A DNA stretch of 45,144 nucleotides. It comes from a virus. Lineage: Duplodnaviria > Heunggongvirae > Uroviricota > Caudoviricetes. The translations under genes and the position numbers were made by a program. Below the pieces are notes generated by a model, which was given only the letters and a program-made list of their open reading frames with translations, did not search any database and had not been told where the DNA came from. The DNA lies in IMG/VR virus record IMGVR_UViG_2851976983_000003; one strand, given 5' to 3'. Positions 1 through 45,144 of this stretch are shown in pieces. How positions within the stretch are numbered: position 1 is the stretch's first letter; each line of letters opens with the position of its first letter.

Positions 1-267
1 TTACTCTGCAGGTGAAGTCGGCCACTCAATATCAGGTGCGGTTGATGTATCAACACGGTTCAGCAACACCCGATACTTCTTCCAGGCTTCCAGCAACGAG
101 TTTTCTTCCTCCGTTGCGATCTCCAGATCTACAGCATCCTGAAGTGGCGCAATATGCTCACTGAATTCCTGGATGTAGAACTGTGTGGTGACGGTCTTCC
201 AGCCATTCGGCTCCTGCTGTATCGAAGCATACCAGGCTATTTCAATATCGCTATGCTGCGGCAGCAT
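1..267 (-). CDS. Tail fibre assembly (Tfa)-like protein, C-terminal-domain fragment; lacks the conserved Tfa N-terminus
   Basis: C-terminal ~40 aa ([29 protein letters not shown]) align with the C-termini of the full-length Tfa copies at 2519-3049 and 3078-3611; the upstream part is replaced by AT-rich DNA. Confidence 0.5.
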
Positions 268-323
268 TTAACCCCTTGTAATTCATCGCCATAATTGATT
301 TAATTCATAAACAAAACTATAAC

Positions 324-992
324 ATGGTGAAATTAATGAAAAAAAACACACATGATGGGGCTAAAATTTACACACCACTTACCCTAAAGCTTTATGACTG
401 GTGGGTTTTGGGAGTATCAAATCGTCTTGCATGGGGATGTCCTACAAAGGAACACCTTCTTCCACACTTTCTGGAACATTTAGGTAACAACCATCTGGAT
501 ATTGGTGTTGGAACTGGTTTTTACCTCACTCACGTACCTGAGAGTAGTCTGATATCTTTAATGGATTTGAACGAAGCTAGCCTGAACGCGGCATCTACAA
601 GGGCTGGGGAATCAAAAATTAAACATAAAATTAGCCATGATGTTTTTGAACCTTATCCCGCGGCGTTACATGGTCAATTTGATTCCATTTCCATGTTTTA
701 CCTTCTTCACTGCCTGCCTGGAAATATATCTACAAAAAGCTGTGTAATACGCAATGCTGCGCAGGCCTTAACTGACGATGGAACTCTATACGGAGCCACA
801 ATTCTTGGCGATGGAGTTGTGCACAATAGCTTCGGTCAAAAACTGATGCGCATTTACAATCAGAAAGGCATCTTTTCAAACACAAAAGATTCCGAAGAAG
901 GCTTAACACATATACTCTCAGAGCATTTCGAGAATGTTAAAACCAAGGTTCAAGGTACTGTAGTAATGTTTTCCGCTTCAGGGAAAAAATAG
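324..992 (+). CDS. Class I SAM-dependent methyltransferase-like protein (moron, AT-rich)
   Basis: Motif I-like LDIGVGTGFY followed by an acidic beta-2 end (LMDLNEASL) and a downstream DVFEP...FDSISMFYLLHCLP segment; GC content visibly lower than the flanking phage genes. Confidence 0.5.
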   Translation: MVKLMKKNTHDGAKIYTPLTLKLYDWWVLGVSNRLAWGCPTKEHLLPHFLEHLGNNHLDIGVGTGFYLTHVPESSLISLMDLNEASLNAASTRAGESKIKHKISHDVFEPYPAALHGQFDSISMFYLLHCLPGNISTKSCVIRNAAQALTDDGTLYGATILGDGVVHNSFGQKLMRIYNQKGIFSNTKDSEEGLTHILSEHFENVKTKVQGTVVMFSASGKK

Positions 993-1067
993 CATCCAAC
1001 CGCAGCACGTTCTTGCTTAAGACGTGCTGCGGCATAATCCCAATGATTACTCCCTGACAGGGTTCGT

Positions 1068-1145
1068 AGGCCACTCAACATCAGGTGCAGTTGATGTATC
1101 AACACGGTTCAGCAACACCCGATACTTTTTCCAGGCTTCCACCAC
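1068..1145. repeat. Second copy of a ~78 bp direct repeat (first copy ~20-97) corresponding to a tfa 3' end
   Basis: Near-identical nucleotide strings ...ggccactcaa(t/c)atcaggtgc(g/a)gttgatgtatcaacacggttcagcaacacccgatactt... at both positions, bracketing the methyltransferase-like gene. Confidence 0.65.
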
Positions 1146-1178
1146 CAGCACGACAAGATGCCGCATACAGTGACCCAG

Positions 1179-1397
1179 TCAGTCCAGTTTCCAGACAACC
1201 AGTGCGTCACCTTTTTGAAGGCGCTTTAAAGCACGTTTTAATCCAGGTCGGCCTGTCCTTGTTCCGCTTAATTTATCTTCAAATATTTGTTCACATCCTG
1301 CACAAACAAGAGCGTTTCGTTGCAGGCCTGTATTCTGGTCATTTGTTGATACCCTTACATAGCCAATCAGCACGCTGAATCTCCCGTCCAAAAGCAC
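1179..1397 (-). pseudogene. pin: Pin/Gin/Hin-family serine DNA invertase, 5' fragment only (about 64 N-terminal codons, then fused to the tfa 3' remnant)
   Basis: Translation VLIGYVRVSTNDQNTGLQRNALVCAGCEQIFEDKLSGTRTGRPGLKRALKRLQKGDALVVWKLD matches the invertase N-terminus including the catalytic-serine region, then stops; the family is ~180-190 aa. Confidence 0.75.
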
Positions 1398-1427
1398 AAA
1401 TCATGCCATGCAGGCCAGAAACGGCCA

Positions 1428-1453
1428 TTATCTAAAACCTCGGTTTACAGGAA
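1428..1453. other. Inversion crossover site (gix/hix-like, 26 bp), outer boundary of the invertible tail-fibre segment
   Basis: ttatctaaaacctcggtttacaggaa is the reverse complement of a near-identical 26-mer at 4559-4584 (23/26 identical), and lies between the pin fragment and the alternative fibre segment. Confidence 0.65.
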
Positions 1454-1477
1454 ACGGTAAACAGGGCCAGGAACGCC

Positions 1478-2518
1478 GTGCAAAAAACTGGCGATACCTT
1501 GTCCGGTGGGCTTACTTTTGCAAACGACTCAATCCTTGCCTGGATTAGAAATACTGACTGGGCAAAGATTGGTTTTAAAAATGATGCTGACAGCGATACT
1601 GATTCATTCATGTGGTTTGAAACAGGCGACAACGGCAATGAATATTTCAAATGGAGAAGCCGCCAGGGCACCACAACAAAAGACCTGATGAATCTTAAAA
1701 GGGATGCTTTGTATGTTCTTGTTAAAGCCCTTTTCAGCAGTGAAGTAAAAATATCGACAGTCAATGCACTGAGGATTTTTAATTCATCCTTTGGTGCTAT
1801 TTTTCGCCGTTCTGAAGAAAGCCTGTATATCATCCCTACACGAGAAAATGAGGGTGAAAATGGAGATATTGGGCCATTAAGGCCATTCAGCATCGACTTA
1901 AGAACAGGAGTTGTGTCTGTTGGTAATGGTGCCAGGATTGATGGCGGGCTGGCACTTGGCACGAATAACGCGTTGGGTGGGAACTCAATTGTTCTTGGTG
2001 ATAATGATACCGGATTTAAACAGAATGGAGACGGTATTCTTGATGTTTATGCTAATAGTCAGCGTGTATTCCGCTTTCAGAATGGAGTGGCTATTGCTTT
2101 TAAAAATATTCAGGCTGGGGATGGTAAAAAATTTACGCTATCCAGCTCCAACAACTCCACGAAGAACGTAGGGTTTAATTTATGGGGGGCTTCATCAAGA
2201 CCAACTGTTGCAGAGCTTGGTGATGATTCAGGCTGGCATTTCTATAGTCAGCGAAATACAGATAACTCAGTAATATTTGCTGTTAACGGTCAGATACAGC
2301 CCAGCAACTGGGGGAATTTTGATTCCCGCTATGTGAAAGATGTTCGCCTGGGTACGCGTGTTGTTCAATTGATGGCGCGTGGTGGTCGTTATGAAAAAGC
2401 CGGACACGCAATTACCGGATTAAGAATCATTGGTGAAGTAGATGGCGATGATGAAGCCATCTTCAGACCAATACAAAAATACATCAATGGCACATGGTAT
2501 AACGTCGCACAGGTGTAA
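1478..2518 (+). CDS. Alternative side-tail-fibre C-terminal variable segment (Sv'-like); expressed only after inversion fuses it to the stf constant part
   Basis: The frame is open back through the crossover site (…ETVNRARNAVQKTGDTLSGG…) and matches the ETVN junction in the stf C-part; fibre-like Gly/Asn-rich sequence followed directly by a tfa gene. Confidence 0.7.
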   Translation: MQKTGDTLSGGLTFANDSILAWIRNTDWAKIGFKNDADSDTDSFMWFETGDNGNEYFKWRSRQGTTTKDLMNLKRDALYVLVKALFSSEVKISTVNALRIFNSSFGAIFRRSEESLYIIPTRENEGENGDIGPLRPFSIDLRTGVVSVGNGARIDGGLALGTNNALGGNSIVLGDNDTGFKQNGDGILDVYANSQRVFRFQNGVAIAFKNIQAGDGKKFTLSSSNNSTKNVGFNLWGASSRPTVAELGDDSGWHFYSQRNTDNSVIFAVNGQIQPSNWGNFDSRYVKDVRLGTRVVQLMARGGRYEKAGHAITGLRIIGEVDGDDEAIFRPIQKYINGTWYNVAQV

Positions 2519-3049
2519 ATGATGCAGCATTTAAAAAATATTAAGTCAGGAAGTCCAAAAACAAAAGAGCAATATCAGCTAACAAAGAATTTTGATGTTA
2601 TCTGGTTATGGTCCGAAGACGGAAAAAACTGGTATGAGGAAGTGAAGAACTTTCAGCCAGACACCATAAAGATTGTTTACGATGAAAATAATATTATTGT
2701 CGCTATCACCAGAGATGCTTCAACGCTTAATCCTGAAGGTTTTAGCGTTGTTGAGGTTCCTGATATTACCTCCAACCGACGTGCTGACGACTCAGGTAAA
2801 TGGATGTTTAAGGATGGTGCTGTGGTTAAACGGATTTATACGGCTGACGAACAGCAACAACAGGCCGAATCACAAAAGGCCGCGTTACTTTCCGAAGCAG
2901 AAAGCGTTATTCAGCCACTGGAACGCGCTGTCAGGCTGAATATGGCAACAGACGAGGAACGCACACGACTGGAAGCATGGGAACGCTACAGTGTTCTGGT
3001 CAGCCGTGTGGATACGGCAAATCCTGAATGGCCACAAAAGCCTGAATAA
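2519..3049 (+). CDS. tfa: Tail fibre assembly protein (Tfa', partner of the alternative fibre segment)
   Basis: 176 aa; [25 protein letters not shown]… typical Tfa N-terminus and C-terminal [14 protein letters not shown] motif; start overlaps the stop of the preceding gene. Confidence 0.85.
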
Positions 3050-3075
3050 AAATTAAGGCCCGATAGCGGGCCTCG
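3044..3075. terminator. Hairpin between the convergent tfa genes (bidirectional terminator candidate)
   Basis: aggcccg-atag-cgggcct stem-loop flanked by an A/T run. Confidence 0.5.
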
Positions 3076-3077
3076 TC

Positions 3078-3611
3078 TCATTCAGGTTGTTCGGGAAATG
3101 TTACTGGCAGGCTGGAGGTGTCTGTAGATTCGACTTTCTGCGCATAGAGCATCCACTCGGTTAATTTTTGTTTATTCTCGTCGGAAATGATGCCCAGCCG
3201 TAGCTGTGAGTCCCATAGCTGGGTTTTATCCCTGACAAGTTGCAACAGGCTTTGCTTTTCATTCTCTGCCTGCTGCCTCTGTTCCTCTTCGGTATAAGTT
3301 CGCTTTATCACTACGCCATCTTTGAACATCCATTTACCCGAAATATCAGCCCGGCGATTTGCTGTAATATCAGGTAATTCAACGACGCTTGCGCCTTCCG
3401 GATTAATTGCTGAAACATCCTTTTCAATACAAATAATAACGCCGTTATGGTCATAGACCATTTTCAAAGTGTCTGGCCGGAAATTCTTTTGTTCCTCATA
3501 CCAGTTTTTTCCATCATCTGAATAAAGCCATCTGATGTTAAATTGCTTTGTTAGCTGGTATTGCTCTTTTGTTTTAGGATTGCCAGCAGTAATGTTTTTT
3601 AAGTGCATCAT
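3078..3611 (-). CDS. tfa: Tail fibre assembly protein Tfa
   Basis: 177 aa, [24 protein letters not shown]…; directly downstream of the stf C-terminal segment. Confidence 0.85.
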   Translation of the reverse strand: MMHLKNITAGNPKTKEQYQLTKQFNIRWLYSDDGKNWYEEQKNFRPDTLKMVYDHNGVIICIEKDVSAINPEGASVVELPDITANRRADISGKWMFKDGVVIKRTYTEEEQRQQAENEKQSLLQLVRDKTQLWDSQLRLGIISDENKQKLTEWMLYAQKVESTDTSSLPVTFPEQPE

Positions 3612-3613
3612 AA

Positions 3614-7891
<4,278 letters not shown>

Positions 7892-7907
7892 ATTCCCCCC
7901 CCCCACA

Positions 7908-7936
7908 AAAAAGCCCGCCTGAACCGGCGGGCTGTC
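7908..7936 (-). terminator. Rho-independent terminator downstream of lom
   Basis: On the minus strand agcccgcc-ggttc-aggcgggct followed by a T run. Confidence 0.55.
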
Positions 7937-7959
7937 ATAACACTGTGTTACCTGGCTAA

Positions 7960-8559
7960 TCAGAATTTATAGCCGACACCCACGATGAAACTGTTGGTAC
8001 GCCAGTCACCGCTGCCGGAGCCTTCATAAGCGACATCAACGGCCACGGATTCGGTCGGGTTAAACTGCACGCCAGCTCCCCACGCCAGAGAGGTATTGCT
8101 GTGGCGACCGTCATCACTTCCGGTCAGCACGTCGTGCGTTTTCCCCTTGTTGTCAGTTACGCGGAGATAATCCCCGGAGAAAGTCGACACACGGCTGTAA
8201 GCCATACCCGCCATCGCATACGCGCTGAACCATTCATTCACGCGTACAGACGGCCCCGCCATCACGCTGAACCAGCGGTTACGCACGGAATCTTCATGCC
8301 AGCGGGTATCGCTGTAATGCGTTTTTTGCTCATCTTTGGCATTGGCATAACTGAATGACGTCACCAGCCCCAGCGTGTCCGTAAACTCATAACGGTATTT
8401 CACGTTAATCCCGTTCAGATTATCGCTGCCGGGAGCGTTCGTACGGGCATGAAGATACCCCGCGCTCAGTGTGGACTGATGTTCAGACGCCCATGCAGGC
8501 GCACCGGATACGGACAGACAGATGGCTGCGGACAGAATAACAGCACATAATTTACGCAT
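7960..8559 (-). CDS. lom: Outer membrane protein Lom (Ail/Lom family)
   Basis: 199 aa, near-colinear with lambda Lom (MRKL…AAICL.VSGAPAWASEHQSTLSAGYLHA… ending GVGYKF). Confidence 0.9.
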   Translation of the reverse strand: MRKLCAVILSAAICLSVSGAPAWASEHQSTLSAGYLHARTNAPGSDNLNGINVKYRYEFTDTLGLVTSFSYANAKDEQKTHYSDTRWHEDSVRNRWFSVMAGPSVRVNEWFSAYAMAGMAYSRVSTFSGDYLRVTDNKGKTHDVLTGSDDGRHSNTSLAWGAGVQFNPTESVAVDVAYEGSGSGDWRTNSFIVGVGYKF

Positions 8560-8626
8560 AATTACCTCTCGCTTTTCTGCAATAAAAAAGGCGCCATTTC
8601 TGGCGCCCGTATATGGGTTATAAAAT

Positions 8627-11600
8627 TCAGCTGATACTGATGCCTGCGGTGGCTTTCTTCATCACCACAACCAGCAAATCGCTGATACTTGCTGTGGGAT
8701 ACCAGTTATTCACCAGCCATGCTGATACCGAAAACTCCAGCGTCATGTGACCGTGACCGGCAGGCATATCAATAACGCCACTGTAAATCAGCGTATTATC
8801 CAGCGCGGTACGGTTATAAATTTCAGCACCGTTTTTCCGCACTATCAGACGGCATGAGGAGTAAATATCAGTATGCTCTCTCTCATGCTTAGCGCCACTG
8901 AATGCCACCGCCGGAATAACAATTTGCCGGTCAAACGGCTGATCGTCATAAACCCTGACGGTAATGGTCCCTGATGGCCACCGCTCCGGTGCACGGGAGT
9001 CCCGGGGGAAAGCTTTGCCCACTGTTTTAACGAGATCGCCTTCAATCTGGTTCGCGGACAGTTTTCCCAGAACCCGGCAGTTCTCGTTAATCGTGACGTT
9101 GTTGAGCGTCCCGGAGTTCGCATTCACACTGCCACTGATATCCGCATTTTTAGCGGTCAGCTTTCCGTCCGGTGTCAGGGAAAATGCCGGAGGATTACCG
9201 CCGCTGGTAATGGTGGGAGCCGTCAGATATTTCAGGAACACTTCGTTCATGAATATCTGATCGCCCTGACCAACAAACATCGGCTTTGTGTTGCCATTCG
9301 CAGGATTAATCATCGCAATCCTGTCTGCCGCCAGCAGCACCTGACTCTGCATGCCTGCTGGCGTATTCTCAATACCGGCACCGATACCCGCGATATAAAG
9401 GCGTCCGTCCTGCATCTGCTGCAGCTTCACAGCCCACATGCTGTTCAGGTTATTATTTGTATCAACCTGAACCTTCTGTATCTGCTGGATCGCTGCACTC
9501 TGGTCTTCCAGTTTCTTATTGACGGTCTGTGTGATTTCATTGCTGACATCCGTAATGGATGTCCTGATTTCAGCCAGGTCAGGCGCAAGCTGACCGTTAT
9601 CAATCTGCGTCCACAGCTCCTGAGCCAGATGGGTTTTCCCTATCTCGCCTTTGAAAAAATCCAGATAGCCGGATGCGTCATCACTCGGCTGACCAACAGC
9701 CTCCACGAATGCCGATTTGCCAACGGTGTTCACACTGCGAACGTAAAAATAATAATTATGGCCCGGCCTGATATTGATACTGGCGGCTATCCAGTACAGC
9801 GCCGTGCCAAGATAGCGTGCTGTGGTTTCAACCTGCCTGATATCCGCAATCCGCTTTTCCGAGAACCAGAACTCAAACTGTACCGTCGGATCATAAACCG
9901 CAAGATGCGGCGTGGCGGTTATCTGAAAATAGCCCGGCGTCAGCTCAATCCGCGACGGTGCTGCCGGTGCGGCAATCCGGAACGATACCGATGCCGGATC
10001 GCCCTGCTGTCCCCACGCATTTACCGCCCGGACTGTCAGCCTGTAATTTCCCAGCGCCAGTTGCGTGAAGCGGTATGTGGTTTCCGTCGTCCTGGCTGTG
10101 CTGACCAGCCGCTCACTGCCGTCATCCGCTGTCACGGTCAGACGGAGCAGGAAACTCACGCCCTTCACCACCTTCGGCGTGTCCCAGCGGGCCAGTACCT
10201 GATACTCCCCGCTGTCTGCGGTGACTTCGGCAGTCAGGTGCTGCACTGCTGGCGGCGTGACACCATTCACCGTGCCGCTCTGGTCGCCGTCAAAGTGCGC
10301 CCCGTTATCCACGATGGCTTCTTTTTCCGGTACATGCTGCACGGCGGTGATGGCATACGTGCCGTCGTCGTTCTCACGGATACTCACGCAGCGGAACAGG
10401 CGCTGGCGTAGCGTCGGCAGCTTCAGCCCCCATACGCTGTATCCGGCAACGCCGTCAGGAACACGGCTCACTTTTACCTTCACGCCGTCGGTGACGGACT
10501 GGACCTCCACGCTGACCGGATTGCCACTTCCGTCAACCAGGCTTATCAGCGTGGTACCGGAGGATGGCAGCGTGATTTCACGGTCGAGCGTCAGCGTCCG
10601 GGTCTGGCTGTTCACCGCCAGCACGCGCCCGCCGGTGCTGATCCCCGCATAGTCATCATCGCAGATTTCAATGACATCGCCCGGCACATGGAGAAGCCCT
10701 TCCGCACCCACGCTGAAGTCCACGGTCTGCGTTTCCAGTAGTTCCGTTTTAATCAGCCACAGCCCGGCGCGGTGCGCCTGCCCCCGGCTGGTACAGCCAA
10801 AAGCATCCATCTTCGTGACGTTACGACCGTAACGGGCAATGGCCTGCGTGTCCTCCACAAGCTCTGTCGCCGTCTCCCAGCCGTTATTCGGGTCAATCCA
10901 GTTCACCTCAACGGCATTATGGCGGTCCTTCAGGGCGCTGAAGCTGTAGCGGAACGGCGCACCATCATCCGGCATCACCACATTACTGCGGTTATAGGTC
11001 CACACCTTATCCGACGGTCGGTCCTGCACGAACGTCAGCGTCTGCCCGTTCCATACCGGCATACAGCGCATCGCCGAGCAGAAATCACTGAGAACATCCC
11101 ACGCCTTGCGCTGTGTGGTCAGCCAGGCATTACAGGTGATGCGCGGCTCCGTGCCACCAAAGCCATCCGGCACCGACTGGTCGCAATTCTGGCCGATGAC
11201 ATACAGCGCCCATTTGTCCACATCCGCCGCACCGAGACGCTTCCCCATGCCGTAGCGCGGATGGGTCAGCATATCCCACAGACACCAGGCCATGTTGTTG
11301 CTGTATGCTGGCTTAAACGTTCCGTCCCAGATACCGCTGTATTGCCGCGTCTGCGGGTTATAGTTCGACGGCACCTGCAGAATGCGCCCGCGAAGATGAT
11401 AATTACGGCTCACCTGCTGGCTGCCGAACTGTTCCGAGTCCACCTGCACGCCGACCAGTGTCGTGTTCGGGTAGCACTGTTTCACATCGATGATTTCGGT
11501 GTATGACGACCAGAGCGTTTTGTTCTGCAGCTGGTCTGTGGTGCTGTCCGGCGTCATTCTGCGCATCCGGATATTAAACGGGCGCGGCGGCAGGTTATCC

Positions 11601-12106
11601 ACCACCACCGAGGCCAGATACTGCGAGGTGGTTTTGCCCTTAATGGTGATGTCTTTTTCCGTCACCCAGCCACCATTACGCTGTATCTGAACCAGCAGGC
11701 GAACTTCCGACGGATTCCGGTCCCCCTTTGAGGTGGTTTCCACCAGTGCCTGCACACCGAAGGTAAAGCGCAGTCGGTCGATGTTTGCCGACGTGATGGC
11801 GCGGGTGATCGGCGTGTCGTATTTCACTTCCGTACCCAACACCGTCTCGGAGCCGGAGGATTCAAATCCCTCCGGCGGAGTCTGCTCCTGCTCACCAGCC
11901 CGGAACACCACCGTGACACCGGCGATGTTGGTATTCCCATCACTGTCCAGCACCGGCGTACTGTTCAGCAGCACGCTTTTTAATCCATCCACCGGACCTT
12001 CAATCGGCCCTTCACTGATGGCATCAATCACACTCAGCAACTGCGTGGACTTCAGGTTGTCCTTCGCTTCGCGCGGGGTATGCCCCTTACTGCTTCCTTT
12101 ACCCAT
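8627..12106 (-). CDS. J: Host specificity / central tail fibre protein J
   Basis: 1159 aa, lambda J-like throughout; position after I and before lom. Confidence 0.95.
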
Positions 12107-12166
12107 TCCTCACGCTCCATAAACGACAAAACCGCCCGCAGGCGGTTTCACATAAAACATTTTGCA

Positions 12167-12808
12167 TCAGCGACCAATCACCACAACCTGACCACCATCC
12201 CCTTCGTCTGCCGTGCTGATCTCCTGAGAAACCACGCGTGACCCCACGCGCATTTCACCGTACAGAACAGGCAGAACATTGCCCTGGGCAACCATGTTAT
12301 CCAGTGAAGAAAAATAGGTGTTCTGTTTGCCGTTATCCGTTGTCTGTGTGCGGGGGGTTTTGGGTTTAGGGGCCAGCATCTGTGCAACACCGCCAAGCGT
12401 CATACTGGCACCGAGAGAAAACAGCAGATTACTCGCCATAATTCCTACCCCCGGCATCCATATAGCAACCGCCATAACAGCCGCCCCCAGCACAGCCTGA
12501 AACACACCGCCACTTTTGGCTCCCGCCAGACGCGGCACGATATGGATCACAGCACCATTTGCCAGCGGTTCATTAAGACGGGCTGATAATTCCGTTTCAC
12601 CTGTATCACGCCCGGCAATGCGTACCTGATACCAGCCGTCGCTCAGCTTCTGACGAAACGCCGGGATCTGCATGGCCAGCGCCCGGATGGCTTCGGCCCC
12701 CGTTTTCACACGCAGATCGATGCGGCGGCCAAATCGTTGTAAATCCCCGTAAAGGCAGATACGTGCCATGCCTGGTGACGCCAGAGGGAGTGTGTGCGTC
12801 GCTGCCAT
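12167..12808 (-). CDS. I: Tail assembly protein I
   Basis: 213 aa, lambda gpI-like. Confidence 0.9.
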   Translation of the reverse strand: MAATHTLPLASPGMARICLYGDLQRFGRRIDLRVKTGAEAIRALAMQIPAFRQKLSDGWYQVRIAGRDTGETELSARLNEPLANGAVIHIVPRLAGAKSGGVFQAVLGAAVMAVAIWMPGVGIMASNLLFSLGASMTLGGVAQMLAPKPKTPRTQTTDNGKQNTYFSSLDNMVAQGNVLPVLYGEMRVGSRVVSQEISTADEGDGGQVVVIGR

Positions 12809-13449
12809 TTGTCGGTATACCTCTCTCGTTTGCTCAGTTGTTCAGGAATATGGTGCAGCAGCTCGCCGTCACCACAGTAAATGGCGGCATGATTCGGCAC
12901 CGATGAACCAAAGCAGCACAGCAGCACATCGCCCGGTTGTGCTGATGACAACGGCACCTGATACAGCCCTGTGGCCTCCAGATTATCCAGATAGAGATTC
13001 TGACCTGATTTCCACCAGTCATCATGTCGGTAAAAATCCGGCAAATCGATACCTGCAAGATGATAGGCATCGCGGAACAGCGTATAACAGTCTGTCACCC
13101 CGTGCTCAAAGCGCCGCCCGGTGAGATGCGGCACACAGCGGAACTTATGAATCACTCCCCGGCAGACCAGCCACCACGGCAAATCACTCTGCACCTGCAG
13201 CCGCCTGTCGGCCTCACTCAGCCAGGGCAGACCAGCGGGGTGGCTGTGGACCAGCGCCACAATCTCACCCTGCATTTCTGCCTGCAGCCAGTCTTCCGGC
13301 GACATACGGAAATACGCCTCCGGCTCACCGGAAATATTCACGCAGGGAAAATATCTTTCCCCCTCCGGCGCTCTCACCACGAAGCCGCACGACTCCGCTG
13401 GCGCACATCGCCGGGCGTGCGCCAGAATCGCTGATTCTGTCTCTGTCAT
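12706..13449 (-). CDS. K: Tail assembly protein K (NlpC/P60 + JAB/MPN-like)
   Basis: Start placed at MTETESAILAHARRCAPAESCGFV by homology with the lambda gpK N-terminus; HSHP metal-binding motif; the ORF track begins 14 codons earlier. Confidence 0.85.
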   Translation of the reverse strand: MTETESAILAHARRCAPAESCGFVVRAPEGERYFPCVNISGEPEAYFRMSPEDWLQAEMQGEIVALVHSHPAGLPWLSEADRRLQVQSDLPWWLVCRGVIHKFRCVPHLTGRRFEHGVTDCYTLFRDAYHLAGIDLPDFYRHDDWWKSGQNLYLDNLEATGLYQVPLSSAQPGDVLLCCFGSSVPNHAAIYCGDGELLHHIPEQLSKRERYTDKWQRRTHSLWRHQAWHVSAFTGIYNDLAAASICV

Positions 13450-13453
13450 GGGA

Positions 13454-14152
13454 TTACTGCGAAAGTTTGTTAATGGAAAGGAAGCCGCCAAAGTTGCCGA
13501 CGTTATTGCGAAACTTACAGCCGCTCAGGCATTTGCTGCATTTATCCTTCGTGATATCGGACGTCGGCTGATCATATTCATCCGCGACCGCCGGACCGTG
13601 ATAACCGCACTCATCGCCGCGATAGGTCCAGATGCAGGTGTTGGCCAGCATGATTCGTCCCGGAAAAACAGCGCCGTCCGTTTCCGTCGGCGTGGACAGT
13701 ACAAAAGAGGCACTGACCGCGCTCAGTTCGCTGCACTGCTCGATGCGCCAGCGGCTGATCACCTCCTGCTCCGGATCGGCGTCACTGTTTCCGTTGACGA
13801 AGTTCACCGCATCCAGAAAACGGGCGTAAACCTTACGCCGGACCACCGTTCCGCCGACCAGACTCTGCAGATCTTCCGCCATCCCGGTGACCATACCGTA
13901 CAGGTTAGAAACCGTCAGCGTGGGGCGCGTACTGGTGCCTTTGCCATTCAGTTCAAAACCACTCCCCTGAATGGGATACGGCTGATACTGTCGCCCCTGC
14001 CAGGTGACCGGCTCACCTTTTTCGTTCTGCTCATTACAGAAAAAATAACGTTCTCCACCGACCTCTGTCAGGTCGATTTCCCAGAGCACCACGCTGGCCG
14101 ACTGCTCCGCACGGGTGCATTCATTCAGTGTTTCCTGTCGGATATCCTGCAT
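13454..14152 (-). CDS. L: Minor tail protein L
   Basis: 232 aa, lambda gpL-like with C-terminal Cys cluster. Confidence 0.9.
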   Translation of the reverse strand: MQDIRQETLNECTRAEQSASVVLWEIDLTEVGGERYFFCNEQNEKGEPVTWQGRQYQPYPIQGSGFELNGKGTSTRPTLTVSNLYGMVTGMAEDLQSLVGGTVVRRKVYARFLDAVNFVNGNSDADPEQEVISRWRIEQCSELSAVSASFVLSTPTETDGAVFPGRIMLANTCIWTYRGDECGYHGPAVADEYDQPTSDITKDKCSKCLSGCKFRNNVGNFGGFLSINKLSQ

Positions 14153-14481
14153 CAGTTCACCACCTGTTCAAACTCTGCGCTGAACTCAACACGCAACATA
14201 CTGACCCGCGACGACCATTTTGCGCAGGTCACCTTTATCTGCCGGTAGCCATAAGGTGGCGTCCACAGAAAGGCCTTCCAGCCCCCGTGCTCAGCCAGAA
14301 ACGATTCCAGTGCCGTGGCCTCCTCACGGGAGACAGACAGCGTCACGCTGTACGTTTTCAGGTCAGCGTTCAGCCCGGCAGGCGCACGCTGAGAATAGCC
14401 ATCACCAAAGCGCACCTTTCTTACGGAAGGGGCCGAAGCCACATCCATACCGGGTTTCACTTTCCAGCGGAAGGTTTTCAT
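14152..14481 (-). CDS. M: Minor tail protein M
   Basis: 109 aa, lambda gpM-like. Confidence 0.9.
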   Translation of the reverse strand: MKTFRWKVKPGMDVASAPSVRKVRFGDGYSQRAPAGLNADLKTYSVTLSVSREEATALESFLAEHGGWKAFLWTPPYGYRQIKVTCAKWSSRVSMLRVEFSAEFEQVVN

Positions 14482-17400
14482 CGTCCACCTCCGGAGAACA
14501 GACCACCATCACGGGACTGCTGTTGCATAAAGTCCGCTGCTGCTTTTTTCCCGAGGTCATAAACCACCTTCAGGGCAGCCGGACCTATCTGCCCGTTCGT
14601 GCCATCGTTATTGATCTCGATGTTGTACTGCGGGGCAAACATCGCCATACCTGAACCACCAATATCCGCCACAACCCCCAGCTTACCGTCAGCACCACGA
14701 CGCAGAGGCAGAATGGCTTCAGGCCCAGCTTCCCCCATCACACCTGCACCTTTTGCAAAAGCAAAAAACGTCGGACGGTTAACCACCGTGCCACTGTAGC
14801 GACTCAAATCAGCAGACTGATAAACACCACCATCAGCATTGGGCGTCACACTGGCAGTTGCTGCACTCCCCCAGCCAAACGCCGAACCAATCCCCTTAAC
14901 TGCCTGCATCATGGACATCTGGGCCATGATTTTTGCCAGATCAGAAAGGAGCGAGGCGGTAAAAGATTTGAAGTTCAGTTTTCCGGTAGTACAGAACGTT
15001 GCCAGTGCATTACCTGCACTGTTAAATGCCGCTGTAAGCATCTGCTCAGCAGTGCCTGCCGCATTATCCGCATCTGCCGTGAAATTCTGAAACGCCCGCA
15101 TAGCACCGTTTTTCCAGTTACCCTGAGCAATTTCAAGCTGTTGCCAGTAACGGCGATTCTCATTCAGTTGTCGGTTCAGGCTCTCCGTCAGCGCCTGCTC
15201 GGCCTTTCTGTAGTCATCCGTGTTATATGTCCCTTTCTGCTCACTATCCCGCCTCAACTGCTCCAGCTGTTGCTGGTATTTCTGGCGAAGACTCAGTTGT
15301 ACCTGATATCGCTGCCGCTGCTGATCACCCATACCCACCGTGGCGATATCCAGGTCATGTTGCTGACGCTGAGCGCGCTCTTCTTCAGCCAGTTGACTGG
15401 TCAGCTGAATTGTTTTTTTCTTCAGCTCGTTGAGTGCCGTCTGTTTCTGAAGCTCCTGCTGTTTTACATCCAGCAGCGTCAGTGCCTGAATCAGTTCATC
15501 TTTACGGGCCAGCACACTCTTTTCATCTGCCGTCAGTTTTTTCCCGTCCAGGTCGCTGATGCGCTGCTGCAGAGCCAGAAGCTGTTTATGCGCTTCTGTC
15601 ATCTTTTCAGTGGCAATGCCTGCTGACTGTCTTGCAGCAGCAATCTGCCCTTCCACCTGTGCCTGTTGCTGACTGTACTGCAGCAATAACCGGGTGGCCT
15701 CATCATTACGGGTTTCGCGTGTTTTTTTCTTACCGGATGCCAGGGCTTTCTCGTAACGTTCATTTTCACGTTGTATCGCCGCATCCCTGACAGCCTGGTC
15801 GGCGTACTGCATGGCATTAATACGCGCAATTTCACGCTGATGTCGTGCTGCTTCCGTTTCATTCATCCGGTTCAGTGCAGCATTTTCAGCATTACGTCGT
15901 TTCTGTTGCTCCTGATAATTCCGCTCTGCCTGCTCTTTTGCATCCTGCAAATCCTTCTGGCGTTTTTTCTCCTGAAGATCGTTAAGACGCTGCTGATCGT
16001 ATTCAACCTGAGAAGATGATGCCGTCCAGGGGAGTCTTTTCGCCCGCGACACTTTCTCCTGTAAAGCGGCAATCTGTTCATCCAGCGAGTCTTCACGACC
16101 AATATTCATGGCCGCATCCCAGAAACGACTCCACAAATCAGACAGATACTTCAGCGTACTGCCAAGCGCATTGAGGTTATTATCAATATCCGCAGTACGC
16201 CGACTGGTTTCCTCTGCCAGTGCAGACATGGCTATCCGTGCAGCATCACTGGACCGCCCCTGATCTCCAAGGACACGTATCTGCTCAAGCTGAGTGGCAG
16301 TAAGAAAATGCAGCTCATTGTCCAGAGCCTTCGCGGCATTTACAGGATCATCCTTCAGCCGCTTAAACTGATTTATGGTATCGCTGACCGACTGGCCAAC
16401 CGATCGCTCCATCTGTGCGGCAGCTCTCGCCACCATACCGATATCGTTTCCACGAAATGCACCACTCCCCACCACCTGAGCCAGCGCACCGGCTGCAGCA
16501 TGTTGCGTGATACCATTCCCGGAAATAGCACGACTGAGCGTCCACAGCTGCCCGGCAGTGACTCCGGCATAATGCCCCGTCAACGACAGCTGGCGGTTAA
16601 ATTCTTCCCCCTCCTTCTGACCGTCATACCAGGCTTTACCCAGACCATAGACGGCCGCGGTAATACCGCCAATAACCCCGCCCAGCATCATGCCTTTCGG
16701 TGACATCAGTGTGTCTATCCATCCGGCACGGTTAGCCAGCGTTATCCCGGATCCCCTCAGCGCCCCTAAATTGCCGCGGGCCAGTTCACCTATCAGAACG
16801 CCTATCTCCTGGCGGGCCGCTGCACTTTTCAGACCCAGCGAATGCGTGGCTTTTCCTGCCCGCTCCATTTTGCGGATATACACTTCTGCAGCACTGCTTA
16901 CCCCCAGCTGGGCTGCCTTGGCACGAAGCAACTCAGAAGATGAAAGATTCTGGCGGGTTGCCTGCTCTTTAAGCTGACGGATAAACGCCACTTTCTGTCG
17001 GGTAGCCTCTTCCTCAGCCTGTGTAAGAACACGGGTTTTCGCCGTAACCTCAGAAATCAGCGCCAGATAATCCTGCTGACCAATCCCGCCACTGTTTCTG
17101 GCCTGTCGGATCTGCTGCTGAATACGCTGTAATTCCTGCAGCCCCGCACTGGCCTGTTTCACACTGTCAATCTGACGATAAAACGCAGCAGCCGCTTTAT
17201 CCTGAGCCTCCGCCAGAGCCATGGTCTGCGCCTGTTCCTCGCGCATTTTCTGGCTCAGTGCCTCCATGCGCTGGCGGGTTTTCTCCACCTCGCGGGCCAT
17301 GCGTTCATGAGCCTGTGCGTTCTTCTCCACCGTCTGCGCATGGACGGATGCGGCTGTTGCAGCCGAAGAAGCCGCCTGCGTTGTCTGCCGGGCGGCCTGA

Positions 17401-17552
17401 GTCTGACGCTCCATAAAACGCTGCATACGGGCAGAAGACCGTTCTGCATCGCTGGCTGCACCATTCAGAAGGTTTTTGATACGGGGAATTTCATTTTTAA
17501 ACTCTGCCGCATCAATCCCCAAATCAATGACCAGGTTGGCTATCTGGTCCAT
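14478..17552 (-). CDS. H: Tail tape measure protein H
   Basis: Start placed at MDQIANLVIDLGIDAAEF (lambda H starts MAEPVGDLVVDLSLDAARF); C-terminus …INNDGTNGQIGPAALK…RDGGLFSGGGR matches lambda H; long coiled-coil interior. Confidence 0.9.
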   Translation of the reverse strand: MDQIANLVIDLGIDAAEFKNEIPRIKNLLNGAASDAERSSARMQRFMERQTQAARQTTQAASSAATAASVHAQTVEKNAQAHERMAREVEKTRQRMEALSQKMREEQAQTMALAEAQDKAAAAFYRQIDSVKQASAGLQELQRIQQQIRQARNSGGIGQQDYLALISEVTAKTRVLTQAEEEATRQKVAFIRQLKEQATRQNLSSSELLRAKAAQLGVSSAAEVYIRKMERAGKATHSLGLKSAAARQEIGVLIGELARGNLGALRGSGITLANRAGWIDTLMSPKGMMLGGVIGGITAAVYGLGKAWYDGQKEGEEFNRQLSLTGHYAGVTAGQLWTLSRAISGNGITQHAAAGALAQVVGSGAFRGNDIGMVARAAAQMERSVGQSVSDTINQFKRLKDDPVNAAKALDNELHFLTATQLEQIRVLGDQGRSSDAARIAMSALAEETSRRTADIDNNLNALGSTLKYLSDLWSRFWDAAMNIGREDSLDEQIAALQEKVSRAKRLPWTASSSQVEYDQQRLNDLQEKKRQKDLQDAKEQAERNYQEQQKRRNAENAALNRMNETEAARHQREIARINAMQYADQAVRDAAIQRENERYEKALASGKKKTRETRNDEATRLLLQYSQQQAQVEGQIAAARQSAGIATEKMTEAHKQLLALQQRISDLDGKKLTADEKSVLARKDELIQALTLLDVKQQELQKQTALNELKKKTIQLTSQLAEEERAQRQQHDLDIATVGMGDQQRQRYQVQLSLRQKYQQQLEQLRRDSEQKGTYNTDDYRKAEQALTESLNRQLNENRRYWQQLEIAQGNWKNGAMRAFQNFTADADNAAGTAEQMLTAAFNSAGNALATFCTTGKLNFKSFTASLLSDLAKIMAQMSMMQAVKGIGSAFGWGSAATASVTPNADGGVYQSADLSRYSGTVVNRPTFFAFAKGAGVMGEAGPEAILPLRRGADGKLGVVADIGGSGMAMFAPQYNIEINNDGTNGQIGPAALKVVYDLGKKAAADFMQQQSRDGGLFSGGGR

Positions 17553-17853
17553 AACGCACACCTCCGGAAATACCTTCCCCAAGATGCATCAGTTCTTCGT
17601 CCGTTCGCTCCGGTATCCCGTTCTCTTCCGGTAAAAGGCTGAAATCAGCCACCGCAGCATCACTGCTGCCGGACACCATTCTCACGATCAATGCCTTCAG
17701 CGAGGCAAACTGCGCATCCATCCACACATCACTGAAGCTCTGCATCCGGAAATAATCGCCCCACTCACCAAGCTCAGTGGCCGACATTTCCGACAGCATC
17801 CGCCGCCAGTCTGCCCGCCGGAACTCCCGGGCAAGCCGCATGACAAACTGCAT
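17524..17853 (-). CDS. T: Tail assembly chaperone T segment (expressed as a G-T fusion by programmed -1 frameshift)
   Basis: Lambda gpT-like sequence in the -1 frame relative to G; frame open upstream into the 3' end of G across ccggaaaag. Confidence 0.7.
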   Translation of the reverse strand: MQFVMRLAREFRRADWRRMLSEMSATELGEWGDYFRMQSFSDVWMDAQFASLKALIVRMVSGSSDAAVADFSLLPEENGIPERTDEELMHLGEGISGGVRYGPDSQPGH

Positions 17854-17861
17854 TTCCCGCG

Positions 17862-18290
17862 TCAGGACTTTTCCGGCGTCAGCACCTCATGCTCCAAATC
17901 CCCGGTATTCTCAATGGCCCCCATACCGCTCAGCGACAGAACCATCTCCGCCCCCGCACCCAGGGCATCATACGACCATGTTGTAATAACGGATGCGTAA
18001 AGCGTCTCAACATCCTGAGACTGTTCCGCATTCCACAGTGAGCGGGAAACCAGCCAGGCATTGATATCCATCCCCATCCGCAGAAAAGCAATCTGTCGTT
18101 CAGCCTCCGGCAGTTCTCCCTCCCCGGCATCAAACTTTGCCGTTCGCTGCTGAACAAACGTCAGATATTCAATTCTCTGCAGCCCGGACAGCTCACTGAG
18201 CACCACGGACTGTTTTTCATAATTAAACGTGTCCTGTTTCAGAAACATCATGTTCTCCACCTGCAAAAAAGCCCCGGATAACCGGGGCAA
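17862..18290 (-). CDS. G: Tail assembly chaperone G
   Basis: 142 aa, lambda gpG-like; located between V and T. Confidence 0.85.
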   Translation of the reverse strand: MPRLSGAFLQVENMMFLKQDTFNYEKQSVVLSELSGLQRIEYLTFVQQRTAKFDAGEGELPEAERQIAFLRMGMDINAWLVSRSLWNAEQSQDVETLYASVITTWSYDALGAGAEMVLSLSGMGAIENTGDLEHEVLTPEKS

Positions 18291-18308
18291 ATGATGAGTA
18301 TCGTCCTG

Positions 18309-19052
18309 TTAACCTGCTGCGCTGACAGCCACCGTAGCCACTGCCACAAAATCGCCGTCAGAAGTCATGCCCACAATGCTGACACTGCCCTGCTTCACGC
18401 CTTTCACCGTGGCCACAAGCCCGTTCAGGGTCACCGTGGCAGTCTGTGGATCTGTCGAATGCACACTGATCGCTTTGTCACTGGCTCCGTCAGGTTTTAC
18501 TGTAAAGGTCAGCGTGGTGGTTGCTCCCACTTTTACACTGGCAGATGCCGGTGCCACTGTCAGTCCGGTAACGCTCACTGTTTCAGTGCCTTCCTCTGCC
18601 AGATACGGACGCCCCACACCGCTGATTTTCACTGTGCGGGTCATCACGTCTTTTGAGGCAATGGTTTTACCCAGTGCGCTCAGCCAGCCACGGAAAACAT
18701 CAACAGTGCCGTTGGGATATTTGATACGAAACGCGCAGACTTCACCGGAGTCGAACAACTGAACCAGTTTTTTCTGCCCGCTGTCACCCGGACGCCAGGC
18801 CAGCGTCGCCGAAGTATCACCGACGGATTTCTGCCCCTGGGTTGTCGTTTTCCAGTCTGCATCTTCATCATCGAGATAAGTGTCATCTTCTGCATCAGCG
18901 GTCATTTCGCCAGGTTGCAGATCCTTCACCATCGCAAGACGCAGCCAGTCAGTGTCCGACAGAGGATTCGCAAACGCATCGCCGTTGCCGGTGTACATCC
19001 AGAACGTCGTCCCCGCACCTTTCGTCTTTGCCAGTGGATTTGGTGTGGTCAT
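18309..19052 (-). CDS. V: Major tail protein V (with C-terminal Ig-like domain)
   Basis: Start placed at MTTPNPLAKTKGAGTTFW (lambda V: MPVPNPTMPVKGAGTTLW). Confidence 0.9.
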   Translation of the reverse strand: MTTPNPLAKTKGAGTTFWMYTGNGDAFANPLSDTDWLRLAMVKDLQPGEMTADAEDDTYLDDEDADWKTTTQGQKSVGDTSATLAWRPGDSGQKKLVQLFDSGEVCAFRIKYPNGTVDVFRGWLSALGKTIASKDVMTRTVKISGVGRPYLAEEGTETVSVTGLTVAPASASVKVGATTTLTFTVKPDGASDKAISVHSTDPQTATVTLNGLVATVKGVKQGSVSIVGMTSDGDFVAVATVAVSAAG

Positions 19053-19062
19053 TACCACCTCC

Positions 19063-19476
19063 TTAATTCGTGTACGTGATCTGGTACGTGATTTCCGCCA
19101 TCGCCCAGGTGGCCATCTCATTATCACGTTGATAGTTAAAACCGAGTGGGATCAGGGTGTCGATGAGTCCGGAAAGTGCCGGTACATCATTCAGGGCAGG
19201 AAAAATGGTGCTCTCCATCCACATATCCAGCTCTGAATCCGGTGCCTGTGCCCGGATGAAGACGGCAATATGCAGAACAGCCTGCCAGTCATCTTCATCT
19301 GTCATTTTTCCGGTGTACTGAGCATCACTCAGCCACACCGCCACGGCAGGCAGTTCCTGCGCATCAACAAATGCCGGAAGCCCGTCAAAAAACGTGGCGC
19401 TGTCTCCACACTGTTCCCGAAGGCGTGCCAGTACGACCTGGCGGATTTGTGTATGTCGGTTCATCGGGTCAGCCAT
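19063..19476 (-). CDS. U: Tail terminator protein U
   Basis: 137 aa; conserved ATFFDG…PAVAVWL motif of lambda gpU. Confidence 0.85.
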   Translation of the reverse strand: MADPMNRHTQIRQVVLARLREQCGDSATFFDGLPAFVDAQELPAVAVWLSDAQYTGKMTDEDDWQAVLHIAVFIRAQAPDSELDMWMESTIFPALNDVPALSGLIDTLIPLGFNYQRDNEMATWAMAEITYQITYTN

Positions 19477-20039
19477 AATCTCAGTTGTTGTTTCAGTGCA
19501 TACCCCAGCTGTTTCGGCATTTCCGCAGCAATGATGCGGTCGCGGGCATCTTCAAATGCCTGTGTCAGCGGTCCGGACAGCGGGATTTTCACCACATCAA
19601 TGGGGTAACGATTTTTGCCATCAATACGCCGCATCACATGCCAGCGACCATTCGCCAGTTGCTGAATAAACGCATCCCGGAAAAGATATTTACCCACCTT
19701 CAGCACACTTCCACGGTACTGCAGTTTTCCACCACGCCGGGCCAGTCTGACCCGGGCTGTCCCCAGCTTAATGGCGGGCAGATTGCCCCGGTTAATGCGG
19801 ATCCTGGCCGTCATTTTTCCTGACGGACTGGCTTTAAACACCCGGACACGCTGACGTACCAGTTTCAGGGGGATCCCTTTCACCTGGTTATCTCCCGCAA
19901 CGGTATTCCCGGCAACCTGCCGGGTGGCAACCGAGACCGCTTTCTGTGCCACACGGTTTATCGCCCATGCGCTGGCCTGTGGCACCATACGGGTATCAAG
20001 ACTGTTCAGATTGCGGATGGCGTTTTCAAGGCCTTTCAT
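19461..20039 (-). CDS. Z: Tail completion protein Z
   Basis: Start placed at MKGLENAIRNLNSLDTR (lambda Z: MKGLEEAIQNLNSLDTR). Confidence 0.8.
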   Translation of the reverse strand: MKGLENAIRNLNSLDTRMVPQASAWAINRVAQKAVSVATRQVAGNTVAGDNQVKGIPLKLVRQRVRVFKASPSGKMTARIRINRGNLPAIKLGTARVRLARRGGKLQYRGSVLKVGKYLFRDAFIQQLANGRWHVMRRIDGKNRYPIDVVKIPLSGPLTQAFEDARDRIIAAEMPKQLGYALKQQLRLWLTR

Positions 20040-20424
20040 AATATCGTCCTGTACTGATATCACCCCGGGAACTGTCACACCGTTGCAGGCGGATATAACA
20101 GCATCCCCCGTCGTCCGGAGTAATGCGATCCACCCGAAAAAGATCCCCGCCAACCTCCAGCGTATCCAGACGGCGTAGCCCCGTAATATCTGCTGTTTTC
20201 ACAAACAAAGACGGTGAAGAATCTTCAAACCGTACACCTCCGGCAACGAACGAAATTTTTTCAGGATCATCAAAAACACCCCTGAGTGTTTTTCCTTCAA
20301 GCTGACCGGACGTAATTACCGTCGTAATCCCCATATGACAAAGAATGACCGCGTCAGCCATGGCGACGGCGGCATCAAACGGATTATCGAAATCTGCCAC
20401 CTTTCCCCCCCCCACATTCAACAC
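20026..20424 (-). CDS. FII: Head-tail connector FII
   Basis: Contains ADFDNPFDAA…GVFDDPE…SPSLFV…PDDGG matching lambda FII; the true start is probably the GTG before ADFDN, near 20400. Confidence 0.8.
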   Translation of the reverse strand: MLNVGGGKVADFDNPFDAAVAMADAVILCHMGITTVITSGQLEGKTLRGVFDDPEKISFVAGGVRFEDSSPSLFVKTADITGLRRLDTLEVGGDLFRVDRITPDDGGCCYIRLQRCDSSRGDISTGRYYERP

Positions 20425-20798
20425 ATTTTCACGAGGCCACTTTCTGCCATGCTGGCTGCCACCACAGCAGATACACGAAACACGTCTCCCGGACGTACAA
20501 ATGCCACGGGGTTATCCCGTGTGGCGTGAAGTGCATTGACATGTAACATCACCACAGCTTTGACCATGACCATATCCACAGAATTTCGGTTCTCACTCTC
20601 CCCACGTTCGGATCGTGTTTCGTTTTTTTGTTGTGGTTCTTCATTATCCTTATACAGGCCGTCTGAACTATCACTTAATTCTTCTTCCCACTCCGCCAGG
20701 CGTTGTTCAAGATCAGCTTTAGAGCCTGAAATATCGGCATCGCGCCCGAGTACTGCCGCCAGATCCTGAAGACGCGCTGTTATTTCTTCTTTTGTCAT
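20418..20798 (-). CDS. FI: DNA packaging / head assembly protein FI
   Basis: Start placed at MTKEEITARLQ (lambda FI: MTKDELIARLR); C-terminus …HVNALHATRDNPVAFV… matches. Confidence 0.8.
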   Translation of the reverse strand: MTKEEITARLQDLAAVLGRDADISGSKADLEQRLAEWEEELSDSSDGLYKDNEEPQQKNETRSERGESENRNSVDMVMVKAVVMLHVNALHATRDNPVAFVRPGDVFRVSAVVAASMAESGLVKMC

Positions 20799-20848
20799 CA
20801 CATCTCTCCTGTGCGATAAAGAAAAAGGCGGGAATATCCCGCCTGACC

Positions 20849-21877
20849 TTATTTCACCTGAACCACCACAAACGCGTCCGGATCCGGCAACACCATCAAC
20901 GGCGCAGACTGCGTCATGGTATATTCGCACCCCGGGTCCCCCACCTCTAACCAGTGTTTCGGATAACGAATTGCAGAGGTAATCCCTTCACTCAGCGCCT
21001 GGTTATCCTGGATTGCGCCATAACAACGGACACCCTCCACCTGAGTGTTTCCAAGAATCAGTGTGCCTTCCGGCAGATAACGCTGCTCATCGCCGTTTTC
21101 ATCAACATACGTTGTTTTCGCCACCATGATGGCCAGATCACCGTAATAACCTTTAAAAGAAACCACGGACCCCAAATCTTTCAGCGCGGTTTCCAGTTCA
21201 GATTTTGAGCCACGGCGGGTATCCAGTTTTTCACGAAACAGTTTAAAACCGTTCAGCATACGCCAGACAGTACCGTCCATAATCGCAATATTGATGGTAC
21301 CGGAAGCGAAATCGCAGTACGCATCCAGATCATGCGTTGGATCAAAGGTGTCAGCATTCTGCTGTGACCATTCGCGTCCGCTAGCCTGCGTAATGTTATT
21401 GGCGGCAGAACGCCCAAAATCCACTTCCACCGTCTCAAACTGTTCACCGCTCATGGTGTACTTACCCTGCAGAACAGCGCTGACCGCCTGCATTTCTTCC
21501 ACCTGCACAATCGCCTGTTCTTCCTGTTTCAGGTTGTCAGTCAGAATACGCAGGCGACGGTAGGCCGGGTCATTAAGACGGGCCGGATCTTCCCCCGGAA
21601 GACGCTCCACCGCCTGCTGATAATCCAGCCGGTGTTTTGGTTTAACATAGCCGGGGCGTAACACGCGGGTTTCACCACCACGACTGCGCAGTACCTTACC
21701 TGACACAACCGGAGACACATATGCCGCAACCGGTGTTTTTCCGGTGATTTTATCCAGCATCACTTCCTGAGTATGGAAAGTGACCGTACGACGAAAAAAC
21801 AGCTCCAGAAACAGCGCACGGAATTTCACTTTCTGCTCGGTGTAGCCGAGCAACTGACGCGTGGTAAATAACCCCAT
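20849..21877 (-). CDS. E: Major capsid protein E
   Basis: Start placed at MGLFTTRQLL; strong colinearity with lambda gpE (EEMQAVSAVLQGKYTM…, KLDTRRGS.SELETA…). Confidence 0.9.
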   Translation of the reverse strand: MGLFTTRQLLGYTEQKVKFRALFLELFFRRTVTFHTQEVMLDKITGKTPVAAYVSPVVSGKVLRSRGGETRVLRPGYVKPKHRLDYQQAVERLPGEDPARLNDPAYRRLRILTDNLKQEEQAIVQVEEMQAVSAVLQGKYTMSGEQFETVEVDFGRSAANNITQASGREWSQQNADTFDPTHDLDAYCDFASGTINIAIMDGTVWRMLNGFKLFREKLDTRRGSKSELETALKDLGSVVSFKGYYGDLAIMVAKTTYVDENGDEQRYLPEGTLILGNTQVEGVRCYGAIQDNQALSEGITSAIRYPKHWLEVGDPGCEYTMTQSAPLMVLPDPDAFVVVQVK

Positions 21878-21945
21878 AATTGACTTTCCTTTAAAAACAC
21901 AAACGGGCCGCATCGCGACCCGTTTTTCAGTTAATCACTTCACCA

Positions 21946-22281
21946 TCAGGCGTGGCTGATGGCACTTCCCACAAATGCGTTGGCTTTTTTCACCGCATCC
22001 ACAGAGTCAGGCCAGACCAGCGACTCAGTGGCAAACGTACCGCTTTTGTAGTACGTCAGTGCGAGCTCGGTCCCGGCCAGCGCCAGTGCCAGCACCCCCA
22101 CAGCCGTTCCGGCTTTCTGACCATCCCATGCCACCAGTTTTCCGCTGGCGTCATCCAGCATCAGTGGCGTCAGTGAAGGCGTGGCAACACTGATACCACT
22201 GGTACCTGTTGCGGTATACACCGGATCGCTTCCGGCAAAAATGCGCCTGTCCGCGCGCTTTTCTGTGGTGGTTTTAATCAT
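21946..22281 (-). CDS. D: Head decoration protein D
   Basis: 111 aa, lambda gpD-like (TPLMLDDASGKLVAWDG…YYKSGTF). Confidence 0.9.
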   Translation of the reverse strand: MIKTTTEKRADRRIFAGSDPVYTATGTSGISVATPSLTPLMLDDASGKLVAWDGQKAGTAVGVLALALAGTELALTYYKSGTFATESLVWPDSVDAVKKANAFVGSAISHA

Positions 22282-22318
22282 TTTCAGTCTCCTGATTTAT
22301 CTGAATCACGGATAACGC

Positions 22319-23935
22319 TTACGGCATACTCATCAGCAGATCTTCTTCTCCGTGCCCGGCAGTTCCGCCTCCGGAAACCGCACTGGCAGCATGCTGTGCC
22401 ATAAAGCGATCAAAAAGTGCTTCCTGTGACGGTTGCGATGCCGCCGGTGCGGCTGCCAGCAACGTTTTCGCCTGCGCCACCGTCATTCCCGGTTGTTCTG
22501 CCAGTGCCTGTGCAAGTTGCTTGCGCCCTTTCGCCTCCGGCAGCGCCATAATCTGATCGCCGACACTTGCAGAACCGGCAACCGGTGCCGCCGCCAGTAA
22601 CGTTTTTGCCTGGTCAACGGTCATTCCCGGCTGTTCAGCCAGCGCCTGCGCGAGTTGTTCACGCCCTTTAGCTTCCGGCAACGCCATAATCTGATCGCCT
22701 GCGCCTGCAGCACTGGCAGCAGGGGCTGCCGCCAGAAACGCTTTCGCCTGCTCCACCGTCATCCCAGGTTGACCTGCCAGCATCTGTGCCAGTTGCTCAC
22801 GCCCCTTTGCTTCCGGCAGCGCCATAATCTGATCACCCGTGCTGTCAGTACCGGCAACCGGCGCAGCTGCAAGCAACGTTTTCGCCTGCTCAACCGTCAT
22901 TCCAGGCTGACCTGCCAGCATTTGCGCCAGTTGCTCGCGCCCTTTCGCCTCCTGACAATTCAGGATCCCCATCACGCGCTGATTTTCCTGGGCCACCGCT
23001 TCAGCAACGGTGAGATTTTTAACAGTCATTGCATTCTCCTTCGTAACAGAGTCATTCAGTGCAGAAACCATCACTTCAACGGCATCTGCAGCATTAATCA
23101 GTTGATCAGCCAGACCTGCATCAATGCCTGCCTGACCGTCATAAACGGCAGCCTCGGTATTCATCACCGCCTCTGAACTCAGCCCCGTATAAAGCGCCAC
23201 CTTGTCGACAAACATCCGGCGGGCCTCATCAATACGGCGCTGAAAATCTGCACGCACACCTGCCGGCAATGCCTGAATACTGTTGCCGTCAACCTTGTGC
23301 CGCCCGGAGTAAATCAGCGTGATGTCCACCCCTTCCTGTGCCAGTTGTTTCTCGTAACTGGTGTGCGCCATCATCACACCAATCGAACCAATTTTTGCCG
23401 TCTGCGTGACCAGCCGACGCGTACAGGCTGCCGCCAGCAACATGGCGGCTGAACAGGCCATGTCATTGCACAGCGCCCACACGGGCTTCTGTTCCCGCAG
23501 GCGGTAAATCATGTCAGCACAGTCAAACGCCCCGGCAGCCTGACCGCCCGGGCTGTCGATATCCAGCAAAATGCCGCGCACATCCGGATCATTCACCGCC
23601 ATCTGAAGACGGGCCGTCAGGCCGTCATAACCTGTCATGCCGGAGTAAGGGCGCAGGGTACCCAGTTTATGCACCAGCGTGCCGCTCACCGGCAGAATGG
23701 CGATGCCATTCTTCACCTGGTAACTCTTTGCCGGACGCTGACCACCCGCCATATAGTCAGTCACAGCCAGTTGCATACCATCAGCATCAAGCTGAACAGC
23801 CTGCTGAGGAACAGCAAGGCTGTCGGCCCCTATCTCCTTACCCAGCGCGCAAAAGAAAACCCGCGCATAGGCGGGTTCCAGTAAAAGCGGCTCATTAAAT
23901 GCCATGGCGGCAATATGCGATAAATTACGACGCAT
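22319..23935 (-). CDS. C: Head protease/scaffold C (S49 peptidase) with in-frame Nu3-like scaffold C-terminal region, expanded by tandem repeats
   Basis: N-terminus HIAAMAFNEPLLLEPAYARVFFCAL matches lambda gpC; the C-terminal third carries four tandem ~39-aa units (ALPEAKGREQLAQ.LA.QPGMTV.QAK..LAAAP…GDQIM). Confidence 0.9.
   Translation of the reverse strand: MRRNLSHIAAMAFNEPLLLEPAYARVFFCALGKEIGADSLAVPQQAVQLDADGMQLAVTDYMAGGQRPAKSYQVKNGIAILPVSGTLVHKLGTLRPYSGMTGYDGLTARLQMAVNDPDVRGILLDIDSPGGQAAGAFDCADMIYRLREQKPVWALCNDMACSAAMLLAAACTRRLVTQTAKIGSIGVMMAHTSYEKQLAQEGVDITLIYSGRHKVDGNSIQALPAGVRADFQRRIDEARRMFVDKVALYTGLSSEAVMNTEAAVYDGQAGIDAGLADQLINAADAVEVMVSALNDSVTKENAMTVKNLTVAEAVAQENQRVMGILNCQEAKGREQLAQMLAGQPGMTVEQAKTLLAAAPVAGTDSTGDQIMALPEAKGREQLAQMLAGQPGMTVEQAKAFLAAAPAASAAGAGDQIMALPEAKGREQLAQALAEQPGMTVDQAKTLLAAAPVAGSASVGDQIMALPEAKGRKQLAQALAEQPGMTVAQAKTLLAAAPAASQPSQEALFDRFMAQHAASAVSGGGTAGHGEEDLLMSMP
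22441..22960. repeat. Tandem ~117-bp coding repeats (about 4.5 copies) inside the C/Nu3 scaffold region
   Basis: Recurring nucleotide unit …cggcagcgccataatctgatc…gtcattcc(c/a)gg(c/t)tg… with period ~117 bp; the corresponding lambda segment is single-copy. Confidence 0.7.
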
Positions 23936-25496
23936 CGCCTTTTCCTCCCGTTGTCTGTCGGATCTGCTGCTGAAACGTATCCTTTATCCAGATGGGGCGG
24001 GGAAGACCGGCAGCCTGTCGCTCCTGGCTTTCACGCAGTTGCTGGCGGAAAATCTCCTGATAGTCATCTCCCATCAGGGCCAGCTCCTTCTCGTACGTAC
24101 TCAGGCCACCTTCAATACGCATCACCGCCTCCTGCACCTCCTTAAGGCCATCAATCGCCATGCGGCCGGCACCAATCCACTCGGCACGACACCACCCGGA
24201 ACGGGCCTCCCAGAATGAGAAACGGGATTCCGGCGGGCGGATCACACCGCGAATAAGGGCTTCCTCCAGCCAGCAGGCAAACATCTGTGACGCCAGTCGG
24301 CTGGCCACAAATTTTCGTTTCCCCATAAAATACCGCCACGACTCATTGGCGGATGCCCTGGCACTGGAATAACTGACCTGTGAATAATCACGGGAAAGCT
24401 GCTCATAGGACACGCCCAGTCCGGCAGCAATGTAACGTAACAGCGCCTTTTCCAGTTCAGAGAAACCATTATCCGCATTCTGTGCTGTCTGCAGATTCAG
24501 TGAATCCCCCGGATAAAGATGCGGAATACGAACCCCACCCATCTTTACCGTATTGGTGGCGTAATAGCGCGCATAGCCTTTCATGATGGTGTTCAGGGGA
24601 TTTTTACCGCCATTTCCCACCCCGGCGATATATTCAAATGCTTTTTCCGAATCCAGTGTGGATTCAATCGTCGCGGCATACATCGCCCGCACCACCGCCG
24701 ACTGCAGTTGCGTGGCCTGCAGTGTGTCGAGCATCTTGAGGCGCTCCATCACGGAATAAAACTGGTTGGCCCCGCGCGTCTGTCCGTCCTCCTGTGGCTG
24801 AAACACATGGATCATTCCCGGCCGCCCGGAGGGCAGCGTCGCCGCAATCCGTGTCCAGTTGCTGACACCGTAGCCAGGCCAGTCATCGTTCTGAACATGA
24901 TAAGCCATCGCCTTTCCGTAACGGTTGATTTCCACTCCGGCACGCATAAAACGATCGCCGATGCCATAACCGGGCGTGCTGACGCGCTTCGGACTGATGG
25001 TCTTGAATTTTGTTCTGAATAATGACGTGGATTCCGTATCCCATACGGGCTGGACAAAAATTTCACCGTTAAACGTATGAACGCCCACCCCTTCACGAAT
25101 AAATTCGGTAAACGAACGACGTCCCTCCACATCCATCGAACCAAACACAGGATCGCAATATTCCATCCACGCCGCCTCCACATCTTCAATAAAGGCATGC
25201 GAATCAGCTTCCGACATCCCCAGCCAGCGCCAGTTGGGTCGGTAGCTCAGGCGAAACATGTGGCCGACGATATGGTCTTTATGAATTTCCACAGCATTTG
25301 CGGCAATACCGTTGTTACGGACCAGATCATCCGCACGGGCGTTACCCAGCTGAATGGAAGGTAAGAGCGCCACGTCGGCACTTTCCGGTGCAGGCAGCCA
25401 TTCTGCCATTTGCCCACCGAACCCGGAACCACCACCAGAATATCCCATGCCTTGCCGTAAAGGCTGCCCATGAATATCCACCAGTTCCCCGTTCAC
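23925..25496 (-). CDS. B: Portal protein B
   Basis: 523 aa, lambda gpB-like. Confidence 0.95.
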   Translation of the reverse strand: MNGELVDIHGQPLRQGMGYSGGGSGFGGQMAEWLPAPESADVALLPSIQLGNARADDLVRNNGIAANAVEIHKDHIVGHMFRLSYRPNWRWLGMSEADSHAFIEDVEAAWMEYCDPVFGSMDVEGRRSFTEFIREGVGVHTFNGEIFVQPVWDTESTSLFRTKFKTISPKRVSTPGYGIGDRFMRAGVEINRYGKAMAYHVQNDDWPGYGVSNWTRIAATLPSGRPGMIHVFQPQEDGQTRGANQFYSVMERLKMLDTLQATQLQSAVVRAMYAATIESTLDSEKAFEYIAGVGNGGKNPLNTIMKGYARYYATNTVKMGGVRIPHLYPGDSLNLQTAQNADNGFSELEKALLRYIAAGLGVSYEQLSRDYSQVSYSSARASANESWRYFMGKRKFVASRLASQMFACWLEEALIRGVIRPPESRFSFWEARSGWCRAEWIGAGRMAIDGLKEVQEAVMRIEGGLSTYEKELALMGDDYQEIFRQQLRESQERQAAGLPRPIWIKDTFQQQIRQTTGGKGDAS

Positions 25497-25705
25497 AGCC
25501 CCACTCCTGCCGGACCACGACGCCGTCCGGATACACCCAGCGCACTTTCCAGCTTTTCAATATACTGACGCAGTTCACCAATTGTCGCCCGCGAATACTG
25601 AACCTGACGCCCGTCCTTGCTGACGGAAACCACAGCACGTCCGATCATCAGTTCATGTAACGCCCGACGGGCATCACAAAGCATTTCATGCGTATAAATC
25701 ATCAC
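25493..25705 (-). CDS. W: Head-tail joining protein W
   Basis: 70 aa; ARRALHELMIGRAVVSVSKDGRQVQY…RRRGPAG matches lambda gpW. Confidence 0.85.
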   Translation of the reverse strand: MMIYTHEMLCDARRALHELMIGRAVVSVSKDGRQVQYSRATIGELRQYIEKLESALGVSGRRRGPAGVGL

Positions 25706-27625
25706 TTATCCTCCACTCAGAGCAGCTGCGATTTCTTCAATAGTCATTTCATCGTCGTCCTGTTCATCTCTTCTGGCGCGGGCCAGTGCATCCAGATCCA
25801 GTTGCCACCGCTGAACGGAAATGCGCAGCGCTGCATAGGCATACACCAGACAGTCCAGGGCTTCATTACGCCGTTTTCTGGCATCCCACTGGAGTTTCAC
25901 CCGCCCGTTCACAACTTTTTCAACCAGCTCTTCTGCCACGAGTTGTTTAGCTTCAACATCAGAAAAAATGTCCGGGTTATCCAGAAAACGGAAGGTATAC
26001 GGTGCTACTTCACTGGCAGATACCACCGGCAGGGCAAAACGCGCATACAGCATTTCCTTGACGGTATCGGAACCCACCTCACACAAAAACACCCCACGCT
26101 GGTTTCGCTTTTTTGGCATGGTGATCACCGGCTTGCCGTACACCGACGCCCCTTTGATGGGGAGCACAAAAAAAGTGCCGTGTTTTCTGGATCGCTGATA
26201 CACAATGTCCTGGTCAATACCACCGGTATCCCAGCAGACGCGGGAAATGGAAATTTCAGTGCCATCTGCATGACGGTATTTTTTCCGGATCACGGCATCA
26301 ACGCGTTTAAGGGTGTCCTCATCTTCCGGTCTCCCCATGATGATCTGCTTGTCAATCAGAAAAGCTTCTTCGCCAGGAGCCCAGCCCCAGACATAAATCT
26401 CATAACGGTTTTTCTGAGAGTCGATCCCTGCGGTCAGGTAAACCACCCGCAGGGGAACCTGCGCATCATAGTGGCAGACTTTTTCCAGCAACAACTCAAA
26501 GCTCAGTTTTTCTGCCACAGCCTCTTCATAAGGCTCCCCCAGCGTGGTGTTAATGAACGTCTTGACGCCATTCGGATCCTTCAGTGCATCAAGCCAGTCA
26601 TAAACAATCTGTACCCAGGTGGTGAACGGGCTGTATGCCGTCCAGATGTGGTACGAGATTGAGCGCGGTGGCGGGATTTCCTCATCACCGGCGCTGTAAA
26701 ATGTCAGACCGTCACGCGTCCACATCCCGGTATTGTCACAAATCCACCGCCCGTCGGTCTGGTCAAGTTCCGACTGCCGGATCACACAGCCATTATGTTC
26801 ACACAGGTAATACACCGTTTCCGGTTTACCCTTCTCCCATTTCAGGCCAAACGGCGTCGCATCATCGCCAAACTTCAGATACTGGGCTTCACCACAATGA
26901 GGGCAAGGGACATAAAATCGCATGAAATGCGCAGATTCATTCGCGGCTTTTTCAATCTGGCAAAAACCTTTAATTTTGGGCGTTGAGCCGCGTATGGATT
27001 TAGGCCATACCGAACCTTCGATACGCTTATCGCCAAGCAGGGTTGGTGAACCTTCTTTTTCCACATCCGGTTCAAACGAGGAGAGTTCGTCATAGCAGAC
27101 CACATCCACAGATTTTTCACGGTAGTTTTTGGCAGCAGCTCCGCCCAGACACCAGAATCCCACACCGGAGGAGAAACGTTTCAGGGTAAGCGTGTTGTCC
27201 CGATGTTTTCTGCCAAACCACGGAGCCAGCTCCAGTAATACAGGAACGTCTCTTATCGTTGGTTCGACATGGGATTTCATAAAATCTTCTGCCGCAGAAT
27301 CTGTCGGCTGAAAAAGCAGGCTGTTACGGGATTTGTGTTCAATAAAATAAGCCTCCACCCCCAACAGCATTTTGGTGTAACCAACACGCGCCGATTTAAT
27401 CAGATTAACGGTGCGGATCCGGTCATTCCCCATGCTGTTCATGATGGCAACCTGAAACGGCAGTGTTTCCCATTGCCCGGGAGTATATGAAGACTCTTTT
27501 GGCAGATAATAATACTGATCAGCCCACTGAACTGTCGTCAGTGGTACCGGAATATTGAGAGATACAAGCCCTGTTGCTATCGCACCGGCTGCATTAGCTG
27601 CCTTCTGTGCGTCTGAAATCATCAA
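25706..27625 (-). CDS. A: Terminase large subunit A
   Basis: 639 aa, lambda gpA-like; start overlaps the end of nu1 as in lambda. Confidence 0.95.
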
Positions 27626-28142
27626 TCCACCCGCCTACGTTCTCACCAGCTTTAGCTGCAACGTTGGAGGCTTTTGCGATTTCAGTTTTCACCACATCAA
27701 GGTGTGACGGTGAAATATCCGGATATTTACGCTGTAATGTCAGCGGCACACGTACAAGTATCCCCGAAATCTCCTGTGCCACACGTTGCAGAATGAAGGT
27801 AAACAATTCCGTTTCCAGTACCAGCCCTTCTTCGCGGGCATTCTTCAGTTCCTGTGCATCAGCCTGTGCTTTTGTGAGTCGGTAGCGTTCATAATCAATG
27901 GTGCCGGGTTGTAAATCTGATTCCGCAGCCGCACGCAAATCCTCGGTCTCTTTGCGGAGTTTTTCGTTTTCAATATCGGCTTCGCGTTGCGCATACCACT
28001 GAATTGCCATGGAGGTATCAAATACAGATTCAACGCCCTTACCACCTCCGGAGACGCAAGGGAGTCCCTGAGACTGCCAGCGTTCAATCGTTCGCGGATC
28101 CACGTTGAAAATTTCGGCAAGTTTCTTTTTGTTAACCTTCAT
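27594..28142 (-). CDS. nu1: Terminase small subunit Nu1
   Basis: 182 aa; [28 protein letters not shown]…ADIENEKLR…[29 protein letters not shown] closely matches lambda Nu1. Confidence 0.9.
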
Positions 28143-28149
28143 GAAACAG

Positions 28150-28330
28150 TCTCACAACAAACACAGGGTCCGACATGAAAGTGCCCGAAAATGACTTTTT
28201 TAGGCGTTTTCATGTCGGACCTTTTACGGATTCGATATTAGAAAAAACAAATAGTTATGTTCGAGAAGTACCGACATGATTTTCCCCGGAAAATTTTCAT
28301 AAATAGCGAAAACCCGCGCGCCTTCCGCCC
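28150..28330 (-). other. cos site: cosN-like nick region (12-nt end GGGCGGAAGGCG at 28319-28330) plus cosB with three ATGTCGG-type repeats
   Basis: Minus strand reads GGGCGGAAGGCGCGCGGGTTTTCGCTATTTATGAAAATTTTCCGG, nearly identical to the lambda left end GGGCGGCGACCTCGCGGGTTTTCGCTATTTATGAAAATTTTCCGG; about 180 bp upstream of nu1. Confidence 0.75.
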
Positions 28331-28604
28331 CGTGGCAGGCCACCCCACCGGAAGGACCCGCACAAATGAGAGCTTTTATCATTAACATTTACAGATAAGA
28401 TGACGTACATCATTGAAACGCCATTCAGCCATATACCGGCAGCATTCGTAGTTGCACTCCGTAACCCTGCGACTAAGGTTGAAAGCATGGCCATCTTTTT
28501 GCCACCGGCAAATCTTCAATGGATTTCCCCTGCCGGTTTTTTATTTCTCACATTATCGCAGCCACTCAGTGTGAAGGGCTGCTGTAATGCCGCAATCTTT
28601 TTTA

Positions 28605-28632
28605 ACATGAAAAAGGCCGCAGAGCGGCCTTT
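28605..28632 (-). terminator. Rho-independent terminator downstream of the 71-aa ORF
   Basis: ggccgc-aga-gcggcc stem followed on the minus strand by a T-rich run. Confidence 0.55.
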
Positions 28633-28651
28633 ATGGTTTATTGACAATTGA

Positions 28652-28867
28652 TTAAGACGTGTGGCACTTATTGGCACACCAATAGCAACCATTCACCCGG
28701 GAATATCCTTTGGCCTTTGCCTCTGTTACCGCCGAAGAACAATCACTATAGTAACCAAGGTAATCGCGGTTAGCTACAGCAGGAAGATATGAACATTCCT
28801 CAGCATGCACCTCATGATCGCCATTGCTCTGAGCATTTTTGTTCACGTAATAGTGTTTAAAAACCAT
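28652..28867 (-). CDS. Hypothetical small Cys/His-rich protein (moron between lysis genes and cos)
   Basis: 71-aa ORF with 5 Cys and several His (…NGCYWCANKCH), in AT-rich DNA and followed by a terminator; function unknown. Confidence 0.4.
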   Translation of the reverse strand: MVFKHYYVNKNAQSNGDHEVHAEECSYLPAVANRDYLGYYSDCSSAVTEAKAKGYSRVNGCYWCANKCHTS

Positions 28868-28990
28868 TGTATAACTCCATGTTGACGCTGATATTCAGCA
28901 TTAACATGCTATATCACCAATTACACAAACATAAGCTTGTTATTTCAATTAGTTGATAACGATCACCACTGAACTTTGGACTTGCGAAAT

Positions 28991-29200
28991 TCAAATGTTT
29001 TTCTGACTATTATTGGGCCGATAAACAGATATTATTTGAGCGTTTTGGTTCATTACATAAGCAATATCTCCATCTTTCAGAATGACTTTCCCATCCTTTC
29101 CCGATACGGCAATACTCCGCTGCTCTGGATGATAGCCAATGCTACGCCCGCAATGGAGCTCTTCCCCACCATTTTGAGACATGACTTTTACAGTTAACAT
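28991..29200 (-). CDS. Hypothetical small protein
   Basis: 69-aa ORF in an AT-rich segment in late-gene orientation; no recognisable motif. Confidence 0.3.
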   Translation of the reverse strand: MLTVKVMSQNGGEELHCGRSIGYHPEQRSIAVSGKDGKVILKDGDIAYVMNQNAQIISVYRPNNSQKNI

Positions 29201-29287
29201 TTTTCTGCTCCTATTTAGATGCCCTTTCCATCCGGGCCACTGTTCAAAGTAAATTTAGATTCAACAATATTCTGCTCTTACAGGCGA

Positions 29288-29470
29288 TCAGTTCTGCATA
29301 CACTGCCTGGCACTTTCGACAATTTCGCAGACCTGCGAGGCCGTATCGAAAAGCTGGCGCACCTTATCCAGGCTAACGCATCCCACCAGGAAAAAAGGCA
29401 CCAGTATCGCTACCAGTGCCCATTTCGCCGCCGTTCGCGGCATTCTGTGTGTCCAGTGTTTTCGGCTCAT
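29288..29470 (-). CDS. Putative small lipoprotein (possible spanin-like lysis accessory protein)
   Basis: Start placed at MSRKHW…; signal-like hydrophobic stretch and lipobox-like FFLVGC; overlaps the 3' end of the endolysin gene. Not Pro-rich like Rz1. Confidence 0.4.
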   Translation of the reverse strand: MSRKHWTHRMPRTAAKWALVAILVPFFLVGCVSLDKVRQLFDTASQVCEIVESARQCMQN

Positions 29471-29484
29471 AAACCACCTGGTTA

Positions 29485-29868
29485 TTAGCGCTTCAACTGA
29501 AAGTGAGGCCCGTCTTTCAGTGTTTTCCAGTCCCCGCCCCATTCGATGGCAGTTCCCAGCTCTGCGGCAGCCTGCTTAAATGCCTGCGCGATTTTCTCGT
29601 ACAGAGGCCAGTCCCATGACACCTGGCTACCAATGTAGGCCACAACATCCACCGCATCACCGGTCAGGTGGCGGCTGTTCATGGTCTGGCTTTTCCCTTC
29701 CGCGACCAGCTGCTTCTGGCGATACTTACTGCGCAGGCCTTCCGTAATACCGAAGTCAACCTCCGTCAGCTCCAGCGCACGGCGAACAACAGCAACCAGC
29801 TGTGGTTTGACGCCCTCCAGATTTTTCTCACTTCGACGACTGAATCTGAATTTACCGGGCATACTCAC
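29485..29868 (-). CDS. Endolysin, peptidase M15-type (L-alanyl-D-glutamate endopeptidase-like)
   Basis: 127 aa; SRHLTGDAVDV and GGDW…DGPHFQ zinc-binding motifs typical of M15 peptidases; sits in the lysis cassette. Confidence 0.8.
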   Translation of the reverse strand: MSMPGKFRFSRRSEKNLEGVKPQLVAVVRRALELTEVDFGITEGLRSKYRQKQLVAEGKSQTMNSRHLTGDAVDVVAYIGSQVSWDWPLYEKIAQAFKQAAAELGTAIEWGGDWKTLKDGPHFQLKR

Positions 29869-30140
29869 CTCCGTAATGAAAGGATTTTTGAAACGTTCCC
29901 GCGTGCACGTATCACCAGCACGCAGAACAGCAGATTAAGCCCCACCGCCAGCCAGTTCGCCGCTAACGGGCGACCGCACAGATAACTGAGTGGTGCAAAG
30001 GCATACAGCAGCATCAGCAGCCAGGCCAGCCATGACATCAGCGGCTTATGTCTGGAATCGCGACGACGATAAAAAAAGAGCGTCAGCACGATAACCGTGC
30101 ATAACGCCACATTCAGCAATCCGGGAAGGTTACTTAACAT
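29865..30140 (-). CDS. Putative lysis-cassette membrane protein (holin/antiholin-like, 2-3 TM segments)
   Basis: Start placed at MLSNLPGLLNVALCTVIVLTLFFY…; hydrophobic helices; between the holin-like gene and the endolysin. Confidence 0.45.
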   Translation of the reverse strand: MLSNLPGLLNVALCTVIVLTLFFYRRRDSRHKPLMSWLAWLLMLLYAFAPLSYLCGRPLAANWLAVGLNLLFCVLVIRARGNVSKILSLRR

Positions 30141-30522
30141 TGCCGCCACCTCCGCCCCGCAGGCGGGAGAACACACCGGACACCAGCGATGCAATATCCT
30201 GCTGGTGGATGAACGACAGAACCTTCACCGACACCACCGATACCAGCACCGCACACAGCGCATCTGCCGATGTACCGTCATACCCTGTTTTTGATGCAAT
30301 CCAGGCTGACAGCACACGCGCTCCCAGCACGCCGACAATAAACGACACCAGAAAATGCGCCACCACACGCCAGACTGAAAGCGCCTGCGGCATCGTTGCC
30401 ACAAATAACGCCCCGGCGAACGCACCAAACACAATCCCGAAATCCGTTCCGGTAAACAGCCCGTACACCGTCGCCCCACCGAGCGCCGCAGCCGTGCCGG
30501 AACCGGATAAGGGTTCAGACAT
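30130..30522 (-). CDS. Putative holin (multi-TM, Gly/Ala-rich)
   Basis: Start placed at MSEPLSGSGTAAALGG…; several hydrophobic segments; first gene of the lysis cassette. Confidence 0.5.
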   Translation of the reverse strand: MSEPLSGSGTAAALGGATVYGLFTGTDFGIVFGAFAGALFVATMPQALSVWRVVAHFLVSFIVGVLGARVLSAWIASKTGYDGTSADALCAVLVSVVSVKVLSFIHQQDIASLVSGVFSRLRGGGGGNVK

Positions 30523-30539
30523 ACGTTTTTCTCCTGTAA

Positions 30540-30565
30540 ATAAAAAAGGGCCGCCAGCGGCCCGT
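30540..30565 (-). terminator. Rho-independent terminator immediately upstream of the lysis cassette
   Basis: gggccgc-ca-gcggccc hairpin followed on the minus strand by TTTTTTATTT. Confidence 0.6.
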
Positions 30566-30689
30566 AAAAACACCCCGTCAAAGGCACCCGCAGATGCCTT
30601 TTGCGCGGCGTTATTTGATGTGATATGCGCCGGGTGTGGCGAGGATATGAAAAAGGCCCGCCGTAGCGAGCCATGAAAAAAAAATGAAT

Positions 30690-30718
30690 AAAAAAAACCG
30701 CCTGGTGCGGCGGTTAAG
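30690..30718 (-). terminator. Second rho-independent terminator between the tRNA array and the holin
   Basis: aaccgcc-tggtgc-ggcggtt hairpin followed on the minus strand by a long T run. Confidence 0.55.
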
Positions 30719-30990
30719 GATGTATTTCCAGGTTTTGCTTAGTACGCGATTAATCTCAACGTTATTCTGAGCGATGCTTACAACATCGGAATGATGCATC
30801 ACCGACCCTGCCAGGAAATACAAAATCTCCACCGATAATGCACCATTCTGCTGTCGTAAAAAAATCAGCACTGAGGCTACACCTGGCCTCAAATTATAGC
30901 CAGAGAACAGAATGCTTTTTCAAAACAACCTGCTCCCACGTAATAAAAAATACACCAGTGCCGCAATACAATAAGGCTTGTTGCAAATGC

Positions 30991-31065
<75 letters not shown>

Positions 31066-31068
31066 ATA

Positions 31069-31144
<76 letters not shown>

Positions 31145-31146
31145 AC

Positions 31147-31223
31147 TGGACCGCCACCGGGGACTCGAACCTCGCACACTCAACTTAAAGGGTTGACGCT
31201 CTTTCCTGATGAACTGGTGACAG
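31147..31223 (-). tRNA. tRNA-like gene, atypical (anticodon loop CCUUUAA, nominal anticodon UUU; possibly degenerate)
   Basis: 77-nt foldable cloverleaf with encoded CCA, but two G-U pairs in the acceptor stem, C at position 8, C at position 33 and an A-C mismatch in the T stem. Confidence 0.45.
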
Positions 31224-31224
31224 T

Positions 31225-31300
31225 TGGTGGCCCTTGCTGGATTTGAACCAGCGACCTGGCGATTATGAGTCGCTCGCTCTCACCACTGAGCTAAAGGGCC
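31225..31300 (-). tRNA. tRNA-Ile2/Met-type (anticodon CAU; ileZ/ileX-like)
   Basis: 76-nt cloverleaf, acceptor ggccctt/aagggcc, anticodon loop ctcataa, T-loop ttcaaat, CCA. Confidence 0.8.
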
Positions 31301-31349
31301 GGGAGCAGAATAATAATGGTGCGTAATTAATTCTGCAATCTCATCCGTT

Positions 31350-32399
31350 TCAAACGATTAAATCCTGAACTTCCCTGACTGTCTGTTCAAAACGTCCTGT
31401 CTCCAGCTCAACACCAATCGCACAACGCCCCAGTGCCATCGCCGCTTTTACCGTTGAACCTGAACCCATAAAAAAATCTGCAACCAGGTCTCCCGGACGA
31501 CTGCTCGCGTTGATTATCTGCTGCAGCATTTCTGCCGGTTTTTCGCACGGATGTTTCCCTGGATAGTACTGCACCGGTTTATGCGTCCAGACATCGGTGT
31601 ACGGAACCTGCGCCGTCACACCGAAATACCGCCGCAAATTTTTATATTCACTCAGCAATTCCGTATACTGCCGGTTCAGCTCACTGTATGTGCTGACCAG
31701 CTGGTGGTGTGGTTTTTCCAGTTCCCCGCGCTGATGTTTTTCTGCCGCAACACGCGCAAACAACGCCTGCAATTTGTTGTAATCACCCTCGTTCGGTAAC
31801 TGCCACTGACTGGTACCAAACCAGTGCGAAGCCATGTTTTTCTTTCCGGTGGCTTCCGCTATCTGTTTTGACGTTATTCCCAGTGATTTACGCGCATCAC
31901 GAAAGTAAGAAATCAGCGGGGCCATGACGTGCTGTTTTAGCTCGCGCCCCTGTGCCACATAGCCATCATCTTTCGGGCGATACGGTCCCTGATAATGTTC
32001 TGCAAACAGAATGCGCTCTGTTGCCGGAAAATACGCCCGCAGACTTTCCTTATTGCACCCGTTCCAGCGTCCGGACGGCTTCGCCCAGATAATGTGGTTC
32101 AGCACATTAAAGCGCTCACGCATCATGATTTCGGTGTCAGATGCCAGGCGATGACCACAGAACAGGTAAAGACTTCCGGCAGGCTTCAGTACCCGCCAGA
32201 ACTGCGCCAGACACTGGTCCAGCCATTTCAGGTAATCATCGTCGCCCTCCCACTGGTTATCCCAGCCCTCGGGCTTCACTTTAAAGTATGGCGGGTCTGT
32301 GACTATCAGATCGACAGAGTTTTCCGGTAAGGTCTGGATAAATTTCAGGCAATCAGCGTTGATTAACTCACAACTGGATATTTTTACAGTATTAGTCAT
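31350..32399 (-). CDS. Orphan DNA methyltransferase (N6-adenine/N4-cytosine, DPPY motif)
   Basis: 349 aa; IVTDPPYF catalytic motif near the N-terminus and FMGSGST SAM-binding motif near the C-terminus; no adjacent restriction endonuclease gene. Confidence 0.85.
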   Translation of the reverse strand: MTNTVKISSCELINADCLKFIQTLPENSVDLIVTDPPYFKVKPEGWDNQWEGDDDYLKWLDQCLAQFWRVLKPAGSLYLFCGHRLASDTEIMMRERFNVLNHIIWAKPSGRWNGCNKESLRAYFPATERILFAEHYQGPYRPKDDGYVAQGRELKQHVMAPLISYFRDARKSLGITSKQIAEATGKKNMASHWFGTSQWQLPNEGDYNKLQALFARVAAEKHQRGELEKPHHQLVSTYSELNRQYTELLSEYKNLRRYFGVTAQVPYTDVWTHKPVQYYPGKHPCEKPAEMLQQIINASSRPGDLVADFFMGSGSTVKAAMALGRCAIGVELETGRFEQTVREVQDLIV

Positions 32400-32549
32400 A
32401 GATCAATAAGCACTTCTCTGATAGGCTCATACTGCTTTTGCGCAAAGCAGATGGGCCTGAGGTTTGCTTGTGACCCCAACGCATGAGCAGATGGCTGGCA
32501 GGTGCCGCTAACACCCACCAGCCGCCCATTACCACAAATTAAAAAGCCT

Positions 32550-32747
32550 TCACTGCAGAAGGCGTCTGTAACAACCGAACTGATAATCTGCCAGACCCGC
32601 CATAACAAGCTGGGTCAGGATTAACTGGCAGCGTTCGCGTGAAAGGTAAGTATTCTGCGCAATTTCCCCGACGGTCGCCGGTTCGGTGACGCTTAATTCA
32701 TTAAACACCACTCTGGCGGTTTCGGTCATATCCTGCTGTTTTAGCAT
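32550..32747 (-). CDS. Hypothetical small protein (possible winged-helix/HTH)
   Basis: Start placed at MLKQQDMTETARVVFNELSV…; short ORF upstream of the methyltransferase; function unknown. Confidence 0.35.
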   Translation of the reverse strand: MLKQQDMTETARVVFNELSVTEPATVGEIAQNTYLSRERCQLILTQLVMAGLADYQFGCYRRLLQ

Positions 32748-32966
32748 GTCTTTTTCCCTTTTCTGGTTAACGTGACATACCAATAACTCTTGTCTAAAAA
32801 GCCAGCAAGCTGAAAGACCGGTATTCGCAACCACCAGCGCGTTTAACGTACTGCATCAATTTTCGAGCATAAAAAGACCGCCTGAGGGCAGCCTTTTTAC
32901 ATTAAAATTAAGTTTTCTTTAACTATGTTGTATGTGAAATTAGCATTCCCTACTGAGTTTATACAA

Positions 32967-33710
32967 CTAATCTGACGTCACACGCACCATTATACTTACT
33001 AAAGAAAAGTCATCATCAGGTCCGGCTCTCTCTATACGACGCAAAATGCCATTAGAAAACTTCTGACTATTACTCATCGTATTTGATGTAAATCTGGGGC
33101 GTTTTTCCCAAACGTTATGAACCCCATCAGACATGATACACAGATGATATACCCCGTTAATACTAGGTAAATCTTTCCATGTGATAAAATCACAGTCGTA
33201 TTCCATATCAACATTTGAGGCTATAGCCGTCGTTAAGATATTTTTGCCCGGTTTATCCTTCAAATCTCTGGGTTTAAAAATATTCTGATCAATTAGCATC
33301 TGATGCCTGGTATCGTCCTTCGTCAATTGGTATGCTTTCTTCTCTCCAATGCAATACAAACGACAATCACCAATATGACCAATAATAATTCCGCTATCAC
33401 AAACATAACAAAACGTAAGTGTAGTAGCAGCTTTATCGAACTCATCATTAACATCAGCTAACGACATAACCTTTCGCTTAACTTCATCAAATACATCCGG
33501 AACTGTGTCAAAAGATAAGCTTGTCAATGCTGAAAGTTCAGCAATTGCCATTGATGAAGCCTGACTGGCACCAGTGTATGAACCTACACCATCAGCTACG
33601 GCAAATAAGATGCCATCCCCTACAATTTTGGGAGGAAGCAATGAATCTTCGTTGACCCTACCTGGTTCTTTTGGATACGAGAATGATGAAGTCGCTATCA
33701 GCTGAATCAT
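32967..33710 (-). CDS. PP2C-family Ser/Thr protein phosphatase
   Basis: 247 aa; PP2C motifs AVADGVGS, GDCRLY, SDGV and a C-terminal acidic DDD cluster; start ATG overlaps the kinase stop (ATGA). Confidence 0.8.
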   Translation of the reverse strand: MIQLIATSSFSYPKEPGRVNEDSLLPPKIVGDGILFAVADGVGSYTGASQASSMAIAELSALTSLSFDTVPDVFDEVKRKVMSLADVNDEFDKAATTLTFCYVCDSGIIIGHIGDCRLYCIGEKKAYQLTKDDTRHQMLIDQNIFKPRDLKDKPGKNILTTAIASNVDMEYDCDFITWKDLPSINGVYHLCIMSDGVHNVWEKRPRFTSNTMSNSQKFSNGILRRIERAGPDDDFSLVSIMVRVTSD

Positions 33711-34471
33711 GACTCACTCCTTAAAAAAGAATGCACAAAATCAAACGCCACATCATCTATTGTCTGATATCTATCATCTTTATCCATCCTGGTACACTTC
33801 GCTATGATAGGCTTTATTTTTTTATCATCTAAATTTAAGTCCTCAATTAACCGCCCCACCGCATAAACATCAGTCTTAACTGAATACTCGGCATTATATA
33901 AAATCTCGGGAGCCATATATCTTGTACTTCCCATACGGGTACCGATCTCGGTCAATTTAGTGGTATCCCCTTCGGGATTTGTATCTTTTACCAGACCAAA
34001 ATCAGACACCTTGTATGTTCCGTCGCTAAATCGCAAGACATTAAATGGTTTTATATCTCTGTGTAAATAGCCTTTCGCATGGATGTGAGCTACACCATCT
34101 AATACCATTTTCACTATTGAAATTTTTTGATCTGTTGTAAGAAGGTTGTTCGTTATTTCGTGCTCAAGATCACATTCTGCTTTATCCATAATGAACCATG
34201 GATTCTCGGCAAACAAATCGCACAAATAAATAGGAACAATATTGCTATGTACGCAATGTGATTGATACACGACCTCCCTTTTAAAACGCCTTCTAAACTG
34301 CTCTATTTGCGCCAAAAGCTCTGGTTTTTCGGGGGCTAAAACCTTTCTAGCATAATCCCCACATTCACCCTTGTTGAGGTTGTAAACCTTAACGTGTTCA
34401 ACAAAGCCAAATGCACCCCTTCCAATCAACTGAATTCGTTTTATAAAGTAATTACCGTGCTGTTCTTCCAT
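33707..34471 (-). CDS. Hanks-type (eukaryotic-like) Ser/Thr protein kinase
   Basis: Complete catalytic motif set: G-loop GRGAFG, lysine in YARKV, HRDIKPFN catalytic loop, DFG, APE (YMAPE), DVYAVG. Start placed at MEEQHGNYF; the ORF track starts 25 codons upstream. AT-rich. Confidence 0.85.
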   Translation of the reverse strand: MEEQHGNYFIKRIQLIGRGAFGFVEHVKVYNLNKGECGDYARKVLAPEKPELLAQIEQFRRRFKREVVYQSHCVHSNIVPIYLCDLFAENPWFIMDKAECDLEHEITNNLLTTDQKISIVKMVLDGVAHIHAKGYLHRDIKPFNVLRFSDGTYKVSDFGLVKDTNPEGDTTKLTEIGTRMGSTRYMAPEILYNAEYSVKTDVYAVGRLIEDLNLDDKKIKPIIAKCTRMDKDDRYQTIDDVAFDFVHSFLRSES

Positions 34472-34544
34472 TAAGCTCACCGACCTAAATTGTAAGAATA
34501 TCCATATCTTACAACTACAGATAAAAAGGTCCACAGAGTTAAGC

Positions 34545-34569
34545 AAAAAACCCGCATTTAAGCGGGTTT
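34545..34569 (-). terminator. Rho-independent terminator just downstream of the Q-like gene (tR'-like candidate)
   Basis: Minus strand aaacccgc-ttaaat-gcgggttt followed by TTTTGCTT. Confidence 0.55.
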
Positions 34570-34615
34570 ACACACTATACGGCAAAATATCACATTTACA
34601 TAAAATGTATGCGAT

Positions 34616-35311
34616 TTAATTGACTTTTGCAATATCTCGTCGTGAAAAGGTCGCTTTTTGTTGCGATCTCATTTTCACGGTGCAAATCAAGGATTCTGTA
34701 TCGAGTTTCTTAAAAATGTCGCACATCTCACGCCAGTAGTTCGCATAATTATGGCTCCAGTTGTCAGGCTTAACTCCACACAGTCTGGCAAGTTCCTGTC
34801 GCTGGTAGACGTCACGCCCAGTAATCCTCCCCCTGACATCCTGCGCCGCCAGCCAGATTAATTTCTTCAGACGCTCAAGCGTTTTCCCTGTAATTTTTCT
34901 GGTGCCAAAATGCACCTGAAACTTATCCCACGCCCATTTCGCAATGACCACCTGATAATCCCAACTCGGATTTTCACTGTATACCCACAGCACCCACGCC
35001 TTCTGATGCTCTTCAAGAGACAGAACGGCGCGTCGCCATGATGATGTCGAAAACTCAACCGGACTGACCAGGGCAATTGATGAACCTTTCGCCAGCGATT
35101 GCTTTCCCGGGATTGGTGGATTATCCCGCGTTATCATTTTTCCAGTCACTTCATCGCGGTACCGGATTTTTTTACGCCTGTAACGCCCTGTATCGAACAT
35201 GGCATTCTCTTGCCAGGCTTCAAGCTGACCTTTTGTTGCCCCACTCAAATCAGCGGTGGCGATAATGAGCTGCTCACGCACAAACTGTAAATACTGGTTA
35301 TTCATGCGCAC
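34616..35311 (-). CDS. Putative late-gene antiterminator (Q-like), assigned mainly by position
   Basis: 231-aa basic protein immediately downstream of rusA and upstream of a terminator and the late region, the position Q occupies in lambdoid phages; no motif confidently recognised. Confidence 0.45.
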   Translation of the reverse strand: MRMNNQYLQFVREQLIIATADLSGATKGQLEAWQENAMFDTGRYRRKKIRYRDEVTGKMITRDNPPIPGKQSLAKGSSIALVSPVEFSTSSWRRAVLSLEEHQKAWVLWVYSENPSWDYQVVIAKWAWDKFQVHFGTRKITGKTLERLKKLIWLAAQDVRGRITGRDVYQRQELARLCGVKPDNWSHNYANYWREMCDIFKKLDTESLICTVKMRSQQKATFSRRDIAKVN

Positions 35312-35667
35312 TCCAGTTCTGTGATTTTTATCCCCAGCCGCCCACCAGGAACGAGCTGACCGCGCACAATATTGATTTCATCAAACTGCTCGTCGTCTAT
35401 GAGAAGTCCGGCATGCGTCAGCGCATCCAGTGGTGCTTTCAGGATATTGTCCAGGTCACGACGACGTTTATCCGGTGGCTCTGCAATAATCTTTATCACC
35501 AGCCGTCCGGACAGGTTTAATTTCAGTCGCTGCTGGCGAACAATAAGCGCCACATCACGGCGATAACGCTCACCGGCTTTTGATACAAAATATGTGCTGC
35601 CACGACGTCGCCAGTAAGTGTTCACCGTTGGCGGGTAAGGCAAAACAAATTCTATGCGTTCAGTCAT
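35302..35667 (-). CDS. rusA: Holliday junction resolvase RusA
   Basis: 121 aa; YPPTVNTYW and DLDN motifs characteristic of RusA. Confidence 0.85.
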   Translation of the reverse strand: MTERIEFVLPYPPTVNTYWRRRGSTYFVSKAGERYRRDVALIVRQQRLKLNLSGRLVIKIIAEPPDKRRRDLDNILKAPLDALTHAGLLIDDEQFDEINIVRGQLVPGGRLGIKITELECA

Positions 35668-36723
35668 TCATGCTTTCCACTTCAGGACACCCGAATTTCT
35701 CGCGTGCATTAAAAAACGAATCAGCAACAACAGCTGGCTGCCGTGTTTTTCTTCAAAATCTTTTACCCCGGCGTGTAGTTCGCTATGGCATTTACGGCAC
35801 AGCGGAATAACAAACAAATCATCAGCCTTTGTTCCCATCCCTCCTAGTCCATGACCAATGATGTGATGCGGATCATCTGCCTGATTACCGCACGTCATGC
35901 ATTTCTGCGTTTTTACCCAGCGCGTGTATACAGGCATCTCTTCCCGTTGTGGTTTCTGGCGCTGGAGATACTGAGCCGGTGACTCCGGATCAACGGCAAT
36001 GCTGACCACCGTCTTTTCCTGTGGCGGGTTTTGCTGGTGGGCGTGAGGCAGTAGCGCAATATTTTTTGTGCGCTGCTTCAGCATGCTGGTGGCGGTCTGC
36101 TCTCCCGGCACGATGTCGCTCTCGCGGTATACTGAGCGAATTTTTTCCGCGCGTAATCCCAGCGAACGACGTAATACCGTCTCCGGTAGTGCGTCCGCTA
36201 CGTTATTTATGGTTGCCCACCAGGATAATTCAGCCAGCGATAATTCCCGCTCCTGCGTGCCATTCATTGCGTGGCGGATGACATCAATCATCCATGCTGA
36301 CAGGTTTTGGTGAGCAAGCTGCCCGAGTGATTCGGAAGTCTGGTCACGCAGCTGGTTGTCGCAGTGCCAGCACAACACCATCGCGCCGGTACCGTAACGA
36401 TGTATGACGGTTTCACTGTGATGATAGTCACCATGAGGCCACTGGCAGGATTTAACGTGGCGTAACAGCCAGTCAGACAGTGCACCAGCACCACCAGCAG
36501 TACGAATCACCCGCTCATCGCTGAAAAATGGCAGTAATGATTTATCCTCCGCCAGCGGCTGGCGAACAGCAGGAACGACTCCGGACGGCAGACCGCGCAT
36601 GCTTTTCGGTTCCGGCTCCACCAGAACTCGAGGGTTATGAAATACCTGCATGGATTCACGGCCCGGCTTAACGATCACCAGCCCGAGTTCCGGTACCAGA
36701 ACAGGTCGAAGTAATACCCGCAC
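35668..36723 (-). CDS. DUF968-like prophage protein with C-terminal HNH-like Cys/His motif (YdfU-like)
   Basis: 351 aa; C-terminal CMTCGNQADDPHHIIGHGLGGMGTKADDLFVIPLCRKCHSELH. Confidence 0.65.
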   Translation of the reverse strand: MRVLLRPVLVPELGLVIVKPGRESMQVFHNPRVLVEPEPKSMRGLPSGVVPAVRQPLAEDKSLLPFFSDERVIRTAGGAGALSDWLLRHVKSCQWPHGDYHHSETVIHRYGTGAMVLCWHCDNQLRDQTSESLGQLAHQNLSAWMIDVIRHAMNGTQERELSLAELSWWATINNVADALPETVLRRSLGLRAEKIRSVYRESDIVPGEQTATSMLKQRTKNIALLPHAHQQNPPQEKTVVSIAVDPESPAQYLQRQKPQREEMPVYTRWVKTQKCMTCGNQADDPHHIIGHGLGGMGTKADDLFVIPLCRKCHSELHAGVKDFEEKHGSQLLLLIRFLMHARNSGVLKWKA

Positions 36724-36724
36724 G

Positions 36725-37084
36725 TTACCTCCAGATGCGTTGCTGGAATGTGCGGGACGGACGCGGTGGGCGTTCAGAGTAAGGAAGCCTGACGGAGATT
36801 ATCCAGTGACGATAATCGAGGCTGAGGGCTTTCTTAATCTCGTATCCGTGTCTGCGGTAGCACTGAATTAGCCACTCGGCCTGTTCTTCAGTGCATGGGG
36901 GATGCTGGAGCCAGTCAGATTTGAAAGTGCGGGAACGCCGCCCGTGCCTGCTGGCAAAGACGGCAGAATCATCAGAATTGTGTAATTTGGTATCGTGCGC
37001 CATCGGTTGTCTCTGCTGGCGCAGCAGGTGCCAGTTGTTCAGGCTGGCGTGCGAATTGTAAACCAGAATGCCAGGAAAAAACAA
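36725..37084 (-). CDS. Hypothetical protein (real start likely at the internal Met near 37003)
   Basis: ORF abutting the DUF968 gene; the 5' end of the long ORF overlaps an upstream terminator hairpin, arguing for the shorter form. Confidence 0.35.
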   Translation of the reverse strand: MFFPGILVYNSHASLNNWHLLRQQRQPMAHDTKLHNSDDSAVFASRHGRRSRTFKSDWLQHPPCTEEQAEWLIQCYRRHGYEIKKALSLDYRHWIISVRLPYSERPPRPSRTFQQRIWR

Positions 37085-37100
37085 AACCCGCCGAAGCGGG
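37076..37100 (-). terminator. Rho-independent terminator downstream of the lipoprotein gene
   Basis: acccgc-ttcg-gcgggt hairpin followed on the minus strand by TTTTGTTTTTT. Confidence 0.5.
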
Positions 37101-37299
37101 TATGCTAAAACAAACTGAAAGTAATATACCGGACTTGTAAAGGAACGATAGAATAATTATTGGATTAAACCCTGACTCAATCCAGATTTCATAGGCAACA
37201 ACTACGGACTAATCATCACAGTCATGTTTGATAGGCTTAGTCCACATTGGGTGAGGGTTTACGGCGTTTTCACTAATAATTTATCGTCCAAGCTATACA

Positions 37300-37692
37300 C
37301 TACTGCCCTGTTTTAACGAAGTTTTTAAAGGAAACAACTGCCTGATAGGGGTTTGGTTGACAGCCAAACATATTATCGCAAAAAGGCTTGATGAAAATTC
37401 TTGAGGATCCATCTTCATTTGGCATTTTACTCACTTGATAAGCGAGGAATGGACTATTTGGAGAGGGATTATAAGTGGAAATTAGCGTGTCTGTCGCCGT
37501 TTGAATTTTCCATGAGGAATTATTAGCCAACCAGAATTGCGCTCGTTTCCAATAAAAGTCACATTGCTTTTCATCATTACATGTTAGTGGCTTCATTGCT
37601 TCTGCTTTCAACGCTGGATCGACCTTTGCTGCACACCCTCCCAACATTACTGTTGCAATCATTACACCTGCGACTAAAACAAGTTTCTTCAT
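37300..37692 (-). CDS. Putative lipoprotein (moron, AT-rich)
   Basis: 130 aa; signal peptide with lipobox MLGGC (MKKLVLVAGVMIATVMLGGCAAK); several Cys in the mature part. Confidence 0.6.
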   Translation of the reverse strand: MKKLVLVAGVMIATVMLGGCAAKVDPALKAEAMKPLTCNDEKQCDFYWKRAQFWLANNSSWKIQTATDTLISTYNPSPNSPFLAYQVSKMPNEDGSSRIFIKPFCDNMFGCQPNPYQAVVSFKNFVKTGQ

Positions 37693-37753
37693 ATCCCTGT
37701 GAACCGCCCCGGAAATCCTGGAGACTAAACTCCCTGAGAAAGAGGTAAACAGG

Positions 37754-38080
37754 ATGACTAAAAATACTCGTTTTTCCCCCGAAGTCCGTCAGCGGGCGAT
37801 TCGTATGGTTCTGGAAAGTCAGGATGAATATGACTCACAGTGGGCGGCAATTTGTTCCATTGCCCCAAAGATTGGCTGTACGCCGGAGACTCTGCGTGTC
37901 TGGGTTCGCCAGCATGAGCGGGATACCGGGGGCGGTGATGGTGGGCTCACCAGCGCTGAACGTCAGCGTCTGAAAGAGCTGGAACGTGAAAATCGTGAAC
38001 TGCGCCGCAGTAACGATATCCTTCGCCAGGCTTCCGCTTATTTTGCGAAGGCGGAGTTCGACCGCCTCTGGAAAAAATGA
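37754..38080 (+). CDS. IS3-family transposase OrfA (HTH/leucine zipper)
   Basis: 108 aa, [50 protein letters not shown]…. Confidence 0.9.
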
Positions 38081-38967
38081 TGCCACTGCTGGATAAGCTG
38101 CGTGAGCAGTACGGGGTCGGACCGGTATGCAGCGAACTGCATATTGCCCCGTCAACGTATTACCATTGTCAGCAACAGCGACATCATCCGGATAAACGCA
38201 GTGCCCGTGCGCAGCACGACGACTGGCTGAAGAGAGAGATACAGCGCGTATACGATGAAAATCATCAGGTGTACGGTGTGCGTAAAGTCTGGCGTCAGTT
38301 GTTACGGGAAGGAATCAGGGTGGCCAGATGTACAGTGGCACGTCTCATGGCGGTTATGGGACTTGCCGGTGTTCTCCGGGGTAAAAAGGTCCGTACGACC
38401 ATCAGCCGGAAAGCCGTTGCCGCAGGCGACCGCGTAAACCGTCAGTTCGTGGCAGAACGACCTGACCAGCTGTGGGTGGCTGATTTTACTTACGTCAGCA
38501 CATGGCAGGGCTTCGTCTATGTGGCGTTTATCATTGATGTGTTTGCCGGATACATCGTGGGGTGGCGGGTCTCATCGTCTATGGAAACGACATTCGTGCT
38601 GGATGCGCTGGAGCAGGCGTTGTGGGCCCGTCGTCCGTCTGGCACCATCCATCACAGCGATAAAGGCTCTCAGTATGTGTCACTGGCCTATACGGAGCGA
38701 CTAAAAGAAGCCGGATTACTGGCATCAACAGGGAGTACAGGCGACTCGTATGACAACGCGATGGCTGAGAGCATCAATGGTCTTTACAAAGCGGAGGTAA
38801 TACACCGTAAGAGCTGGAAAAACCGTGCAGAAGTGGAACTGGCCACACTAACGTGGGTGGACTGGTATAACAATCGACGATTGCTGGGAAGGCTGGGCCA
38901 TACTCCTCCGGCAGAAGCAGAAAAAGCTTATTATGCTTCCATCGGAAACGATGATCTGGCAGCCTGA
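38077..38967 (+). CDS. IS3-family transposase OrfB (DDE integrase core)
   Basis: 296 aa with DDE/rve-type core (…WVADFTYV…HHSDKGSQY…DNAMAES…); overlaps orfA. Confidence 0.9.
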
Positions 38968-39149
38968 GTTCACAGATAAAACACTCTCCAGGAAACCCGG
39001 GGCGGTTCACTGCCCCATCAATAAAAGTTCGGTTCTCTAATAACTAGAGTTAATCAACGAAAAAAAACGCCGAAGCGGGTTAAGTGCGGGTGCGTTGAGG
39101 ATGCCTGACTCATCAGAGGTGGCGAGGGATTTCTCCCTCACCTGGTCTC

Positions 39150-39305
39150 TTACTCCTCAGGTTCGTAAGCTGTGAAGACAGCGACCTCCGTCTGGCCGGT
39201 TCGGATTCGTACCTCGCAGAGGTCTTTCCTCGTTACCAGTGCCGTCACTATGACGGTTAAACAGATGACGATCAGGGCGATTAACATCGCCTTTTGCTGC
39301 TTCAT
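39150..39305 (-). CDS. hok: Hok/Gef-family type I toxin (HokD-like)
   Basis: 51 aa MKQQKAMLIALIVICLTVIVTALVTRKDLCEVRIRTGQTEVAVFTAYEPEE, a canonical Hok sequence; the in-frame upstream extension in the ORF track (39150-39362) could be a mok-like leader frame. Confidence 0.85.
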   Translation of the reverse strand: MKQQKAMLIALIVICLTVIVTALVTRKDLCEVRIRTGQTEVAVFTAYEPEE

Positions 39306-39595
39306 AGCCTGCTTCTCCTTGCCTTTCGGCACGTAAGAGGCTAACCTAGATTTGCCGTTCATAGATTGAGCCTCAGATTAATGTTAAGCGTCTTGCAGGA
39401 CGCGTAATGTTAACTGGGGCTTTTCTCTATCTGCCTTTGGTGTTCATGCCTGAGACAGATAGCCTCAAGCACCCGCAGCAATTCTACTTAACTCCCCTTT
39501 CACTGCAAACCGTTTTTATCCCCAGCGGCAAATCGAATACACAACAAGTGCTACCGCCATTGCAATTCCTGTCGTTGTGAATGCCTCCGGCCAGG

Positions 39596-40069
39596 TCATC
39601 GTAAAACATCCTCCGCGCTTATCAGCCCATTCCGCTCCAGATACCCCATCGCCATATCCGGTAATTTGCAATCTGGTTTCGCTTTTTTCAACTGACTTAC
39701 CAATTGTTTAACCAGCATTGTCAACTCTTCCTCATGTGAAAGTGATGCCGGTTGCGCAGCGTACAGGGGTTTTGGCGCAATGGCTGAGTGTTTTGCGTAT
39801 GCCGCAACAGATTCAGCATTGAACAAAACCATATTGTGAGCACAGGACCATGCAACTGGCATTGCTTCAAGTGAGGCAAGCGCAATACGGGCAAGCTCAA
39901 GATCCATTTCAATGGCAACTCTTGAAGTCTTAAACACGGTCTGTCGCGCAGCAAATTTCATGGATTTCACACTTTCATTAGCATGAGCAATCAATTGCTC
40001 TCTGGTAAATTTCGTCATATTTTTCTCATCCAGTCCTGTCGCTATGCCTGCGCAACCATTACCCCACAA
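39596..40069 (-). CDS. Hypothetical prophage protein
   Basis: 157-aa ORF (possible start at MTKFTREQ…) in the nin-equivalent region; no motif recognised. Confidence 0.4.
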   Translation of the reverse strand: MWGNGCAGIATGLDEKNMTKFTREQLIAHANESVKSMKFAARQTVFKTSRVAIEMDLELARIALASLEAMPVAWSCAHNMVLFNAESVAAYAKHSAIAPKPLYAAQPASLSHEEELTMLVKQLVSQLKKAKPDCKLPDMAMGYLERNGLISAEDVLR

Positions 40070-40189
40070 TTACATCACAGGGGGTAATGGTTGCAATTCA
40101 GTGGCCACCGCGAGATTCACACCATTCACAATAAATCATAAAAATACACGCAATCACAGACCATAATATAAGAACTGTTTCGGCCACAA

Positions 40190-40540
40190 TCACAAGACCT
40201 TCCCACATTTCTTTTTCCCACACCTCCTGAAACCAGAGAATCGGCATATCGCCCCCCTCTGAAAAATAACCACATGCCCCAGTTTCTCCGCCAGAGCCAG
40301 TTCCGCTTTAGCGCCTGCTGACCGTTGCCAGTCTTTCAGCATATAAATCACATCCACGCTACGTATCATTGCCATGCAGATATCCATGTACTGCGGCTGT
40401 GTCAGCCCGTCCGGAAGTACTGCCGGGTTTAAGACGGTATGCCCTTCCCGTTTCAGTTCCTCTTCCGCATTGTGAAACGCCTCACGGTTGAAATTTTTAT
40501 ACCCGGTCATTGGACCGGCGATATAGACTCTCACCCTCAC
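40190..40540 (-). CDS. Hypothetical protein, possibly DUF4406 / nucleoside 2-deoxyribosyltransferase-like
   Basis: 116 aa; N-terminal VYIAGPMTG motif resembles that fold; C-terminal Cys/Lys-rich tail. Confidence 0.45.
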   Translation of the reverse strand: MRVRVYIAGPMTGYKNFNREAFHNAEEELKREGHTVLNPAVLPDGLTQPQYMDICMAMIRSVDVIYMLKDWQRSAGAKAELALAEKLGHVVIFQRGAICRFSGFRRCGKKKCGKVL

Positions 40541-40932
40541 GCCATCACCTCCTGAAAATTACCCTGATAAAACGCCAGCACTCGCTGCATAACCTCACTC
40601 TTCCGGCACTCGCGACAGATTATGTTCTGGCTCCTGTCGTAGCGGCGTATTTCTCCGTCTGGTAACTTTCGAATCAGTGTCAGGTCGGTTCTTTTCTCCG
40701 GTGTCTTACGCCATACGCGATACGCCTGCTCTGATGCAAAAACACCGTACTTCCCGGACATGTATAAATCGCCACAAGCCAGCACATCCACAAGGCAGCG
40801 TCGGACCAAATGCCAGCCTGCCCCAGTCGCTCTCTCCAGTTGCGACATCGTCATGCGTTCATTTTTGCGTACCAACCCGATAATTCGTGCCTTCAGCTCT
40901 TCCCGCTGTTCGAGAGAAAAAGGTTTCGCCAT
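40537..40932 (-). CDS. Hypothetical protein with HTH-like segment
   Basis: 131 aa; MTMSQLERATGAGWHLVRRCL resembles a DNA-binding helix-turn-helix. Confidence 0.4.
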   Translation of the reverse strand: MAKPFSLEQREELKARIIGLVRKNERMTMSQLERATGAGWHLVRRCLVDVLACGDLYMSGKYGVFASEQAYRVWRKTPEKRTDLTLIRKLPDGEIRRYDRSQNIICRECRKSEVMQRVLAFYQGNFQEVMA

Positions 40933-40946
40933 AAATCCTCCTGAAA

Positions 40947-41693
40947 TTACTTCACAACCCTCAGGTGTCTGACATTCGAACGCCAGCTCTCCCAGTTAAA
41001 ATTCACCCAGCGACCACCGTTCATGACCATGCGGTCCATTACACGCTCGCCAAGAAGCGTACTCATCGCTACGTGGTTCAGGTTCGTCAGCATTCCGACA
41101 CTACGCATCGAAGCCGTTCTGCGGTCGACTATCTGGTTCAGCGTGACCTGCTCGTTGCGCGTATCCCGCTGCATTCCGATTTCATCCAGGACAAGCAGGT
41201 CAACATCACACAACCCCTGTAAAAATTTTTCGCCTGAGTTTTTGTTGTCGTAGCTGTTGTGTAACGCCAGCATCACATCAGCCACCGTTATCACAATCAC
41301 GCTGCGACCTTTCGCCAGAAGATGATTGCCAATGGCGGCTGCAAGGTGGTTCTTTCCGGTACCCGGCTTACCGCTGAACACAAAATTCGTGCCCCCGGTC
41401 ATCAGTTCGTCAGCGATGGATTTTGCCTGGCTCAGCGCGTGTTTTTGCCCGTCGTTCTGCACCTGATAATTCGCAAACGAGCATTTGCTGTGCAGAGGCT
41501 GGATGCCCGAACGATTCAGGATTTTTTCCACCCGCAACTGGCGATTCTGGCGGTTGATCTCCTCGCTACGTTTTCGCCCTTCTGCTAGTTGCCACTCGCG
41601 CCACTCGTCCACTGTCCGGTACGGCGCGATTACATGCTGCGGGGCCAGCTTACGGATACGCTCAAGAACACCACCTGCCGCGATATTTTTCAT
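40947..41693 (-). CDS. DnaC-like replicative helicase loader (IstB-like AAA+ ATPase)
   Basis: 248 aa; Walker A GKPGTGKNHL, Walker B LLVLDEIG; follows the O-like gene. Confidence 0.85.
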   Translation of the reverse strand: MKNIAAGGVLERIRKLAPQHVIAPYRTVDEWREWQLAEGRKRSEEINRQNRQLRVEKILNRSGIQPLHSKCSFANYQVQNDGQKHALSQAKSIADELMTGGTNFVFSGKPGTGKNHLAAAIGNHLLAKGRSVIVITVADVMLALHNSYDNKNSGEKFLQGLCDVDLLVLDEIGMQRDTRNEQVTLNQIVDRRTASMRSVGMLTNLNHVAMSTLLGERVMDRMVMNGGRWVNFNWESWRSNVRHLRVVK

Positions 41694-41699
41694 GGCCCG

Positions 41700-42647
41700 T
41701 TACCCCCTGAACCCCGGTGGAATTTCGGTATCCGGCTCAGAAATATGATTCACACAACGCTGTACAGACGAACGCCCCAGGCGGATAACCAGTTCATCCC
41801 ATTTTTCGCGAAGCTTTGACGGACTCATGATATTTTTTACCCAGAATGGATCCCGCTGCACCCGACCAAACATTTCACAAATTTGTCTGTGAGTTCTGCC
41901 ATCCAGCATCCGCATTGTGCGCACGTCGTTGGCCCATGCGGTCCAGTTGGGTTCTTTCGGTCGCGAAATCTCGCCATCATCGCTGGCGGCCTGCTCGTAA
42001 AGACTCACGATTCGCCCCCAGATCCACTGCGCACACGCTAAATCTTCCTGGCTACCCCACTGGCGTTTTTTCGCACTGAACACAACCGCGTCAGGGTGTC
42101 GGGTTAAAAAGTCCTGTTCAGCCGTCTGCATGTCCGGTTGCGAAGCTTCCGGACGAAAAGATCTTTTATCTGACGGATCAGGTTTTAATACTGACGGATC
42201 GGGGCCAACCATCGCCCCCCTATCCGACTGTTTTTTATCAACTGTTGATCCATCAAAATTTGATGGGTCAACCGTTGAGGGGGCAATATTTGACGGGTCA
42301 TTTTTTGCCTGGCTAATTTTTCTTTTCGGTTTATATGCCTCACGCGCTGCCGCTGCTGCTGCTTCGAGTTTTTCCACATTAAGACGGTAGATATTGCTTT
42401 CATTACGCCCACCGACCTTACGTTCCTCCTTCGTCAGCCAGCCGTTCTTTTCCAGTTCTGCTATCGCAGCTTTAACCGTTGATTCACTCTTTGCCCCAAT
42501 CTGACGACGAATAGTCTCCACTGCAGGCCATGACACACCTTCGTCATTGCTGTAATCTGCAAGGCGAGCCATAACTGCCACCCTGGATAAGATCATGCCG
42601 GTGAAGGCACACCCTTCCCAGACAAGACCATGAAGCTTGCTGCTCAT
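41700..42647 (-). CDS. Replication initiation protein (O-like; N-terminal winged-helix, C-terminal DUF1376/YdaU-like region)
   Basis: 315 aa; N-terminal DNA-binding-like domain; internal near-duplicate peptide DPSNIAPSTVDPSNFDGSTVD; lies between the CII-like and DnaC-like genes. Confidence 0.55.
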   Translation of the reverse strand: MSSKLHGLVWEGCAFTGMILSRVAVMARLADYSNDEGVSWPAVETIRRQIGAKSESTVKAAIAELEKNGWLTKEERKVGGRNESNIYRLNVEKLEAAAAAAREAYKPKRKISQAKNDPSNIAPSTVDPSNFDGSTVDKKQSDRGAMVGPDPSVLKPDPSDKRSFRPEASQPDMQTAEQDFLTRHPDAVVFSAKKRQWGSQEDLACAQWIWGRIVSLYEQAASDDGEISRPKEPNWTAWANDVRTMRMLDGRTHRQICEMFGRVQRDPFWVKNIMSPSKLREKWDELVIRLGRSSVQRCVNHISEPDTEIPPGFRG

Positions 42648-42670
42648 AAAAAACTCCGAACACCGTGCTT

Positions 42671-43096
42671 TTAGTGCATCACCAAGGCATTTCCTGCCGG
42701 GCCACCACGATTCATCTGATTGAAACCAGCGATCGCCACTGCGACAAAATCATCAGCGTCTCTCACCAGTCGTTCCCGCGTCTCCACCAGCTCCCGAAAC
42801 CAGGCTGAACTGTGGCTGCGCATTCGGGCCACCAGCAGAGGTGGCATTGCTTTTTCGATAGCCGGTAACAACGCCTGAATTTTTTTAACCGCATCAGGAG
42901 TGTCTTTCTCTACCCAGCGGAAAATTTTCTGGGTATTGCGAGCCAGGGCTTCCGGATGGCTGTCGTCATACAGTTCAGGAAACGTCATTCCCTGCTCGAA
43001 ATACGCTTTGGTAATCTCTGCAGCCGGTACTTTCTCGCCGTCCGGATGCGCCCAGGCATTCATCGCCATGCGGATGTGTTCATGCTTGATTTTCAT
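42671..43096 (-). CDS. CII-like / YdaT-family early regulatory protein
   Basis: 141 aa, N-terminus MKIKHEHIRMAM…; immediately downstream of cro in the early-right operon. Confidence 0.45.
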   Translation of the reverse strand: MKIKHEHIRMAMNAWAHPDGEKVPAAEITKAYFEQGMTFPELYDDSHPEALARNTQKIFRWVEKDTPDAVKKIQALLPAIEKAMPPLLVARMRSHSSAWFRELVETRERLVRDADDFVAVAIAGFNQMNRGGPAGNALVMH

Positions 43097-43320
43097 GAAT
43101 CACTCTTCCTTTCGCTCTGAGTGGTATCCTTCTTTTTGTAAAGCTCTGGGTCCAAAGATAATTTTCCCTTGGAGTATGCAGCAGCTTCCGCAGCTCTCCC
43201 TTTCGGAACTATTTCACCGGGGCGCTTACGCCACATGTAAATAGCTTCGCGGGTTATCCCATAAAAATCAGCGACCCTCTGAACAGAGCCAAAAAACTGA
43301 ACAAGTTCATCAACTCGCAT
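43093..43320 (-). CDS. cro: Cro-like HTH repressor
   Basis: 75 aa; divergent from cI across an operator-containing intergenic region; HTH-like FYGITREAIYMWRKR. Confidence 0.7.
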   Translation of the reverse strand: MRVDELVQFFGSVQRVADFYGITREAIYMWRKRPGEIVPKGRAAEAAAYSKGKLSLDPELYKKKDTTQSERKSDS

Positions 43321-43416
43321 TTCACCCTCCTAAAATCTAAGTATTTTTAGATTACAGGATAATTTTTTTTAGGTCAATGCAATCTAAAATAATTTATATT
43401 CAACTCGCGGGAGAAA
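43321..43416. promoter_or_regulatory. Immunity-region OR/PR/PRM intergenic region with operator-like palindromes
   Basis: Palindrome aatctaa-gtattt-ttagatt (43334-43353) and a related partial site gcaatctaaaataatttat; cI and cro diverge from this region. Confidence 0.5.
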
Positions 43417-44064
43417 ATGATGGAAAGCCTTGGCATCAGGCTTAAGAAACTCAGAAAAGATAAGGGACTCACCCAAGTAGAACTGGGTAAGCTTTCAGGC
43501 GTGACTGGGGTTACTATAGGGTACTGGGAGAAAGATCTAAACGAACCCGGCAGCAAAGCTCTAAGTAAGTTAGCCCAAGCATTAGGAACTACTGAGTCCT
43601 ATCTCCTGTATGGAGTATCGTCTCCTGAACTATCTTTTGTGCAGAACAATCCAGGCACCAAGATCCCCTACCTTTCGTGGGGTGACGCGATTTCTTTCCT
43701 AATCTTAGAAGGAGAGAAAACAATGGGAAATGTCGATAGGATCACCACATTCTTTGATGTAGTGGAAGGTGATTTTGCCGTTTCAATGCCTGATGACACT
43801 ATGCATAACCCCTCAGGGTCGCCAAGTATCCCAGTTGGTGCCACTGTGATCCTAAGACCAAGAGAAAGTTATAAAAATGGCAGTATCGTCGCTGTAATAG
43901 TTCCAGATCCTCTTACAAATGAACCGTCTATGACTATAAAAAAATTAGTTATTGATGGAAAACTTGTGTATTTAAGTCCTCTCAATCCGCGCTATCAATC
44001 ATCCTTGCTTACGCCAGAGTGTAAAATTGTTGCCGTAGCAAAAGGTGTACAGTTCAACCTATAA
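43417..44064 (+). CDS. cI: CI-like prophage repressor (HTH_XRE N-terminal domain + LexA-like S24 peptidase domain)
   Basis: 215 aa; HTH LTQVELGKLSGVTGVTIGYWE; S24 motifs GDFAVSM (Ser) and KKLVIDGK (Lys). Confidence 0.9.
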   Translation: MMESLGIRLKKLRKDKGLTQVELGKLSGVTGVTIGYWEKDLNEPGSKALSKLAQALGTTESYLLYGVSSPELSFVQNNPGTKIPYLSWGDAISFLILEGEKTMGNVDRITTFFDVVEGDFAVSMPDDTMHNPSGSPSIPVGATVILRPRESYKNGSIVAVIVPDPLTNEPSMTIKKLVIDGKLVYLSPLNPRYQSSLLTPECKIVAVAKGVQFNL

Positions 44065-44087
44065 CCCTGCCATGTTCTTGAACTTAA

Positions 44088-44112
44088 GGTCGGTTATGCC
44101 GACCTTTTTTTT
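44088..44112 (+). terminator. Rho-independent terminator downstream of cI
   Basis: ggtcgg-ttatg-ccgacc followed by TTTTTTTT. Confidence 0.65.
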
Positions 44113-44119
44113 AAATTAA

Positions 44120-44165
44120 TTTAGATTCCTCTTGACTATAAAACTAAATACTTTTAGATTTATAG
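44120..44165 (+). promoter_or_regulatory. Candidate PL/OL-type promoter-operator region
   Basis: -35 TTGACT (44132-44137), 17-bp spacer, -10 TAGATT (44155-44160); overlaps operator-like sequences related to the OR palindrome (ttagatt…aaatacttttagattt). Confidence 0.4.
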
Positions 44166-44260
44166 TATGCCAACCCACCCCGCCCCACAGAACGCCGGGC
44201 AATACTTCGAGTTACCAGGCAGTGGTCAGGGGGTAAGTAGCCAGCCCGAGGCGTAAGAAC

Positions 44261-44494
44261 ATGACGGCAGGGTTCAACTTTAATAACTATGCAGCAGGTT
44301 TTTGTTCCGCTACCCCGGCGTTAAGGGGAAATGAGGTCAGCATGGATACTATCGATCTTGGCAACAACGAATCTCTGGTGTGCGGCGTGTTTCCCAACCA
44401 GGACGGCACGTTCACCGCGATGACGTATACCAAAAGCAAAACGTTTAAAACCGAAGCTGGCGCGCATCGCTGGTTAGCAAGAAACTCTGACTGA
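44261..44494 (+). CDS. Hypothetical small protein (first gene downstream of cI; not N-like)
   Basis: 77-aa ORF (possible shorter form from MDTIDLG…); not Arg-rich; stop overlaps the next gene's start (ATGA at 44494). Confidence 0.35.
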   Translation: MTAGFNFNNYAAGFCSATPALRGNEVSMDTIDLGNNESLVCGVFPNQDGTFTAMTYTKSKTFKTEAGAHRWLARNSD

Positions 44495-45144
44495 TGAGGT
44501 TGACGATGGAATTTAAAGATTTACCTACTTCAATCCAGGAGATTGCAGCACACACACTTCGTCATCGTCTGAACGAACTTGCATTGGAATCGGTAACGAA
44601 AAAAGACACTGATAATATGGCTCGTAATGTGCGCGATGCGTTTACCGGATTGTATTTCTGTGCGTCTGTAAATAAACACGACTCAGATAGTGTGGCAAAT
44701 AAAATTGCAGAAACGACAGCGCAAAACATCAATACGAAACCAACGGAAGAAGAAATTGATCAGTTTGCTCATGATGCTGGTTTAAAAAACAAGAAAGAAA
44801 AATCGCCATATGCGGGGAACATGTTTGTTTATGACAATCTCATCAGAATTCGTGGCGAAATTCCGGCGGAATACCTGGCAAGAGTCCATCAGGCATTGCT
44901 TAAAAATCTGGAAACAGAATTATTTGATGGCAACACTAACGGTTTCTTCATGGTATCAGGCCTTGAGAAAGACTGGGATGCAGAAAAACGCTGGAATGTT
45001 GCCACATGGTTATTCAGTAACAGAGCCGCTGCCCTGGAAGCTTCGGCATGTATTTGCGGCCTGTTCTTAACAGACCACAAATATAATCTGGATGTGTACA
45101 GTTATATTTACGCTGAACACGGTCCGCTCTGGATTGACTGGTAA
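44494..45144 (+). CDS. Hypothetical protein (216 aa), translationally coupled to the preceding ORF
   Basis: Complete ORF ending at the last base of the window; no recognisable catalytic motif. Confidence 0.45.
   Translation: MRLTMEFKDLPTSIQEIAAHTLRHRLNELALESVTKKDTDNMARNVRDAFTGLYFCASVNKHDSDSVANKIAETTAQNINTKPTEEEIDQFAHDAGLKNKKEKSPYAGNMFVYDNLIRIRGEIPAEYLARVHQALLKNLETELFDGNTNGFFMVSGLEKDWDAEKRWNVATWLFSNRAAALEASACICGLFLTDHKYNLDVYSYIYAEHGPLWIDW

Follow-up and report, generated by a model that had tools for sequence, protein, structure and literature searches.

Organization of the locus

The DNA analysed here, a stretch of 45,144 nucleotides referred to below as the window, belongs to a lambdoid E. 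coli prophage in which two co-directional minus-strand open reading frames encode a Hanks-type Ser/Thr kinase and a PP2C phosphatase. The cassette that holds them follows the antiterminator gene Q and its candidate late promoter, and is followed in turn by a small ORF, a DNA methylase gene and tRNA genes. The features of the region are listed below.

34616..35311, minus strand: Q antiterminator gene (Pfam Phage_antiter_Q, 4.2e-84; RefSeq annotation in E24377A), which sets the upstream boundary
34604..34632, minus strand: candidate late promoter pR', TTGCAA-17 nt-TACATT, overlapping the 3' end of Q and read off the sequence
32899..34579, minus strand: inserted cassette of 1681 bp (BLASTN against the empty-site prophage L009; GC 0.38-0.40)
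34545..34569, minus strand: intrinsic terminator at the 5' end of the cassette, AAACCCGC-TTAAAT-GCGGGTTT followed by T6 (terminator scan; MFE -15.1 kcal/mol)
34472..34544, minus strand: 73-nt leader with a GGTGAG ribosome-binding site and a putative weak promoter, TGGACC-16-TAAGAT (from the sequence)
33707..34471, minus strand: Hanks-type Ser/Thr kinase, 254 aa (Pfam, conservation, AF2, PDB matches)
32967..33710, minus strand: PP2C (PPM) phosphatase, 247 aa (Pfam PP2C_2, conservation, AF2, PDB matches)
32871..32898, minus strand: second intrinsic terminator, directly past the cassette, which is the recipient phage's own tR' (MFE -18.3 kcal/mol; homologous hairpin in L009)
32550..32834, minus strand: small ORF (phrog_331), late-region context downstream of the cassette
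31350..32399, minus strand: N6/N4 DNA methylase, late-region context downstream of the cassette
30991..31300, minus strand: three phage tRNA genes (ARAGORN, Rfam)
30130..30573, minus strand: first holin (Pfam Phage_holin_8), which with the tRNAs and a small ORF of the same segment closes the Q-to-lysis interval (30130..31300)

The stop codon of the kinase gene (TGA, 33709..33707) overlaps the start codon of the phosphatase gene (ATG, 33710..33708) by 4 nt, forming ATGA, and a Shine-Dalgarno sequence, AGGAG, lies about 8 nt upstream of this ATG. The overlap confirms the proposal of an earlier note on this DNA that the two genes form one operon. The same note had placed the 5' end of the kinase at a TTG at 34546, which is wrong, as this position falls inside the T-run of the intrinsic terminator. 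The kinase instead starts with the ATG at 34471, since the residue M1 that it encodes does not vary among 116 homologues and the RefSeq kinase gene is 765 nt long. The cassette had also been assigned to the slot where Stx phages carry stx. This holds insofar as the Q-S (Q-to-holin) interval is shared, but the insertion points differ, with stx of 933W lying after the tRNA genes and the cassette directly after Q and pR'.

Insertion and expression signals

The GC content is 0.375-0.40 over 32800-34800, in comparison to about 0.49-0.53 on either flank. In the related prophage L009, which lacks the cassette, 26 bp take the place of the 1681 bp between Q/pR' and tR', and BLASTN homology between the window and L009 stops at 34580 and restarts at 32898. 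Together, the AT-rich composition and this empty-site comparison bear out the horizontal acquisition that had been proposed for the locus. The cassette was inserted as one unit into the late leader of the recipient prophage.

The segment containing the candidate pR' is conserved in L009, and its placement with respect to Q matches that of the pR' annotated in 933W; its score of 8/12 is under the threshold of the promoter scan. Between pR' and the kinase sits the 5' terminator (34545..34569), shielding the cassette from pR'. This hairpin is kept with compensatory changes in another locus, L023, behind a different type of Q, an equivalent hairpin is found in phiES15, and the late leader of 933W is alike in that pR' is immediately followed by a terminator. 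A consensus scan of the window detected no promoter site at threshold in the 73-nt leader, and the TGGACC-16-TAAGAT candidate, conserved between two close alleles, was given no weight. Across the family, upstream promoter-like sites are not enriched (11/36 against 7.7 expected, not significant). No known RNA elements were found in the leader, the Rfam matches being the three tRNAs only.

Downstream of the pair, an intrinsic terminator of its own lies within 200 nt in 25 of 37 non-redundant loci, in comparison to 65 of 527 other genes (12%; p = 2e-13). The upstream non-coding region of the family loci is long, with a median of 160 nt, and is compatible with a promoter. The downstream terminator and the long upstream gap constitute the classic layout of a moron, which is sensible only if transcripts that are not Q-modified cross the cassette. 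In the window, the recipient's tR' serves as the terminator downstream of the cassette. Given also that the flanking genes are neighbours in a related phage (L009) and that the base composition deviates (GC 0.38-0.40 against about 0.50), the locus is best explained as a mobile two-gene accessory cassette, or moron, of temperate phages.

The kinase and the phosphatase

All of the kinase motifs named in the earlier note (GRGAFG, ARK, HRDIKPFN, DFG and APE) are present, and the profile search returned Pfam Pkinase (PF00069) at 2.8e-33, with 115.9 bits against a cut-off of 31.7. On proper alignment the catalytic residues are kept, being invariant or nearly so across 116 homologues. Thus, G17, G19, K43, E66, H137, R138, D139, K141, N144, D157, F158, G159 and D201 are invariant, as is G22 of the Gly-rich loop, and P188, E189 and R234 are nearly invariant (at least 90% conserved). 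The alignments used for residue conservation in the two proteins hold 116-120 sequences at 40-60% identity. The enzyme is of the RD kinase type, and the 254-aa protein is wholly kinase domain. A lysine in the catalytic loop of a kinase goes with Ser/Thr rather than Tyr specificity. The structure predicted by AF2 (pLDDT 89.6) has a bilobal kinase fold, for which the best PDB matches are the PknB kinases of S. aureus and M. tuberculosis (Foldseek 4eqm/3oro, E ~1e-14, TM ~0.72). In this model the C-lobe is compact and without helix alphaG, having just two helices after alphaF, and there is a gap of ~30-35 residues in the C-lobe relative to Stk1 and 933W Stk. The activation loop is disordered and Thr-bearing in the model, and T174 is conserved. 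Between two E. coli alleles, dN/dS of the kinase is 0.037 (~0.04). From its complete catalytic set, the kinase is apparently active.

The PP2C signature described for the downstream gene (ADGVGS, GDCRLY, SDGV) is likewise present, and the profile search matched PP2C_2 (PF13672) at 2.1e-14, with 54 bits against a cut-off of 24; a match to PF00481 is under its cut-off (17.7 vs 20.3). Across 120 sequences, D22, D40, G41, D115, R117, D195, G196 and D233 are invariant, and the metal-binding aspartates of motifs I, II, VIII and XI are all kept together with the GDxR motif. An invariant Tyr45 stands where the usual GMGGH has His. The AF2 model (pLDDT 88.9) shows the PP2C beta-sandwich fold, and the best PDB matches are Stp1, PstP and tPphA (E 1e-13 to 1e-16, TM 0.72-0.79). 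For the phosphatase, dN/dS between two E. coli alleles is 0.12. Both genes are intact, catalytically complete and under purifying selection. Both enzymes are compact, with no sensor or DNA-binding domain in either according to Pfam and the AF2 models.

Distribution and decay of the family

The arrangement of kinase followed by phosphatase, mostly with a 4-nt overlap, is found in 86 of 87 related loci from Gammaproteobacteria, and the two genes co-occur on the same contigs across this group, in hosts from Vibrio to Xanthomonas. One locus, L086, with multiple kinase fragments and a 367-aa phosphatase, was excluded, as its tandemly repeated segments most likely represent an assembly artefact. In the PHROG 5650 profile, 565 positions long, the phosphatase occupies 273-520, a hint of fused kinase-phosphatase calls; none of the 87 loci shows a fusion.

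The family occupies a range of slots, including those after Q (7), after lysozyme/Rz (6/4) and adjoining cI/cro/YdaS (about 5), as well as others before TerS/TerL, near int or in chromosomal islands. This variety of slots for the same cassette points to an autonomous function that is untied to one phage pathway. Of 38 non-redundant viral loci, at least 13 have the pair within the late operon, where it follows Q or separates the lysis genes from terminase. Among 5426 complete E. coli genomes, only 50 contain the cassette, which is frequent in human ETEC isolates, and just two of 50,697 sequenced phage records (phiES15 and Flotzy, both of which look temperate) carry the pair. Individual copies lie beside a NACHT/STAND protein and SymE (Xanthomonas), at the end of a P2-like prophage beside a Panacea-domain gene (P. 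syringae) and in an IS/integrase island (P. putida).

Three independent lesions inactivate the kinase and leave the phosphatase intact, namely a 10-bp deletion (E. coli 510016), a 1-bp indel and a nonsense codon, and no loss of the phosphatase alone was seen. The excess of disrupted kinases is small, at 3-4 events of which some are possibly sequencing errors, and the pattern fits a costly kinase with an indispensable antidote. Overall, the pair is a conserved, mobile family that is already annotated in RefSeq and in phiES15 and Flotzy. No functional study of it was found, and the literature, including that on PD-T4-6, PP2C/prophage kinases, phiES15, E24377A and DefensePredictor and a preprint on embedded defences, yielded nothing beyond KKP.

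Comparison with known systems

The genes gp21/gp22 of phiES15 (Cronobacter) and CDS0008/0009 of Flotzy (Escherichia) are true family members, with kinase identities of 39-45%, phosphatase identities of 41-42% and the 4-nt overlap. In phiES15, too, Q with a hairpin behind it precedes the pair and the lysis genes come after, whereas in Flotzy the pair has a spanin gene upstream and the gene for the small terminase subunit downstream.

Among characterised systems, the nearest is the KKP module of three genes (PfkA, PfkB and PfpC) of Pf6 and of P2-, P4- and Mu-like prophages (Guo et al., 2024; PMC11341870). The KKP kinases are toxic and are neutralised by the PP2C, which is inhibited by a lytic-phage protein (PMC11341870). 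The module provides both defence and lysogeny control, with Pf lysogeny controlled through phosphorylation of the nucleoid protein MvaU (PMC11341870). In both cases, prophages of many Gram-negative temperate phages carry a Hanks kinase, or kinases, and a PF13672 PP2C in one operon. However, KKP has three genes, ordered phosphatase-kinase-kinase, whereas the pair has a single kinase, which precedes the phosphatase, and is flanked by Q and a small ORF. The KKP kinases, of which the PfkA type carries a fused cold-shock domain (CSD) and the PfkB type a fused FHA domain, are 300-430 aa in length, and both extra domains are required for toxicity (PMC11341870). The proteins of the pair, in contrast, are ~250 aa each and consist of the catalytic domain only, with no CSD or FHA match in Pfam. 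The hosts differ as well, with KKP carried by P2, P4, Mu and Pf phages and the pair mostly by lambdoid late or immunity regions.

Stk, the kinase of the Stx2 phage 933W, reportedly excludes HK97. As a Hanks kinase of a lambdoid prophage, it resembles the kinase described here and offers a precedent for kinase-based exclusion. Unlike the latter, Stk is 348 aa in length, with a full C-lobe, HFD rather than HRD and no partner phosphatase, and its gene lies in the cI (pM) operon between cI and tM rather than in the late region. Close kinship was rejected, given 26% identity over 210 aa (the catalytic core only), the non-RD nature of Stk and its other locus, and 933W is absent from the tblastn matches at 1e-5 among sequenced phage records. 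The kinase is no more than a generic relative of Stk, and the exclusion precedent is one of analogy, not homology of function.

Among PADLOC models, the kinase matches PD-T4-6 (1.5e-34), Stk2 (5.7e-28) and Mad6 of MADS (3.4e-40). Within these much longer models, only the kinase portion is matched (as in 10-201 of 327 positions or 40-243 of 659), and the NCBIfam model antiphage_MADS6 (Mad6) gives 66.7 bits where its cut-off is 460. Membership of PD-T4-6, Stk2, Mad6, PglW or MkoA was rejected, as the matches are to the kinase domain only and no better than that to Pfam Pkinase. In addition, PD-T4-6, Stk2 and Mad6 have no PP2C partner, unlike the pair. For the phosphatase, PADLOC gave no meaningful match.

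The nearest solved structures belong to the housekeeping pairs PknB/PstP of Mycobacterium and Stk1/Stp1 of Staphylococcus. PknB and Stk1 are RD kinases regulated by activation-loop threonines, with an adjacent PP2C that dephosphorylates them. These kinases have a transmembrane segment, PASTA sensor domains and a complete C-lobe, whereas the kinase of the pair is without alphaG. Furthermore, the housekeeping pairs are found in core chromosomal operons with the phosphatase first, rather than the kinase, and the NCBIfam equivalog scores for them are far under the cut-offs (104 vs 450; 93.5 vs 230).

Proposed function

By analogy with KKP, the architecture and context of the pair make a role in defence, abortive infection or host reprogramming plausible. 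The likeliest reading, at about even odds, is that the pair acts as a self-restrained, KKP-like switch of a kinase and an antidote phosphatase, serving defence or prophage control. In such a switch, a Hanks kinase of the RD type, minimal and soluble, would be opposed by a PP2C that is translationally coupled to it. The kinase would activate itself by phosphorylating its activation loop (T174), and the phosphatase made alongside it would steadily strip this mark and the phosphates of substrates, so that the pair idles. The balance may shift if the phosphatase is blocked, or the kinase activated, by a protein of a foreign phage, or else upon host expression shut-off or Q-driven over-expression during induction. 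Should the kinase win, it would phosphorylate host or phage proteins, and growth or phage development would be arrested. The kinase would thus be toxin-like and its antidote enzymatic, and the pair would act to exclude superinfecting phages, abort infection or control prophage induction, as experiments have shown for KKP.

This reading is favoured by catalytic completeness, selection, strict pairing, insertion as a unit, varied slots and an own terminator, and also by the PknB-like and PstP/Stp1-like folds, occasional conflict-type contexts, kinase-only lesions and the KKP precedent. Against it stand the strong terminator between pR' and the kinase, the lack of a leader promoter at threshold and of promoter enrichment across the family, the generic PADLOC matches of the kinase and the absence of the CSD and FHA domains required for toxicity in KKP. 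No known defence genes were found beside the pair in the 38 viral loci, where the neighbours are ordinary phage genes and PADLOC returned methyltransferase-type models and a few weak candidate-family matches.

A more tentative possibility is that the pair represents a distinct, unnamed anti-phage system for abortive infection or exclusion, spread by temperate phages in Gammaproteobacteria. The alphaG-less RD kinase would be its effector, and the PP2C would be both antidote and infection sensor, inhibited or out-competed during infection. The pair may then be ancestral or sister to KKP, with two genes only and working without the CSD and FHA adaptors.

It is rather unlikely that the cassette is a module of late-phase host takeover, silent in the lysogen and transcribed only from pR' under Q antitermination as the first late genes. 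In that case, the kinase, like the early kinase of T7, would phosphorylate host proteins to the benefit of virion production or the timing of lysis, and the phosphatase would limit collateral damage or reverse host kinase signalling. The position in the window, downstream of Q and a tR'-type terminator with no own promoter detected, agrees with such a role, as do the viral loci (at least 13 of 38) within the late operon and the same layout of pR' and then a terminator in the 933W late leader. However, the same cassette is also found by cI/cro, by early recombination genes near int, at the end of a P2-like prophage and in chromosomal islands without late genes, and the downstream terminator of its own (25/37) would be pointless for a Q-modified polymerase. 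The scarcity of the pair among sequenced phage records (2 of 50,697, both apparently temperate) also argues against takeover.

Less probable still is a module for lysogenic conversion or prophage regulation without defence, which would tune the phosphorylation of a host regulator, such as a nucleoid protein, and thereby set the induction rate or alter the physiology of an ETEC-type host. The control of Pf lysogeny by KKP through MvaU phosphorylation (PMC11341870) provides a model for this, and the cassette is AT-rich, as is H-NS-silenced DNA, frequent in human ETEC isolates and, for some family members, located in the immunity region. Yet a host range from Vibrio to Xanthomonas is difficult to reconcile with a host-specific regulator, and the enzymes are compact, without a sensor or DNA-binding domain. 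Finally, it is barely credible that the pair is a selfish or decaying passenger without function, or a mis-called pair of ORFs, for although some copies have a broken kinase and 50 of 5426 complete E. coli genomes carry it, this is contradicted by the dN/dS values of 0.04 and 0.12, the invariant catalytic residues in 116-120 homologues of 40-60% identity, the confident structure models and the strictly conserved operon structure.

Significance

Few systems of phosphorylation-based immunity or prophage control have been characterised in bacteria, namely 933W Stk, Stk2, PD-T4-6 and KKP. As a switch of kinase and antidote phosphatase, the pair would be the simplest of them, built from a single kinase domain and a single PP2C, both bare. 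This two-enzyme make-up would offer a tractable model of infection sensing by balance, of the decisive host or phage targets and of toxicity without adaptor domains. Defence-finder models in current use recognise the kinase in a generic way and could wrongly assign it to PD-T4-6. Since the pair heads the late operon in ETEC prophages, it would be induced together with genes for lysis, and with those for toxins in the case of related phages, and it may therefore influence induction or phage-phage competition in pathogens.

Prophage context and identity of the two genes

At the level of sequence, the kinase and phosphatase genes constitute an autonomous, horizontally mobile operon of a predicted active kinase and a predicted active phosphatase. 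They lie in a complete lambdoid prophage that is read on the minus strand, with these features in gene order:

Minus strand, first in gene order: replication genes, with an IS3-family insertion among them
38077..38967, plus strand: IS3 orfB (rve)
37754..38080, plus strand: IS3 orfA (HTH_Tnp_1)
Minus strand, after the replication genes: DUF968/HNH, RusA and Q (34616..35311)
34545..34569, minus strand: the cassette's own hairpin terminator, at its 5' end (-15.1 kcal/mol)
33707..34471, minus strand: kinase gene, directly after Q
32967..33710, minus strand: phosphatase gene
32871..32898, minus strand: native tR' hairpin, just 3' of the phosphatase (-18.3 kcal/mol)
Minus strand, after the pair: small ORF, N6/N4 DNA methylase, three tRNAs
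30991..31300, minus strand: tRNAs CAT (Met/Ile2-type), Thr-TGT and Gly-TCC
Minus strand, after the tRNAs: two holins, M15 endolysin, Nu1/terminase, head and tail genes
30130..30573, minus strand: Phage_holin_8, lysis cassette
29865..30194, minus strand: Phage_holin_3_7, lysis cassette
29485..29868, minus strand: M15 peptidase endolysin, lysis cassette

The upstream gene of the pair encodes a protein kinase (Pfam Pkinase, 2.8e-33) and the downstream gene a PP2C phosphatase (PP2C_2, 2.1e-14) in the domain search that the earlier note had proposed; all of the motifs quoted there are found, and additional domains were detected in neither protein. The kinase stop and phosphatase start overlap (ATGA) as described, with an AGGAG ribosome-binding site just 5' of the overlap, and the reported AT-richness is borne out by a GC of 0.38-0.40 over the pair versus ~0.50 on both flanks. 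The kinase start had been misplaced at TTG 34546, which falls within the T-run of the terminator; the true start is the ATG at 34471, used by RefSeq (765-nt gene) and matching the invariant Met of 116 homologues. With this correction, the original observation is confirmed.

Alignment, which the earlier note had named as a place where catalytic residues might prove lost, shows them intact. Across 116 homologues of the kinase, which share 43-77% identity with the query, invariant positions comprise the glycine loop (G17, G19, F21, G22), the ATP-anchoring Lys43, Glu66, the catalytic loop His137-Arg138-Asp139-x-Lys141-x-x-Asn144, Asp157-Phe158-Gly159 and Asp201, while Pro188, Glu189 and Arg234 reach 90% conservation or more. 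Among 120 phosphatases, the metal-binding aspartates D22, D40, D195 and D233, Gly41, Gly196, Asp115-x-Arg117 and also Tyr45, at the GMGGH His position of most PP2Cs, are invariant. Structure prediction, likewise proposed, gave confident AlphaFold2 models (pLDDT 89.6 for the kinase, 88.9 for the phosphatase), whose best solved matches are bacterial PknB/Stk1 and Stp1/PstP/tPphA, respectively. Between a pair of diverged E. coli alleles (95.7% DNA identity), dN/dS is 0.037 in the kinase gene and 0.12 in the phosphatase gene. Together, the invariant residues, confident models and low dN/dS show that both genes are functional and under purifying selection. Besides Tyr45 of the phosphatase, two traits of the kinase mark the family. 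The kinase is of the RD type, with a nearly invariant Thr174 in a disordered activation loop (162-180). Its C-lobe is shortened to two helices after alphaF, with a gap of roughly 30-35 residues where Stk1 and Stk of the Stx2 phage 933W have the alphaG region.

Insertion site and regulatory anatomy

Of 5426 complete E. coli genomes, 50 carry the cassette, including many from human ETEC such as E24377A, and it is absent from many related prophages. In all E. coli matches listed, Q lies directly upstream, and PGAP labels the genes kinase and PP2C. An empty site in the FDAARGOS_1283 prophage, where homology to the window extends across Q up to 34580 and restarts at 32898 with 26 bp in place of 1681 bp, bears out the horizontal acquisition proposed from base composition. 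The conserved segment after Q (TTGCAA-17-TACATT) is a candidate late promoter pR' that overlaps the Q stop, as does the annotated pR' of 933W, and in the empty site it is immediately followed by a hairpin and T-run, the same hairpin as the native tR' of the window. The window thus runs from Q/pR' through the cassette terminator, a 73-nt leader, the kinase and the phosphatase to the native tR' and the remaining late operon. Owing to the insertion, pR' is now followed by two successive intrinsic terminators, the cassette's own and the ancestral tR', and Q-modified polymerase has to pass each of them. In locus L023, where Q/pR' is of a different, phiES15-like type, a 94%-identical cassette comes with this same 5' hairpin and leader, indicating that the hairpin belongs to the cassette.

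In a second E. coli arrangement, ML35, the cassette is joined to a truncated methylase, followed by Ile-Arg-Arg tRNAs and the Stx-type-phage gene nanS-p. The earlier note equated the position with the slot of stx; the interval is right, but the insertion point differs, stx in 933W being located after the tRNAs. ML35-type and 933W phages have Ile-Arg-Arg tRNAs at the place of the CAT/Thr-TGT/Gly-TCC set, suggesting that the tRNA cassette is itself exchangeable. In the lysis cassette (29485..30573), the two holin-family genes differ from each other and precede the endolysin.

The IS3-family element (37754..38967, plus strand) lies in the early/nin region on the strand opposite to the phage genes, and may have inactivated part of the prophage. 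Adjoining it, an AT-rich ORF (37300..37692, minus strand; GC 0.39-0.42) with a lipoprotein-type signal (MKKLVLVAGVMIATVMLGGCAAK...) had no match in a Pfam search and is a candidate for another accessory (moron) gene. The early region of the E24377A prophage version (L001) encodes hokD, a RelB/RelE pair and YdaS/YdaT-type genes (16272..16427; 21819..22290), and several toxin-type modules thus reside on one element.

Distribution and genomic slots

Homologues of both proteins co-occur across Gammaproteobacteria, including Cronobacter, Raoultella, Yersinia, Hafnia, Providencia, Proteus, Xenorhabdus/Photorhabdus, Serratia, Pasteurellaceae, Aeromonas, Vibrio/Photobacterium, Pseudomonas, Acinetobacter and Xanthomonas. 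When 1.84 billion representative proteins were searched with a profile, the result was a well-separated core of ~20 clusters (50% identity, >220 bits), below which lies a continuum of generic small PP2Cs. Among sequenced phage records, the pair is found in only 2 of 50,697. The kinase and phosphatase are always inherited together, occupy several accessory slots of temperate phages and are usually insulated by their own terminator. In 87 loci (80 from IMG/VR), the phosphatase is immediately 3' of the kinase in 86, the single exception ending at a contig edge, and most have the 4-nt overlap. In 25 of 37 loci, a canonical intrinsic terminator lies no more than 200 nt beyond the phosphatase stop, compared with 65 of 527 other genes of the same loci (Fisher p = 2e-13). 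The upstream non-coding region is long (median 160 nt); promoter-like sites there (11 of 36, 7.7 expected) are not significantly enriched. In two loci (L084 8496..9671; L085 8502..10037), a large ORF of 391 and 511 aa, respectively, starts at or overlaps the phosphatase stop and may represent a third component of certain variants.

Three genes per side were compared with Pfam for 38 kinase clusters (85% identity). Upstream neighbours, with the number of loci in brackets, are Q-type antiterminators (7), lysozyme (6), Rz (4), CI/Peptidase_S24 (4-5), YdaS/YdaT (4/2) and Cro (3); downstream are small terminase (4), large terminase (at least 5), holin (3), lysozyme (3) and integrase (2). Except for methyltransferases, no known defence genes were found among immediate neighbours. 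Individual slots include:

Yersinia and phiES15: antiterminator, cassette, holin
Flotzy and Enterobacter: spanin, cassette, terminase
Haemophilus: early recT/ssb genes, cassette, int
P. syringae: P2-like prophage end, adjoining a Panacea-domain gene
Xanthomonas: adjoining a NACHT/STAND protein and SymE
P. putida: IS/integrase island

The main competing explanation, a purely late, Q-dependent host-takeover function, matches the terminator-shielded position in the window, yet it does not fit the immunity-region, early-region and island contexts of the family or the downstream terminators, and is considered unlikely.

Relation to known systems and proposed role

As a general concept, prophage kinase-phosphatase modules have been known since 2022-2024, and domain-level annotation of the locus already exists; for this compact two-gene family, the searchable literature gives neither a name nor an experimental characterisation. 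The phiES15 gp21/22 and Flotzy CDS0008/0009 genes, annotated but unstudied, belong to it. The defining traits of the kinase-kinase-phosphatase module KKP (PfkA, PfkB, PfpC) are a phosphatase-kinase-kinase gene order and kinases fused to CSD and FHA, with toxicity depending on both (PMC11341870). The present pair would work in a similar way but is not a member: its single kinase lies upstream of the PP2C, and both are bare. PADLOC models for PD-T4-6, Mad6 and Stk2 match the kinase (33707..34471) at E 1e-28 to 1e-40; identity with these systems was rejected, as the matches cover only part of each model and score no higher than generic Pkinase, and NCBIfam equivalogs all score far under cut-off. 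Since only the generic kinase core is covered, automated defence annotation may mislabel the gene. Close kinship with 933W Stk was also rejected (26% identity, HFD rather than HRD), and that kinase sits in the cI operon without a phosphatase. A regulatory or lysogenic-conversion role without defence, which sequence data do not separate from a kinase/antidote reading and which KKP combines with defence, is rated a little lower still than late host takeover.

Three independent lesions affect the kinase, and none the phosphatase alone: a 10-bp deletion leaving a 187-aa truncated kinase beside an identical phosphatase (E. coli 510016, NZ_CP025851.1, a complete genome, and locus L025), a 1-bp indel (L024) and, in a genome with two copies, a nonsense codon in one of them (L055). 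This is what a toxin/antidote pair predicts, a small hint with numbers too small for significance. Separately, locus L086 (IMGVR_UViG_2548876519_000008, 1..2534) contains tandem-repeated kinase and phosphatase fragments, including a 367-aa 'phosphatase' whose N-terminal half is duplicated; most likely they reflect an assembly artefact and no real fusion.

RD kinases require activation-loop phosphorylation, and PstP dephosphorylates PknB, as Stp1 does Stk1. By analogy, the phosphatase would keep a self-activating kinase in check; once the balance was disturbed, the kinase would phosphorylate host or phage proteins. The interpretation in the earlier note is partly supported, the self-regulated defence or host-reprogramming module envisaged there being a plausible role by analogy with KKP. 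Given kinase biology and the precedent of KKP (PMC11341870), the pair may well be a phosphatase-restrained kinase that, when the balance is upset, would stop growth or phage development.

Follow-up and report, generated by a model that had tools for sequence, protein, structure and literature searches.

An accessory lipoprotein gene carried by a lambdoid prophage of a heat-stable-toxin-only (ST-only) ETEC lineage has had its 5′ leader interrupted by an intact copy of the insertion sequence IS629, and the probable outcome is a gene that is silenced or strongly down-regulated and is drifting towards a pseudogene, as part of neutral prophage decay. Judged from the anatomy of the site, silencing is a likely consequence and the one most to be expected, because the upstream signals have been cut off, the left end of the IS has no credible promoter, and the 7-nt leader that is left is too short. 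The whole stretch of DNA analysed (45,144 nucleotides) is called here the window; over the 8.3 kb surrounding the insertion it is identical to strain 503025. The features are listed in Table 1.

The left border of the element, at 37700, starts with TGAACCGCCCCGG and the right border, at 39009, closes with CCGGGGCGGTTCA. It had been described in an earlier note as IS629-like and can now be named more firmly as IS629 itself, given the 100% identity over 1310 bp with IS629/IS1203 copies from many genomes, for example O157:H7 PV15-279 and strain 9234. The length and the 3-bp CTG duplication given in that note were both confirmed by the borders and by the two copies of the duplication. In the identical locus of strain 503025, RefSeq labels the element as [quoted passage not shown]. 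The inverted repeats, of 25 nt each, agree at 22 positions (counted by eye) and have TG...CA termini (TGAACC... and ...GGTTCA). The two reading frames overlap and are joined via a programmed −1 frameshift, and both are intact, being identical in sequence to those of active IS629 copies. The GC content of this copy is 54.0%, compared with 51.0% in the whole window.

Table 1. Coordinates of the features around the IS629 insertion (positions in the window).
Feature	Position	Strand	Basis or remarks
Complete IS629 (IS1203v), IS3 family	37700..39009	+	1310 bp; full-length identity 100% to IS629/IS1203 copies
Left inverted repeat (IRL)	37700..37724	+	Repeat finder; starts TG; end abutting the lipoprotein gene
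Right inverted repeat (IRR)	38985..39009	+	Repeat finder; ends CA
Target-site duplication CTG, left copy	37697..37699	.	Sequence reading; the empty site has a single CTG
Target-site duplication CTG, right copy	39010..39012	.	Sequence reading
orfA, 108 aa, HTH_Tnp_1	37754..38080	+	Pfam PF01527, E 2.4e-12; NCBIfam transpos_IS3, N-terminal part
orfB, 296 aa, DDE integrase core	38077..38967	+	Pfam rve, E 9e-28, and HTH_21; NCBIfam transpos_IS3, 316 bits
ALIL frameshift-stimulating pseudoknot	38035..38151	+	Rfam RF01497, 121.5 bits, E 2e-32; spans the orfA/orfB overlap
Lipoprotein gene, 130 aa, WP_000737636.1, phrog_16082	37300..37692	-	Lipobox LGGC; 4 conserved Cys in the mature part
Remaining native upstream sequence, CAGGGAT	37693..37699	-	Sole native stretch still attached to the ORF
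Displaced cassette-specific 5′ region (leader and presumed promoter)	39013..39059	-	Contiguous with the ORF in IS-free alleles
Degenerate hokD terminator copy, AACCCGCTTCGGCG-TTTTTTTT	39060..39085	-	3-bp stem; K-12 Qin comparison and folding
Intact terminator closing the cassette, ACCCGCTTCGGCGGGT and T-run	37076..37101	-	Terminator scan, 37101..37086
hokD toxin gene, upstream neighbour of the lipoprotein gene	39150..39305	-	Pfam HOK_GEF, E 3e-23; RefSeq
Rfam "sok antitoxin" RF01794 match, hokD 5′ control region, hokD strand	39300..39474	-	110 bits, E 1.7e-25

IS629 is well known from EHEC (PMC9943667), gene inactivation and adjacent deletions have been attributed to it (PMC9943667, PMC9330008), and related copies were found in 4252 of the 5426 complete E. 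coli genomes. The copy studied here agrees with the element as catalogued in EHEC O157:H7 in its 1310 bp, its inverted repeats, the −1 frameshift between orfA and orfB and the ALIL pseudoknot. It also shares the 3-bp duplication, the insertion within a prophage and, in one strain (TW10573), a small adjacent deletion that keeps the IS intact (PMC9330008, PMC9943667). The host is different, since the carriers are ST-only ETEC and the chromosome of 503025 has IS629 at 3 places, against 30-40 in O157 records.

To reconstruct the empty site, the two flanks (250 bp each) were joined after removal of the IS and one CTG, and this 500-bp query was matched in one piece in 250 of the 5426 complete E. coli genomes, with identity up to 98.8%. 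This count refers to the hokD-lipoprotein junction with at least 80% of the 500-bp query matched; some part of the query, mostly the hokD half, was matched in 4704 genomes. In STEC299 the junction without the IS reads ...TTCTTCATTTCCCTG directly followed by CCCCATCAATAAAAG..., with one CTG. E. coli 042 is a further IS-free carrier. Two induced phages, vB_EcoS-689R5 and vB_EcoM-606R7, likewise have the cassette without the IS, in the order hok, lipoprotein, ydfU-like, rusA and Q. The comparison with IS-free alleles that the earlier note proposed is thus provided by 250 genomes and two phages, and its result is the opposite of the same junction standing below the same upstream sequence without an IS: the IS-free alleles carry the right flank of the window upstream of the gene. 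This is a true IS insertion, and alleles free of it are widespread. The occupied site, with both its left and right junctions, was present among the 5426 complete genomes only in 503025, 503440 and 503829 (India) and in TW10573 (Guinea-Bissau). These strain names are mentioned in publications about ST-only ETEC with CFA/I and CS6 and about competition among ETEC (PMC6446980, PMC10761095). A paper on this IS629 site was not found in the literature searched, and the IS there is annotated by RefSeq.

Over 8.2 kb, TW10573 is separated from the window by only 3 substitutions and by a deletion of 49 bp. The deletion starts from the exact left end of the IS, with TG microhomology, and has taken away the left copy of CTG together with the ATG and 14 codons. 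The residual annotated ORF starts with MLGGC, without most of the signal peptide. The assembly of this strain is nanopore-based with Illumina data, and the deletion is probably real. Decay of the gene is not general, because three of the four carrier strains retain an intact ORF.

According to the RefSeq annotation of strain 503025, the lambdoid prophage adjoins potB and its early region contains the repressor, cro, ydaT, the replication genes and hokD. Past hokD come the IS, the lipoprotein gene, a small ORF, a DUF968 gene, rusA and Q, so that the insertion falls in the nin region, that is, between the replication genes and Q. Located 3′ of Q are a Ser/Thr kinase and a PP2C phosphatase, a methyltransferase and tRNAs, and then the lysis, head and tail genes. 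The genes from cro to Q are all on the strand of the lipoprotein gene, and the IS transposase is on the opposite one. A second IS, IS100-like and of the IS21 family, is found at 5062-7013 inside the side tail-fibre gene, with a 7-bp duplication; no complete genome, 503025 included, has this element there.

In the Qin prophage of K-12 the order is hokD, terminator and rem; here hokD is followed by a degenerate terminator, and the lipoprotein gene comes next, closed by an intact terminator. Homology to Qin stops at the hokD terminator (around 39061 in the window) and restarts near 37020; Qin is without the lipoprotein gene, and rem occupies that place. The fold of the degenerate upstream terminator is −5.6 kcal/mol, compared with −11.8 kcal/mol in K-12, and the intact downstream terminator matches the hokD terminator of K-12 at 96% and folds with −13.1 kcal/mol. 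Homologues of the lipoprotein form 16 clusters, all of them from Enterobacterales and all named hypothetical. In Enterobacter hormaechei the gene is flanked by the tape-measure gene and minor tail gene M, in Pantoea ananatis by tail genes I and J, and in Phytobacter it is inside a prophage remnant; in these three genera a terminator-like hairpin is seen 3′ of each homologue (by eye). An upstream block, TTTTAYTGATGGGG, is common to the alleles of E. coli, Enterobacter and Pantoea in unrelated contexts. Considering that the gene is absent in Qin, that there are two copies of the terminator and that the homologues are at other positions, the comparison gives good support to a true mobile cassette, or moron, that is bounded by terminators. 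This agrees with the earlier note, which had called the gene a moron; composition, presence or absence, varied position and the 3′ terminator all fit.

Known phage morons include bor and lom of lambda and those of HK97 and HK022, the latter reportedly treated by Hendrix and Juhala. The present gene resembles them as an AT-rich extra gene (40% versus 51% GC), patchy among related prophages, of varying position in the genome, closed by an intrinsic terminator and coding for a protein of the cell envelope. It departs from them in that the E. coli allele is without a recognisable sigma-70 promoter and the upstream copy of the terminator is degenerate; therefore, the gene may depend on read-through from hokD.

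As had been noted, the lipoprotein gene is AT-rich and lies on the opposite strand to the IS: the GC content is 40.2% in the minus-strand ORF and 39.3% in the region 37100-37699, and the lipobox has an invariant Cys. The signal peptide is formed by MKK and a hydrophobic core, with MKKLVLVAGVMIATVMLGG followed by the Cys of the lipobox L-G-G-C20. C20 is invariant in 13 homologues, whose lipoboxes include LSGC, LVGC and LTAC; an Ala follows the lipid-modified Cys, and four Cys are conserved in the mature part. Searches with the protein matched no family in Pfam or NCBIfam and nothing meaningful by sequence in the PDB, and in PHROGs they gave families without known function (phrog_16082) and a match to Cor limited to the signal peptide. 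The fold is a generic alpha/beta one and gives no clue to the function. In common with Cor and with Llp of T5, which act in superinfection exclusion, this is a small prophage-encoded lipoprotein of outer-membrane type, and in other genera its homologues have tail genes J and M as neighbours; the similarity to Cor is confined to the signal peptide (phrog_1119, E 0.007, residues 1-44). Taking into account that it is a prophage lipoprotein with tail genes as neighbours in other genera, a role at the surface or in exclusion might be guessed at.

The spacing of 7 bp between the IS and the start codon, already given in the earlier note, holds: the ATG is at 37692, the IS begins at 37700, and the 7 bp in between (37693-37699, ATCCCTG on the + strand) include 3 of the duplication. 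A normal leader would not fit into seven nucleotides. The insertion has moved all that was upstream of −7 to a distance of 1313 bp from the ORF: a cassette-specific 5′ region of about 47 nt, part of a G-rich ribosome-binding stretch and any read-through from hokD. In the IS-free state, the approximately 47 nt stand between the degenerate terminator and −7. The ribosome-binding stretch, GGGGCAGGG, was split by the insertion, and its pairing with the anti-SD sequence changes from −8.2 kcal/mol to −4.9 kcal/mol in the retained CAGGGAU. AGGGA is kept at −6 to −2, 1 nt from the ATG, the GGGG run at −11 to −8 is lost, and a G-run supplied by the IS at −18 to −12 is too far away.

In the mechanism that we propose, the ORF would have been severed from the 47-nt region with the conserved leader TTTTAYTGATGGGG and also, in the homologues, an extended −10 promoter, and equally from the better-placed part of the G-run and from any read-through of hokD or the early-right operon. 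A transcript entering at the hokD end would need to run through 1.3 kb of untranslated, C-rich RNA antisense to the IS. This RNA has 393 C against 314 G, a C/G ratio above 1.3 in 60 of 124 windows along it and no long ORF, which would make Rho-dependent termination within it likely.

Promoters were sought by two scans, one for the consensus and the other with a home-made, approximate position-weight matrix, for which the background was the best score per 250 nt of the window (6.17 ± 2.09). The consensus scan found no promoter in the IS-free E. coli allele, and its best matrix score, 5.38, was under the background mean. The homologues of Enterobacter and Pantoea have plausible extended −10 sites of the form TGnTAGGAT. 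The first, TGTTAGGAT, has its end at −33 and scores 8.1; the second, TGATAGGAT, reaches −27 and scores 7.6. The E. coli sequence aligned to them is AGTTATTAG. It may be that the E. coli gene is served by a weak or non-canonical promoter, or by read-through of the crippled hokD terminator; every possible native source of transcription is upstream of the insertion point. The claim that the native promoter was displaced thus stands in part: the whole upstream region has moved, and a canonical promoter was not found in it in the E. coli allele. Since the IS-free allele has no convincing sigma-70 promoter, the gene may have been poorly expressed before the insertion, and the IS would then be functionally irrelevant. 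Two further candidates were rejected. A sigma-E promoter (GAACTT at −25 to −20) has no TCAAA-like −10 at the right distance, which would coincide with the ATG, and for a hybrid promoter with TTCACA at the joint between IS and flank any matching −10 would be inside the ORF, which would give no full-length protein.

The earlier note had allowed the IS either to silence the gene or to supply an outward-facing promoter. Of these, silencing is favoured by the anatomy described above, and activation went unsupported, as two scans of the left end gave no site above background. That the left end provides a promoter, alone or as a hybrid with the flank, and renders the gene constitutive or activated, is in our opinion very unlikely. 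An IS adjoining an ORF is the classic geometry for such activation, AGGGA is retained, and there is a candidate, TTTACC-16-TAGTCT, whose −10 stops at −29 relative to the ATG. However, its score of 6.27 is level with the average best score that random 250-nt stretches of the window give, and the stricter consensus scan showed no outward site; scores were also low at the right end of the IS and at the circle junction. This candidate could be, at best, a weak promoter of low-level outward activity. The retained AGGGA, moreover, is too close to the ATG, with the better-spaced GGGG gone, and the later deletion of the start codon in TW10573 is not suggestive of a selected gain of expression. In IS3 itself, P3R is, judging from its name, presumably a promoter of the right end, whereas here the left end faces the gene. 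No outward promoter of IS629 was described in the literature searched. Some IS3-family elements do have outward promoters, for example P3R of IS3 (PMC8860574), and the known activations by such promoters (PMC8860574, PMC9330008) have in common with our case an IS immediately upstream of the ORF; nevertheless, the wrong IS end is facing the gene here, no promoter motif exceeds background, and there is just a spacer of 7 nt with a truncated ribosome-binding site.

It could also be considered that transcripts of hokD, or antiterminated early-right transcripts, cross the antisense strand of the IS and still reach the ORF, so that the insertion matters little, at any rate during prophage induction. 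The genes from cro to Q, with hokD and the lipoprotein gene among them, are on one strand, the upstream terminator copy is degenerate, and the antisense strand of the IS has one weak terminator-like hairpin only (39000..38988). We find this quite unlikely all the same, considering that the antisense RNA is a plausible Rho substrate, that, wherever transcription starts, the message no longer has the well-spaced part of its ribosome-binding site, that no N-like antiterminator was identified within the window, and that the early operon is repressed in the lysogen. An effect on the neighbours, with the IS exerting polarity over the early-right operon (which would reduce Q and late expression and lock in the prophage) or altering the 3′ end of the hokD mRNA, is unlikely too. 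The IS does lie in the transcription path between the replication genes and Q, its position is 137 nt downstream of the hokD stop, and in C325 and some 17 further genomes independent IS629 copies are found 3′ of another hokD. Pedersen and Gerdes (1999) are said to have described chromosomal hok loci of K-12 with IS150 or IS186 directly downstream, IS elements just 3′ of several hok genes reportedly inactivating them. The present locus is similar to those in the short distance between the IS and the 3′ side of a hok toxin gene, and is different in that the IS is inside the leader of the next gene and that the hokD fold-back (fbi) element, CCTCAACGCACCC at approximately 39100-39088, which pairs with GGGTGCTTGAGG of the 5′ region (by eye), is intact together with the terminator remnant. 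Both of these stand upstream of the insertion, and a disrupted control of hokD was rejected on this ground. An IS629 hot spot 3′ of hok was likewise rejected, because the C325-type insertions have unrelated flanking sequence. Polarity, in any case, is compatible with a silenced lipoprotein gene and is not an alternative to silencing. A joint reading, in which a wandering moron with a BamC-N/Flpp3-like fold encodes a surface or superinfection-exclusion factor and IS629 rewires or inactivates it, is highly improbable; if true, a weak promoter in IRL would uncouple the lipoprotein from prophage control or, alternatively, inactivation would carry a phage-susceptibility phenotype.

Silencing of the lipoprotein gene therefore remains the preferred reading, and neutral prophage decay driven by IS elements is the best account of the event. 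It is ordinary, already-known biology, a routine insertion of IS629 into a prophage accessory gene, and has little importance beyond bookkeeping as one more IS629 insertion that probably inactivates such a gene. Mildly useful is the description of a mobile, terminator-bounded lipoprotein cassette whose position varies among lambdoid prophages. The insertion is also usable as a lineage marker for a small clade of ST-only ETEC from India and Guinea-Bissau, and the locus illustrates a stepwise IS-driven decay: first the insertion, next a deletion beside it and, in the tail-fibre gene, a second IS.

At the left end of IS629, the strain TW10573 (locus L003, NZ_CP127035.1, 4090-4110) has lost 49 bp directly adjoining the element. 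The deletion, which corresponds to window 37651-37699 and shows a TG microhomology, removed the left copy of the duplication and, from the lipoprotein gene, the start codon plus 14 codons; it is a typical IS629 adjacent deletion. An IS629-type copy (97%) was also observed downstream of another hokD in C325 (locus L007, NZ_CP124819.1, 1-3150), in a different lambdoid prophage. That copy, which a group II intron (ltrA) has split, has flanks unrelated to the insertion site of the window and is independent of the one described here; its arrangement beyond hokD is common to about 18 genomes.

The second IS of the window is an IS100-like element of the IS21 family (5062-7013; about 98% to annotated IS100) located inside the side tail-fibre gene and flanked by a 7-bp duplication (5055-5061 = 7014-7020).

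Coding regions of the IS100-like element and of the tail-fibre gene that it splits (window coordinates)
Feature	Position	Strand	Remark
istA	5146-6168	+	part of IS100-like element
istB	6165-6947	+	part of IS100-like element
tail-fibre half	6998..7906	-	split by IS100-like element
tail-fibre half	3614..5089	-	split by IS100-like element

This insertion is absent from 503025, and no complete E. coli genome carries it at the tail-fibre site of the window; thus, the window prophage is that of a relative of 503025, decayed further. By the RefSeq annotation of 503025, a Ser/Thr kinase and PP2C phosphatase pair, a DNA methyltransferase and three tRNA genes (Ile, Thr, Gly) lie downstream of Q, at window about 31400-34500 (placed from L004, the 503025 locus, 10674-13795, in reverse orientation).

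With a strong Rfam sok match (39300-39474, minus strand) and a 3′ element, CCTCAACGCACCC (39088-39100, minus strand), complementary to the 5′ GGGTGCTTGAGG (about 39455-39466, minus strand), the hokD locus looks complete. The complementarity resembles the tac-fbi fold-back pairing in hok mRNAs, and both elements are upstream of IS629. The hokD terminator occurs on both sides of the lipoprotein cassette, as a degenerate copy upstream (39060-39085) and an intact one downstream (37076-37101), and this bracketing includes a 13-bp direct repeat, ACCCGCTTCGGCG. The stretch from the lipoprotein stop codon to the cassette terminator (37102-37299) is AT-rich and about 200 nt long; no convincing ORF was found in it, and in phage records a short "mobile element protein" is annotated here on the other strand. 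In K-12 Qin the position of the cassette is occupied by rem. A similar terminator (AGCCCGCTTCGGTGGGTTTTG) is also present at the start of one Enterobacter homologue, which suggests that the cassette moved by recombination at terminator hairpins.

Lipoprotein homologues were located in prophage tail modules (L009 2421-2977, L011 2416-2939 and L012 2501-2884, loci of other genera): in Enterobacter the gene separates tape measure from M, and in Pantoea its neighbours are I and J. Every homologue has a terminator-like hairpin of its own behind it, as judged by eye, and an extended -10-like site (TGnTAGGAT) is present in the copies from Enterobacter and Pantoea. The lipoprotein gene is therefore a mobile moron whose genome position varies.

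What the first reader, a model, noticed from the sequence alone, without database searches (positions are those of the whole stretch)
39150..39480. Stand-alone hok-family type I toxin locus in the nin region; antisense sok-like RNA not annotated
The 51-aa Hok ORF is canonical and has an in-frame or overlapping upstream leader frame (mok-like). A sok-like antisense RNA with its promoter is expected on the opposite strand near the 5' leader (roughly 39300-39420) but cannot be confirmed by eye. An IS629 copy lies about 140 bp downstream of the hok stop and could affect the 3' processing region of hok mRNA.
Basis: partly seen in the sequence, partly recalled or inferred. Interest (0 to 1): 0.4.

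Follow-up and report, generated by a model that had tools for sequence, protein, structure and literature searches.

The report
Intact prophage hok/sok toxin-antitoxin locus
This is an ordinary, complete copy of the well-known hok/mok/sok RNA-controlled toxin-antitoxin module in a lambdoid prophage, with its antisense Sok gene present though unannotated, and the nearby IS629 leaves all of its parts untouched.

Summary
On the minus strand lie a 51-aa Hok ORF (39305..39150; Pfam HOK_GEF, 3e-23) and an in-frame 70-aa mok ORF (39362..39150). Hok is the same protein as E. coli HokD/RelF. The leader matches Rfam RF01794 at 110 bits (gathering score 59).

The expected antisense gene is there. By alignment to the annotated sokW of phage 933W, a 71-nt Sok RNA maps to 39354-39424 (+). 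It has a 14-nt free 5' tail over the mok start and a -30 kcal/mol hairpin followed by a U tract. Its promoter (TTGCCT, 17 nt, TAACCT; 39319-39347) is identical to the sokW promoter, which has been shown experimentally to be needed for antitoxin activity.

The predicted 414-nt hok mRNA folds end to end (tac-fbi). When truncated in silico it switches to the tac-ucb "open" form. 30 homologues keep this fold.

IS629 (37700-39009, CAG duplication) sits 50 nt beyond the hok U-run. An IS-free allele shows that nothing in the hok locus was interrupted.

One real 3' oddity is independent of the IS: the terminator stem carries GG>UU (-3.1 vs -11.8 kcal/mol).

Verdict: already known, low interest. A side observation is a diversity hotspot at the Sok 5' tail.

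The parts
39481..39509 (-). hok promoter-like site: -35 TTTGCA (39509-39504), 17-nt spacer, -10 TAGAAT (39486-39481). The predicted +1 is G39474, 7 nt downstream.
   Evidence: This is the only sigma-70-like site called in 38950-39650. The Rfam leader model starts at 39474. The site is conserved in 933W and 689R5.
39060..39474 (-). Predicted full-length hok mRNA of about 414 nt. The 3' end is inferred from the U-run and has not been mapped.
   Evidence: MFE -160.3 kcal/mol, z = -7.2 against shuffles. In 30 homologues, 87.6% of cells stay paired, against 37-44% for slid controls. 35 pairs show compensatory changes, and 0 of 500 shuffles reach that.
39463..39474 (-). tac (translational activator) element GGGUGCUUGAGG at the mRNA 5' end.
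   Evidence: It pairs with nt 375-387 in the full-length MFE, P(unpaired) 0.01. It is nearly invariant across homologues.
39446..39472 (-). Metastable 5' hairpin: tac nt 3-13 pair with nt 19-29 immediately downstream.
   Evidence: This is the RNAalifold consensus for the 30 homologues. Pair types vary at two pairs (for example GU 13 / GC 13 / AU 4). It matches the nascent-transcript structure described for R1 hok (PMC9841398).
39416..39422 (-). ucb (anti-SD) box AAGCCCC, mRNA nt 53-59.
   Evidence: In the full-length fold, nt 54-57 pair with the mok SD region (nt 103-106). In 3'-truncated RNA of 372 nt or less, nt 53-59 pair with tac nt 1-8.
39371..39374 (-). mok Shine-Dalgarno sequence GAGG (mRNA nt 101-104).
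   Evidence: Read directly from the sequence. It is invariant in 30 homologues. It pairs with ucb in the full-length fold and with dcb in the truncated fold.
39150..39362 (-). mok ORF, 70 aa, in frame with hok and ending at the same stop codon.
   Evidence: The equivalent ORF is annotated as mokW in 933W.
39337..39342 (-). dcb box AGCCUC (mRNA nt 133-138). It pairs with the mok SD region to form the Sok-target hairpin.
   Evidence: Seen in the truncated-RNA MFE and in the Rfam consensus helix. Columns 109-113 with 144-148 are conserved in 30 of 30 homologues.
39315..39320 (-). hok Shine-Dalgarno sequence AAGGAG, 9 nt upstream of the hok AUG.
   Evidence: Read directly from the sequence. Homology with K-12 hokD starts here.
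39150..39305 (-). hok toxin CDS, 51 aa plus stop. The protein is identical to HokD/RelF (WP_000813254.1).
   Evidence: Pfam PF01848. The RefSeq annotation of the identical record gives the same accession as K-12-type Qin hokD.
39121..39142 (-). Stable 3'-UTR hairpin GGUGAGGGA/UCCCUCGCC. It is the likely protective 3' end of the processed mRNA.
   Evidence: Helices 15-16 are 96-97% paired with compensatory changes. The role is inferred from R1 (PMC9841398).
39088..39100 (-). fbi (fold-back inhibition) element CCUCAACGCACCC, which pairs with tac.
   Evidence: The helix is 94.9% paired in 30 homologues, with a G-C to A-U double change in 4 Kluyvera loci.
39060..39079 (-). Weakened terminator: CCCGCUUCGGCG followed by U8. 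The stem is cut to 3 bp by a GG>UU change.
   Evidence: -3.1 kcal/mol here, against -11.8 for the family form CCCGCUUCGGCGGG. The weakened form occurs in 4 of 75 loci, including the IS-free L003, L090 and L132.
39319..39347 (+). sok promoter: -35 TTGCCT (39319-39324), 17-nt spacer, -10 TAACCT (39342-39347).
   Evidence: It is identical to 933W/Sp5 sokW. Mutagenic primer YO-421 in PMC8621323 replaces exactly this TAACCT, and the mutant loses antitoxin activity. The generic scan did not call it, since the -10 matches only 3 of 6.
39354..39424 (+). Predicted Sok antisense RNA, 71 nt. Its parts are a 5' single-stranded tail (39354-39367, covering the mok AUG), a hairpin (39368-39420) and a U tract.
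   Evidence: Mapped from the sokW misc_RNA of AF125520 through alignment A1. The fold gives -30 kcal/mol, z = -5.6, and has the same shape as SokW. The complementary helix has 7 pairs with double changes and only 1 pair that varies on one side.
37700..39009 (+). IS629/IS1203 copy of 1310 bp, flanked by a 3-bp target duplication (CAG on the minus strand: 37697-37699 and 39010-39012). It is a neighbour, not part of the module.
   Evidence: Inverted repeats, the ALIL frameshift pseudoknot, rve transposase domains and the empty site in L003. This junction is present in only 4 of 5426 complete E. coli genomes.

Best explanation
The locus is a complete hokD/hokW-type hok/mok/sok type I toxin-antitoxin module in the nin-equivalent region of a lambdoid prophage.

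Shown from the sequence:
- a promoter-like site and a leader on the minus strand;
- mok and hok in one reading frame;
- a convergent antisense gene (Sok, 39354-39424 +) whose 14-nt free 5' tail and hairpin are complementary to the mok Shine-Dalgarno and start region;
- 5' tac and 3' fbi boxes that pair in the predicted full-length mRNA.

Inferred from the R1 and Sp5 paradigms:
- The stable full-length hok mRNA is closed by tac-fbi, with the mok SD held by ucb, so it is neither translated nor bound by Sok.
- Slow 3' trimming removes fbi. tac then pairs with ucb, and the mok SD moves into the dcb target hairpin.
- The abundant but short-lived Sok pairs there, blocks mok translation (and with it the coupled hok translation), and the duplex is cut by RNase III.
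- When Sok supply stops, Mok and Hok are translated and Hok depolarises the inner membrane. In Sp5 this happens on prophage induction.

The most likely role is the one measured for hokW-sokW: helping host killing and lysis, and so phage release, after induction. Prophage retention and exclusion of other phages are alternative roles.

IS629 is a bystander. It inserted 50 nt past the hok U-run and 7 nt upstream of the next gene's ATG.
For: Identity of the parts:
- Pfam HOK_GEF 3e-23.
- Rfam leader model 110 bits against a gathering score of 59.
- The Hok protein has the same accession as HokD.
- 90.6% nucleotide identity to 933W mokW/hokW/sokW over 522 nt, with the sok promoter and Sok hairpin identical or nearly so.

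Experimental support from the homologue: hokW-sokW is a working type I TA system. Both RNAs were seen on Northern blots, a sok -10 mutant is toxic, and HokW is made on induction (PMC8621323).

Fold:
- The full-length MFE pairs nt 1-12 with nt 375-387, z = -7.2.
- Truncation to 372 nt or less switches tac to ucb and the SD to dcb. This is the switch described for R1 (PMC9841398).
- The fold is kept in 30 homologues from Escherichia, Kluyvera, Erwinia and other genera: 87.6% paired, 35 compensatory pairs, 0 of 500 shuffles as high, slid controls about 40%.
- RNAalifold recovers the metastable 5' hairpin.

IS629: the empty-site allele and the CAG duplication show that the hok locus was not interrupted.
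Against: - No transcript data exist for this strain. The Sok start, the hok mRNA ends and the 3' processing are all inferred.
- The generic promoter scan does not call the sok promoter (the -10 TAACCT matches 3 of 6), and it calls neither terminator.
- The hok terminator stem is degraded in this lineage (-3.1 vs -11.8 kcal/mol), and the 3' tail alone folds no better than shuffles. Termination and mRNA half-life may therefore differ from the paradigm.
- Chromosomal hok loci tested earlier did not mediate post-segregational killing (cited in preprint 10.1101/2025.08.07.668861).
- tac is nearly invariant, so tac-fbi covariation rests on one double change.
Confidence: 0.88

Rival explanations
1. 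The locus is a decaying relic. All boxes look intact, but the module no longer kills or regulates, as reported for the chromosomal hok loci of E. coli K-12. Here the cause would be the weakened terminator: the hok mRNA would be read through or unstable, and no stable toxin-mRNA reservoir would form.
For: - The GG>UU change in the terminator stem lowers it from -11.8 to -3.1 kcal/mol and is found in only 4 of 75 loci.
- The 3' tail folds no better than shuffles.
- Earlier work found that chromosomal hokA, hokB and hokC could not mediate post-segregational killing.
- From my own knowledge, not checked here: Pedersen & Gerdes 1999 attributed the inactivation of K-12 hok loci to nearby IS elements, point mutations and rearrangement.
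Against: - The Hok ORF, mok, both SDs, tac, ucb, dcb, fbi, the 3' protective hairpin and the sok promoter are all intact, and they are identical or nearly identical to the functional hokW-sokW.
- These elements have very low diversity, pi 0.01-0.04, which implies purifying selection.
- HokD-type peptides are toxic when expressed.
- The same terminator variant is carried by isolated phage genomes such as vB_EcoS-689R5.
Confidence: 0.12
2. IS629 has altered the module. It could do so by removing or changing the 3' processing region, or by sending transposase-strand transcripts (plus strand) convergently into the hok 3' UTR as an extra antisense RNA.
For: - The IS ends 140 nt after the hok stop codon. 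Its transposase strand points toward hok, and no plus-strand terminator is visible between 39010 and 39150.
- With a weak hok terminator, hok transcripts could run into the IS.
Against: - The insertion point is 50 nt past the U-run and 78 nt past fbi.
- The 50 nt between the U-run and the IS match the IS-free allele, and a clean 3-bp duplication marks a simple insertion.
- tac-fbi pairing and the protective hairpin are unchanged.
- Read-out from the IS is speculation and was not tested.
Confidence: 0.04
3. The mechanism is the same but the biological role differs. The module would act mainly as a prophage-retention (addiction) device, or as an abortive-infection or exclusion device against other phages, and not as a lysis helper.
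For: - R1 hok/sok reduces T4 plating, and TA loci are known to stabilise mobile elements.
- hok genes are about four-fold enriched in prophages.
Against: - The only direct test of a prophage hok/sok locus (Sp5) found no growth phenotype in the lysogen. It found earlier growth arrest and about two-fold more released phage when the locus was present.
- No enrichment of hok next to defence systems was found.
Confidence: 0.3

Closest known systems
hokW-mokW-sokW of Stx2 phages 933W / Sp5 (AF125520; Takada et al. 2021, PMC8621323)
   Same: - 90.6% nucleotide identity over 522 nt, running from the small upstream ORF through fbi.
- Identical sok promoter hexamers and spacing.
- Same 71-nt Sok architecture: a 14-nt tail plus a 53-nt hairpin, with one loop difference.
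- Same mok/hok in-frame layout.
   Different: - The Sok 5' tail and mok codons 2-5 differ: GCCGUUCAUAG here, GUUCAGCAUGG in SokW.
- Hok differs at a few C-terminal residues.
- In 933W the locus lies at the far right end of the prophage, next to a large tail-fibre-like gene, not in the nin region.
- Homology stops right after fbi, so the terminators are unrelated.
hokD (relF) of the Qin cryptic prophage, E. coli K-12
   Same: - Identical Hok protein, WP_000813254.1.
- Same 3' UTR with fbi, 97% identity.
- Same neighbourhood on the Q side: DUF968/ydfU, then the antiterminator.
   Different: - In K-12, homology starts only at the hok SD (window 39319). The hok promoter, tac, ucb, the mok start, the Sok gene and the sok promoter are replaced by relBE.
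- The window carries the full stand-alone form.
hok/sok of plasmid R1 (the paradigm)
   Same: - Same set of elements: tac/fbi, ucb/dcb, a metastable 5' hairpin, mok-hok coupling, and Sok with a free 5' tail and a terminator hairpin.
- Same predicted closed-to-open switch on 3' truncation.
   Different: - Hok shares only about 44% amino-acid identity (the figure given for HokW against R1 Hok).
- The Sok hairpin carries an extra GC-rich tip of about 18 nt relative to the Rfam consensus.
- The sok -10 is TAACCT; from my memory of the R1 sequence it is TATCCT there.
- The setting is a prophage, not a plasmid.
K-12 chromosomal hokA/hokC/hokE loci with IS150/IS186 nearby (Pedersen & Gerdes 1999; cited from my own knowledge, the paper was not retrievable here)
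   Same: An IS element sits just downstream of a hok gene.
   Different: In those loci the IS is reported to lie close enough to inactivate the locus. Here the IS is beyond fbi and the U-run, and an IS-free allele shows that no regulatory element was lost.

Membership tests
hok/sok (Hok/Gef) type I toxin-antitoxin | Small (about 50 aa) hydrophobic Hok/Gef toxin ORF | tested here: met
   PF01848 E=3e-23, 81.6 bits against a cut-off of 22, covering model positions 1-42 of 42. The protein is identical to HokD, WP_000813254.1.
hok/sok (Hok/Gef) type I toxin-antitoxin | mok reading frame that starts upstream with its own SD and overlaps hok | tested here: met
   A 70-aa in-frame ORF starts at 39362, with GAGG 8 nt upstream. 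Translational coupling itself cannot be tested here.
hok/sok (Hok/Gef) type I toxin-antitoxin | cis-encoded antisense Sok gene (promoter, free 5' tail, terminator hairpin) complementary to the mok initiation region | tested here: met
   Maps to 39354-39424 (+) through the 933W sokW annotation. The fold gives -30 kcal/mol, z = -5.6. The promoter is identical to the experimentally mutated sokW promoter. The generic scan missed it.
hok/sok (Hok/Gef) type I toxin-antitoxin | Sok RNA is actually transcribed and is unstable | not testable with these tools
   Shown only for the homologue sokW, by Northern blot (PMC8621323).
hok/sok (Hok/Gef) type I toxin-antitoxin | Long-range tac (5' end) to fbi (3' end) pairing in the full-length mRNA | tested here: met
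   12 bp in the MFE, P(unpaired) 0.01. fbi is found 45-56 nt after the stop codon in most of the 30 homologues examined. The helix is 94.9% paired, with one G-C to A-U double change.
hok/sok (Hok/Gef) type I toxin-antitoxin | Closed-to-open switch: ucb holds the mok SD in full-length RNA; tac-ucb and SD-dcb form after 3' truncation | tested here: met
   The in-silico MFE switches at a length of 372 nt or less. It matches the Rfam consensus helices and the R1 model. This is a prediction only.
hok/sok (Hok/Gef) type I toxin-antitoxin | Metastable 5' hairpin that sequesters tac in the nascent transcript | tested here: met
   RNAalifold consensus, columns 9-19 with 25-35, with variable pair types.
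hok/sok (Hok/Gef) type I toxin-antitoxin | Efficient intrinsic terminator just after fbi, defining a stable full-length mRNA | tested here: inconclusive
   A U8 run is present, but the stem is only 3 bp (-3.1 kcal/mol), against 7 bp (-11.8) in 71 of 75 related loci. It is not called by the terminator scan.
hok/sok (Hok/Gef) type I toxin-antitoxin | Slow 3' exonucleolytic processing, RNase III cleavage of the duplex, and membrane killing | not testable with these tools
   Known for R1 and in part for hokW.
relBEF-type hokD (K-12 Qin) | hok lies directly behind relBE, without its own leader, mok or Sok | tested here: not met
   The window has the full leader. Its upstream neighbours are a DUF4406 gene and a hypothetical ORF, not relBE. 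K-12-type homology starts at 39319.
IS629/IS1203 (IS3 family) | About 1.3 kb, terminal inverted repeats, 3-bp target duplication, orfA/orfB with a frameshift pseudoknot, DDE (rve) transposase | tested here: met
   1310 bp, 37700-39009. Inverted repeats, CAG duplication, ALIL pseudoknot at 121.5 bits, rve domains, and a RefSeq annotation as IS1203 family.

The most novel reading that the evidence does not exclude
The 12-16 nt just after the mok AUG form both the Sok 5' tail and the loop of its target hairpin. They may act as a rapidly diversifying address code that keeps the several hok/sok copies carried by co-resident prophages from cross-neutralising each other.

- In 69 unique loci at least 85% identical to this one, nucleotide diversity there is about 0.36. 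In the adjacent promoter, SD, tac, ucb and fbi boxes it is 0.01-0.04.
- There are 14 variants, and the window carries a minority one (7 of 69).
- In the four genomes sampled with more than one leader-bearing copy, every copy had a different variant.

A second reading that is not excluded: the weakened terminator of this lineage deliberately lets hok transcription run on into the downstream lipoprotein gene, and IS629 now cuts that link.
Probability: 0.3. Interest if true: 0.4.

Novelty: already known. Interest (0 to 1): 0.12.

Why it matters
The finding adds little new biology. hok/sok modules occur in most E. coli genomes: 4941 of 5426 complete genomes have a match to this 511-nt segment. They are known to be enriched in prophages, and a 91%-identical prophage copy has already been characterised experimentally (PMC8621323).

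The practical value is for annotation.
- RefSeq marks only the hokD CDS, so mok and the Sok antitoxin RNA go unannotated.
- The Rfam family named "sok" matches the hok-sense leader, not the antisense RNA, which can mislead strand assignment.
- An IS element next to a hok gene does not by itself mean the locus is inactivated.

If the module behaves like hokW-sokW, it would modestly speed host killing and raise phage release when this prophage is induced.

Tried and rejected
- **Generic promoter and terminator scan.** It found the hok promoter. It missed the sok promoter, the Sok terminator and the hok terminator. The Sok assignment therefore rests on homology to sokW and on folding, not on the scan.
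- **tac-fbi covariation by cognate versus non-cognate duplex energies.** There was no discrimination (-19.7 vs -19.5 kcal/mol) because tac is almost invariant. Only the Kluyvera G-C to A-U change is informative.
- **IS629 as a disruptor.** Rejected after finding the empty site and the target duplication.
- **Folding of the 3' tail alone.** It is no better than shuffles, so the 3' end cannot be fixed by structure.
- **YUNR U-turn motif in the predicted target loop, checked by eye.** The loop ACGGCAAA of this variant has none. The commonest variant also seems to lack one, so the check was not informative and was dropped.
- **Paper search for the K-12 IS186/IS150-hok story.** It returned nothing usable, so that comparison is cited from memory only.
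- **Is the Rfam hit the antisense RNA?** No. It lies on the hok strand and ends in the hok SD and AUG.

Full report
**Observation.**
- A 51-aa ORF (39305..39150) reads MKQQKAMLIALIVICLTVIVTALVTRKDLCEVRIRTGQTEVAVFTAYEPEE.
- It is extended in frame to 70 aa from an ATG at 39362, which has GAGG 8 nt upstream.
- The 70-aa product matches Pfam HOK_GEF at E=3e-23.
- The leader 39474..39300 matches Rfam RF01794 at 110 bits, against a gathering score of 59.
- The IS element ends at 39009, exactly 140 nt after the hok stop codon.
- The window is 100% identical over 8.5 kb to E. coli strain 503025 (NZ_CP025892). RefSeq there annotates only a hokD CDS, with no mok and no Sok.

**Context.** The gene order, read in the direction of hok transcription, is: YdaT-like gene, HTH_36 replication initiator, DnaC-like ATPase, DUF977, DUF4406, a hypothetical ORF, hok, IS629, a lipoprotein-like ORF, a hypothetical ORF, DUF968, RusA, Q. 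This is the nin-equivalent segment of a lambdoid prophage.

It parallels the Qin prophage of K-12, where hokD is followed by rem, a hypothetical gene, ydfU and the antiterminator. There, however, hokD sits behind relBE, and homology to the window begins only at the hok Shine-Dalgarno sequence (window 39319). The Hok protein accession is the same in both records. The window therefore carries the full, stand-alone form of the hokD-type locus.

**The antisense gene.**
- A caution about the Rfam hit: it lies on the hok strand and its consensus ends in the hok SD and AUG. It therefore documents the hok leader, not the antisense RNA.
- The antisense gene was located through phage 933W, whose record annotates sokW (71 nt), mokW and hokW.
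- 933W and the window share 90.6% identity over 522 nt. Projecting sokW through alignment A1 gives window 39354-39424 on the plus strand.
- That RNA folds into a 14-nt unpaired 5' tail, a 53-nt hairpin and a U tract (-30 kcal/mol, z = -5.6). The shape is the same as SokW.
- The tail is complementary to the mok AUG and the first mok codons. The hairpin is complementary to the mok SD.
- Upstream lie TTGCCT (39319-39324), a 17-nt spacer and TAACCT (39342-39347). This stretch is identical in 933W.
- In Takada et al. 2021, the "promoter-less" sokW construct was made with a primer that replaces exactly this TAACCT. That construct became toxic and was rescued by sokW in trans. [quoted passage not shown]
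- The generic promoter scan did not call this site, because the -10 matches the consensus at only 3 of 6 positions. The assignment therefore rests on homology to a tested promoter, not on consensus strength.

**The hok mRNA.**
- The only sigma-70-like site called in the region is TTTGCA-17-TAGAAT (39509-39481, minus strand). It places +1 at G39474, where the Rfam model starts.
- Folding 39474..39061 gives -160.3 kcal/mol (z = -7.2). Nt 1-12 (GGGUGCUUGAGG, tac) pair with nt 375-387 (CCUCAACGCACCC, fbi; 39088-39100), and nt 54-57 (ucb) pair with the mok SD region.
- Shortening the RNA in silico to 372 nt or less removes fbi, and the minimum-energy fold switches. tac pairs with ucb (nt 53-59), and the mok SD (nt 101-106) pairs with AGCCUC (dcb, nt 133-138) to form the target hairpin.
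- This is the closed-to-open switch described for R1 hok mRNA (PMC9841398), and it equals the Rfam consensus structure.
- RNAalifold on 30 non-redundant homologues from Escherichia, Kluyvera, Pseudocitrobacter, Erwinia and other genera picks out the third known partner of tac, the metastable hairpin immediately downstream.
- Projecting the window's full-length fold onto those 30 sequences, 87.6% of cells stay paired, against 37-44% when partners are slid by 1-3 columns.
- In the same test, 35 pairs show compensatory double changes, against 10-19 in the slid controls, and 0 of 500 shuffles reach that number.
- The tac-fbi helix is 94.9% paired, with one G-C to A-U double change in four Kluyvera loci. 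Because tac is almost invariant, covariation for that helix alone is thin.
- The helix that is the hok-sense complement of the Sok hairpin has 7 pairs with double changes and only 1 pair that varies on one side only. That pattern is what one expects if both strands must fold. This last point is an inference.

**IS629.**
- The element spans 37700-39009 (1310 bp). It has terminal inverted repeats, an ALIL frameshift pseudoknot and rve transposase domains.
- Phage vB_EcoS-689R5 carries the same locus without the IS. Its sequence reads ...GATGGGGCAGGGAGATGAAG..., while the window reads ...GATGGGGCAG[IS629]CAGGGATATGAAG... This is a simple insertion with a 3-bp CAG duplication.
- The insertion point is 50 nt past the hok U-run, 78 nt past fbi, and 7 nt upstream of the ATG of the next gene, a lipoprotein-like ORF at 37692..37300.
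- No hok, mok or sok element is touched.
- This junction occurs in only 4 of 5426 complete E. coli genomes. The hok segment itself is matched in 4941 of them.

**A real 3' peculiarity.** In 71 of 75 related loci, the sequence after fbi ends in ACCCGCUUCGGCGGGU plus a U run (-11.8 kcal/mol). In the window and three IS-free relatives (L003, L090, L132) it reads ...GCGUU..., which leaves a 3-bp stem (-3.1 kcal/mol) before U8. On its own the 3' tail folds no better than shuffled sequence. The exact 3' end, the termination efficiency and the mRNA half-life therefore cannot be inferred. This is the main uncertainty about whether the locus behaves like the paradigm. It is independent of IS629.

**Mechanism and role.**
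- *Shown here:* the genes, signals and complementarities, and the predicted folds with their conservation.
- *Inferred from R1 and Sp5:* stable closed hok mRNA; slow 3' trimming; refolding; Sok binding, RNase III cleavage and a block of mok and hence hok translation; Hok synthesis and membrane damage once the short-lived Sok is no longer replenished.
- *Role:* for the Sp5 homologue, Sok disappears after mitomycin C, HokW appears about an hour before the endolysin, and deleting the locus halves phage release. I take that as the most likely role here. Prophage retention or exclusion of other phages are alternatives.

**Comparison and novelty.** The locus meets every sequence-level criterion of the hok/sok family that I could test. 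The exception is a strong terminator, where the result is inconclusive. It is not the relBEF form of hokD. It differs from hokW-sokW in the Sok 5' tail, in the terminator and in its position within the prophage. None of this lies outside what is already described, since surveys report Hok in about 80% of Enterobacteriaceae genomes and a four-fold enrichment in prophages. The verdict is already known, with low interest.

**Side observations.**
- The segment right after the mok AUG, which is both the Sok 5' tail and the target loop, is a diversity hotspot among otherwise near-identical loci. Nucleotide diversity is about 0.36, against 0.01-0.04 in neighbouring regulatory boxes, with 14 variants among 69 sequences. 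Copies that share a genome carried different variants in the four genomes sampled. One caveat applies: the viral loci were selected for 100% Hok identity, so the very low CDS diversity is biased. The non-coding flanks are the fair comparison.
- The TACGAA motif at Tyr47 is invariant in all 30 homologues. This fits the reported TadA A-to-I recoding of hok mRNAs.

Noticed in passing
window 39347-39362 (mRNA nt 113-128; Sok 5' tail and mok codons 1-5): This segment is a diversity hotspot. Nucleotide diversity is about 0.36, against 0.01-0.04 in the adjacent tac, ucb, promoter, SD and fbi boxes. There are 14 variants among 69 unique loci at least 85% identical to this one, and the window's variant ATGAACGGCAAATCTA is a minority (7 of 69). 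Copies that share a genome differed in every one of the four genomes sampled. It may insulate co-resident hok/sok copies from cross-talk.
   Followed up: partly
window 39060-39079 (-): The hok terminator stem carries GG>UU relative to the family consensus (CCCGCUUCGGCGUU against CCCGCUUCGGCGGG), giving -3.1 against -11.8 kcal/mol. The change occurs in only 4 of 75 loci and is also present in IS-free alleles, so it predates the IS629 insertion.
   Followed up: partly
window 39516-39599 (-): An unannotated 27-aa hydrophobic ORF, MTWPEAFTTTGIAMAVALVVYSICRWG. Its ATG overlaps the stop codon of the upstream ORF (ATGA). Homology with phage 933W begins exactly at this ATG, so the ORF may travel together with the hok cassette. 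It is found upstream of hok in 26 of 136 fetched loci, mostly intact and frameshifted in a few. It has no Pfam match.
   Followed up: partly
window 39164-39167 (-); alignment A2 columns 320-325: The Tyr47 codon TAC followed by G (UACG, inside TACGAA) is invariant in all 30 homologues. This is the motif reported for TadA A-to-I editing that recodes Tyr to Cys in hokB, hokC, hokD and hokE mRNAs (preprint 10.1101/2025.08.07.668861).
   Followed up: no
window 39300-39474 (-): Rfam family RF01794, named "sok antitoxin", matches the hok-sense strand, and its consensus ends in the hok SD and AUG. It models the hok mRNA leader in its open fold, not the Sok RNA. Strand calls taken from it would place Sok on the wrong strand.
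   Followed up: yes
window 37300-37692 (-) and 37697-37699: IS629 inserted 7 nt upstream of the ATG of a lipoprotein-like 130-aa ORF (MKKLVLVAGVMIATVMLGGC...; no Pfam match). This separates that gene, and the DUF968-RusA-Q genes beyond it, from upstream early-rightward transcription. A polar effect on Q expression and on prophage inducibility is possible but was not tested.
   Followed up: no
window 31350-34546 (-): Between Q and the tRNA cluster lie a eukaryote-like Ser/Thr protein kinase (33707-34546), a PP2C phosphatase (32967-33710) and an N6/N4 DNA methylase (31350-32399). These look like a kinase/phosphatase moron pair of the kind known from 933W-like phages.
   Followed up: no
window 30991-31300 (-): Three phage-borne tRNA genes, Met(CAT), Thr(TGT) and Gly(TCC), lie downstream of Q.
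   Followed up: no
window 41-244 (-): A match to Rfam IS009 (RF02111) at 129 bits, against a gathering score of 117, at the far left of the window. It is unrelated to the hok locus.
   Followed up: no
L001 (933W) 1925-1990, compared with window 39060-39078: Homology between the window and 933W hokW stops immediately after fbi. 933W has no counterpart of the CCCGCUUCGG terminator there, so different hok cassettes carry different 3' ends.
   Followed up: no
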